From Anaeramoeba ignava BMAN (taxonomy: Eukaryota > Protista > Anaeramoebae), in NCBI GenBank assembly GCA_028826165.1, contig JAPDFW010000018.1, positions 1 through 64,000 of the forward strand: DNA of 64,000 nt. Reading direction: 5' to 3'. The notes below the pieces were generated by a model. That model was not told the DNA's origin. It did not search any database and saw only the letters and a program-made list of their open reading frames with translations. Made by a program: the position numbers and the translations under genes. The first letter of the stretch is position 1. Each line of letters opens with the position of its first letter. Positions 1 through 64,000 of this stretch are shown one piece after another.

Positions 1-196
1 TTATTAATTTATTTCAGGAAATAATAAATTAACATAAAAATTAACATAAATCTCTTTTTAAATTTACAAAATTTAATGAAAAATTGATTTAATGGGATTT
101 AATTTTTAATAAAAAGGAAAAATCCAAATTTTTAATTCATTTGCTTTTTCAATTAAATTAAAATAAAATTATTAGTTAATAACAAAAACAGCAAAA

Positions 197-2050
197 ATGG
201 ATCAAAAAGTAATAGTGAAAAGTGAAAGTAATATGAAAATTAATTTGAAAATGAAAATGAAACTGATTCTGAAAATGAATATGAAAAATGAAAATGAAAA
301 ATGAAAAATCAATTTGAAAATGAAAATGAAAATGAAAAAAATGAAAATGAAAATGAAAATAGAAATCAATTTGAAAAAAATGAAATGAAAATGAAAATCA
401 ATTTGAAAATGAATTTGAAATGAAAATGAACGAATGAAAATGAAAGAAAATTGATAATGAATTTGAAAAATGAAATAAAAATATAAAACAAAAACGAATA
501 AAAATCAACTTTGTAAATCATTAGAAGAATATAAATAAATTTTTAGTAGATGAATTTCTAGCTCATCAAAAATTAATTTATCAAACACAAAAAGATTATG
601 ATTTTTCCATTTTATCGGGAAAAGAACAAAAGAAAATACTTTGTCATCAATTATTAAATTCAAGATGAACATTTAAATCATATTATAAAAGGCCAAAAAT
701 CCACATTTTTCTTTTGATTTTGAACCAGAAATTGTTGAAAAAGTTATTCATTTTCATTTATACATAGAAATTGAAATTAATAATAATAACAATTTTGAGG
801 AAAATTTATCAACTGCACATTTATTTATACTTTTAATAACTCATAAAATCAAAATGAAAAAGAAATTGAAAATTTTATTAAAAACAAACTAAAGACTTTA
901 ATCCACTTTGAATATTATTTTAAAAAGTTGATATTTTCGTTATCGTTATGTCTGTTTGCCAAAAATTAATTGGATGGTTTAGTAATTTTATTGAAAAGGA
1001 TAAATTTGGAACATTAGATGATAAAAATTTTGTTAAGATTATTAAATTGATTTATTCAAAGGATGCAAAGAATAAAACAAAAATTATTTTTAGATTTGGC
1101 AAAAATTTAAAAGAAAGTTAAAAACAAGAAAAGAAGAAAAGAAAAAAAGAAAAAGAAACAAAGAAGAAAAAGAAGAAGAAGAAAAGAAGAAGAAAAAGAA
1201 AAAGAAACGCAAACATGAGATGATACAAAATTTTTAGATTTGTTGATGATCTTAAGAAAATAAGGGAATTCAAACCCGATTTAATTTATAGTTTTTGGAA
1301 TTCAATTCATTTTACCTTTTGGAAGTATTAATTACTATTTTTTGAATAATAAGTTGGTTGATATAAAATGAAATTAATCAAAAAAAACAAAATTAAAGAG
1401 CTTTGAATATTGATTAAAATGAAATTAAAAACTTGACCAAGATGATAAAAGAAAAACATTTCAAAAAGTTTGAAGATTATTTAAATGATAAACAAAAGGG
1501 TTGATTTAATTTAAATTATTAAAAACCAAAAAAAGAGAAAAATTTATTAATTAAAATTAATTAAAATTAATCAAAATAGATACACTTTCCATTTGATCAG
1601 TATTAGAGAAAATATCTTTTTATAAACAAGATGAAAGAATTCAAGAAAACAGAATTTCTGTTTAAATCAACTTTCGATAAAATTAATAATAGTAAAAATA
1701 ATTTAAATATTTAAAAATTTAAAATTAAAATTTATATTTAAATAGTAAATAAATTTAGAGATAAGAATTTAAGAGGAATTCAAATTATTTTAGAAGCAAT
1801 GAAAGGTTTTTGAAGATAATGAAAATATATTCAAGAAAAATCAATTTTTATTTAAATAAAAATCAATTTTGATTTAAGTATTTAATTATAATTTCAAAAA
1901 TTTAATTTAAAATTTATTTATTTTTATTTATTTTTAATTAGATGATATACAAGAATTTAAAAATATAAATGGAAATCTATCGAATTGGAAACAAAGCATT
2001 GAATAAGTTTACTAATAATAATGAAAAAATTTAGGAAAAACTTTTATCAA
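197..2050 (+). CDS. BTB-domain protein, heavily frameshifted (probably sequence errors); boundaries approximate
   Basis: ATG at 197, an NE-type repeat, then BTB-like YDFSILSGKEQKKILCH (~597-647) and FEPEIVEKVIHF; no continuous ORF. Confidence 0.45.
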
Positions 2051-2098
2051 AATTTAATAATTAAATTTTTCATTTTTCATTTTTCATTTTAAAAAGAA

Positions 2099-3780
2099 AT
2101 GATTCAATTAATCAAAAAGAAATTAATTTAAATTTAATTAAAAATTATCAAAATTAATAAAATCAAAATTATTCAGATATTACTCTTAAAATTGGAGAAA
2201 ATTTAAAAGAATTTAATTGTCATAAATCAATATTAAGTTGTCAATCTCCTTTTTTGATGTTTATTTAAAAGAAAATCAAGTTGAAGAAATTATTTTTAAA
2301 GAAATTTCAAGAAGAAAATATGAAAACAAATTATTCAATTTATTTATACAGGAAATATTCAAATAAATGAATTGAATTTAATTGAAATTTTAAATCTTTT
2401 CAATTAAATTTAAATTAGAATACTTTATAAATTAATTGAAAATTAATTATTAAAGATTTTAATTTAAATTATTTTTGAAATTTTTGAAAATTTAATAATT
2501 TATCAATTAATTTAAAAGAAAATGTGATAAATTTATTCAAAATAATTTGAAAATTATATTAGAAAATGAAAATTTGAAAAATTAAATCAAAAATCAATTT
2601 CAAAATTATTGAAATTATTCAAAAGATTCACAAAAACAAAATGAAATTCCAATTATTACATTAATTAAAAATTTAGAAAATGGGTTTCAAATAAAGTTGA
2701 AAAAGAAAAAGAAAAGAAAAATGATGAAAACATTTATTGATCAAATTACAATCAAAAACAATTCAAAACTTAATCAATATAGATACAATAACAATCCAAA
2801 AATTTCAGAAAATCAAATGATTCCAAATGAATTCATTTCTTATCTATTTTCTTCAAAAATGCAAAAAGATAAAGATGAAAAATCAAAAGAATTGAAAAAG
2901 AAAAAGAAAGAAAAGATCAACAAATTGAAGAAATGAGGTTTACTTTGAACAAGTACAAAGAGAAAAAGAAGAGAAAGAATTTCGAGAATTACAATTAGTT
3001 TTAAAAGATATTCAAAAAGAAGAACAGATAAAAAGTAGAACAAATTAGAATAGAAGAAGAACAAAGAATTCAAGAAGAAAAAGAATTCAAGAAGAAAAAG
3101 AAATTCAAAAGAAAACAAAAAGAAAGAGAATACAAAGAATCACAAGAATACAAAGAAATGCAAAAAGAGAGAAAATCAAGAAAAAGAAAATCAAGAAATC
3201 TTACAAACAGTTTTCAAAGAATCCAAAATTATTCAAGATACTAATTACATTCAATATTTAAAAAGAATGGATATCAAATGATGAATTATTTAAAAAGATG
3301 GAACTTGGATTTTTTCAGCAATAAATGATGGATTTTCAAATAAAAATTTTATTCAAGATGTAAAGGAAAAACAGAATCATTAGCAATTATCAAAACAAGA
3401 AATAATTGTATTTTTGGAGGATTTACTGAAATTGGATTTGTTCCGAAAAAGGGATTTTCTAAAGGATTTAAATCAAATGGGAAATGGAAGTTGATAAAAA
3501 TGCATTTATTTTTACATTGAAAATCCAACAAATTATCCACCTTCAAAGTTTAATTATCTAAATGGATCATGTATTTATCAAAGTCCAAGCAATACAATTT
3601 GGTTTGGAAATGGAGGATATATTGAATTAAAGATTTATCAACAAAAAGGTATAAGTGATTTTGGATATCGAGATCAAGGTTTTGAAATGCCTTTAGGAAT
3701 GAAATATGGAGAAGAATCTAGGAATTTTTGCAGGATCAAAGAGTTGGAATATTGCAGAAGTTGAAGTTTATTTCAATTAA
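2099..3780 (+). CDS. BTB-BACK-TLDc protein, frameshifted
   Basis: NYSDITLKIGENLKEFNCHKSILSCQSPF (BTB, ~2168-2255); TLDc motifs DGFSNKNF..CKGK..IIKTRNNCIFGGFT (~3325-3428) and EVEVYF before TAA at 3778-3780. Confidence 0.7.
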
Positions 3781-3864
3781 AATTTTTCTTCTTTTTCCTT
3801 TTTCCTTTTTATCCTTTTTGGATTAAAAATTTTTCCTTTTTCCTTCATTTTTCCTAAATTAAAA

Positions 3865-5571
3865 ATGAAAAGAAAAGATATTAGAATTTTTGATTTAATA
3901 CTTTTTCAAAATTCTTAAAATTCATCTTCAAAAATTAAAAACCAATCCAAATAAAATTTAAAAAGAATATCAAATTAAACAAATAATAGGAAGTGATTCA
4001 ATATTTGTTCTTTTATCAAAATGGCAAAGCAGAATATAAAAACAAATTCCAAAAAAAAAATATCAATTAAAAATGAAAAGATTGAAAAGATATCAACAGG
4101 AAACAAAATCATATCAATTCTAACAAATGAAAAAAAAGTTTATTTATCAGGAAATATCATCACTAAATCAGAAAAACAATCTCAAAATGAATTTATCAAT
4201 ATTTCCAAAAAGAATTGAAGATCCTGAAGATCAAAAATGTGAATGATGTGATTTGTGGAGCTTTTTCAGTTTATTTATTAACCTCAAAAGGAAATGTTTA
4301 TGGAATTGGAGAAAAATGGATTTGGACAACTTGGAAATAATTTAAATGATCAAAAACAAGCAATTTTAATGATGAAAGATGTTTCTAAAGTTTTTACAGG
4401 AAATTCATCAAGTCATGTTTTTATTTTGAATTCAAAAAGAGTTGTTTGGATGGGAATAATAGCTATGGTCAACTTGGATTAGATACATCAATTCAAAAAT
4501 TAGTGAACTTACAAAACTTAAAAATATTCCTAAAAGGCAAAATAATTGATATTCAATGTGGAAATGCTCATTCAATAATGTTAATTTCAGAGAAGATGGA
4601 AAAAGAAGAGTTTATTCATGTGGAAATTCAATATCTAATGGATTTTATAATTGTGGTGATATTAATTTTTACTTTGATTAGATCACCTTTTACTTGATAA
4701 TTTAAATATTGATAGAATTTCAAGTGGGAAAGGACATAGTTTGATATTAACATCAAAAGGGAAACTTTTTGCATTTGGGAAAAATGATTTTGGGCAGTTG
4801 GGAATTGGGAATAAAAAGAATAAGATTTATCCAGTTGAAATTGAAACTGATAATTTCTGGCTTAATGTTTCTAATTATGATATTGGATGTGGATATGAAA
4901 CATCATTTCTTCATTATTCTTTGATTTCAAATTTAAATGAAGATTTTGTTAATTTTTAGAAATGGAGAGTTTAGTGATTATTGTTTTTGTAACTAAAAGA
5001 TCAGAAGAGGATTCCAGTTCATGATATTATTTTGAGATATAGAATTGGTTCGAGAAATATCACTAATCTTAAATTATTAATTCAAAGTAAAGATGAAAAA
5101 GAAGCAAAAGAAATATTGGAAATGATTTATGGGAATTATGATATTGATATTGATTCAAAACAAGAAATGAAGAGATATAAATTTTGGAAAGAAGGATTAA
5201 AATGAAGCAATGAAGAGAATGTATTATGATAAAGAAAAGCAAAAAGATTTCACTATCAAAAGAGGTAATAAGAATGTTCTAGTTCATAAATTAGTTTTGA
5301 TAGCAAGAAGTGAATTATATCGAGGAATGTTTTTATCTGTGACTGAAGATAAATCAAATAAAGTTACAGATTATAGTGAATTAAGTGATGAAGCTTTTTG
5401 AAATTTTTGATTTATTATTTATATACAAATGAAATTAAAGATAATGATTTAAATTGACAAAAAGAGATTATAAATGAATTAGAAATAGCAATGGATTATT
5501 TTCAATTAAATGAATCTGTACCTAATTTAGTTACAATTGCTAATGAATTACATAATCAAAAATATAAATAA
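3865..5571 (+). CDS. RCC1-repeat + BTB protein, frameshifted
   Basis: RCC1 motifs GQLG and FGKNDFGQLG; BTB VHKLVLIARSELYRGMFLSVTEDKSNKVTDYSELS, nearly identical to the paralog at 62240-64000. Confidence 0.75.
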
Positions 5572-5589
5572 ATCAACTTAAATTTATTT

Positions 5590-7260
5590 TTCAATTTTAA
5601 TTAATAAATATATTAATAATAAATAATAAATATATTAAATTTAATAATAAATATAATAAATATATTAATAATAAATATAATAAATATATTAATAATAAAT
5701 ATAATAAATATATTAATAATAAATATAATAAATATATTAATAATAAATAATAAATATAATAAATAATAAATATAATAAATATATATTAATAATAAATATA
5801 ATAAATATATTAATAATAAATATAATAAAATATATTAATAATAAATATATTAAAATATATTAATAATAAAATAAATATAATAAATATATTAATAATAAAT
5901 ATAATAAATATAATAAATAATAATAAAATATATAATAAATAATAAATAAAAAAAGTGGAACAAAATATATTAAATAATAAATATATTAAATATAATAAAT
6001 TGGAATAATAAAAAAAAAAATGGAAAAAATAATAATAATAAAAAAACATAATAAATCATAAATATAATAAAAAATATTAATAATAAAATATATTAATAAA
6101 TATATAAATAATAAATAATAAAAAATAACAAAAATAAATATAATAATAAAAATTAATAATAAATATATTAAATATATAAATTAATAAAATATAATAAATA
6201 TTAATAAAAAAAAAAGTGGAATAAATATAATAAATATAATATTAAAATATAATAAATATAAAATAAATAATAAACATAATGAACATAATAAAAATAAACA
6301 AATAAATATAATCAATAAATATATTAATAATAAAATATAATAAAAATATAATAAAATAATAATAATAAATAATAAAAAAATATATTATTAAATAATAAAA
6401 ATGGTGGAAATAAAAGAATCAATTGATTCATTTAAATTAAAAAGTGGAATAAAATATAATTAATAAAAATTTAAATAAATATAAAAAGTGGAATAAACAT
6501 AATAAATATATTAACAATAAACATAATAAAATATAACAAAAATAAATATAAAAAAAAGTGGAATAAATATATATATTAATAATAAACATAAATAAATATA
6601 TATTAATAAAAATAATAATAAAATTAAATATAAATAAATATAATAAATATAATAATAAACATATTAATAATAAAAAACAAACAAACAAAATTGGAATAAA
6701 CATAATCAATAATAAATATAACAATAATAAATAACAATAAATAAATATAAATAAACATTAATAAATATAAATTAATAATAAATATAATAAATATATTAAT
6801 AAATATAATAAAATAATAAATAAAATAAATATATTAAATAAAATATCAACAATAAATATAATAAAAATATTAACAATAAATATAATAAATATATTAATAA
6901 TAAATATAATAAATAAAATAAATATAAATATAATAAATAAATTAATAAAATATATAATAAATATAATAAAAAATATAATAAATATATTAATAAATATTTA
7001 ATAAATAAAATATAATAAATATATTAATAATAAATATAATAAATATATTAATAATAAATATAATAAATATATTAATAATAAATATAATAAATATATTAAT
7101 AATAAATATAATAAATATATTAATAATAAATATAATTAATATATTAATAATAAATATAATAAATATATTAATAATAAATATAATAAATATATTAATAATA
7201 AATATAATAAATATATTAATAATAAATATAATAAATATATTAATAATAAATATAATAAAT
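5590..7260. repeat. 21-bp AT-only minisatellite (aataaatataataaatatatt)n, degenerate in the middle; resumes at 10462-10815 after the transposon
   Basis: Perfect 21-bp periodicity at 5640-5740 and 7010-7260. Confidence 0.9.
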
Positions 7261-7261
7261 A

Positions 7262-10200
7262 CTCTCTTTCTCACCGATAACAGAAACTCGTCGATAACAG
7301 AAACTTTTTTTTCCCTATTACTTACCCAAATAAACTTGAATCAACTAAACTCAAAATAAAATTTGTCGAATTTTGATCTTCTTTTATTTTTTACCTTTTT
7401 CATTGTTTTTTTCATTTCTTTTTTTTGTTCTGTTTTTATCCTCAATTTTCTTAATTAAAAAAAAATCTTCTCGCCCATTACATAAAACTCCATCTTTTTC
7501 TTCTTAATGAAGGTTTGAGACAAAATTAAATATAGAATAAAAGTTTTGAGATAAAATAACTTTTAAATAGCAATACATTTTTTATATTTACTCAATTATA
7601 TGATACTAAACTTGAAAATTTCTCATTTCTCAACGATATCAGAAATCAATAAAAACAATCATAAAATTATAACTCATATTTTTTCATTATGAAACTAAAA
7701 ATATAACTTTAATTAGGGAGTTTTTATTTAGAGGAAAAATTGTTTCATTTTTAATGTTTTTTTTTGTGTTAAGTGATTCAAAATGAAGAAAATGAAAAAA
7801 AATGAAAATGTTAGAAATCAATGGAAAAAGAAGGAAAAATGAGATCAACTTCAAAGAATTCTTATTGAATCAAATTCATAAATGTTTTAATTTAAGTTTT
7901 TCCAATATAGAAGTTTTTCGATAAATCATCCGATAAGTATCAATCAATAATCTGATGTTATCCATCTTTTTTTCTTTTCTTTTCTACTTTTCAGATGAGT
8001 TGATGCAGAGATTATTTTATCAATCTTCTTTTTGGTTATTTAGTTCTTCTTTGATTTCTGAAATTTTGTTTTTGCTCACTCTTTTCATTTTCATGAAAAA
8101 TTGAATAGATCTCCTTTCTAAATTCTGAACCATCTTTAGCAATAACTTTTTTTCTCATTTTTTCTAATGTCCATTCTCGAAAAATCCTGCATCTTATAAA
8201 AAAACAAATAAAGGATCCACAATCATCTCTATTTTTTTGGATACTTTTTTGACCTTCAAATACCTCAACAAAACTGAAAATTAATAATTTTGCAATTTTT
8301 TCTCCTAATTTTAACATTGAAAAATATCCCTCAAAGCTATTAAAATATTCTATCCTTTTCATTTCAAAATTAACAACAAAAATTACCCAATGTAACCCTG
8401 TTATAACAGGTAAAATGATCCATTGAACAGTTGGATACAGTTGAATCTTTTGGAGTACATCAATTACATCTTTTGGTTGTTGACTGGGAACAATAATAAT
8501 ATCTTCTCTTTTGAAATTACTTTTTTCCAAAATCAAAAATTGATCAATATCAAATTCACTTAACCAATTTTCATTCGAATTGGGATTCAGAATCCTTTGT
8601 CTCCAACCATGAAGATTTGCAAATGATTTAGTAACCTTTTCTTCATTTTTAATCTGCTTTAGCTGTTGGGTTATATCTTCTCTCTTGATTTGATATTTAG
8701 ATTCCTTATCTTTAACTAAATCTGGAGATTGAGTATTGTTTTTTGAAATAGAATCCTTTTTCTTTTGAGTTTTCCTTCTTTTTGGTTCTTGACTTTTTGT
8801 TTTCAGTTTCTTATTAGAGTTTTTTTTATTATTTTTCTCATTTTCTTTCTTTTCTTTCTTTTCTTTCTTTTTCTCTTCCTCTTCTTCATCATTAATGTTT
8901 CTTTTAGATCTTCGTTTCTGATGAGTTTTCTTCTCGAAAAATCCTATCATTTCTTCGAATTCTTCCACAGCTTTTTCATCTATGGCATGAATAGAATCAC
9001 AAATCACTCCTGTTTTTCTGAAGGAAGAAGCAATTTTTGCTGAATTTAAATTATTCCAGCTTTTTAGTGCATTTTCTATTACATCTTCTCTTCTTAAAAT
9101 ACCCATTTCATTCATTTTGGGTAGAATATTTGATCGATAATTGATTTTGAAAGGACCAAAAACGCTCTTGTCTAATGGTTGTAAGAGGCCAGTCATATGA
9201 GAAGGTACATGTATGATTCGAATTTTGTTCTTTTCACAAACTTTTAAAAAGTCCTTATCTCTATGGGCAGCAAAACGATCCAGGACTAAAATCGAATCAG
9301 GAATATCACAATTGTTCTCTTGCTTCATTTTATCCTTAATATGAGGAATTAACACCTCTTCCAACCATTTAATCATTATGAAAGTATTTGACCATCCTGA
9401 ATTTGAATTCAAAAAATAGCATTTTGAAAATTTTTTTTGTAATTGAGGGATCAATCTTATGCCACTTTTTGCTTTAATAATGAAGGTAGGAATCATTTTT
9501 GTACCATCTGCAGCAATTGCAGCAATCATTGTAATAGTCTGTTTTGTATTATGAACACATATTGATTTCCCACTTTTACCTTTGTTTCCAATTGAATTGG
9601 AAGTAGTAAAAAATTGTACATTAGTCTCATCAACGTTGAAAATGAAGGAATGATCAATCTTAAATTTGGAAGATTCATGATTTATAATTCTTTTTGTTTT
9701 ACACTCTTGCCAAAATTGTTGAGCTGTTTGTTTTGGTGAAATGTGACTGGTCCATTTATTCACAAGTTTATTTTTTCTAAAAACAAAGTTATTCCTTTTC
9801 ATGAATCGGTATGGCCAATGTATAGAAAGAGGTTTTTGATTTTTGCCAATAAACATTTGATTAGCTAACGCTCTTATAGAGGATGGAGAAACAATGAAAT
9901 TATCTAAAATTTTTTGGTTCAGTATCTTACTTATTTGGTTTTCTTGTTCAAAGGTAAGTCGACAACATCTTTTTTGATTAGCAATTTTTCTCTTTTCATT
10001 TGAAGTTGATCCCATTGGATTTCCTATTTTATATCCCTGATAACGTGAATAAAGAGTTTGATATGGAATATTCAACTTTTTACTTAAATGACTGATTACT
10101 CCATATGGACCTTCTTCAATTTGTTTATACAATGAACACCAATCTACTTTTTGTTTTGGTGGTTCAAAAGAGCGACGAGGAGAAGACACTAAACAAGAAA

Positions 10201-10459
10201 GACTTTTTGAAGGATTTGACATCAAATTAGTTAAAGTTTTAATTTAATTTTGTAATCGATGAGAAAAAAAAAATGAATAAAAAATTTTATGATCAAGCTT
10301 AAATCTGAAATTTGATCATGAATCATCATAATTTTTGTTTTGATCAAATTAATCTCTCAAAATGGGAAATTGATATAATAAAATTTTATTGGTTTATAAT
10401 TGAACTTCTTGGGAAAAAATGAATTTTTTTGTAATTTATGTTATCGGTGAGAAAGAGAG
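7262..10459 (-). mobile_element. pogo-superfamily (Tc1/mariner clan) DNA transposon, apparently intact, with 21-bp TIRs and TA target-site duplication
   Basis: CTCTCTTTCTCACCGATAACA (7262-7282) is the exact reverse complement of 10439-10459; TA flanks at 7260-7261 and 10460-10461; removing the element and one TA restores the 21-bp repeat unit. Confidence 0.95.
8036..10222 (-). CDS. pogo-type transposase (HTH/CENP-B-like, DDE_1, DD35D) fused to a C-terminal Ulp1/peptidase C48-like domain
   Basis: NVDET...VLDRFAAH...QPLDKSVFGPFK with 35 residues between the 2nd and 3rd Asp; C-terminal NWLSEFDID, ILPV..HW, IEYFNS and QKNRDDCG; first ATG at 10222. Confidence 0.9.
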   Translation of the reverse strand: MSNPSKSLSCLVSSPRRSFEPPKQKVDWCSLYKQIEEGPYGVISHLSKKLNIPYQTLYSRYQGYKIGNPMGSTSNEKRKIANQKRCCRLTFEQENQISKILNQKILDNFIVSPSSIRALANQMFIGKNQKPLSIHWPYRFMKRNNFVFRKNKLVNKWTSHISPKQTAQQFWQECKTKRIINHESSKFKIDHSFIFNVDETNVQFFTTSNSIGNKGKSGKSICVHNTKQTITMIAAIAADGTKMIPTFIIKAKSGIRLIPQLQKKFSKCYFLNSNSGWSNTFIMIKWLEEVLIPHIKDKMKQENNCDIPDSILVLDRFAAHRDKDFLKVCEKNKIRIIHVPSHMTGLLQPLDKSVFGPFKINYRSNILPKMNEMGILRREDVIENALKSWNNLNSAKIASSFRKTGVICDSIHAIDEKAVEEFEEMIGFFEKKTHQKRRSKRNINDEEEEEKKKEKKEKKENEKNNKKNSNKKLKTKSQEPKRRKTQKKKDSISKNNTQSPDLVKDKESKYQIKREDITQQLKQIKNEEKVTKSFANLHGWRQRILNPNSNENWLSEFDIDQFLILEKSNFKREDIIIVPSQQPKDVIDVLQKIQLYPTVQWIILPVITGLHWVIFVVNFEMKRIEYFNSFEGYFSMLKLGEKIAKLLIFSFVEVFEGQKSIQKNRDDCGSFICFFIRCRIFREWTLEKMRKKVIAKDGSEFRKEIYSIFHENEKSEQKQNFRNQRRTK

Positions 10460-10893
10460 TATATTAATAATAAATATAATAAATATATTAATAATAAAAA
10501 GTGGAATAAAAGAATTAATTGATTATTTAAATTAAAAAAAAGTGGAATAAATATATTAATAATAAATATAATAAATATATTAATAAAAAATATAATAAAT
10601 ATAATAATAATAAATATAATAAATATATTAATAATAAATATAATAAATATATTAATAAAAAATATAATAAATATATTAATAATAAATATAATAAATATAT
10701 TAATAATAAATATAATAAATATATTAATAATAAATATAATAAATATATTAATAATAAATATAATAAATATATTAATAATAAAAAGTGGAATAAATATAAT
10801 AAATATATTAATAAAAAAAAGTGGAATAAAAGAATTAATTGATTATTTAAATTAAAATTAAAAAAAATAATAAAAAAAAAAAATAAATAAATA

Positions 10894-10966
10894 CTCCCGA
10901 GGCCGGGCTCGAACCGACGACATTTGGATTAAGAGTCCAACGCTCTACCGACTGAGCTACACGGGA
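10894..10966 (-). tRNA. tRNA-Lys(CTT)
   Basis: Reverse complement TCCCGTGTAGCTCAGTCGGTAGAGCGTTGGACTCTTAATCCAAATGTCGTCGGTTCGAGCCCGGCCTCGGGAG folds as a cloverleaf; anticodon arm TTGGA-CT CTT AA-TCCAA; GTTCGA T-loop. Confidence 0.95.
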
Positions 10967-11139
10967 TATTTTAAATTTAAATTTTTAATTTTATTTTTTT
11001 TAATTTAAATTTTTTTTTTAAAAATTACATTATTTATATTAATATTTTAAAATTTATTTTTTTTTTATTTTTTTTTATTTAAATTTAAATTGTTTTATTT
11101 TTATTTGATTTCTACAACAAATTAATTAAATAATCTTTT

Positions 11140-11527
11140 CTTATTTAATTTCTAAATCATTTTCTTTTAAATTTTCATTATTATCTTCATCTAAAATTAA
11201 ATCATTATCTTCATTTAAATTTTCATTTAAATTTTCATTTAATTTTTCTAAATCATTTTCAATTAAATTTTCTTTTAAAATTTCTGATTTTAAATTTATT
11301 GTTTTTTGATATTTTTGATAAAATTCAATTATTTGTAATTTTTTTTCTGGCCAACATTTAGATTCTGGTTTTAAAACTTGTATTTTTAAAGATTCAAGTT
11401 CATTTTCTGAAATAAAACTTTTAAAACTAAAATTTGTTTTTGGATTTTTTGAACAAAAAACTTCTTTCCAATTTCCACAACATCCATGTGAAAAAGGATT
11501 TTCTCTTGCTTGATATCTATTTTTGAT
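11140..11527 (-). pseudogene. Orphan last exon of a DHHC palmitoyltransferase-like gene (one frameshift)
   Basis: After a TAG acceptor: IKNRYQARENPFSHGCCGNWKEVFC, resembling the NP(F/Y)xxG..N..EVF C-terminal motif of DHHC proteins; no DHHC core visible upstream. Confidence 0.55.
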
Positions 11528-11534
11528 CTATTTT

Positions 11535-12510
11535 TTATTAATTTAAATATATTTTTAGATTTAAATATATTTTTGGATTTAAATATTTTTTTGATTTAAA
11601 TATATTTGGATTTAAATATTATTTTAGATTTAAATATATTTTTGGATTTAAATATATTTTTGGATTTAAATATATTTTTAGATTTAAATATATTTTTAGA
11701 TTTAAATATATTATTTAGATTTAAATATATTTTTTGAATTTAAATATATTTTTTGGATTTAAATATATTTTTTAGATTTAAATATATTATTTGGATTTAA
11801 ATATATTTTTGGATTTAAATATATTTTTAGATTAAAATATATTTTTGGATTTAAATATTTATTTGGATTTAAATATATTTATTTGGATTTAAATATTTTT
11901 AGATTTAAATATATTTTTGGATTTAAATATTTATTTGGATTTAAATATATTTTTGGATTTAAATATATTTTAGGATTTAAATATATATTTTAGATTTAAA
12001 TATATTATTTAGATTTAAATATTTTTGGATTTAAATATTTTTTAGATTTAAATATATTTTTGGATTTAAATATATTTTTGGATTTAAATATATTTTTGGA
12101 TTTAAATATATTTTTGGATTTAAATATATTTTTGGATTTAAATATATTTTTGGATTTAAATATATTTTTGGATTTAAATATATTTTTGGATTTAAATATA
12201 TTTTTGGATTTAAATATATTTTTGGATTTAAATATATTTTTGGATTTAAATATATTTTTGGATTTAAATATTTATTTGGATTTAAATATATTTTTGGATT
12301 TAAATATTTTTTAGATTTAAATATATTTTTGGATTTAAATATTTATTTGGATTTAAATATTTTTTTGGATTTAAATATATTTTGGATTTAAATATATTAT
12401 TGGATTTAAATATTATTTTTGGATTTAAATATTTTTTTGAATTTAAATATTATTTTTGGGATTTAAATATATTATTTAGATTTAAATATATTTTTGGATT
12501 TAAAATTGAT
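11535..12510. repeat. 18-bp minisatellite (tggatttaaatatatttt)n, probably intronic on the minus strand
   Basis: Perfect periodicity at 12060-12300; source of the spurious DLNIFL ORF. Confidence 0.9.
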
Positions 12511-12954
12511 TTTAAATGTGGATTAAAATGTGGATTTAAATTATTTTTTTTTCTTTTTTTTTTTTGATTTTTCTCCATTTTTATTTATTTTCTTTTTTCT
12601 CCTTTTTTATTTTTAATTTAAAAAAGAAAAGCAAAAAAATTTTTTTTTTTTTTCATTTTTTTAAAATTTATTTTTTTCTTTTAATAAGTTTGTATTCTTA
12701 TTTTATTTAAAATTAAAAATAAAAAATAAAAATAAAATAAAATGATTAAAAGTTATTATAAAAAAAAAGAGAAAACTTATCGTCTTTCTTTTTATTTTTC
12801 TTTTAATTTTTCTTTTAATTTTTTTATTAATTATTAATTATTAATTATTTTAAAATTTAAATTAAAAAACCAAATAAAAAAATTCCAAAATAAAATTAAC
12901 AAATCACTTTACCCTCATACTCACAACCAGAAGAATCAAGATTCTTGTGCAAAA

Positions 12955-15900
12955 ATGTCTTCATTCGCAGTTTCAACAATAATTGAAAAGGTAAGATCAA
13001 AAAAGATTTCTTTAGAATTACAATATAAAAGAAACAAAACAATTTTAAAATTCAAAAATTAAAATTTAAAAATTTAAAAAAAATTTTTTTTTGCTTTTTT
13101 TTTATTTAAAATAAAAACAAAATTTGGAACCTTGATAAATTGATTTAAAATTTAAATTTAAATTAAAATTGAAATTAAAATTAAAATTAAAATCAAAATT
13201 AAAATTAAAATTAAAATTAAAATTAAAATTAAAATTAAAATTAAAATTAAAATTAAAATTAAAATTAAAATTAAAATTAAAATTAAAAATAAAAATAAAA
13301 TTAAAATTAAAATTAAAATTTAAATTAAAAATTAAAATTAAAATTAAAATTAAAATTAAAATTAAAAATAAAATTAAAATTGAAATTAAAATTAAAATTA
13401 AAATTAATTCGTTTTTGATTTTTTTTCTTAAAATAAATTAATAGATGAGTTCCTTTGATTCGGATATTCGTTTTATGGGATTAAACGACTTGATTTCCGA
13501 ATTAGCAAAAGATACATTTCGTTTAGATTATTCAACTGAAAACACTTTGATAACCACCATTTTGAAATTATTATCAGATCAAAATAATGAACTTCAATCA
13601 AAAGCAGTTGAAGCGTAATTAATATTTAATAATATTTATTTAATTATTTAATTATATTTATTTGATTATTTAATTATTTAATTATATTTATTTAATAATA
13701 TTTATTTAATAATAATTATTTAATTATTTAATTATTTAATTATAATTAATTATTTATTTAATTATATTTAATTATATTTATTTAATTATATTTATTTAAT
13801 TATTTAATAATATATATTTAATTATATTTATTTAATTATATTTATTTAATTTTTATTTATTTAATTTTTATTTATTTAATTATATTTATTTATTTAATTA
13901 TATTTATTTATTTAATTATATTTATTTGATTTTTATTTAAATTAAATTAGAATTGGAGATCTTATTGGAAAAATTAAAGATTCACAGATTACAAATATGA
14001 TTGATAGAATTCTTGAAAAACTTTTAGGAGATAATGAAGAATTTCATGATATTTCAGCTTTAGCCCTTCGAGAAATAGTTAAATCATTACCTAAAAAAAT
14101 TCCAGTTGCAGATCGATTCCGAGTTCTTGGTTCAATTTCAAAACACACAATCCCACAATTACTTAAAGGAGTCAAATCTGTAATAATTTATTAATTTTAA
14201 TTTTAATTTTAATTTTAAATTTTAATTTTAATTTTAATTTTAATTTTTAATTTTTAATTTTAATTTTAATTTTGATTTTAATTTTAATTTTTAATTTTAA
14301 TTTTATTTTTAATTTTAATTTTATTTTTTAATTTTTAATTTGAATTTTAGACTCCATTCCCTGAAAACAAACTTAGATGTATTGATATTATTCGAGATTG
14401 TCTTGTCTATTTTGGGTCATTATTTCAAAATTTACATGAAGAAATTTCTATTGTTACATTATCACATATTACTGCCTTCACAGCACCAAAAAGAGTTATT
14501 GATTGCTTATGTCATCTTTCAGTTAATTCTAACGATATCTTATTCAATAAAATTGCAGAAGATTTAACCAAACATTTGACTTCCGAAACAAAAAATCAGT
14601 TTATCCGTGCTTATTTACAAGCAATTCTTGCCATTAGGTAAATTTTTCTAATTTAATTTTTTAATTTAATTTTTATTTAATTTTTTAATTTAATTTTTAT
14701 TTAATTTTTTAATTTAATTTTTGTTAATTTTATTTTTTAATTTAATTTTTATTTAATTTTTTTAATTTAATTTTTTAATTTAATTTTTTAATTTAATTTT
14801 TATTTAATTTTTTAATTTAATTTTTTAATTTAATTTTTTAATTTAATTTTTTAATTTAATTTTTTAATTTAATTTTTTTTTAGTCATGTTATTGGATATC
14901 GTCTTGCTCCTCATTTAGATAAAATTATTCCTTCATCTCTTCCATATTGCCAAAAAGAAAAATACGAAACTGATTATGATCTCCGAGAAACATGTTTACA
15001 AGTAAAAAAAATTAATTTAAACAAATCAATTTAAACAAATCAATTTAAACTCATTTTAAAATCAATTTAAACAAATCAATTTAAACAAATCAATTTAAAC
15101 AAATCAATTTAAACAAATCAATTTAAACAAATCAATTTAAACAAATCAATTTAAAATCAATTTAAAAATCAATTTAAACAAATCAATTTAAACAAATCAA
15201 TTTAAACAAATCAATTTAAAAATCAATTTAAAATCAATTTAAAAATCAATTTAAACAAATCAATTTAAACTCATTTTAAAATCAATTTAAACAAATCAAT
15301 TTAAACAAATCAATTTAAACAAATCAATTTAAACAAATCAATTTAAAATCAATTTAAAATCAATTTAAAATCAATTTAAACAAATCAATTTAAAAAAATC
15401 AATTTAAAATCAATTTAAAATCAATTTAAAAAAATCAATTTAAAATCAATTTAAACAAATCATTTTAAAATCATTTTAAAATCAATTTAAACAAATCAAT
15501 TTAAAATTTTAATCATTTTTTTCTTTTCAAAATTTTTTTTAGTCTTATGAATCATTTGTTTCAACTTCACCAAAAGAAGTTGCACCTTATATTAAATCAT
15601 TTATTGATATTTGTATTAATTTAATTTCACATGATCCTAATTATTTACCAGATGATGAAAGTGAAGATGAAGATTCTGAAAGTGAAGATCAAGATGAAAG
15701 CGATAATGGAGATGATGAAGATGATAGTGATATTGATGATGAGTAATTTTATAAATGATTTAATTTTAATTTTAATTTTAATTTTAATTTCAATTACAAC
15801 TTTAATTTTAATTTTAATTTTAATTTTAATTTTTAAAATATTTTAGAGTTGATGATGATGATCTTAGTTGGAAAGTTAGAAAAGGAAGTGCAAAATTATT

Positions 15901-18900
15901 ATCTGCTTTATTCAGAACAAGACCTGAACAATTAGATACTTTCTATAAAGAAGTTGCTCCAGTTTTAATTGGACGTTTTGATGAAAGAGAAGAAAATGTT
16001 AAAGTAAAATTTATTTAATTTTATAAATGAATTTTATAAATGAATTTTAAATTTAATTTTGAATTTTAGCTTTCAGTTTTTGAAGCTTTTAGAGAACTTC
16101 TTGCACAAACTGAAGCAATGATGAGTGCACAAAAAGGACATTTGTAAAGAAATAAATGAAATGATTTTTTTCAACTATAAAAATTAAACAACATTTTTTT
16201 AATTTTAAAATTATTTAGGGAATCTTTGGATATTTTAAATGATAATATTGATAAGATTGTTAAACAATTAGCACTTTCTTTAAAACAAACAAGTTTGAAA
16301 ACTCGAGTTGGAGCACTTTCATTGATTACTAGTTTATCCAAAGTGACACCCAAATCATTAGAAGATCAAATTGGAAAATTAATTCCTGGAATTCAATTAG
16401 CATTAAAAGTAATTTTAATTTTAATTTCAAAATGAATTTTAATTTTAATTTTAAATTTTAATTTTAATTTCAAAATGAATTTTAATTTTATTTAATTTCA
16501 AAATGAATTTTTAGGATAAATCTCCTTCAAACTCTAAACTTATTATTCACTCTCTTTCAACAATTAATAACTTAATTTCCAACACAGAACCAAAAGCATT
16601 TATTCCACACATTGAATCCTTTTTATCAGTTATTCTTGAATTAACACAAGATAAACATTTCAAAATTTCATCAGAAGCACTTAAAGTGTGCAAAAATATA
16701 GCAATTGTAATCAAACCAGTTGAAAATTCCGATCAAAAAATTGATTCTAAAAAAATTGGAAAAGAAATTTATGAAGCAACATTTTCATTATTAAAAGAAA
16801 CTGCAGTTGATCAAGAAGTGAAAGAAGCAGCAATTGATTCAATGGCAACAATTTTATCACATTTTGGAAATGAACTTGGAAATGCGGAACAAGCATTGCA
16901 TTTATTATTAGAAAAACTCAGCAATGAAATTACTCGTGTTGCAGGAATCAAAGCTTTCCAATTAATTGCAGAGTCGCCAATTAAAGGTATTTTAAACAAA
17001 GTTCTTCCGAAATTAATTGAAACACTTGCTCAGTTACTCCGAAAGAAGAAAAAGATTCTTAAACAAACTTCAATCCGAACTCTCGAGACTATTCTTAAGT
17101 ATTATGGTGCAGATTTGCCAAAAGAATCTTATACTAAATTATTTATAGAATTATCCAATTTGATTCAAGATCAAGATCTTTATTTGGCACATTTAACAAT
17201 GCGTTTGAGTTATACAATTTTGGAGTCTTATCCTGTGATGGCGAAACAAGTAGTTGATCATATTTTACCTAAAGTATTGAATTTATCTGGAAGTCCATTA
17301 CTTCAAGGTGTTTCATTGCGTGTAAGCGAATATTCATTTAAAATTAAAATTAAAATTAAAATTAAAATTAAATTAAAAATTCAAATTTATTTTGAAATTC
17401 AAATTAAAAATTCATTTTGAAATTAAAAATTTATTTTGAAATTCAATTAAAAAATTAAAATTAAAATTAAAATTAAAATTAAAATTAAAATTAAAATTAA
17501 AATTAAAATTAAAATTAAAATTCATTTTGAAATTAAAAATTCATTTTGAAATTTAAAATTTATTTTGAAATTTAAAATTCATTTTGAAATTAAAGACAAT
17601 GCTCACCTTCTTCTCAAAACTCGTCCCAGCTACTAAATCCCTTCTCAAATTCGACGATTTCATTCAACCATTAATCAAACTTGTTCTTGAACAAAATTCA
17701 AAAGAAATATCAAAACAAATATTCACATCAGTACCGCAAATAATCGCAGCAATCTGCCAAAGCTCTGACGAAAAGGAGGTAAAGAAACTAGTCTCTCGAT
17801 TTGTATCCGACGTTCAATCCAACAAGGATCAAATCACGATTATTCTAGCATTATGCGCACTTGGGGAGATTGGACGCAACATGGATTTATCATATGTATC
17901 CAACCTTCAGAAAGTAGTTCTTGGATGTTTCAACAACAGCTCGGAAGACATTAAGGCAGCAGCCTCGTTCTCGTTCGGGAACTTATCAGCAGGAAACATG
18001 GACTTCTTTCTTCCTGTTATTTTTGAACGAATCCAAAAAATTCCAAAAGAACAGTATCTTCTTTTTAGATCCTTAAGAGAAGTCATCTCTCGAAACGCCG
18101 ACAGCGAGCGCGGATTGCAGATCATTAAACCACATATTTCTAAGCTCCTTGAGATCCTGTTTCTTAACTGCGAGAACGAAAACGAGGGAACAAGAAATGT
18201 TGTCTCGGAATGTCTCGGAAAATTGGCACTTTTTGATCCCGTCAAATTAATACCCGAATTAAAGAAACACACAACATCGGCATCGCCATTAATCCGAACT
18301 TCCGTAGTCTCCGCATTCAAATATTGCATCACCAAGGATGATGCAGCAGACTCTGTAATCCAACAGTATGTGGGAGATTTCATGGAATGTTTGGGCGACA
18401 AAGATTACATTGTCCGAAAATCCGCATTAAATACACTTAACTTCATCGCGCATTCCAAGCCAGCTTTAGTGCGCGATTTGATCCCGAAAATTTTATCCAA
18501 GCTTTACTCGGAAACTATCATCAAGCCCGAGCTTATTCGCGTGATCAAACTGGGACCATTTACGCATGAAATTGACGACGGTCTCGAAAACAGAAAGGCA
18601 GCTTTCGATACAATGAACACGCTTCTCACAACATCGTACAATCTCCTCAACATCTCCGACTTCATTGCTCATGTGCAGATCGGAGTTGACGACTCTTCTG
18701 ATGAAGTTATTACTTCCGCTTTTGGAATTCTTAACCGTTTAATTGTCATCAATAAGGATGTTGTCAGATCATCCTTAGATTCATTTGTAGAGCCTCTTAA
18801 GAAAATCGTCACTAAGCGTCTTAAGCCTGATGCCGTCCAGCAAGAGATCCAAAAGAACGAAGAGGTTATTGCTAATGCTCTCAGTGTTATTGTTAATCTC

Positions 18901-19065
18901 AAAAAAATTCCTGATTCTGAAAGAGCTTTGAAATTTACTGAATTTATTCAACAAACTATCCTCAGAAATTCAGACTTGAAAGCTAAATTCGAAGCTATTG
19001 AACAGGGTAAACCTGATGATTTGGATGACCATTATCTTTCTCAATCTTCTCGTCAGAATGATTGA
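12955..19065 (+). CDS. CAND1: Cullin-associated NEDD8-dissociated protein 1, 11 exons (12955-12990, 13445-13614, 13951-14179, 14351-14637, 14884-15001, 15543-15742, 15847-16003, 16070-16143, 16219-16408, 16515-17321, 17596-19065)
   Basis: [48 protein letters not shown] and [25 protein letters not shown]; all introns GT-AG. Confidence 0.95.
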
Positions 19066-19279
19066 TTTCTCTAATTTTTTTTTTCTTTTTTTTTCTTTTC
19101 TTTTCTTTTTTTTTTACTTCTTCTTTTTCAATCATTCTTTTTTTCTTCTTTTCACAATTACAAAAACAAAAACAATTACAAAAACAATTACAAAAACAAT
19201 TACAAAAACAATTAAAAATTGATTCAATTGATTCAAACATTTTGAAATTAAACAATTTTAATTTTTAATTTTAATAATT

Positions 19280-20125
19280 TTTAATAAATTATTTATATTT
19301 TATTTCTATTTTATATTGAAATTAAATTTTATTTGATTAAATTATTATTTTTGATTATTTATTCTTTTTATTTTGAAATTAAATAATTTTAATAAAAATA
19401 TTTAATTAAATTTAATAATTTTGAATAATAAATTATTTATATTTTATTTCTATTTTATATTGAAATTAAATTTTATTTGATTAAAATTATTTTAAATATT
19501 TTCTTTTTATTTTGAAATTTATTTTTATTCTTTTTAAATTTAATTTTTAAAATTTAAATTTCTATTTTTAATTTTTAATAAAAATATTTTTGATTTTATT
19601 TTTAAATTTAAATAATTTTGAATAATATTATTTATATTTCATTTATATTTTATATTGAAATTATTTTATTTGATTTATTATTTTTTAATTATTTATTCTT
19701 TTTTATTTTTGAAATTAAATAATTTTAATAAAAATATTTAATTTTAATAATTTAAAAAAATATATTTTATATTTTATTTTATTTTATATTTAAATTAAAT
19801 TTTATTTGATTAAATTATTATTTTTTTATTTATTTTTTATTTTGAAATTAAATAATTTTAATAAAAAATTTAATTAAATTTAATAATTTTGAATAATAAA
19901 TTATTTATATTTCATTTCTATTTTATATTGAAATTAAATTTTATTTGATTAAATTATTATTTTTAATTATTTATTCTTTTTATTTTGAAATTAAATAATT
20001 TTAATAAAAATATTTAATTAAATTTAATAATTTTGAATAATAAATTATTTATATTTCATTTATATTTTATATTTAAATTAAATTTTATTTGATTAAATTA
20101 TTATTTTTGATTATTTATTCTTTTT
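19280..20125. repeat. Degenerate AT-rich tandem repeat, unit ~134-144 bp, ~6 copies
   Basis: Anchor ttatatt(g/t)aaatta recurs at 19311, 19455, 19650, 19784, 19923 and 20067. Confidence 0.75.
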
Positions 20126-20164
20126 AGAAGTTTTGAAAAAGAAAAATAAAAAGAAATTTGAATT

Positions 20165-21802
20165 TTAAATGAAATAAGTTTCAATTTCTTCAGTATTCCA
20201 ATCATTCATTCCTGTATCTTCATCATAATAACGAATAAAATAACCATAAGATTCATCAGTTTCAGATTGAATTCCATCAGGAAGTTTGTAACTAATTCCA
20301 AAATTTGAATCACCACTACTCAAACCATATTTAAAATAAATATCATCTCCAAAACTTGGTCCGTTTTTTGGATCATAATAAATTGCATATTTTTCTTGTC
20401 TTTTTTTAATTGGAAATTTCTTTGGTTTTCTTTTAGTTATATCATTTCTTAATGAAAAAATAAATGCATTTGGATCAATAATAGATCCATTGTTTGAATT
20501 TCTATCTTGTTTTTCCATTTTGATTTATCAGTTGTAAATCCAACTGAAGTAAATCCTCCAAAAATACAATTATCACTTGTTGCTTTGATAATAATTAATG
20601 TTTTTCCTTTATTATCACATTTTGAATGCCATTTTTTACAATCAAATCCATCTCGTTTTGCTGAATATCTTAGTTTCATTTTATAAAAGAATTCATCATC
20701 ATTTATCCATTTTTTTAATTTCTTAATATGTTCTTTTTTTTGTGTAATTGTTGATTCAAATCTAAATCTTGGTTTGAAAATGAATAAATTTGAATTTTCT
20801 TTTTCTTTTTTTTCAATAAATTTTTTTAATTCTTTTTCATCTTCATCTTTTTCATTTTCATTTTGAATTTTTTGAAATTGAATTAATTGTTGTGAAATTT
20901 GATTTGGAATTAATTCTTGTTTCAAAGTATCTTTAAGTTCTTGTTTTGAGAAATCAATAAATCTGATTTTTTGAATAATATTTGAAATTTGATCTTGTAA
21001 TTTTTCTTTTTCTTCTTTTTCAAGTTTTTGAATTGATTTTTTTTGATTAATATTTAATTTATGTTTTCCCCATTTAATTATTGATTGAAAAAGTTTAAAT
21101 TCATTTATTTGAATATCATGATTTGATAAAATTGAATTTAAATGATTTTCTTCAAGTTCAAGAATAAGTGAAGTTTTAATAAATTTATCAAAATTTTTTG
21201 AAATAAATTTATAAGAATAATTCAATAATTGATTTATATTCATTGAATCAGATAATTTAAGAATATCAACAATAGTATCAAATTTAAAATTCTTTTTGAT
21301 AAAATGTGAACAAAATTCAATTAAATCATCAATTAAATATTTTGATGAAAAAATTAAAATTTGAATTGCATTTTCTAAATTAATTTCAATTTTTCCTGAA
21401 TAAAAATAATTCAAAATTGGAAATAGAATTGAACTTGGAAACATCTTTTAAAATTAATTTATTTTCTTGATATTCTTTCATTTTAGTTTTAAAAAGAGTT
21501 TTAAAATATTCACTTCTTGAAGAAAGAATTGATTTATGAGTTTTAAATGAAGTTTTATTTTGTTCACAAATTATTTCAAAATCAAAATAACTTTCATCTT
21601 CTTTTTCATTTTGATTTTGATTTTGATTTTCATTTTGATTTTGATTTTGATTTTGATTTTGATTTTGATTTTGATTTTGATTTTGATTTTCATTTTGATT
21701 TTCATTTTGATTTTCATTTTGATTTTCATTTTGATTTTCATTTTGATTTTGATTTTGATTTTGATTTTGATTTTGATTTTGATTTTCATTTTGATTTTGA
21801 TT
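20165..21802 (-). CDS. BTB-BACK-TLDc protein with an N-terminal NQ/NE repeat; two frameshifts; no start codon of its own before the BTB domain
   Basis: SYFDFEIICEQNKTSFKTHKSILSSRSEYFK (BTB); LRYSAKRDGF..WHSKCDNKGKTL..IFGGFT and NAFIFSL..GPSFG..EIETY (TLDc). Confidence 0.8.
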
Positions 21803-22651
21803 TTATTTATTGTTTTTAACCATTTTATTCTTAATTGATTGCATTTCTTTTTCTAATTCTTCAAACTCAATTTTTCTCGATTGATAATCTTCGAACAATT
21901 TAGGATTTTTCTTCATTTGAATTTCTTGTTTTATTTGGTTTTCTTTCATTTTAAAAACATCCCTTTCTTGAATTAATTTTTTCAATTCAATCCTTTTATT
22001 AAAAATTTCTATTTTAATTTTTTTCGATTTTTCTTTAAGAGATTGATTTTCATTTCTTAAAAAATGCAATTTTACCACAAAATGAGTTAAAGAATGAGTC
22101 ACAGTTTCAAATGCTTTTTTCGCTTTTTCAATTTCTTTTTTTTTTTCTTCAATTAAATCATTAAGTCTTTCATTTTCTATTTTTAATTGTTCAAAATCCA
22201 TTAATTTCACACTTTCTTTTGAATAAATCAAAGAATTTTTATGTTCATTTTTAATTTCATTACTTTTTTTTCTAACTTCAATTAATTTTTGATCAATTAC
22301 TTCAAATTCTTTTATTAATTTTTCCTCTTTTATTTTTTCTATTATTTTTTTTCTTTCTTTTTGTAATTCTTTTAAATTTATTTTCTCTTTTATTGTTTCT
22401 TCTTTAATTTTCTTTTTTTCAATTTCTTTTTCAATTTCTTTATCATTTCTAATTTTTTCCAATTCAAAAAATTTTGAAATGAGTTTTTTTAAACTTTTTT
22501 TTGCAATTTTTTCATTTGATATTTTTTTTTCCATTAGATTTGAATTTGACATTGAATTTGAATTTGAATTTGAATTTGAATTTGAATTTGAATTCATTCT
22601 TTCTGTAATTATTTTTGTTAATAGTTTATTTTTGAATAAAATTTCATCCAT
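21803..22651 (-). CDS. CCDC96/CFAP184-like (DUF4201) coiled-coil protein
   Basis: LMDFEQLKIENERLNDLIEEK...TVTHSLTHFVVKL matches the DFEQLKIEN..L..KIEE..V..LTH..EKL signature of DUF4201. Confidence 0.7.
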   Translation of the reverse strand: MDEILFKNKLLTKIITERMNSNSNSNSNSNSNSMSNSNLMEKKISNEKIAKKSLKKLISKFFELEKIRNDKEIEKEIEKKKIKEETIKEKINLKELQKERKKIIEKIKEEKLIKEFEVIDQKLIEVRKKSNEIKNEHKNSLIYSKESVKLMDFEQLKIENERLNDLIEEKKKEIEKAKKAFETVTHSLTHFVVKLHFLRNENQSLKEKSKKIKIEIFNKRIELKKLIQERDVFKMKENQIKQEIQMKKNPKLFEDYQSRKIEFEELEKEMQSIKNKMVKNNK

Positions 22652-22769
22652 TATCTTTATTATCTTTATTATTTTCTAAGTAAAAAATTGAACTTTCCAA
22701 AAATTTCCTAAAAAAAAATCTCAACAAAAACTAAAAACCAAAATAAAAAACATTTTGAAATTGATTTAA

Positions 22770-23250
22770 AAAAAAACATTTTGAAATTGATTTAAATTTA
22801 GAAATTGATTTAAATTTTGAAATTGATTTAAATTTAGAAATTGATTTAGATTTTGAAATTGATTTAAATTTTGAAATTGATTTAAATTTTGAAATTGATT
22901 TAAATTTTGAAATTGATTTAAATTTAGAAATTGATTTAAATTTTGAAATTGATTTAGATTTAGAAATTAATTTAAATTTAGAAATTAATTTAAATTTAGA
23001 AATTAATTTAAATTTTGAAATTAATTTAAATTTTGAAATTGATTTAAATTTTGAAATTAATTTAGATTTAGAAATTAATTTAAATTTAGAAATTGATTTA
23101 GATTTAGAGATTGTTTGAGATTTAGAAATTGATTTAAATTTAGAAATTGATTTAGATTTAGAAATTAATTTAAATTTTGAAATTAATTTAAATTTTGAAA
23201 TTAATTTAAATTTTGAAATTGATTTAAATCTAGAAATTGATTTAAATTTT
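22770..23250. repeat. 18-bp minisatellite (gaaattgatttaaatttt/a)n
   Basis: Tandem periodicity; source of the spurious KFKSIS ORF. Confidence 0.9.
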
Positions 23251-23662
23251 GTTTTGCATTTAAAAAAGAAAAAAAAAACAAATCCCGAATAATAAAAAAA
23301 TTTTTTTTCAATATTAAATTCTCTTGAATTAACAAAAAAAAAAGACACACATAAATTATTAAATAATAAACTTGTTTTCTTTTTTAAATTTTTTTTTTTA
23401 TAATTTTTTTTTGAAAAATTTGTTCCTTTTCTTTTAATTGATAAAAAGTAATTGAATTAAAGGAAACAAAACAAATTCAAATTAGAATAAATGTTGTAAA
23501 AAAGGGGAATGAAAAAGAAAAGAAGATAAAATCAAGAAGAAGAAGAAGATAAAGAAAAAAAATTTTGCTTTTTTTTTTTTCGGTTTTTTTTTTTAAGCAT
23601 TTTTTGTTTTTTTTTGTAAATGATTTTTTGTAAATGATTTTTTGTAAATGATTTTTTAAGCT

Positions 23663-24217
23663 TTAAAGTAAATCAGTTCGGATTTTTCTGACTAAATCAA
23701 GATCACTTCTCATAATAGTAACTCTTTTAGCATGAAGAGCACAAAGATTAGTATCTTCAAGAACATCAACAATAAACGCTTCAGTTGCTTCTTGAAGAGC
23801 AGCAATAGCAGCAGTTTGGAATCTCAAGTCAGCCTTGTGTTCTTGGGCAATTTCTCTAACAAGTCTTTGAAAAGGCAATTTTCTCAAAAGTAATTCCGTT
23901 GATTTTTGGAATTTTTTGATCTCGCGAACCGCAACTGTTCCTGGTTTTGTTTTTCTTTGCTTTTTTGCTGCTGTTTGTTTTACCGCTTTATGTCCCTTTC
24001 TTGCTTTTTGTCCCTTTTGTGCTGTTTTATGTCCCTTTTGTGCGGTTTTATGTCCTTTTTGTGCTGTTTTATGTCCTTTTTGTCCTTCTCTTGCTGTTTT
24101 ATGTCCTTTTTGTCCTTTCTGTCCTTTTTGTCCTTTTCTTCCTTTTTGTCCTTTTGTTCCTTTATGTGGTCTTTTCCCACTTGTTGATTTCTTTCCTGTT
24201 GATTTTGTTCTTGCCAT
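23663..24217 (-). CDS. Histone H3 variant with an N-terminal tail extended by ~48 aa
   Basis: MARTK start; histone fold [61 protein letters not shown]; tail has KGQ and KGHKTAQ repeats. Confidence 0.95.
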
Positions 24218-26361
24218 TTTTTTTTTTGTGTTAAATGTTTTTAAATTTTTAATTCAAAAATCAAATTAGAAAAAAAATATTTGATTTGGTTTTTTAAAAA
24301 AGAAATGAAAAAAATGATTTTCAAAATTTTTTTTTTTTAAAATTAAAATTTTTTTTTTTTTTAATTGGGGGCATAATTAAAAAATAAAAAATAAAAAAAT
24401 AAAAATTAATTATTTGAATTTGTTTTTTTTTTGCTTTTTCTTCTTCTTTCATTTCTTTTTTGATCAAATTTTTGAATAGATAAATATGAATTTAAATCTA
24501 TTTTTTAAATAAAAAAGTAATTTTAAATTAAATTTAGAATTTCTTTTATTTCTTTTTTTTTTATAATTAAAATAACTTAAAAATTTTCAAAAACAAGAAA
24601 AATTTTAAGTTAATTCCAAATCTCTAAATTTAAAAAAATTTCCAAAAAAAGAAAGATTAATTTATTTTTTTTTTTTCAAAGAAATACGTAATAAAAACAT
24701 AATTATTTGCAAAGCTTATTTTCCAACAAATCACTTTGATCAATTTAATCAATTTAATCAATTCATTTCAATTTAATCAATTTAATCTATTCATTTCAAT
24801 TTAATCAATTTATTTAATATCAATTTAATCTATTTATTATCAATTTAATCAATTTAATCAATTTAATCAATTTAATCAATTTAATCGATTTAACATCAAT
24901 TTAATCAATTTAATCAATTTAATAAATCCTTTTTTTTTTTCCATTTAATTTAATCTATTTATTATCAATTTATTATCAATTTATTATCAATTTATTTTAA
25001 TCAAATTACCCATCAATTTATTTCATATCAATTTATTATCAATTTAATATCAATTTAATATAAATTTATTATCAATCAATTTAATATCAATCAATTTAAT
25101 ATCAATTTAATATCAATCAATTATCAATTTATTTCAATCAATTTAATCAATTTAATATCAATTTTAATATCAATTTAATATCAATTTAATATCAATTTAT
25201 TATCAATTTAATATCAATTTAATATCAATCAATTTAATATCAATTTATTTCAATTTAATATCAATTTAATATCAATTTATTATCAATTTAATATCAATTT
25301 AATATCAATTTATTTCAATTTAATATCAATTTAATATCAATTTATTATCAATTTATTATCAATTTATTATCAATTTATTTCAATTTAATATCAATTTTAT
25401 TATCAATTTATTATCAATTTAATCAATTTTTATCAATTTATTATCAATTTAATATCAATCAATTTAATATCAATTTAATATCAATTTATTATCAATTTAT
25501 TATCAATTTATTATCAATTTAATATCAATTTAATATCAATTTAATATCAATTTAATATCAATTTAATATCAATTTAATATCAATTTATTCAATTTAATCA
25601 ATTTAATATCAATTTAATATCAATTTATTATCAATTTATTATCAATTTAATATCAATTTATTATCAATTTTAATATCAATTTATTTATTATCAATTTATT
25701 ATCAATTTATTATCAATTTAATATCAATTTTAATATCAATTTATTATCAATTCCAATCAATTTAATATCAATTTATTATCAATCAATTTATTATCAATTT
25801 AATATCAATTTAATATCAATCAATTTATTATCAATTTAATATCAATCAATTTATTATCAATTTATTATCAATTTAATATCAATTTAATATCAATTTATTA
25901 TCAATTTATTATCAATTTATTATCAATCAATTTAATATCAATTTATTATCAATTTATTATCAATCAATTTAATATCAATTTAATATCAATTTATCAATTT
26001 AATATCAATTTATTTATTATCAATTTATTATCAATCAATTTAATCTATTCATTTCAATTTATTTATTATCAATTTATTATCAATTTAATATCAATTTATT
26101 ATCAATTTAATATCAATTTAATATCAATTTATTTAATATCAATTTAATATCAATTTATTTAATATCAATTTAATATCAATTTAATATCAATCAATTTATT
26201 ATCAATCAATTTAATATCAATTTATTATCAATCAATTTATTATCAATTTAATATCTATCAATTTAATATCAAATTATTATCAATTTAATATCAATTTATT
26301 ATCAATTTAATATTAATTTATTATCAATTTATTATCAAATTATTATCAATTTAATATCAAT

Positions 26362-27429
26362 AGAGGTTGGGATGGAATCCCTCTTGGTTCGCGGATATCT
26401 ATATTTGGTCGCGGATGCTCTTTTGTATCCACGAACAAAAAATTATCCTCGAAATTTTTTTTTCCGTAGATGTTAATTGAGATTCGCGAAAAATGATTAA
26501 TTCGCTAAAATGAGGAAGTTCGGAAAATGTCCCTATTTGATCTCGGTGAATTATTTTGAAAAAAATTATTTTTAATCATTTTTTTCTTATGGAAAATTCG
26601 TTTTAATTTTATCAAAATTCTCAATAAAATCGCTAACTAATTATTCTTGAAGAATTTTCTGATAGTGAAGAAGAAATTAGAGATTTTGATTCAATAAAAT
26701 TTGAAGAACTACAAGCAACTAATAATGAACAGAGATTAGAAATTCTAACCAATTTTGGATTTCAAGATTTTCTCAGTTTATTTCAATCAGTCGAACTCGA
26801 TTTTCAATATCAGGGAAGAGGAGCTAGAAGAATGAAGCAAACAAATGAAACAAATTTTCTCATGACCTTGGTATGGAAGATTTTTTCAAGAATATTCATT
26901 AATGGTTGATAAAGCATATTATGATCTTCAAAATGAAATTCAAATTGTGATCCCTTTCAAAAAACCGAGAGGATGTGAACTCAATCAAGAAGAACACTTT
27001 TTTAATGTTAGATTATCTTCTTGTTGGATCCAAATTGAGCATTATTACGGAAGATTAAAAGTTCTATGACCATGCATGTCCAATACTTGGTGTTGAGAAA
27101 GAGAATATTTTTTATCAAAAAATTTTTGGAGTTTGTGTTTCCTTAACTAATTTTGAGATTCGATCTGGTCATTCTCTATCTTATAATGATTAAATTAAAA
27201 AGAAGAACAACAATCATTTTCATTTTTCAAATAATAATTTTTTTTCATAACAAATCTCTTTCTTTTTTTTCTCATTTCAATTCCTTTTTCCTTTTGGAAA
27301 TGAAAGAAAATAAAAAATTCTCAAAAAAAAAATTTTTTTTTATTCCGAACAACTTAAAATAAGCGGAAATCAATTTTTTCGCGAATAGATTGATTTCCGC
27401 GAACCAGAGGGGATTCCATCCCAACCTCT
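26362..27429 (+). mobile_element. Non-autonomous, internally deleted PIF/Harbinger-ISL2EU-like DNA transposon, ~34-bp TIRs, 3-bp AAT target-site duplication
   Basis: AGAGGTTGGGATGGAATCCCTCTTGGTTCGCGGA ... TCCGCGAACCAGAGGGGATTCCATCCCAACCTCT; AAT at 26359-26361 and 27430-27432. Confidence 0.9.
26650..27100 (+). pseudogene. Transposase remnant (HTH-like N-terminal part joined to a DDE_Tnp_4 C-terminal part)
   Basis: ILTNFGFQDFLSLF..GRG..FLMTLVW, then LMVDKAY..IPFKKPRGCELNQEEHFFNVRLSSCWIQIEHYYGRLK; stops present and the central catalytic region is missing. Confidence 0.8.
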
Positions 27430-29241
27430 AATTTATTATCAATTTAATATCAATTTATTATCAATTTATTATCAATTTATTATCAATTTAATATCAATTT
27501 ATTATCAATTTATTATTAATTTATTATCAATTTATTATCAATTTATTATCAATTTAATATCAATCTATTTATTATCAATTTAATATCAATCAATTTATTA
27601 TCAATCAATTTAATATCAATCAATTTAATATCAATTTATTATCAATTTAATATCAATTTAATATCAATTTATTATCAATTTATTATCAATTTATTATCAA
27701 TTTAATATCAATTTATTATCAATTTAATATCAATCAATTTAATATCAATTTATTATCAATTTAATATCAATTTATTATCCTATCAATTTAATATCAATTT
27801 AATATCAATTTAATATCAATCAATTTAATATCAATTTAATATCAATTTAATATCAATTTAATATCAATTTATTATCAATTTATTATCAATTTAATATCAA
27901 TTTATTATCAATTTAATATCAATTTATTATCAATTTATTATCAATTTATTATCAATTTAATATCAATTTAATATCAATTTATTATCAATCAATTTATTAT
28001 CAATTCAATTTAATATCAATTTATTATCAATCAATTTATTATCAATTTTAATATCAATTTATCAATCAATTTTATTATCAATTTAATATCAATCAATTTA
28101 TTATCAATTTATTATCAATTTATTATCAATTTAATATCAATTTATTATCAATTTATTATCAATTTATTATCAATCAATTTAATATCAATTTATTATCAAT
28201 TTAATATCAATTTATTATCTATCAATTTAATATCAATTTATTATCAATTTAATATCAATTTATTTATTATCAATTATTAATTATCAATCAATTTAATCTA
28301 TTCATTTCAATTTATTTATTATCAATTTATTATCAATTTAATATCAATTTATTATCAATTTTAATATCAATTTAATATCAATTTATTTAATATCAATTTA
28401 ATATCAATTTATTTAATATCAATTTAATATCAATTTAATATCAATCAATTTATTATCAATCAATTTTAATATCAATTTATTATCAATCAATTTATTATCA
28501 ATTTAATATCTATCAATTTAATATCAAATTATTATCAATTTTAATATCAATTTATTATCAATTTAATATTAATTTATTATCAATTTATTATCAAATTATC
28601 TATCAATTTAATATCAATTTATTATCAATTTAATATCAATTTATTATCAATTTATTATCAATTTATTATCAATTTAATATCAATTTATTATCAATTTATT
28701 ATTAATTTATTATCAATTTATTATCAATTTATTATCAATTTAATATCAATCAATTTATTATCAATTTAATATCAATTTATTATCAATCAATTTAATATCA
28801 ATCAATTTAATATCAATTTATTATCAATTTAATATCAATTTAATATCAATTTATTATCAATTTATTATCAATTTATTATCAATTTAATATCAATTTATTA
28901 TCAATTTAATATCAATCAATTTAATATCAATTTAATATCAATTTATTATCAATTTAATATCAATCAATTTAATATCAATTTATTATCAATTTATTATCAA
29001 TTTAATATCAATCAATTTATTATCAATTTAATATCAATCAATTTAATATCAATTTATTATCAATTTAATATCAATTTATTATCAATTTAATATCAATTTA
29101 TTTAATCTAATATCAATCAAAAAAATTAAATTTGTATTTTGTCTAATAAATTTTATTCTTCATTCAAATAGTTAAAATAAAGAAAGAAAAAAAAAACAAA
29201 ATCAACTCTTTTTATCAAATTAATTGTAAAATCAAAAAGAG

Positions 29242-29272
<31 letters not shown>

Positions 29273-29301
29273 TTAATTCCACTTTTCCATGAAATTATTA
29301 A

Positions 29302-31094
29302 TTATCTCCAAGACTTGAACCAAAACCGTTTTTGAAATGCATAAACATCAATATCATATCCATAAATAATGGGAATAAAGAAAAACCAACCAAAAATAAC
29401 AATAACCCAAATAGTACAAGCAATTATCATTTCAAAAACTTGGTCAGAAGTTAAAGTAGAAAGAATAAAATCAATAACAAGACTAGCAAGAATAATCCCA
29501 AAAAGCAAAGAATATTGATAATCGTAATTAAAAAGAAATTTATCCTTTCTAAAAATTGGGAGTAAATGAATGAAATAACCACAAAGTAAGAAAAATAAGT
29601 TGAAAGAATTTGTAGAAATCATATCAAGAAGATAATCATATCTTGTATAAATAAGATGAGAAACTGAGTTTTTCCTTTTTAAATTTTTATTTTCATTTTC
29701 ATTTTCATTTTCAGTTGTATTTTCATTTTCATTTTCATTTTTATTTTTATTTTTATTTTCAGTTGTATTTGTATTTTCATTCTCATTTTTATTTTCATTT
29801 ATTATATTCCCTTTTTAATTTTCTCAACAATCTTTTTATGCTTTTTCCAACCCACAATCATCAAAAAATTGAAGATTATAAAAATAACACAAAAAAACAC
29901 AATCCACCAAACAAAAGGATTTCCTATTGAATAAATATATTGTTTTGGTTCGGTGATATCAGTCGAATCCTTCCTCCATAACTCAACGGCTTTGCTTGTA
30001 TGAAGTAGCCATTGATGCCAATTTGAGGCATAATTTTGCACTTTCATTTCATTTGAATAAATTTCAGCAGATTCATCAATTATATTTTCTTGAGAATGAA
30101 TTTGTGACAAAAAATCAGGCAAGAAACCAAAGCCTGCCTGTTTTGAATCTGCACTTTGAATAAGCCCATCAGAATAAAGCATTGTTTTCTGTTCCAAATT
30201 GTCGTTTTCGTTAAAAGGAAGAAAATTGAAATGAAAATTGTAGCTGATAATAAAAATCACAATGGCAAAAGCAAAAAAAATAACGAAAATGGACAAAATT
30301 CGTTTGAAAATGATAATTTTTTTCTGGTTTTTCTGCCGAAAAATATTGATGATTTGGAAGAGAATAATAAAAATAAAAGTGACCCAAGAAAACGGTTCTG
30401 AAGAGATGGCCATTCCAAGAGAAACCGCAGAAAGAGACATTGCAAAGAGCGATTTTTTAGATAGCGGCCTTAAGTGAGTTTCTTTTAAGGCAAAAAAAAC
30501 GGCAGAAATTACAAGCAATAAAACAAACGAGTTTGTTGAGATTAAATGCGATTGCACAATCATAGTGTTTTCAAAAATGATCATTGAAGCAGCAAGAAAA
30601 GAGGCAATAACAGATCCCCCCATTGATCGTGTTACCAAATATACCAATTCAGGCACCAAACTTCCGAAAAACGTTGAAGCTGTTCTCAAACAAGTTAACG
30701 GAAAATCCGGCGGAATTTGTTCGCCTGGTGATGTAAAAGTCAACGCCGGTTTTGTTGCACAAATTTTCGCAACAAATGACATTAGCATATTTGCGAACGG
30801 GGGTTTTTGTCCGGCAAAAAATTCACCTAATAAATAATGATTAATTGATTTTCCTGTTGATATTTCCGGTAAAAGTGTTTCTTTTGGATGAGAAAGTTTC
30901 CAAAAACGAGTTGTAAATGAAATTGCTAAAGAAATGAATAGAATTATTGTTTCGGTTTTTTTTCCTATTTGATTGAATTTTCTGTGCGATTTTTGAGTTT
31001 TTTTTAAATTAAAACTGGCTATTTGATTCAAATCAATTTCGTTTTCATTTTCACTTGCAAAAGTAACTTTCAGTGCTTTTTTATTTTCTGTCAT
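29302..31094 (-). CDS. Protein O-mannosyltransferase (PMT/GT39)-like membrane protein, no MIR domain; one frameshift near 29805
   Basis: TRFWKLSHP..YLLGEFF...PPF.NML, LR..S.FFGSL, MIIFEN.MIVQS and YASNWHQW..IYSIGNPFVWW; the NE-rich linker reads in frame into the 29302-29622 ORF. Confidence 0.8.
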
Positions 31095-31223
31095 TTATTT
31101 ATGAAAAAAAAAATAAAAAAAAAAATGAAAAAAATTTTTTAATTAATTTTTTTTTTTCATTTTTTTTTTTCTTCTTAAAAATAATAATTAAAAATAAAAA
31201 TTAAAAAAAATTTATAATAATAA

Positions 31224-32775
31224 ATGTATTCACTTTCTTCACCAAAAAAACTTTTAGAACATCTTTTAACAATTCCTTCAAATCAAATTTGTGCTGATTG
31301 TGGTCAAAAAGGTTTAAAATTGAATTAACGAAAACAAAACAAAAATTAAAATAAAAAAATTTTAATTTAATTTAATTTAATAATAAATTTTATAATTATT
31401 TTTTTTTTTTTTAAAATAAAAGAACCAACATGGGCAAGTATAAATTTAGGCATTTTTATTTGTTTAAATTGCAGTGGAGTTCATAGATCACTTGGAGTTG
31501 ATATTTCTCAAGTTAGATCAACAACTCTTGATGTTTGGACAATGGATCAAGTAAACAATATGAGAATAATTGGAAATGAAAAAGCAAATCAATATTGGGA
31601 AGCAAATTTACCTTCAAATTTTATCAGACCAAAAACAGGAACTGCAATAAGAAATTTTATTGTTGATAAATATTATCGAAAACTTTATATTCCTTCAAAT
31701 ACAAATTCAAAATTAAATTCAAATTCAAATTCAAATTCAAATTCAAAAAATAATCCTGTTCAAAATTCAAATTCAAATTCAAATTCAAAAAGAAATTCAA
31801 AATCAAATTCAAAATCAAAAAAAAGACATGTTAATGTTAGAAATTATTTGAAAAGCAAAAGTGCAAATCCAATTTCTTCTCAAATAAATGATTCTGAATT
31901 AAATAATAATGATGATTTTTTGTTAGATCAACAAAAAAATTCACTTCCTAATAATCCTCCAATTTTAAATAATATTGAGAAAAATACTTCTCATCATCAA
32001 GATGTTAATCAAAGTTTATCATTAATTGATGTTGAGCAATCAATACAACAAACAAATAAGGTTTATAAAAAAAAATTTAAAATTAAAATTATAAAAAAAT
32101 TTCTATTAACATGAAATTTAATTTAAAATTATAAAAAAATTTCCATTAACATGAAATTTAAAATTATAAAAGTTTGATTTATTTTCAGGTAATTTAATTT
32201 TTTTAAAGCAAAAAAAAACAAGAAAAAAAATCAATTTCTTATTAAAAATTTTTTTTTTCTTCTTAAAATTAGAAATTGTAATTTATAATGATCAACCACA
32301 TAATTCACCAAAACAAAACCATCACCAAAAACAAAACAAACTTCCAAAATCAGATCTTCAAAAAGAAAAAAAAATTATAAAACAAAACAAAGAAACAAAT
32401 AATTTATTATTTTTTTCAGAAGGAAATGAACCACAAAATTCACTAAAATCTTCTCAAGAAAATCAACTACAAGAATTAGAATCAATATTTGAAACTTCTC
32501 CAACAAAAACAAAAGAAAAAAATAATTCAGTTGATAAAAATTTAATTCTTGCAATGTTTGATGAATCAAATCAAAAACCAATTAAAAAACCAATTAAAAA
32601 ACCAATTAAAAAACCAATTAAAAAACAAAATCAAAATAATTTTGTTTTCAATTTTGGAAGAAGTATAAGTGATCAAGCTGCTTTACATAATCATCATAAT
32701 CATCATCATCATAATCAATATCAGAATCCTCAAAGAAATCAAAAATCTTCTTTTGAAGATGTTTTTTTAAATTAA
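31224..32775 (+). CDS. ArfGAP (SMAP/AGFG-like); exons 31224-31311, 31423-32060, 32173-32188, 32273-32775 (last exon frameshifted)
   Basis: [41 protein letters not shown].W zinc finger; GNEKANQYWE; FIVDKY. Confidence 0.9.
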
Positions 32776-32910
32776 TTTTTAATTTTAAGTGAAACTTTTT
32801 CTTTCTTTTCCACAAAAAAAAAAAAAAGAATTTATTCAAAAATTCTTCTAAATAAGAAGAAGAATAATAATAAGAATAATAATAATAATAACTTTATTTT
32901 CTTTTCAAAT

Positions 32911-33522
32911 TCAAATAAATTTTCCATTTTGAAATTCAATTCCTTTTTCAATTTCTTTTTCAATTTGATTTTCAATTTCTTTTTCAATTTCTTTTTCAAT
33001 TTGATTTTCTTTTTCAATTTGATTTTGAATTTCTTTTTCAATTTGATTTTGATTTTCTTTTTGATTTTGATTTTGATTTTGATTTTCAATTTGATTTTGA
33101 TTTTCTTTTTCATTTTGATTTTGATTTTGATTTTCAATTTGATTTTGATTTTCAATTTCAATTTCAATTTCAATTTGATTTTGATTTTCAATTTGATTTA
33201 AATTCAAATTTTCAATTTCAATTTGATTTTCAATTTCATTTTCATTTAAATTCTCTTTCAAATCCTTAATATCTTTTTGTTCTAATTGAACCTTTAATTG
33301 AAGTTTTAAAAGATAAATTTGTGATTTTTTTTTGATAATTATTTGTTCATTCTCTTCTATTGCTTGAATAAAATCAATATCATTTGGATCAAAATCATTC
33401 ATTTCTTTATTTGAACGAATTAAATTTTCAACTTGATTTTCTAAAATGTTTATTTGTTTAATTAAAAAATTAATATCAAAATAAATTAAATCTTCTTTTT
33501 CAATTAAATCTTCTTTTTCCAT
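32911..33522 (-). CDS. Hypothetical coiled-coil protein with a low-complexity NQ/EI tail
   Basis: 203-aa ORF; non-repetitive core LENQVENLIRSNKEM..DIDFIQAIEENEQII. Confidence 0.6.
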   Translation of the reverse strand: MEKEDLIEKEDLIYFDINFLIKQINILENQVENLIRSNKEMNDFDPNDIDFIQAIEENEQIIIKKKSQIYLLKLQLKVQLEQKDIKDLKENLNENEIENQIEIENLNLNQIENQNQIEIEIEIENQNQIENQNQNQNEKENQNQIENQNQNQNQKENQNQIEKEIQNQIEKENQIEKEIEKEIENQIEKEIEKGIEFQNGKFI

Positions 33523-33717
33523 TTTTTATTTTTTATTATTTATTTTTTATTTTTATTAAAAAAAAGTGAAAAAATGAAAATTAAAATTTTGATTTTTTTT
33601 TTTGTAATTTTTTTTTTGAAAAGGAAAAAAAAAGAATTCTTTTGAAATTATTTAGATTTGAGAATTAAATCATAAATGAATCAATTAATTATTTAATTAT
33701 TTAATTGTTTTGTTTTG

Positions 33718-36170
33718 TTAAAAATGAACAATTTTGCATTTATCTCTTTTTGTTTCCATTGGACAATAAGGACATTTAAATCTTCTTTCTCTTTCAGCAA
33801 GTCTATCAACTGCAATTCTACTTATAATATGACCTATTTTATAATTCATTTATAATTCATTTTTAATTCATTTTTAATTATTTTTTAATTCATTTAATTA
33901 TTTTCATGTCATGTTAATGAGAATTTTTTTTTGAAATTTCAATTCATTTCATGTTAATATTTTAATTTTAATTTTAATTTTAATTTTAATTTTAATTTTA
34001 ATTTTAATTTTAATTTTAATTTTAATTTTAATTTTAATTTTAATTTTAATTTTAATTTTAATTTTAATTTTAATTTTAATTTTAATTTTAATTTTAATTT
34101 TAATTTTAATTTTAATTTTAATTTTAATTCTTACCACAAGGAAGCATCATTGGTGGATTTTCGTTTGTTGTTGCTTCTTTTATAACAGGACAAATAAAAT
34201 TTGTATGAAACTTATAATTTTCATCCAAAGTCAATCTCAATTTGTAATTCATTTGAATGTTCAGCTTTTAAATTATTCAAAGCATTATTTTGAGAATTTG
34301 CAATAGGAATCAAAGATTGTAAAGTTTGAATACCAGCAGTAATTGCAAGATAAAGATTAGATTCTTGAGATAATCCAAGATTTTCACAGTATTCTTTTGT
34401 AAAGTTATGTTGAATAACATCCCATGAAGATTCATCAAATAAATAATTATATTCACTTGATTCAATATTTTTCAAAAAAACTAAACATCCAAATAATTTT
34501 TTGATTTCATTGAATTTTGATTTGGAAAATTTTGATAATTTTATTTTAGAATAATTAATTGCTTCCGGAATCTTTTTTTGTTTTAATAAATCAATATAAT
34601 AAAGTGAATGCAAGTCAAACTCAAGTGAACTTCCTTTTGAATCCAATTTTTCTTGATTTTTCTTGATCCAATTTAATGTTGAATCGATTTTGTGCTGTTG
34701 AAGATCTGATAAGATTTCAAACATTTCCACAAATTGTTCTCGAAAATTTTTTGATATTTCTGTTTCTGTTTCTGTTTCTTTGATGAATGAATCACCAATT
34801 TCGAATTTACCATCTCTGTAAAGATGTTCTGCAATTATTTGTTTTAATATTTTTTTATCAAATGGAGTTTTTTGAACGACTAAAGGTTCTAGATCAATTT
34901 TAGATTCCTTTTTTTTTCAATTTAAAATATAAATATTTAAAAAATATAAATATAAATATAAATATAAATATAAATATAAATATAAATATAAATATAAATA
35001 TAAATATAAATATAAATATAAATATAAATATAAATATAAATATAAATATAAATATAAATATAAATATAAATATAAATATAAATATAAAATATAAATATAA
35101 ATATAAATATAAATATAAATTTAAAATATAAATATAAATATAAATATAAATATAAATATAAATATAAAATATAAATATAAATATAAATTTAAATATAAAT
35201 ATAAATATAAATATAAATATAAATATAAATATAAAATATAAATATAAATATAAATATAAATATAAATATAAATATAAATATAAATATAAATATAAATATA
35301 AATATAAATATAAATATAAATAAAAATATAAATATAAAATATAAATATAAATATAAATATAAATATAAATATAAATATAAATATAAATATAAATATAAAT
35401 ATAAATAAAAATATAAAATATACAAAATATAAACATAAATATAAAATATAAAATATACTTTATAAAAATAAATATAAAAAAAATATAAAATATAAATATA
35501 AATATAAATATAAATATAAATATAAATATAAATATAAAAATATTTCATTTATAAAATTTAAATATAAATTTTTAAAATCTTCATTTTGTTCTATCTTCTG
35601 TTTTTGATAAATATAATTTCAAATATATTTATATTTAAATATTAAAAAAAAATATAAAGTAAAAAATCTAAATATGTTGTATGAAATATGTTTTATAAAT
35701 ATAATCATAAATATAAATATAAATATAAATATTTTATATAAATATAAATATAAATATAAATAAAAAATATAAAAAAAAATAAATATAATTCAAAATAAAA
35801 ATTTTTCATTATTATAATTATAATTATAAATATAAATATAAATATAAATATAAATATAAATATAAATATAAATATAAAATTATAAAATTATCAAGTTCAA
35901 TTTTTCATTTACTTTATCAAGAGTTTTAGAAAAATTTGCTAAACCAATATGATATTCTTTATGTGTATTCAATATTTGTTTGGTTTCTTTTTTTATTTCA
36001 TTTTTAGTTTCTTCTAATTTTTTAAAAAAATCTTCATTTTGTTCTTCTTCTGTTTTTTGACTCATAATTTCAAGTGTATTTACTATTGTTTCAAGTTTTG
36101 TTTCTAATTGTTTTGTTGTTGAAATGTGTTTTTTTTCTAATTTATCAAGTCTTTTTTGAATTTCTTCCAT
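33718..36170 (-). CDS. RMND5: RMND5/GID2 CTLH-complex RING subunit; exons 36170-35913, 34907-34135, 33833-33718 (one frameshift near 34225)
   Basis: LisH IIAEHLYRDG, CTLH SSLEFDLHSL, CRA, and RING FHTNFICPV..ENPPMMLPCGHII..FKCPYCP. Confidence 0.9.
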
Positions 36171-36355
36171 TTTATTATTTTTATTTTTATTTTTATTTTT
36201 ATAACAAAAAGAAATTTTAATTAAAAAGAAGAAAAATGAATTTATTTTTTTTCTCCTTTTTTTTTTTATTAAAAATTTAATTAAAAAAAGAAAAAAATTT
36301 TTTTCATTTTTTTTTTCCTTTTTTTTAATTAAATTTTCTTTCTAATTAATAAAAA

Positions 36356-38139
36356 ATGCAACAACAACAACAACAACAACAAACACAACAACAACAAATA
36401 CAACAACAACAAATACAAATAGTTCCAAACACAAGATTTGAAGAACTTCCAGAACCAATTCAAAAACATTTCCTTCAATTTGAGTAAATAATTTTAATAA
36501 TAAATTTAATAATAAATTTAATAATAAATTTAATAATTAATTTAATAATAATTTTAATAATAAATTTAATAATAAATTTAATAATAATTTAATAATAATT
36601 TTAATAATAATTTTAATAATAAATTTAATAATAAATTTAATAATAATTTTTAATAATAATTTAATAATAAATTTAATAATAAATTTAATAATAAATTTAA
36701 TAATAATTTTAATAATAATTTTAATAATAATTTTAATAATAATTTTAATAATAATTATAATAATAATTTTAATAATAATTTTAATAATAATTTTAATAAT
36801 AATTTTAATAATAATTTTAATAATAATTTTAATAATAAATTTTAATAATAATTTTAATAATAATTTTAAATAATAATTTTAATAATAATTTTTAATAATA
36901 ATTTTAATAATAATTTTAATAATAAATATAATAATAATTTTAATAATAATTTTAATAAATTTAATAATAAATTTAATAATAATTTTAATAATAAATTTAA
37001 TAATAAATTTAATAATAAATTTAATAATAAATTTAATATTAATTTTAATAATAATTTTATTAATAATAAATTTAATAATAATTTTAATAATAATTTTAAT
37101 AATAATTTTAATAATAAATTTAATAATAATTTTAATAATAATTTTAATAATAATTTTAATAATAATTTTAATAATAATTTTAATAATAATTTTAATAATA
37201 ATTTTAATAATAATTTTAATAATAATTTTAATAATAATTTTAATAATAATTTTTAATAATAATTTTTAATAATAATTTTTAATAATAATTTTAATAATAA
37301 ATATAATAATAAATTTAATAATTAATTTAATAATTAATTTAATAATTAATTTAATAATAAATTTAATAATAATTTTAATAATAAATTTAATAATAATTTT
37401 ATTAATAATTTTATTAATAATTTAATAATAAATTTAAATTTTTAGACAAGAATTAGAAAAACAAAAAGAAACACGAATCGAAGTAGCAACAAAAGAATTA
37501 AAAGAAACAGTTGAACAAATCGAGAAGTTTGAAGAATCGATGGAGAATCTTGGGAATGCCTACAACAAAGATAGCGTAATAGTAAATCAAATAAAAAAAG
37601 AAAACCAACAACAAGCATATGAAACAGAAGAAGCAAACCGACTTTTAGAAACATTAAAAAACTCAAGTTATCGAGAAGAACCCAGTCAATTATCGCCATA
37701 TTTTGAAAAGCTTCTCGAAAAAATACAGTCAAAAATGGTTGAATATAATACAATTATTGAAGATATTGAATCATTTATATCGTCAAATTCTCAGCAACCT
37801 TTCGAACAGTTCCTCGCCCAACAAACCCTCCCAAATCCTGATTCAAAAACAAATGCGAGAGTAGTCAATCCCCCGAAAGTGATCCATGATACCATTCATT
37901 CTCAGTATCAAAAATTCATGGAACTTGTTGGCAAAATTTCCTTTATTCATGAGCAAGTTGACATTCTTCGCGAAGAGTTTTTGCGTATTTTTCGTCATGT
38001 TTTCCCAAATTCTCCTAATCCTCTTGATCAACCTGATCAGGATGATGTTGAAAATAGGGCTGTTCCTCGTTTTATTAATCTTGATCAAGACAATTCTCCA
38101 AATCTGATCCAAATTTTACCCAATTCTCAATTCAATTAA
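36356..38139 (+). CDS. Nup58/Nup49-like nucleoporin coiled-coil protein (exons 36356-36483, 37446-38139; 273 aa)
   Basis: TRFEELPEPIQK and FMELVGKISFIHEQVDILREEFL..NP resemble the Nup58/Nup49 helical region; GT-AG intron keeps the frame. Confidence 0.6.
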
Positions 38140-38334
38140 AATTAAAATTAAAATTAAAATTAAATTTTACATTTTAAATTTATAACTTTATAAAACAATT
38201 TTTTTTGGTGTTGTTTGTTAATAATATTTTTCTTTACTTCTAAAAATAGAAACAAACAATTCTTCCTTTTTTTTGTTTATTTATTCTTTTCCTTCTTCTT
38301 TTTCTTCAATCAATTCTTTTCAAAAATAAAACAA

Positions 38335-39665
38335 TTATTAAAATTAATTATTATCAACAGTACTATTTCTTAAAGATTATAAGTCCAATCTGGATAAATT
38401 TCTTTTAGCATTAGGTTCAGTTTCTAAAAAATAATGTTAAAAGGGATTTATTCAGATTGGCATCCCTTTTTTAATTTATTTAATTTCTTTCCGAAAATAA
38501 GGGAATTATTAAAATTAATTATTATCAACAGCACTATTTCTTAAAGATTATAAGTCCAATCTGAATAAATTTCTTTTAACATTAGGTTCAGTTTCTAAAA
38601 AATAATGTTAAAAGGGATTTATTCAGATTGGCATCCCTTTTTTAATTTATTTAATTTCTTTCCGAAAATAAGGGAATTATTAATATCAACTATTATCAAC
38701 AGTACTATTTCTTTAAAGATTATAAGTCCAATCTGGATAAATTTCTTTTAACATTAGGTTCAGTTTCTAAAAAATAATGTTAAAAGGGATTTATTCAGAT
38801 TGGCATCCCTTTTTTTTATTTATTTAATTTCTTTCCGAAAATAAGGGAATTATTAAAATTAATTATTATCAACAGTACTATTTCTTAAAAGATTGTAAGT
38901 CCAATCTGGATAAATTTCTTTTAACATTAGGTTCAGTTTCTAAAAAATAATGTTAAAAGGGATTTATTCAGATTGGCATCCCTTTTTTTATTTATTTAAT
39001 TTCTTTCCGAAAATAAGGGAATTATTAATATCAACTATTATCAACAGTACTATTTCTTAAAGATTATAAGTCCAATCTGGATAAATTTCTTTTAACATTA
39101 GGTTCAGTTTCTAAAAAATAATGTTAAAAGGGATTTATTCAGATTGGCATCCCTTTTTTTTATTTATTTAATTTCTTTCCGAAAATAAGGGAATTATTAA
39201 AATCAACTATTATCAACAGTACTATTTCTTAAAAGATTATAAGTCCAATCTGAATAAATTTCTTTTAACATTAGGTTCAGTTTCTAAAAAATAATGTTAA
39301 AAGGGATTTATTCAGATTGGCATCCCTTTTTTTAATTTATTTAATTTCTTTCCGAAAATAAGGGAATTATTAAAATTAATTATTATCAACAGCACTATTT
39401 CTTAAAAGATTGTAAGTCCAATCTGAATAAATTTCTTTTAACATTAGGTTCAGTTTCTAAAAAATAATGTTAAAAGGGATTTATTCAGATTGGCATTCCT
39501 TTTTTTAATTTATTTAATTTCTTTCCGAAAATAAGGGAATTATTAATATTAATTATTATCAACAGCACTATTTCCTTTTTCTCAAGTCCAATCTGAATAA
39601 ATTTCTTTTAACATTAGGTTCAGTTTCTAGTAAAAATAATGTTAAAAGGAGTTTGTTCAGATTGG
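38335..39665 (+). ncRNA. Tandem array of 8 x ~172-bp units, each with a 76-78-nt hairpin (29-bp stem); putative structured small-RNA cluster
   Basis: Hairpins start at 38385, 38556, 38728, 38901, 39072, 39245, 39418 and 39588; CCAATCTGAATAAATTTCTTTTAACATTA pairs with TAATGTTAAAAGGGATTTATTCAGATTGG. The repeat is certain; RNA function is inferred from G-U-only deviations. Confidence 0.6.
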
Positions 39666-39854
39666 CGTTTTTGTTTTCTTTTTTTTGTTTTTATTTTTTG
39701 ATTTATAATTTTATAATTTTACTTAAATAAACACAAAATTAAAAAGTTTCATCAATTTTTGTTTTTTTTTTCTTTTCATCAAAAAAAATTTTTTTTTCAA
39801 TTTTTGATCATTTCATTTTCTTATTCAACAAAAGACCCCAAAAAAAAAACAAAA

Positions 39855-42800
39855 ATGAATTTAAAAATCAATAAGATAACAATAATAACAATAATAATAC
39901 AATTAATAATAATATCAAGTTTAATAAAAGGAATTAAAAGTGATGCAACAACTTGTCAAAATAAATATGAACAAGAAATATTTGGTGGAACAGAAGAAGG
40001 ATTAGAAATGGTATTTTTAGCAACAGGAAAAGATATACCAAAAGATTTAGGAGATTACGATTTATGTAATATGCTTCCAGATGCACATCATTGTGTAATT
40101 ACTTTTGGATTTAATATAAGTGGATATGTTATTCCTTTAACTTGGGGATTTTGTTTACCTAAAGAATGTAATGAAGAATATGCACCTTATGCTCTTGAAG
40201 TTTATATTTCTTTATTTTATTCATATGCTTCTGTTGCTGATTATCCTATTGATGTTTATTGTTCTGATACTTTTAAGAAAAATTATTCAGTTGGAACTAT
40301 AATTACTTTAATTATTATTATTCTTTTTGGATCTTTTGCTATTATTGGAACTATTTTTAAATATTTTAATATTTCTCCAAATTCACAAAATCAATTAAAA
40401 TTTAAACAAAATCAACAAAATTTCCTTAATATAAAAGATAATGAAATACAAAAAGAAACTATTCCAAAATGGAAAACTATTTTATTCAAATTTTTCAGTT
40501 TTTATTCATTACAAGTAAATTGGAAAAAACTAATTGAAAAACATCCAGATCCAAGTTTTAAACATTTAAATGGAATTCGAGCTCTTTCAATGTTTTGGAT
40601 TATTTTTGGTATTTTATTTAAATAATCAAATAATAAAATAACTAAATAATCAATTAATTAAATAATTAAATAATTAAATAATAAAATAATTAAATAATTA
40701 ATTAATAAAATAATAAAATAATTAAATAATTAAATAATCAAATAATAAAATAATAAAATAATTAAAATAATTAAATAATTAAATAATTAAATAATAAAAT
40801 AATTAAATAATTAAATAATAAAATAATCAATTAATCAAATAATAAAATAATAAAATAATTAAATAATAAAATAATAAAATAATTAAATAATCAATTAATA
40901 AAATAATAAAATAATAAAATAATAAAATAATCAATTAATCAAATAATAAAATAATTAAATAATCAAATAATAAAATAATCAAATAATAAAATAAATAAAA
41001 TAATAAAATAATAAAATAATTAAATAACTAAATAATTAAATGATAAAAATAATTAAATAATAAAATAATTAAATAATTAAATAATTAAATAATAAAATAA
41101 TCAAATAATCAAATAATCAAATAATCAAATAATCAAATAATCAAATAATAAAATAATCAAACAATAAAAATAATTAAATAATAAAATAATCAAATAATTA
41201 AATATTTAAATAATTAAATAATAAAATAATTAAATAATAAAATAATCAAATAATCAAATAATATAATAATGAAATAATCAAATAATTAAATAATCAAATA
41301 ATAAAATAATAAAATAATCAAATAATATAATAATGAAATAATCAAATAATTAAATAACTAAATAATAAAATAATAAAATAATCAAATAATCAAATAATCA
41401 AATAATCAAATAATCAAATAATGAAATAATAAAATAAAGGACACACTGTTTATATTCAAAGAGGAATTGGATATAATAATGAATTATATATATATGGAGA
41501 TAAAGCGCAAATTAGTAAATGGCCATTCCAGTTTATTTTAGGAGCAGAATTTGCAGTAGATACATTTTTTTTCTTAAGTGGACTTTTAATGGCACATTTC
41601 GCTATTGAAAAACTTCAACAACATAAATTTAATATTGGTTGTTTTTATTTCCATCGGTAATTTTATTTATTTCAAACATTTTAAATCAAATCAAATATCA
41701 AATTAAATTAAATCAAATTAAATTAAATCAAATCAAATTAAATCAAATTAAATCAAATCAAATATCAAAATTAAATATTAAATCAAATATCAAATCAAAT
41801 ATCAAATCAAATATCAAATCAAATATCAAATTAAATATCAAATCAAATTAAATCAAATCAAATATTAAATCAAATCAAATCAAATCAAATTAAATTAAAT
41901 TAAATATCAAATTAAATATCAAATTAAATTAAATTAAATTAAATTAAATTAAATATCAAATATCAAATATTAAATTTAATTAAAAGATTTTGGAGACTTC
42001 TTCCTTCACTTGGATTTATAATTCTTTTTTTTACTAATATTACAATGCTTTTGGGTAATGGTCCAATTTTTGGAGGACTTAAAGATTTTATTCATGATAC
42101 ATGTGGAAAACATTGGTATTCAAGTCTTTTATTTTTTAATAATTTTTATCCAAAAGATTTTGATGATGAATGCATAAGTAATTATTTATTTGGAAATAAA
42201 TTGGAATAAATTAGGAATAAATTGAAAATAAAATTGAAAATGAAATAAATTAGGTTGGGTTTGGTATCTTGCTAATGACAGCTCAATTCTTTGTTATAAG
42301 TCCAATTTTCTTTTATTCATTTTATTTAATGCCTTTATTTGGATTTTTAGTTGTTCTTGCTTTTATAATTACTTCTGTTGTTTTAAATTTTTGGATTGTT
42401 CATCATTGGAATATTGTTTATTATACATTTGGATCAACAGAAGAAGATTATTCAAACAAAATTTATACCAAACCATACACAAGAATTCTTCCATATCTTG
42501 CTGGATGTTTAATTGCAATGCTTTTGAATATTTTACAAAAAGTTAAAAAATCAAATGAAATTTACAAACATAATATTAATATTAATGATAAAGATAATAA
42601 TGATAAAATTGAAAAAGAAATTGATACAGATAGTGAAAATGAAGATAATCAAAAATTAACAGAAAAAACACAATTAATTGAAAGTGAAAATGAAAATTAT
42701 AGAAAACAAAGAGATTGGAAAATTCAAATTATTTTTGATTATATTATTCCAATTTCAATTTTTGTTGTTAGTTTTATTTTAATACTTGTTATGGTATTTG

Positions 42801-43192
42801 TTCCATATGATAATTATAAACATATGGGAACAAAATGGACAGTAGGTGAAAGTGCAACATATATTGGATTTTCTAAACTTATTTGGGGACTTTCAGTTGG
42901 AGGAATTGTATTTGTTTATTCATATTATGAAGCACCAAAATGTTTAATCAAAAAATTTTTATCACTTGATTTTTGGACACCATTAGCCAAATTAACTTAT
43001 AATGCTTATTTAGTTCATCCTATTATTATGATTGTTGTTGTTTACAGTTCAAGAATTCTTTATAATTATGCAGCAATGCCTATTTTTTATTCAACAACAG
43101 TTTATGTTATTTTAAGTTATTTTTTCTCAATGATTGTTTATTTTCTTGTTGAAAGACCATTTATGCATTTTGAACGAGAAATTATTACGTAA
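39855..43192 (+). CDS. NRF-6/OACYL-like acyltransferase-3 family protein, copy 1 (exons 39855-40608, 41440-41656, 41987-42177, 42254-43192; +1 frameshift near 42280)
   Basis: Signal peptide; NRF domain LGDYDLC..GFCLPKEC; LNGIRALSMFWIIFGH, AVDTFFFLSG, WYLAND, YTKPYTR, PLAKLTYNAYLVH and LVERPF. Confidence 0.9.
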
Positions 43193-43689
43193 ATTATTTA
43201 TTATTTATTTAATTTATTTATTAATTTATTTATTTATTTATTTATTTTATTAGATTCGTAATGAAACCAAGAAAATAATCAATTTTTTTAATTCCAATTT
43301 TTTTAATTCCAATTTTTAATTCCAATTTTTTTAATTCCAATTCTTTCTCTTTTTCTTTTTCTTTTAATTTCAATCTTTTTAAATTCCAAATTTTTTTAAT
43401 TTCAATCTTTTTTAATTCCAATTTTTTAAATTCCAATTAAGATCAATTAAAATAAAACAAAAAATAATCTTCAATTTAATTTTGATTTTATTTCAATTTT
43501 TAATTTAAATTTTATTTTAATTTATTAAATAATTCTTATTTAGAAAAAGAGAAAAAGAGAAAAAGAATTTATTTTATTTATTTTTTGTTTGATTAATTTA
43601 ATTTAATTTAAAATTATTTTTTTTTTAATTTTTTTTTTTTCAATTTTTCATTTTTTTTTTTGATTAAAAAAAGCAAAAAAAAAACAAAA

Positions 43690-46600
43690 ATGAATTTAAA
43701 AATCAATAAGATAACAATAATAACAATAATAATACAATTAATAATAATATCAAGTTTAATAAAAGGAATTAAAAGTGATGCAACAACTTGTCAAAATAAA
43801 TATGAACAAGAAATATTTGGTGGAACAGAAGAAGGATTAGAAATGGTATTTTTAGCAACAGGAAAAGATATACCAACAGATTTAGGAGATTACGATTTAT
43901 GTAATATGCTTCCAGATGCACATCATTGTGTAATTACATTTGGATTTAATATAAGTGGATATGTTATTCCTTTAACTTGGGGATTTTGTTTACCTAAAGA
44001 ATGTAATGAAGAATATGCACCTTATGCTCTTGAAGTTTATATTTCTCTATTTTATTCATATGCTTCTGTTGCTGATTATCCTATTGATGTTTATTGTTCT
44101 GATACTTTTAAAAAAAATTATTCAGCTGGAACTATAATTACTTTAATCATTATTGTTCTTTTTGGATCTTTTGTTATTATTGGAACTATTTTTAAATATT
44201 TCAATATTTCTCCAAATTCACAAAATCAATTAAAATTTAAACAAAATCAACAAAATTTCCTTAATATAAAAGATAATGAAATACAAAAAGAAACTATTCC
44301 AAAATGGAAAACCATTTTATTCAAATTTTTCAGTTTTTATTCATTACAAGTAAATTGGAAAAAATTAATTGAAAAACATCCAGATCCAAGTTTTAAACAT
44401 TTAAATGGAATTCGAGCTCTTTCAATGTTTTGGATTATTTTTGGTATTTTATTTAAATAATTAAATAATAAAATAATAAAATAATCAATTAATCAAATAA
44501 TAAAATAATTAAATAATAAAATAATAAAATAATTAAATAACTAAATAATCAAATAATCAAATAATTAAATAATAAAATAATTAAATAATAAAATAATAAA
44601 ATAATTAAATAATTAAATAATAAAAATAATAAAATAATTAAATAATAAAATAATTAAATAATAAAATCAAATAATCAAATAATAAAATAATCAAATAATC
44701 AAATAATTAAATAATAAAATAATAAAATAATAAAATAATAAAATAATTAAATAATAAATAATAAAAATAATAAAATAATCAATTAAAAAAATAATAAAAT
44801 AATTAAATAATAAAATAATAAAATAATAAAATAATCAAATAATAAAATAATCAAATAATTAAATAATAAAATAATAAAATAATTAAATAATAAAATAATA
44901 AAATAATAAAATAATAAAATAATAAAATAATTAAATAATCAAATAATAAAATAATCAAATAATTAAATAATAAAATAATTAAATAATAAAATAATTAAAT
45001 AATATAATAATAAAATAATGTTAATAAAATAATTAAATAATCAAATAATAAAATAATCAAAATAATAAAATAATTAAATAATCAAATAATAAAATAAAGG
45101 ACACACTGTTTATATTCCAGTGGGAGTTGGATATAATAATGAAGCATATGTATTTGGAGATAATGGACAAATTAGTAAATGGCCATTCCAGTTTATTTTA
45201 GGAGCAGAATTTGCAGTAGATACATTTTTTTTCTTAAGTGGACTTTTAATGGCACATTTTGCTATTGAAAAACTTCAACAACATAAATTTAATATTGGTT
45301 GTTTTTATTTCCATCGGTAATTTTATTTATTTCAAACATTTTAAATCAAATCAAATATCAAAATTAAATTAAATTAAATTAAATCAAATTAAATTAAATC
45401 AAATTAAATTAAATTAAATTAAATATCAAATTAAATTAAATCAAATCAAATAAATCAAAATCAAATCAAAATCAAATCAAAAAATCAAATATCAAATCAA
45501 ATCAAATTAAATCAAATCAAATTAAATCAAATATCAAATATCAAAAATTTTCAAAATCAAATAAAGATTTTAAATAAAATTTTCAAATCAAATTCTTCCT
45601 TCACTTGGATTTATAATTCTTTTTTTTACTAATATTACAATGCTTTTGGGTAATGGCCCAGTTTTTGGTTCTATGAAAGATTTTATTCATGATACATGTG
45701 GAAAACATTGGTATTCAAGTCTTTTATTTTTTAATAATTTTTATCCAAAAGAATTTGATGATGAATGCATAAGTAATTATTTATTTAGGAATAAATTTGA
45801 AATAAAATTGGAAATAAATTGGAAATAAAATTGGAAATAAAATTGAAAATAAATTGAAAATAAATTGAAAATAAATTTGGAATAAATTTGAAATAAAATT
45901 GGAAATAAAATTGAAAATGAAATAAATTAGGTTGGGTTTGGTATCTTGCTAATGATACTCAATTCTTTGTTATAAGTCCAATTTTCTTTTATTCATTTTA
46001 TTTAATGCCTTTATTTGGATTTTTAGTTGTTCTTGCTTTTATAATTACTTCTGTTGTTTTAAATTTTTGGATTGTTCATCATTGGAATATTGTTTATTAT
46101 ACATTTGGATCAACACAAGAAGATTATTCAAACAAAATTTATACCAAACCATACACAAGAATTCTTCCATATCTTGCTGGATGTTTAATTGCAATGCTTT
46201 TGAATATTTTACAAAAAGTTAAAAAATCAAATGAAATTTACAAAAATAATATTAATATTAATGATAAAGATAATAATGATAATAAAGATAAAGATAAAGA
46301 TAAAGATAATAATGATAAAATTGAAAAAGAAATGGATACAGATAGTGAAAATGAAGATAATCAAAAATTAACAGAAAAAACACAATTAATTGAAAGTGAA
46401 AATGAAAATTATAGAAAACAAAGAGATTGGAAAATTCAAATTATTTTTGATTATATTATTCCAATTTCAATTTTTGTTGTTAGTTTTGTTTTAATACTTG
46501 TTATGGTATTTGTTCCATATGATAATTATAAACATATGGGAACAAAATGGACAGTAGGTGAAAGTGCAATATATATTGGATTTTCTAAACTTATTTGGGG

Positions 46601-46904
46601 ACTTTCAGTTGGAGGAATTGTATTTGTTTATTCATATTATGAAGCACCAAAATGTTTAATCAAAAAATTTTTATCACTTGATTTTTGGACACCATTAGCC
46701 AAATTAACTTATAATGCTTATTTAGTTCATCCTATTATTATGATTGTTGTTTCTCAAAGTACAAGAATTCTTTATAATTATGCAGCAATGCCTATTTTTT
46801 ATTCAACAACAGTTTATGTTATTTTGAGTTATTTTTTCTCAATGATTGTTTATTTTCTTGTTGAAAGACCATTTATGCATTTTGAACGAGAAATTATTAC
46901 GTAA
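43690..46904 (+). CDS. NRF-6/acyltransferase-3 protein, copy 2 (exon-3 acceptor garbled)
   Basis: Near-identical to copy 1 with the same intron positions. Confidence 0.88.
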
Positions 46905-47432
46905 ATTATTTATTTATTTAATTTATTTATTTATTTTTATTTATTAATTTATTTATTTTATTTATTTATTTTATAGAAACCAAGAATGAAATCAAGAAAA
47001 TAATCAATTTTTAATTCAAATTCTTTTTAATTCCAATTTTTTAAATTCCAATTTTTTTTAATTCCAATTTTTAATTCCAATTTTTTAAATTCCAATTTTT
47101 TTTAATTCCAATTCTTTCTCTTTTTCTTTTTCTTTTAATTTCAATTTTTTTAATTCCAATTTTTTTAATTCCAATTAAGATCAATTAAAATAAAACAAAA
47201 AATAATCTTCAATTTAATTTTGATTTTATTTCAATTTTTAATTTAAATTTTATTTTAATTTATTAAATAATTCTTATTTAGAAAAAGAGAAAAAGAGAAA
47301 AAGAGAAAAAGAATTTATTTTATTTATTTTTTGTTTGATTAATTTAATTTAATTTAAAATTATTTTTTTTTAATTTTTTTTTTCAATTTTTCATTTTTTT
47401 TTTTGATTAAAAAAAGCAAAAAAAAAACAAAA

Positions 47433-50400
47433 ATGAATTTAAAAATCAATAAGATAACAATAATAACAATAATAATACAATTAATAATAATATCAAGTTT
47501 AATAAAAGGAATTAAAAGTGATGCAACAACTTGTCAAAATAAATATGAACAAGAAATATTTGGTGGAACAGAAGAAGGATTAGAAATGGTATTTTTAGCA
47601 ACAGGAAAAGATATACCAACAGATTTAGGAGATTACGATTTATGTAATATGCTTCCAGATGCACATCATTGTGTAATTACATTTGGATTTAATATAAGTG
47701 GATATGTTATTCCTTTAACTTGGGGATTTTGTTTACCTAAAGAATGTAATGAAGAATATGCACCTTATGCTCTTGAAGTTTATATTTCTCTATTTTATTC
47801 ATATGCTTCTGTTGCTGATTATCCTATTGATGTTTATTGTTCTGATACTTTTAAAAAAAATTATTCAGCTGGAACTATAATTACTTTAATTATTATTGTT
47901 CTTTTTGGATCTTTTGTTATTATTGGAACTATTTTTAAATATTTCAATATTTCTCCAAATTCACAAAATCAATTAAAATTTAAACAAAATCAACAAAATT
48001 TCCTTAATATACAAGATAATGAAATACAAAAAGAAACTATTCCAAAATGGAAAACTATTTTATTCAAATTTTTCAGTTTTTATTCATTACAAATAAATTG
48101 GAAAAAATTAATTGAAAAACATCCAGATCCAAGTTTTAAACATTTAAATGGAATTCGAGCTCTTTCAATGTTTTGGATTATTTTTGGTATTTTATTTAAA
48201 TAATCAATTAATCAATTAATAAAATAATCAATTAATCAAATAATAAAATAATAAAATAATAAAATAATTAAATAATCAAATAAATAACTAAATAATCAAA
48301 TAATAAAATAATTAAATAATAAAATAATCAAATAATTAAATAATAAAATAATCAAATAATTAAATAATTAAATAATAAAATAATCAAATAATAAAATAAT
48401 TAAATAATAAAATAATTAAATAATCAAATAATCAAATAATCAAATAATTAAATAATCAATTAATCAAATAATCAAATAATTAAATAATAAAATAATAAAA
48501 TAATAAAATAATAAAATAATTAAATAATATAATAATAAAATAATAAAATAATCAATTAATAAAATAATAAAATAATTAAATAATAAAATAATAAAATAAT
48601 TAAATAATCAAATAATAAAATAATTAAATAATAAATTAATAAAATAATTAAATAATCAAATAATCAAATAATAAAATAATAAAATAATTAAATAATAAAA
48701 TAATTAAATAATCAAATAATAAAATAAAGGACACACTATTTATTTTCCAGCGGGAGTTGGATATAATAATGAAGCATATGTATTTGGAGATAATGGACAA
48801 ATTACCAAATGGCCATTCCAGTTTATTTTAGGAGCAGAATTTGCAGTAGATACATTTTTTTTCTTAAGTGGACTTTTAATGGCACATTTTGCTATTGAAA
48901 AACTTCAACATAATTTTAATATTGGTTGTTTTTATTTCCATCGGTAATTTTATTTATTTCAAACATTTTAAATCAAATCATATCAAATCAAATATCAAAA
49001 TTAAATCAAATATCAAATTAAATTAAATTAAATATCAAATTAAATTAAATTAAATTAAATTAAATTAAATCAAAAATTTTTAAATTTCCATCAAATATCA
49101 AATTTAAATTAAATCAAAATTAAATTTCAAATCAAATATCAAATATCAAAATTAAATTAAATCAAAATCAAATCAAAATTTTAAATCAAATCAAATATCA
49201 AATATCAAATTAAATTAAATCAAATCAAATCAAATTAAATCAAATCAAATCAAATCAAATATTAAATCAAATCAAATATCAAATTTAATTAAAAGATTTT
49301 GGAGACTTCTTCCTTCACTTGGATTTATAATTCTTTTTTTTACTAATATTACAATGCTTTTGGGTAATGGCCCAGTTTTTGGTTCTATGAAAGATTTTAT
49401 TCATGATACATGTGGAAAACATTGGTATTCAAGTCTTTTATTTTTTAATAATTTTTATCCAAAAGAATTTGATGATGAATGCATGGGTAATTAATTATTT
49501 GGGAATAAATTGGAAATAAAATTGGAAATAAAATTGAAAATAAATTGAAAATAAATTGGAAATAAATTGGAAATAAATTGAAAATAAATTGAAAATAAAT
49601 TGAAAATAAATTGAAAATAAATTTGGAATAAATTTGAAATAAAATTGGAAATAAAATTGAAAATGAAATAAATTAGGTTGGGTTTGGTATCTTGCTAATG
49701 ATACTCAATTCTTTGTTATAAGTCCTATTTTCTTTTATTCATTTTATTTAATGCCTTTATTTGGATTTTTAGTTGTTCTTGTTTTTATAATTACTTCTGT
49801 TGTTTTAAATTTTTGGATTGTTCATCATTGGAATATTGTTTATTATACATTTGGATCAACAAAAGATAATTACTCAAACAAAATTTACATCAAACCATAC
49901 ACAAGAATTCTTCCATATCTTGCTGGATGTTTAATTGCAATGCTTTTGAATATTTTACAAAAAGTTAAAAAATCAAATGAAATTTACAAAAATAATATTA
50001 ATATTAATGATAAAGATAATAATGATAATAAAGATAAAGATAATGATAAAGATAATAATGATAATATTGAAAAAGAAATTGATACAGATAGTGAAAATGA
50101 AGATAATCAAAAATTAACAGAAAAAACACAATTAATTGAAAGTGAAAATGAAAATTATAGAAAACAAAGAGATTGGAAAATTCAAATTATTTTTGATTAT
50201 ATTATTCCAATTTCAATTTTTGTTGTTAGTTTTGTTTTAATACTTGTTATGGTATTTGTTCCATATGATAATTATAAACATATGGGAACAAAATGGACAG
50301 TAGGTGAAAGTGCAATATATATTGGATTTTCTAAATTTATTTGGGGACTTTCAGTTGGAGGAATTGTATTTGTTTATTCATATTATGAAGCACCAAAATG

Positions 50401-50650
50401 TTTAATCAAAAAATTTTTATCACTTGATTTTTGGACACCATTAGCCAAATTAACTTATAATGCTTATTTAATTCATCCTATTATTTTGATTATTGTTTCT
50501 TACAGTTCAAGAATTCTTTATAATTATGCAGCAATGCCTATTTTTTATTCAACAACAGTTTATATTATTTTGAGTTATTTTTTCTCAATGATTGTTTATT
50601 TTCTTGTTGAAAGACCATTTATGCATTTTGAACGAGAAATTATTACGTAA
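47433..50650 (+). CDS. NRF-6/acyltransferase-3 protein, copy 3
   Basis: Near-identical to copies 1 and 2; four exons with intact GT-AG sites. Confidence 0.9.
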
Positions 50651-50831
50651 ATTATTTATTTATTTAATTTATTATTTATTTATTTATTTATTTATTAATT
50701 TATTCAAATTATTTATTTATTTTATTAGATTCGTAATGAAACCAAGAAAATAATCAATTTTTTTAATTCAAATTTTTTTTTAATGAAGTAAAATTAGAAG
50801 ATAAAAAAAGCAAATAAAAAAATTCTCAAAA

Positions 50832-53759
50832 TTATTTTTTCTTTTTTGGATTTTTTGCTAAATAAAGTTGATAATCTAACCATTTAAAAGCTTTTGTCAA
50901 ACTTGATTTTAAATGTATTGAAGTTGGAAAAACACCCCAAATTCTATTAATTGAATAAAGATTAAAATTTTCAGCAATTTTTTTTGGACTAAAAGCATTA
51001 GAAAGATCTTGTTTATGAGCTAAAATTAAAACAACACAATGAGCTAAAGTTGGTTCATTAATAAAAGTAAGAAAAAATTCTCTCGCTTCTTCCATTCTTT
51101 GGTTATCTACACTATCAACTACAAAAATAAAACCATCAGTTCCAGGATAATAATGTCTCCATAAAGGTCGAATTTTATCACCTCCTCCAAGATCCCAAAC
51201 AGTAAGTTCATTAAAGAAATTTGATGAACTTAAAGATTCAACATTAAAACCTAATTTGATTTAATTTAAATTTAATTTAATATTTAATTTAATTTGATTT
51301 AATTTGATTTGATTTAATATTTAATTTGATTTGATTTAATTTTAATATTTAATTTAATTTGATTTAATATTTGATTTAATTTGATTTAATATTTAATTTA
51401 ATTTAATTTAATTTGATTTAATTTAATTTAATTTAATTTAATTTAATTTAATTTAATTTAATTTGATTTGATATTTAATTTAATTTAATTTGATTTGATA
51501 TTTAATTTAATTTAATTTGATTTGATATTTAATTTAATTTAATTTAATTTGATTTAATTTAATTTAAATTTGATTTAATTTAATTTGATTTAATTTAATT
51601 TAATTTAATTTGATTTAATTGGAATTTGATTTAATTTAAATTTGATTCCATTTTTTAAATTTAATTTAAAAATCGAATTTGATTTTAATTTGATTTTAAT
51701 ATTTAATCCAAAAATCATTTTTTTTTTCTAATTTAAATTTGATTAAATTTTTTGATTTGATTTGATTTGATTTGAAATTTTTTGATTTGAATTTGATTTG
51801 ATTTGATTTAATTTAATTTGATTTAATTTAATTTGATTTAATTTAATTTAATTTGATTTAATTTGATTTGATTTAATTTGATATTTAATTTAAATTTACC
51901 AACTGTTGGAATAGTTGTCACAATTGATCCAAGTTTTAATCTATATAAAATCGATGTTTTTCCTGATGCATCTAATCCAAAAAAAATCACTTTTGCTTCT
52001 CCAGATTTTTGCCAAAATTTCCTTTTAGGAATTTTAGAAAAATTATTTTTAGAAAGAATATTTGGATGAAAAACATAATCATCATAAGAATAAATTTTTG
52101 AAAAATATGCCTTTTTCCATCCATAATCAAAATTTTTAGGATCATTGATAATTTTAAGATATTTTTTTTCAGGTTTTCCAAATTGATTAATAAAAATATC
52201 TTGCCAAATCCAATTATGTGATGCAATTTTATTAAATTCCCAAGAAGTAAGTGTTAAAAGAATAATATTATTTCGAGGTAATAATGAAAGAATTTGAATA
52301 ATTTGTTCTGGTGGAAGAACCCAAAAATTCCCCAATGATTTTTTATATCGATTATCTTCTTCAATTTCTCTTTTTTCAATTTCTTTTTGTTTTTTGATTT
52401 TCTTTGAATTTTGATTTGGATTTGAATTTAATGATTCTTCTTTTTGTAATCCAATAAAACATGAATGGATCCATCCACATCCACAATCTCTAATAAAATA
52501 TTCATCTGAAATATTAATTCTTATTGGTTTGTTTAATGCTTCTATTTCTTTCTCATTTGAATTTTGATATTCAATTCCAAGTTGTCCAAATTTATTCACT
52601 CCAACTGAATATCCTTTTCCTTCTGAATCTAAAAAAACACAATAACTAGCTCCATATCCTCCATTTGCAAAAATATTTGCTATTTTCACATTGACGGGGA
52701 AAATAATCTCAATAAATTCTGATTGATTTTCTTGTTCTGGAATTCCAATAGATCTTCCTCTTCCACAAACATAAACTTTCCCTTCTTTATTCATAACAAT
52801 ACTTTGAACATCTCCACATTTGATATTTTTGATTTTTCCAATGTCTTTTGGTAATTCAACTAATGTCGGAATGTTTCTATCATTTAAATCTCCCAATCCA
52901 AGCTGTCCGTTTTTGTTTTTTCCACATGAATATAATTGATTAGTTTTTGTTAATGCAATAAAATGATAACCTCCTCCATTTATTTTTTTGATTGAATTTG
53001 ATAAGTTTGAAACTATTTCAGGTTTTGATCTTGATTCATTATCACCAACTCCTAATTGTCCATTAGAATTACTTCCCCATGAATATAAATTTCCACTTTG
53101 AAAAAAATTTTTTTTTTAGGGAAAAATTAATTTAAATTGCTTTTTTTTTCTTCTTTCTTTTTTTAATTGAAAAATTTTGATTTCTAATTCAATATTTACT
53201 TTGAATCAATAACAAAATTAAAATCACTTCCTGATGAAATTGATTTGATTTTTTCAGAAAATTCAAAATGAACAAAATCAATTTTCTTTTTTGGATTTTG
53301 TTGAAAAAGTAAATTAGTATAAAAAACTTCTCCATTCACAAGAACAAGTAAAGATAAAGTTCCACAAGAAATCATTTGAATATTTTGATCAATAAAATTA
53401 TCAATCGGAATAATAAATTGTGATCTTTTTTGGATTATTTTTTTATCATTTTTATTTTGAACATCAAGTTCTTTAATTTTGATTTGATTTTCTTTTTCTT
53501 TTTCTTTTTCTTTTTGATTTTGATTTTGTTGATAACTTGGTTTTGAAGTTAAAAGAGGAATTCCCCATAATAAAATCTTTCCTGATTTAAATCCTAAAAC
53601 AGTAATTGATGAACCACAAGAAATCTGAAGTATTTCATCATTATTGGAAATTTTATTAATAATTGGTGTTATGTTAATTGGTTCATAAATTATTTTTGAA
53701 GGTGTTCCTTCATAAAGAATTGCATTATTTTGATTTGAACCACAAATAAAAATATTCAT
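50832..53759 (-). CDS. RCC1-repeat + F-box + Arf-like GTPase fusion protein (exons 53759-53200, 53095-51900, 51250-50832)
   Basis: RCC1 [12 protein letters not shown] and GVNKFGQLG; F-box [27 protein letters not shown]; Arf [24 protein letters not shown]|[26 protein letters not shown]. Confidence 0.9.
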
Positions 53760-53785
53760 TTTGAAAAGAAAAAGAAAAAAATGAA

Positions 53786-54705
53786 AAATTTAAAATAGAA
53801 ATTAATAATAATTTATTTATAATTTATTTTAAAATTATATCAAAATATTTAATAAATTGATTAATACTTTAATATTCATTATTCCAAAATTTATATTTTA
53901 TTTATTAAATATTTTAATTTATTTTATTTCAAAATTTAAAATAGAAATTAATAATAATTTATTTATAATTTATTTTAAAATTATATCAAAATATTTAATA
54001 AATTGATTAATGCTTTAATATTTATTATTCCAAAATTTATATTTTATTTATTAAATATTTTAATTTATTTTATTTTAAAATTTAAAATAGAAATTAATAA
54101 TAATTTATTTATAATTTATTTTAAAATTATATCAAAATATTTAATAAATTGATTAATACCTTAATATTTATTATTCCAAAATTTATATTTTATTTATTAA
54201 ATATTTTAATTTATTTTATTTTAAAATTTAAAATAAAAATTAATAATAATTTATTTATAATTCATTTTAAAATTATATCAAAATATTTAATAAATTGATT
54301 AATGCTTTATTATTTATTATTTCAAAATTTATATTTTATTTATTAAATATTTTAATTTATTTTATTTCAAAATTTAAAATAGAAATTAATAATAATTTAT
54401 TTATAATTTATTTTAAAATTATATCAAAATATTTAATAAATTGATTAATGCTTTATTATTTATTATTTCAAAATTTATATTTTATTTATTAAAATATTTT
54501 AATTTATTTTATTTCAAAATTTAAAATAGAAATTAATAATAATTTATTTATAATTTATTTTAAAATTATATCAAAATATTTAATAAATTGATTAATACCT
54601 TAATATTTATTATTTCAAAATTTATATTTTATTTATAAAATATTTTAATTTATTTTATTTTAAAATTTAAAATAGAAATTAATAATAATTTATTTATAAT
54701 TTATG
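53786..54705. repeat. 146-bp AT-rich tandem repeat, ~6 copies; recurs at ~58250-58670 upstream of the second receptor copy
   Basis: Anchor ta(g/a)aaatt at 53796, 53942, 54088, 54234, 54380, 54527 and 54673. Confidence 0.85.
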
Positions 54706-55046
54706 AATTAAAATCGTTAAAAGAATTAAAAAGAAAAATAAGAAAGAAATTAATTAAAAAAAAAAAGGAAAAATAAAATTATCCACTTTTTCTTTATTAA
54801 TTAATTAATTAAAAATAAAAATTTTTTTTCATTTTTTTTTTCATTTTCATTCTCATTTTTTTTCTTTTTAAATCATTTAAAAAGTTAATAACAAAAATAA
54901 GTAAGATTATATTCTTAATTTTTTAAAAACAAAAATAAACACAAAATAAATAACTTACTAATTTAATTTTTGTTATTTTTATTAAATAAAAAAATCTAGC
55001 AAACAAAACAAAAACAAAAACAAAAACAAAACAAAAACAAAAAACA

Positions 55047-55094
<48 letters not shown>

Positions 55095-55109
55095 ACAAAA
55101 ACAAAACAA

Positions 55110-57842
55110 ATGAAATCAATTCTTTTCTTTTTCTTAATTATCAATATTTTCTTAATTCAATCAATTCAAACTCATCAAAAATTAATTTCATTATCATCAA
55201 TAAAAGAAACAGAAACAAAAATTCAAACAGAAACAACAAAATATTATTCTTCTCTAAATTCAGCTTGGATTTGGGGTTTATTAGAAGAATTTACAGGTTC
55301 ATCAAGATATTTTGGATATTCTACTGCAATTTATAAAAATGTTCTTGTTATTGGAGCTTATGATGTTAATCAAACATTTATTTATAGATATAATGGAACA
55401 AATTTTAATCTTGAACAAATTTTAACCAATATTTCAGTTTCAAGTTTTGGTTATAGAGTTGCAGTTTATGAAGATGTTATTGTTGTTGGAACTTATAATG
55501 AAAAACAAGCATTTATTTACAGATATAATGAAGGAAATTGGAATCTTGAACAAATTTTGAGTGAATCAGCTACATATTTTGGAATTAGTGTTTCAATTTA
55601 TGAGAATGTTACTGTTGTTGGAGCTTATGCTTCGAATCAAGCATTTATTTACAGATATAATGGAATAAATTGGAATCTTGAACAAAATTTCAATGAATCT
55701 TCCGCTATAAGTTTTGGGCATTCAGTTTCAGTTTATAAAAATGTTCTTGTTATTGGAGCTTATCAAGCAAATCAAACATTTATTTACAGATATAATGAAG
55801 GAAATTGGAATCTTGAACAAATTTTGAATGAATCAGCTTTAAATTTTGGAATTAGTGTTTCAATTTATGAAGATGTTATTGTTGTTGGAGCTTCTCAAGC
55901 AAGGCAAGCATTTATTTACAGATATAATGGATCAATTTGGAATTTTGAACAAAATTTCAATGAACCTTCAGTTTCTAATTTTGGAAGAACTGTTTCAATT
56001 TATGAAGATGTTATTGTTATTGGAACTTATCTTGCAAATCAAGCCTTAGGTTATAGATATAATGGAACATATTGGAATCTTGAAAAAAATTTTACTGAAT
56101 CAGGAACTACAAATTTTGGATGGCCTGTTTCAATTTATGGAAATATGACTGCTATTGGAACTTTTGGTGATAATCAAACATTTGTTTACAAAGTTGATTT
56201 TATTCCTCAAGTTAATATTATTAATTGTTCATCTTTATTTTTATCATTTGATTGTTATTGGGATAAAATTGAATCTCCCTTAACTTTGAAATATCAAATT
56301 AATTATGGTTTTGATTGGATTGATATTGATTCTCCAATTCTTGAAGATGTGAATGTTTATTATCAACAATTTAATTCTTCAATTTATGATAATATTACTG
56401 GAAATGAATATTATTCAATTCAAATCAAAGCTTGTGATTCAAATTCAATAAAATGTGGTGAATCTTCTTCTTTTATTAATTTAACAACAAAAATTGATTC
56501 TGTAAAAGATTTTCATTTATCAAATCCTTCAAATTATTCAATTAATATTACATGGAATCCTCCAAATGTTCAAATCAATGAAGGAATTGCTCATCTTGAT
56601 CATTATAATATTTCTTATTTCATTCAATCTCAACCTGATTTAATATCTTTCATTTCAGTTGATAATTCTTCAATTTCTTATTTTTTGAATAATTTAGAAT
56701 GTGAAAAAGATTATAATATTTCAATTTGTGGATGTAGAACACAAGAATGTGAAGGAGATGATAAAGGAGAAGTTATTGAATTACCAATTTTAATAAGTTT
56801 TGGAGAAGTTTCAAATATTTCATGTTCAATTTCATATTCATTAGATATTAATTGTAGTTGGAATTCAATTAATAATTGTCCAATTCCATTTTATTATAAT
56901 TTTACTTATCAATCAATTTCTCAAAATGATTCAAGAAATTATCAACCAACATCAACAAATCAACAATTCACAGCTCAAATTCCAAATCAAGAATATCAAA
57001 TCAATATATCAGCATGTAATTCAAATGATAAATGTGGAGATATTTCAACAATTTCAATTACAACAGATAATTTACCAATAGCTCCAACAATTTATGAAAT
57101 AATTTCTAAAATTGAAGAAATTGAATTTCATTTTATCAAATTAACAAATGCAAATAATTATTCAATTTCAGTTGATAATGGAACAAATTGGCAAAAATTT
57201 ACATTACTTGAATTTAATGGAATTCAAGTAATTGGAATCATAAATGGATTATCAGGAAATGTTGAATATAATATTTCAATTCGAGGATGTTCAGATTTAA
57301 ATTGTGAAACACCATATTTAGGAGAACCAAGTTCAATTAATTCAACAAAAGCTAAATTAGGAAATATTACTTCATTAAATTGTATATCATTAATTAATGG
57401 ATTTATTTGTACTTGGGATTCATTAATTTTATCAAGTGGATTAAAAGGATATTCATTTACTTATAATTCAACTTACAATTCAACATCAATTTGTTTAACA
57501 AATTTACAAGAACCTTATTATTCAATTACAGAATTAAAATCAGAAGAATATTATGAAATTTCAATTTATTCATCAGCTGATTTAAATTGTTCGAATAATG
57601 AATATTCAGGAATTAATTCAACAACATCAATTACAACATCATCTTCTTGTGAATCATGTGAACCATGTCAAAAAAGTGATAATTCAAGCAATACAACAGC
57701 AATAACTATTGGAATAATTGTTCCTATTATTGTTATTTCAACAATTATTATTGGAATTATTTTATATAAAAATAAAAAAAGAAAAAATCCAACTATTCAA
57801 ACTAAAGAAGAACAAGAACTTCAAGATGATTTAGATATTTAA
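55110..57842 (+). CDS. Type I membrane protein: signal peptide, 7-bladed FG-GAP-like beta-propeller, FN3-like stalk, TM helix, short tail (copy 1)
   Basis: Seven FGxSV(S/A)xY..V(I/V)GA..Q.FIYRYN..WNLE repeats; FN3-like ITWNPP..HYNISY..L..Y.ISI; TM AITIGIIVPIIVISTIIIGIILY. Confidence 0.85.
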   Translation: MKSILFFFLIINIFLIQSIQTHQKLISLSSIKETETKIQTETTKYYSSLNSAWIWGLLEEFTGSSRYFGYSTAIYKNVLVIGAYDVNQTFIYRYNGTNFNLEQILTNISVSSFGYRVAVYEDVIVVGTYNEKQAFIYRYNEGNWNLEQILSESATYFGISVSIYENVTVVGAYASNQAFIYRYNGINWNLEQNFNESSAISFGHSVSVYKNVLVIGAYQANQTFIYRYNEGNWNLEQILNESALNFGISVSIYEDVIVVGASQARQAFIYRYNGSIWNFEQNFNEPSVSNFGRTVSIYEDVIVIGTYLANQALGYRYNGTYWNLEKNFTESGTTNFGWPVSIYGNMTAIGTFGDNQTFVYKVDFIPQVNIINCSSLFLSFDCYWDKIESPLTLKYQINYGFDWIDIDSPILEDVNVYYQQFNSSIYDNITGNEYYSIQIKACDSNSIKCGESSSFINLTTKIDSVKDFHLSNPSNYSINITWNPPNVQINEGIAHLDHYNISYFIQSQPDLISFISVDNSSISYFLNNLECEKDYNISICGCRTQECEGDDKGEVIELPILISFGEVSNISCSISYSLDINCSWNSINNCPIPFYYNFTYQSISQNDSRNYQPTSTNQQFTAQIPNQEYQINISACNSNDKCGDISTISITTDNLPIAPTIYEIISKIEEIEFHFIKLTNANNYSISVDNGTNWQKFTLLEFNGIQVIGIINGLSGNVEYNISIRGCSDLNCETPYLGEPSSINSTKAKLGNITSLNCISLINGFICTWDSLILSSGLKGYSFTYNSTYNSTSICLTNLQEPYYSITELKSEEYYEISIYSSADLNCSNNEYSGINSTTSITTSSSCESCEPCQKSDNSSNTTAITIGIIVPIIVISTIIIGIILYKNKKRKNPTIQTKEEQELQDDLDI

Positions 57843-59116
57843 GTTCAGAAACCAATTTCCAATTTCCAATTTCCAATTCTTTTTTCAATTTCTTTTTTCG
57901 ATTCTTTTTCAATTCTTTTTCTTTTTCAATTCTTTTTTCAATTTCTTTTTCAATTTTTTTCAAAAATTTTCTTTTTCAATTCTTTTTCAATTTTTCATTT
58001 CAATTTTTTTTCAATTTAAAACAAAAAGAAAAATTGAAATTCAAAAATAATATTTTTAATTAAATTTAATTTTTACGATTTTGATAAAACTATTTGAAAA
58101 AAAAGAATTTTCAGATATTTCATTTAAAAACAGAAAATGAAGAAATAATTGAAATTTCATATTTTATTAAAATTTAGATTAATTCAATTTCAAAATCAAA
58201 TTGAAAAATTTCAAAAATTATTTCAAATTTCAATTAAAAATTAAATCAAATATTTAAAAAATTGATTAAAACTTTAATATTTATTATTCCAAAATTTATA
58301 TTTTTTATAAAATATTTTAATTTATTTTATTTCAAAATTTAAAATAAAATTAATAATAATTTATTTATAATTTATTTTAAAATTATATCAAAATATTTAA
58401 TAAATTGATTAAAACTTTAATATTTATTATTTCAAAATTTATATTTTATTTATAAAATATTTTAATTTATTTTATTTCAAAAATTTAAAATAGAAATTAA
58501 TAATAATTTATTTATAATTTATTTTAAAATTATATCAAAATATTTAATAAATTGATTAAAACCTTATATTATTTATTATTCCAAAATTTATATTTTATTT
58601 ATAAAATATTTTAATTTATTTTATTTTAAAATTTAAAATAGAAATTAATAATAATTTATTTATAATTTATTTTGAATTAAAATCGTTAAAAGAATTAAAA
58701 AGAAATAAGAAAGAAATTAATTAAAAAGGAAAAATAAAATTATCCACTTTTTCTTTATTAATTATTAAAAAAAATAAAAAATTTTTCATTTTTTCTTTTT
58801 TCATTCTCATTTTTTCTTTTAAAATCATTTAAAAGTTAAAATAAAAAAAATAATTTATAAGATTATATTCTTAATTTTTAAAAACAAAAATAAACACAAA
58901 ATAAATAGCTTTAAATAATTTAATTTTTGTTATTATTTTTCTTTTTAAATTATTAAAAAAATAAAAAAATAAGATTATAACTTAAAAACAAAAAAAACAA
59001 AAATAAAAACAAAAACAAAAACAAAAACAAAAACAAAAACAAAACAAAAACAAAACAAAAACAAAACAAAACAAAAACAAAACAAAACAAAAACAAAACA
59101 AAACAAAACAAAACAA

Positions 59117-61844
59117 ATGAAATCAATTCTTTTCTTTTTCTTAATTATCAATATTTTCTTAATTCAATCAATTCAAACTCATCAAAAATTAATTTCATTA
59201 TCATCAATAAAAGAAACAGAAACAGAAACAAAAATTCAAACAGAAACAACAAAATATTATTCTTCTCTAGATCCAGCTTGGATTTGGGGTTTATTAGAAG
59301 AATTTACAGGTTCATCAAGATATTTTGGATCTGCTACTGCAATTTATAAAAATGTTCTTGTTATTGGAGCTTATGATGTTAATCAAACATTTATTTACAG
59401 ATATAATGGAACAAATTTTAATCTTGAACAAATTTTAACCAATATTTCAGTTTTAAATTTTGGTTATAGAGTTGCAGTTTATGAAGATGTTATTGTTATT
59501 GGATCTTATACTGAAAAACAAGTATTTATTTACAGATATAATGAAGGAAATTGGAATCTTGAACAAATTTTGAGTGAATCAGCTACATATTTTGGAATTA
59601 GTGTTTCAATTTATGAGAATGTTACTGTTGTTGGAGCTTCTTCTTCAAATCAAGTATTTATTTACAGATATAATGGAGGAAATTGGAATCTTGAAAAACT
59701 TTTGAGTGAATCAATTCTATATTTTGGGCATTCAGTTTCAGTTTATAAAGATGTTCTTGCTATTGGAGCTTCTGCCGCAAATCAAGCATTTATTTACAGA
59801 TATAATGAAGGAAATTGGAATCTTGAACAAAATTTGAATGAATCAGCTTCATATTTTGGAATTAGTGTTTCAATTTATGAAAATGTTCTTGTTATTGGAG
59901 CTCATATTGGAAAGCAAGCATTTGTTTACAGATATAATGGATCAATTTGGAATCTTGAACAAAATTTCAATGAATCTTCACTTTCATGGTTTGGATATTC
60001 TGTTTCAATTTATGAAAGTCTTATTGTTATTGGAACTTATCTTGCAAATCAAGCCTTAGGTTATAGATATAATGGAACATATTGGAATCTTTGAAAAAAA
60101 TTTTACTGAATCAGGAACTACAAAATTTGGATGGCCTGTTTCAATTTATGGAAATATGACTGCTATTGGAACTTATGGTGGAAATCAAACATTTGTTTAC
60201 AAAGTTGATTTTATTCCTCAAGTTAATATTATTAATTGTTCATCTTTATTTTCATCATTTGATTGTTATTGGGATAAAATTGAATCTCCCTTAACTTTGA
60301 AATATCAAATTAATTATGGTTTTGATTGGATTGATATTGATTCTCCAATTCTTGAAGATGTGAATGTTTATTATCAACAATTTAATTCTTCAATTTATGA
60401 TAATATTACTGGAAATGAATATTATTCAATTCAAATCAAAGCTTGTGATTCAAATTCAATAAAATGTGGTGAATCTTCTTCTTTAATTAATTTAACAACA
60501 AAAATTGATTCTGTAAAAGATTTTCATTTATCAAATCCTTCAAATTATTCAATTAATATTACATGGAATCCTCCAAATGTTCAAATCAATGAAGGAATTG
60601 CTCATCTTGATCATTATAATATTTCTTATTTCATTCAATCTCAACCTGATTTAATATCTTTCATTTCAGTTGATAATTCTTCAATTTCTTATTTTCTAGA
60701 AAATTTAGAATGTGAAAAAGATTATAATATTTCAATTTGTGGATGTAGAACACAAGAATGTGAAGGAGATGATAAAGGAGAAGTTATTGAATTACCAATT
60801 TCAATAAGTTTTGAAGAAGTTTCAAATATTTCATGTTCAATTTCATATTCATTAGATATTAATTGTAGTTGGAATTCAATTAATAATTGTCCAATTCCAT
60901 TTTATTATAATTTTACTTATCAATCAATTTCTCAAAATGATTCAAGAAATTATCAACCAACATCAACAAATCAACAATTTACAGCTCAAATTCCAAATCA
61001 AGAATATCAAATCAATATATCAGCATGTAATTCAAATGATAAATGTGGAGATATTTCAACAATTTCAATTACAACAGATAATTTACCAATAGCTCCAACA
61101 ATTTATGAAATAATTTCTAAAATTGAAGAAATTGAATTTCATTTTATCAAATTAACAAATGCAAATAATTATTCAATTTCAGTTGATAATGGAACAAATT
61201 GGCAAAAATTTACATTACTTGAATTTAATGGAATTCAAGTAATTGGAATCATAAATGGATTATCAGGAAATGTTGAATATAATATTTCAATTCGAGGATG
61301 TTCAGATTTAAATTGTGAAACACCATATTTAGGAGAACCAAGTTCAATTAATTCAACAAAAGCTAAATTAGGAAATATTACTTCATTAAATTGTATATCA
61401 TTAATTAATGGATTTATTTGTACTTGGGATTCATTAATTTTATCAAGTGGATTAAAAGGATATTCATTTACTTATAATTCAACTTACAATTCAACATCAA
61501 TTTGTTTAACAAATTTACAATCACCTCGTTATTCAATTACAGAATTAAAATCAGAAGAATATTATGAAATTTCAATTTATTCATCAGCTGATTTAAATTG
61601 TTCGAATAATGAATATTCAGGAATTAATTCAACAACATCAATTACAACATCACCTCCTTATGAACCATGTCAAAAAAGTGATAATTCAAGCAATACAACA
61701 GCAATAACTATTGGAATAATTGTTCCTATTATTGTTATTTCAACAATTATTATTGGAATTATTTTATATAAAAATAAAAAAAGAAAAAATCCAACTATTC
61801 AAACTAAAGAAGAACAAGAACTTCAAGATGATTTAGATATTTAA
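59117..61844 (+). CDS. FG-GAP propeller/FN3 membrane protein, copy 2 (single extra T near 60091)
   Basis: Tandem paralog; ORFs 59117-60094 and 60072-61844 join if one T is removed. Confidence 0.85.
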
Positions 61845-62239
61845 GTTCAGAAACCAATTTCCAATTTCCAATTTCCAATTCTTTTTCTTTTTTCAATTTC
61901 TTTTTCAATTCTTTTTCTTTTTCAATTTCTTTTTTCAATTCTTTTTTCAATTTCTTTTTCCAATTCTTTTTCTTTTTCAATTCTTTTTCTTTTTCAATTC
62001 TTTTTCTTTTTCAATTTCTTTTTTCAATTTCTTTTTTCAATTCTTTTTTCTTTTTCAATTCCAAAAAAAACAAAAATTAATTCCAAAAAAATAATCTTTT
62101 TAATTCTTTAATTTTTTGATTTTGATTTCGATTTTGATTTTAATTTTAATTTTAATTTTAATTTTAATTTTATTTTTGATTTTTAATTTTAAATTTTAAT
62201 TTTAATTTTAATTTTAATTTTTGAATTTTAATTTTGATT

Positions 62240-64000
62240 TTAATCTTGATGATTAAATTTGTTAATTAATAAATCAAATAAATTTGGATTTGTTTGATTT
62301 AATTGAAAATAATCAATTCCAATTTGAATTTCATTAATTATTTCTTGTGTAATTTCAATTTCTTCTTTAATTTGATTTGAATAAATCCAATATTCAAATA
62401 TTTGAAATGATTTATTACTTAATTCACTATAATCTGTAACTTTATTAGATTTATCATTTGTTACAGATAAAAACATTCCTCGATATAATTCACTTCTCAT
62501 TATTAATATTAATTTAGGAAATTTATATTGTTTTTCTTCTCTTTCAATAATAAAATCTTTTTCATTTTCATTTTCATTTTCATTTAAATAAATTCTTTTC
62601 ATTGTTTCTTCAATTTTTTCATTTGAATTTATAATTTCTTTAATTTCAGAATATAATTTTGGATTTATTTTAGAATTGTTTGAATAAATCATTTCAAATA
62701 TTTGATTTGATTCTTTAATTGATTTACTTGAAATAATTTCTTGAAGTTTTTCAATTTGATTTTGATTTTGATTTAATCTATATTTCAATATTAATTTATG
62801 AGCTTCAATTATTTCTCCATTTTCGGTTTTAAATGAAATATCACAAAATTCTTTTCTTCTAAATAGTTTTATCAAATCTTCTTCAAGATTAGAAAAAGAA
62901 GGAGGAGAATAATAAAGAAAGGAATTTTCATATCCACAATAGATATGATAATTAGAAATATTTTCATTAAATCTTAATTTAGGAAATTCAATTTGAATTG
63001 GAATATATTGAGATTCTGTATTTCCAGTTCCTAATTCACCATACATATTATCTCCAAAACCTATTAATTTTGAATTGGAAGTTAAAATCAAAGTATGAAT
63101 ATGACCAACAGAAAAATCAAGAATATTATCATTTTCAAATAAAGATGATTTGATTTCAGTAAATTCATATATATATTCATCATCTTTGCCAAGTGCATTA
63201 AATTCCCAATATCCACATGAATAAAGTTTTCTTTTTGGATTTTCATCTTCATTTTCAATCAACATTATTGAATGATACCATCCACATTTAATATCAATTA
63301 TTTTACCTTTTGGAATATTTTGGATTTTGGTTAATTTTTGAATTTTTATTTCTTCTTTTCTTGAATATCCTAATCCAAGTTGACCAAATCTATTATCGCC
63401 AAATCCAAATAATTCTTGATTTGAATTTAAAAGAAAAACAGAATTTGAAGAATTTCCTGAAAATATTTTAGAAACATTTTTCATCATTAAAATTGGTTTT
63501 TCTGTTTCTTCAAGTGTTTCAGAATCAAAACCAAGTTGACTAAATTTATTTGAACCAAATCCATAAACATTTTGATTTGAAGTTAATAAGTAAATTGAAC
63601 TATTTCCAGAAACAATATCTTTGATTATTCTATCATTTGTATCTTCAATTAATGATGAAATATTGATAAATTTATTTGGATTTTTTGAATTAATATCTCT
63701 TCCTTTGGCAAATACATTTCCTTCTATTGTTAAAATAGCTTCATTTGAATTACCAACAGTTACTTTTTGAATATTTTCTTCAATTTGGATTTTTGAAGGT
63801 TTTTGATTTGAATTATTTAAATATTCTATTGCTTTTCCATTTTCAAAAAGGAAAGTTGTTGAAAAATAACCTGTTGCAATTTGTTTAATTTGTTTTTCAT
63901 CTTCATCTTCATTTTCATTTTCATTTTCATTTTCAAATTTAAATTGGATTGGTTTTGTTATTCTTATCTGTTGATTTGAAAAAATTGAAGAGTTTTTACC
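62240..64000 (-). CDS. RCC1-repeat + BTB protein, 5' end beyond the window
   Basis: GDNRFGQLG and GDNMYGELG RCC1 repeats; FCDISF..AHKLIL and RSELYRGMFLSV BTB motifs; coding-like frame continues to the window edge. Confidence 0.85.
   Translation of the reverse strand, partial: GKNSSIFSNQQIRITKPIQFKFENENENENEDEDEKQIKQIATGYFSTTFLFENGKAIEYLNNSNQKPSKIQIEENIQKVTVGNSNEAILTIEGNVFAKGRDINSKNPNKFINISSLIEDTNDRIIKDIVSGNSSIYLLTSNQNVYGFGSNKFSQLGFDSETLEETEKPILMMKNVSKIFSGNSSNSVFLLNSNQELFGFGDNRFGQLGLGYSRKEEIKIQKLTKIQNIPKGKIIDIKCGWYHSIMLIENEDENPKRKLYSCGYWEFNALGKDDEYIYEFTEIKSSLFENDNILDFSVGHIHTLILTSNSKLIGFGDNMYGELGTGNTESQYIPIQIEFPKLRFNENISNYHIYCGYENSFLYYSPPSFSNLEEDLIKLFRRKEFCDISFKTENGEIIEAHKLILKYRLNQNQNQIEKLQEIISSKSIKESNQIFEMIYSNNSKINPKLYSEIKEIINSNEKIEETMKRIYLNENENENEKDFIIEREEKQYKFPKLILIMRSELYRGMFLSVTNDKSNKVTDYSELSNKSFQIFEYWIYSNQIKEEIEITQEIINEIQIGIDYFQLNQTNPNLFDLLINKFNHQD

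Follow-up and report, generated by a model that had tools for sequence, protein, structure and literature searches.

A tandem array of eight + strand hairpins in the Anaeramoeba ignava genome as a candidate small-RNA locus

The window analysed here, a stretch of 64,000 nucleotides of the Anaeramoeba ignava BMAN genome, contains eight near-identical inverted repeats that lie in tandem between a gene for a coiled-coil protein and a triplicated acyltransferase-like gene. A first-pass annotation made from the letters alone had read these repeats as RNA hairpins kept paired by selection on the + strand and had suggested a polycistronic small-RNA locus, which raises the question of whether the array is a source of hairpin RNAs or a satellite whose units happen to be palindromic. 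As described below, the array is young, locally amplified and non-coding, with a + strand stem-loop in every one of the eight units; a polycistronic small-RNA locus is the leading hypothesis for it rather than a finding.

Anatomy and genomic setting of the array

Positions 38314-39666 were resolved by Tandem Repeats Finder as one tandem array with a period of 173, 7.9 copies and 95% matches, and with a higher-order (dimeric) period of 344 bp. The units are spaced by 171-173 bp, their 5' arms starting at 38381, 38552, 38724, 38897, 39068, 39241, 39414 and 39584. Two spacer variants, A and B, alternate among the units and show recent dimer-wise amplification, and a 39-nt spacer block is identical across units 1-7. 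The left edge is formed by a degenerate leading part-unit (38295-38380, + strand) that consists of spacer only, with ~84% identity to the spacer of the full units, and the right edge coincides with the eighth hairpin, past which the sequence is unrelated to the spacer. The array contains no open reading frame of more than 52 codons. The G+C content of the window (18-20%) agrees with the 80.65% A+T published for A. ignava BMAN (PMC11550330). Dozens of other tandem arrays occur in the window, among them satellites with units of 144-147 bp in 3-6 copies that are 87-97% identical.

The array is flanked on both sides by genes of the + strand. The upstream gene has two exons, the last of which (37441-38139) ends with the stop codon at 38137-38139; its open reading frame at 37540-38139 (+) is 100% identical to an Anaeramoeba ignava transcriptome protein of 266 aa in EukProt, a coiled-coil protein, and its intron (~36485-37440) is made up throughout of a 12-nt repeat (including 37119-37253). 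On the downstream side, positions 39786-40625 (+) hold the start of the triplicated unit and the first exon of acyltransferase-like gene copy 1, with its ATG at 39855. The three tandem copies of this gene are 98% identical in the first exon, and their homology starts only ~68 nt 5' of the ATG, which places the array outside the triplicated unit. The distance from the upstream stop codon to the array is ~160-175 nt and that from the array to the next ATG is ~190 nt. The array is accordingly a separate unit within a 1.7-kb intergenic spacer, and the gene mapping bears out the earlier statement that it lies directly upstream of the acyltransferase triplet on the same strand.

A run of 6-8 T is found 7 nt 3' of each hairpin; T runs are ubiquitous in this 81% A+T genome, and we give these little weight. 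Between 37000 and 41000 ARAGORN detected neither a tRNA-like element nor a type 2 promoter of Pol III, and hairpins linked to an upstream tRNA-like element, of the herpesvirus TMER type, were rejected on this ground. The loop motif GGTTCAG bears what we take to be a partial resemblance to a B box. A scan for bacterial-type promoters and terminators reported none of the array hairpins, whose loops are too long for it, and is uninformative here.

Hairpin fold and the pattern of stem variation

An exhaustive stem scan found an uninterrupted 29-bp stem of Watson-Crick and G-U pairs in eight of eight copies, with a loop of 18 nt in copies 1-7 and 20 nt in copy 8 and with 2-4 G-U pairs per copy. Together with the repeat analysis, this confirmed the ~172-bp units, fully paired stems and loop sizes that the first-pass annotation had described. 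RNAfold added a closing G-C pair beyond a 1-nt bulged U, bringing the stem to 30 pairs; the pairing ends with the stem and does not extend past it. All eight hairpins are on the + strand. Hairpin 1 (38383-38461) has 30 pairs, an 18-nt loop and four G-U pairs, including those at the copy-specific stem positions 9 and 24. Three G-U pairs are present in each of hairpins 3 (38726-38804), 4 (38899-38977) and 5 (39070-39148), and two in each of hairpins 2 (38554-38632), 6 (39243-39321) and 7 (39416-39494); hairpin 8, with its 20-nt loop, occupies 39586-39666.

The minimum free energy of the + strand fold was -35.2 to -35.9 kcal/mol, with z-scores of -9.2 to -11.7 against dinucleotide shuffles, so that the RNAfold check proposed in the first-pass annotation returned a complete + strand fold in all eight copies (z of -9 to -12). 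The - strand reached only -24.2 to -33.0 kcal/mol and was thus weaker by 3 to 11 kcal/mol, with internal loops exactly at the sites that form G-U pairs on the + strand. The spacer fold was not significant (z from 0 to -1.5). In ~103 kb of this genome, comprising the 64-kb window and 39 kb of other loci, no other stem of at least 18 bp was found outside low-complexity sequence, the remaining stems of this length being self-pairings of low-complexity microsatellites. With 30 pairs and no mismatch in any of the eight copies, the hairpins have the structure expected of a miRNA or Dicer-substrate precursor, a stable stem-loop of ~60-100 nt with a paired region of at least 21 bp.

No part of the array matched an Rfam family at the gathering score. 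The best sub-threshold scores were 36.6 bits for MIR4359 (gathering score 75), 33.5 for mir-44 (54) and 27.9 for mir-130 (40.6), and the sub-threshold matches were to generic pre-miRNA models, on the + strand in all but one. A cluster of H/ACA or C/D snoRNAs was rejected, as the stem is uninterrupted and the sole match to a snoRNA model had E = 0.9.

The non-Watson-Crick sites fall at stem position 17 throughout the array, at 16 in copies 1-7, at 9 in copies 1, 3, 4 and 5, at 24 in copy 1, and at 11 and 15 in copy 8, which reproduces exactly, position by position in all eight copies, the list given in the first-pass annotation. Every such site is G-U on the + strand and C-A on the - strand; the eight-copy comparison likewise upheld the earlier claim that none is A-C on the + strand. 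All 150 of 150 alignment cells are paired, with a change on one side in five pairs and on both sides in none. The five changes within the array are an A/G difference at position 9, an A to G change at position 24 in copy 1, and, in the 3' arm of copy 8, three substitutions, one of which restores a U-A pair and two of which create U-G pairs, so that pairing is kept. The two U-G pairs at positions 16 and 17 are ancestral and may be added to these. The five array changes and the two ancestral pairs all remain paired on the + strand, with no A-C and no transversion among them. As had been noted at first reading, copy 8 retains its full stem despite its three 3'-arm changes and the divergence of both its flanks.

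In the consensus stem, pairing would be kept by 32 of the 60 possible transitions and by none of the 120 possible transversions. Under a model that allows transitions only, the probability that all changes keep the pairing by chance is p = 0.043 for five events and p = 0.012 for seven; when the 5:2 transition/transversion ratio of the spacer is applied, it falls to p = 0.008 and p = 0.001, respectively. Purine and pyrimidine transitions on the + strand stand at 5:0 in the stem (7:0 with the ancestral pair) versus 1:4 in the spacer (Fisher p = 0.048, or 0.010 with the ancestral pair), and because the spacer transitions run opposite to those of the stem, regional strand-biased mutation does not explain the G-U pattern. 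Variable columns among units 1-7 numbered 2 of 81 in the hairpin versus 7 of 76 in the spacer (p = 0.09), or 17 of 92 when the diverged junction block was included (p = 0.001).

The number of independent stem events is small, only 5-7, because the copies are 95-98% alike and were amplified dimer-wise. The covariation check on the array copies came out negative: no pair changes on both sides, and the eight copies hold no compensatory double substitution. The earlier argument that the G-U bias reflects selection on a + strand RNA therefore stands in part, as the bias itself is upheld (p of ~0.001-0.04) but derives from 5-7 events with no covariation, and we regard the stem pattern as suggestive of selection on the + strand RNA fold.

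Copy distribution, read coverage, RNAi enzymes and candidate targets

A BLAST search of one unit against the whole assembly used in this study (42.8 Mb) gave matches confined to C20:38295-39666, that is, to the array, which occurs at this locus only in the genome. Pattern searches with four pieces of 22-28 nt, allowing up to three mismatches, found no copy outside the array, and a covariance model trained on the eight hairpins had no match outside it among the 150 scored of 21,693 candidates. The stem is bordered by AAGT and CATC, which do not constitute a target-site duplication. A MITE was rejected on these grounds, the locus being single, tandem rather than dispersed, and devoid of a target-site duplication; the genome searches thus sided with the first-pass annotation, which had argued against a MITE and had named dispersed copies with target-site duplications as the evidence that would overturn its reading. 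Outside this genome, a metagenome scan with one arm gave no match, and a scan with the other arm gave three unrelated matches on bacterial-looking contigs of 29-52% G+C; no homologue of the array was found in other genomes or metagenomes. The orthologues of the sole sequenced congener share just 37.3% amino-acid identity (PMC11550330), which makes a comparison of non-coding sequence impossible.

A search of public sequencing runs found the locus in one run, X1, for which no kind is recorded, and in none recorded as RNA. Read coverage was taken from the Logan contigs of X1 (39.5 Mb), which are strandless. The upstream exon is matched in X1 by a contig with 0 differences at a depth of 51, and the array by a single contig of 202 nt (38502-38702) at a depth of 5.8, the depth over the array being 0-6 as against 51 on the upstream exon. 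The only X1 contig over the downstream exon, at a depth of 19.5, shows 10 differences and probably represents acyltransferase-like gene copies 2 and 3. This coverage is unlike that expected of evenly sampled DNA, because an eight-copy repeat appears at 1/9 of the single-copy depth and the copy-1 variants of the array are missing. X1, a run of unrecorded kind, therefore looks more like RNA than like DNA, and if it is RNA, long transcripts over the array would be of low steady-state abundance at most. A look-up of the upstream protein in assembled transcripts gave no match.

The genome search for Dicer and Argonaute genes that the first-pass annotation had called for was positive. One Drosha/Dicer-like RNase III is encoded by an open reading frame of 1180 aa on C64 (~837.5-841.0 kb) that has two RNase III domains and, at the C terminus, a dsRBD, its closest solved relatives being Drosha and then the Dicers, and three loci encode PAZ and Piwi domains in that order, as in Argonautes. 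The TAA stops within the PAZ-Piwi matches fall in an A+T-rich intron, indicating that the genetic code is standard. A search for an RNA-dependent RNA polymerase (RdRP) gave no match in the genome, and the control genomes were equally silent. With that proviso on the RdRP search, a self-folding hairpin would be a natural source of dsRNA in this organism.

Candidate targets were searched genome-wide with four hairpin pieces of 22-28 nt and the 3' arm of copy 8, allowing up to three mismatches. Outside the array, no site matched the tested 22-mers with one mismatch or fewer, and the search for complementary targets that the first-pass annotation had proposed yielded no near-perfect one. The best site, C18:12296-12317, lies inside a Cdc6/Orc1-like open reading frame, a replication-licensing gene, and matches the 3' arm of copy 8 at 20 of 22 positions, that is, with two mismatches, as compared with three to the arms of copies 1-7; the similarity ends after 22-23 nt. 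A duplex between the copy-8 arm and the Cdc6/Orc1-like mRNA would contain one mismatch and one G-U pair. Since four further sites match with three mismatches, a match with two is close to what chance would give, and we treat the Cdc6/Orc1-like site as roughly at chance level and as a lead only. A recurrent three-mismatch match to a ~140-bp A+T-rich satellite (on C28, C147 and other contigs) was rejected, there being no extended similarity.

Competing explanations and relation to known systems

We tentatively favour the explanation that the array is a young polycistronic precursor, transcribed from the + strand, whose hairpins, as a set of endogenous hpRNAs or miRNA-like precursors, would give rise to Dicer-type small RNAs. 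This preference is based on the complete + strand fold, the kept pairing, in copy 8 too, the lower variability of the hairpin than of the spacer, the rarity of the stem, the single locus and the presence of the enzymes, and further on the + orientation of both flanking genes, the sub-threshold matches to pre-miRNA models in Rfam and the precedent of Drosophila hp-CG4068. We infer that the array would be transcribed on the + strand, either from a start of its own or by read-through from the upstream gene, and that each stem-loop would be excised and then cut by the single Drosha/Dicer-like RNase III. The 30-bp stem would have room for one duplex of ~21-25 nt per hairpin, which one of the three PAZ-Piwi Argonautes might take up, and the output of a single small RNA would be multiplied by the presence of eight near-identical copies.

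A sizeable share of probability also goes to a neutral minisatellite, in which an inverted duplication created the palindrome and unequal crossing-over amplified the 173-bp unit (344 bp as a dimer), the youth of the copies accounting for the intact pairing and chance for the exclusively G-U pattern. Such an origin would fit the dozens of tandem arrays in the window, the 144-147 bp satellites among them, and the recent dimer-wise amplification recorded by the alternating A/B spacers, as well as the failure to find a homologue or a target; the stem events number only 5-7 and none is compensatory. It has to accommodate, however, that all of those events keep the + strand pairing (p of ~0.04 to 0.001), that the stem changes are opposite in direction to the spacer transitions (Fisher p of 0.048 or 0.010), that the hairpin is less variable than the spacer, that copy 8 kept its stem when its flanks were replaced, and that neither the other satellites nor the ~103 kb of sequence hold a comparable complex stem. 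A strand bias of this kind supports an RNA fold without specifying its purpose, and an RNA structure of the + strand with another role, for instance in ending or insulating transcription of the upstream gene ahead of the acyltransferase triplet by RNase III cleavage or road-block sites, or in stability or localisation as part of a long 3' UTR, is a less probable alternative that we would still call conceivable. The location of the array, which follows the stop codon of one gene by 160-175 nt and precedes the ATG of the next by ~190 nt, with both genes on its own strand, suits such a role, as do the run of 6-8 T 7 nt after each hairpin and the drop in X1 depth from 51 on the upstream exon to 0-6 on the array, in a run whose kind is not on record. 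Against it, T runs abound at an A+T content of 81%, acyltransferase-like copies 2 and 3 are not preceded by an array, and the bacterial-type terminator scan reported no hairpin, the loops being too long; moreover, we know of no tandem hairpin terminator or insulator of this sort at eukaryotic Pol II genes.

Two explanations at the level of DNA appear weaker. We consider it improbable that the palindromes act as cruciforms for protein binding, as a hotspot of replication or recombination, or in chromatin phasing: the unit of ~172 bp is near the nucleosome repeat length, each unit carries a perfect inverted repeat, and the 39-nt spacer block is invariant in units 1-7, but a DNA element has no reason to prefer G-T over A-C on one strand, the two fixed mismatches would weaken a cruciform, the element exists at one locus only, and the spacer has no significant structure. 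That a satellite captured the remnant of a transposon of foldback or MITE type is very improbable and largely refuted. The inverted arms around a short loop do resemble the termini of a foldback element; unlike such elements, however, the array is a single tandem locus, with no copy outside it by BLAST, by pattern searches or by the covariance model (150 of 21,693 candidates scored), and its AAGT and CATC flanks form no target-site duplication.

If the array is indeed a small-RNA precursor, its closest analogue is the tandem hpRNA cluster hp-CG4068 of Drosophila, followed by the tandem-duplicated miRNA clusters. In hp-CG4068, 20 tandem hpRNA copies share a common transcript, the copy number in four Drosophila species being 20, 9, 14 and 10, and the locus yields Dicer-2-dependent siRNAs with mus308 as a demonstrated target (PMC10317233). 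The two loci are alike in having near-identical hairpins with highly paired stems arranged head to tail at one locus, and their hosts are alike in that Drosophila has no RdRP and none was found here, where the control genomes were silent too. They differ in that siRNAs and a target are demonstrated for hp-CG4068, whereas no near-perfect target was found for the array, and in that the hairpin arm of the array has no extended match to a gene of target or origin, an hpRNA being usually derived from the gene that it targets. The host lineage (Metamonada) is unrelated to Drosophila, so the likeness would be convergent.

Tandem-duplicated polycistronic miRNA clusters, e.g., zebrafish mir-430 and primate C19MC, resemble the array in placing one hairpin of ~76-80 nt in each repeat unit, on a single strand and near or between protein-coding genes. 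Canonical pre-miRNAs have bulges, mismatches and a defined basal junction; the array stem, by contrast, is fully paired, has no pairing past the stem, and reaches the Rfam miRNA models at sub-threshold scores only. The DrnB-dependent miRNAs of Dictyostelium (PMC11014262) are a case of hairpin small RNAs that evolved independently in a single-celled eukaryote whose set of RNAi components is small; their host is an amoebozoan, unlike the metamonad Anaeramoeba. In a text search, the survey of amoebozoan miRNAs showed no mention of tandem or polycistronic loci, the word "cluster" denoting read clusters only (PMC11014262). Our literature search found no report linking Anaeramoeba with Dicer function or small RNAs.

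Should the favoured reading be right, the array would be a known kind of locus in a lineage without a described example. The stronger proposal, that the phylum Anaeramoebae has here its first small-RNA gene, an independently evolved eight-fold polycistronic shRNA-like precursor that is processed by RNase III and loaded into Argonaute, we put forward as speculative and rather unlikely; the weak Cdc6/Orc1-like match is the one candidate target for it. If true, it would provide a genome-encoded source of dsRNA for gene regulation in a free-living metamonad that apparently lacks an RdRP. If silent, the array would be one more satellite in a very repeat-rich genome of 81% A+T. The small-RNA pathways of free-living metamonads are essentially unexplored, and it is an open question whether unicellular lineages evolved hairpin-derived regulatory RNAs repeatedly (PMC11014262). 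If the array is processed, its eight near-identical, perfectly paired 30-bp hairpins would constitute a clean natural substrate that shows how a minimal kit of RNase III and Argonaute measures and loads small RNAs, and would offer a first handle on RNAi in a lineage without genetic tools.

Genes on either side of the hairpin array

The exon junctions of the + strand gene upstream of the hairpin array were set by aligning its 266-aa transcriptome protein against the window. As placed in this way, the sole intron of the gene (36485-37440) consisted throughout of a 12-nt tandem repeat, AATAATTTTAAT, in 79 copies with 93% identity. On the 3' side of the array, the acyltransferase-like gene was present in three tandem copies (39786-50000) at a spacing of ~3.8 kb, with starts near 39855, 43700, and 47440 and a first-exon identity of 98%. 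Directly 3' of the first exon, every copy carried a (AAATAATA)n array of 66-102 repeats (40620-41437, 44455-45097, and 48198-48727).

RNase III, tRNA, and the arm match

The family search of the genome recovered a sole RNase III-domain gene, an ORF on the + strand at 3485-7027 of L056 (a stretch of the A. ignava assembly G000, C64:834000-843000). The 1180-aa protein contained a dsRBD and two RNase III domains. No Pfam match was observed across about 600 of its N-terminal residues, and the protein matched Drosha about as well as Dicer. The only Rfam match in the window to reach the gathering score was a tRNA gene at 10894-10966 on the − strand (66.3 bits). The best match to the hairpin arms outside the array, 20/22 for the 3' arm of copy 8, lay in a Cdc6/Orc1-like ORF with AAA+ lid and winged-helix domains (1191-2261, − strand, of L039, G000 C18:10800-13800), and is at about the level expected by chance.

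Other tandem repeats and satellites

Tandem repeats with periods of ~132-135 nt (higher orders of 264-402) and 76-80% identity were found at 55327-56190 and 59340-60201; their units look coding-like, and the two are probably occurrences of one repeat-domain protein. Long A+T-rich satellites with ~135-145 bp units were also observed at two stretches outside the window, L057 (C28:7000-10500) and L058 (C147:17500-20700), and are common to several contigs (C28, C93, C142, C145, and C147). Within the window, further satellites with 144-147 bp units, in 3-6 copies with 87-97% identity, were located at 53785-54704, 58218-58673, and 19602-20126, and none of these three contained a long complex hairpin. 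Given these further satellites, tandem arrays of nucleosome size are therefore common in the A. ignava genome.
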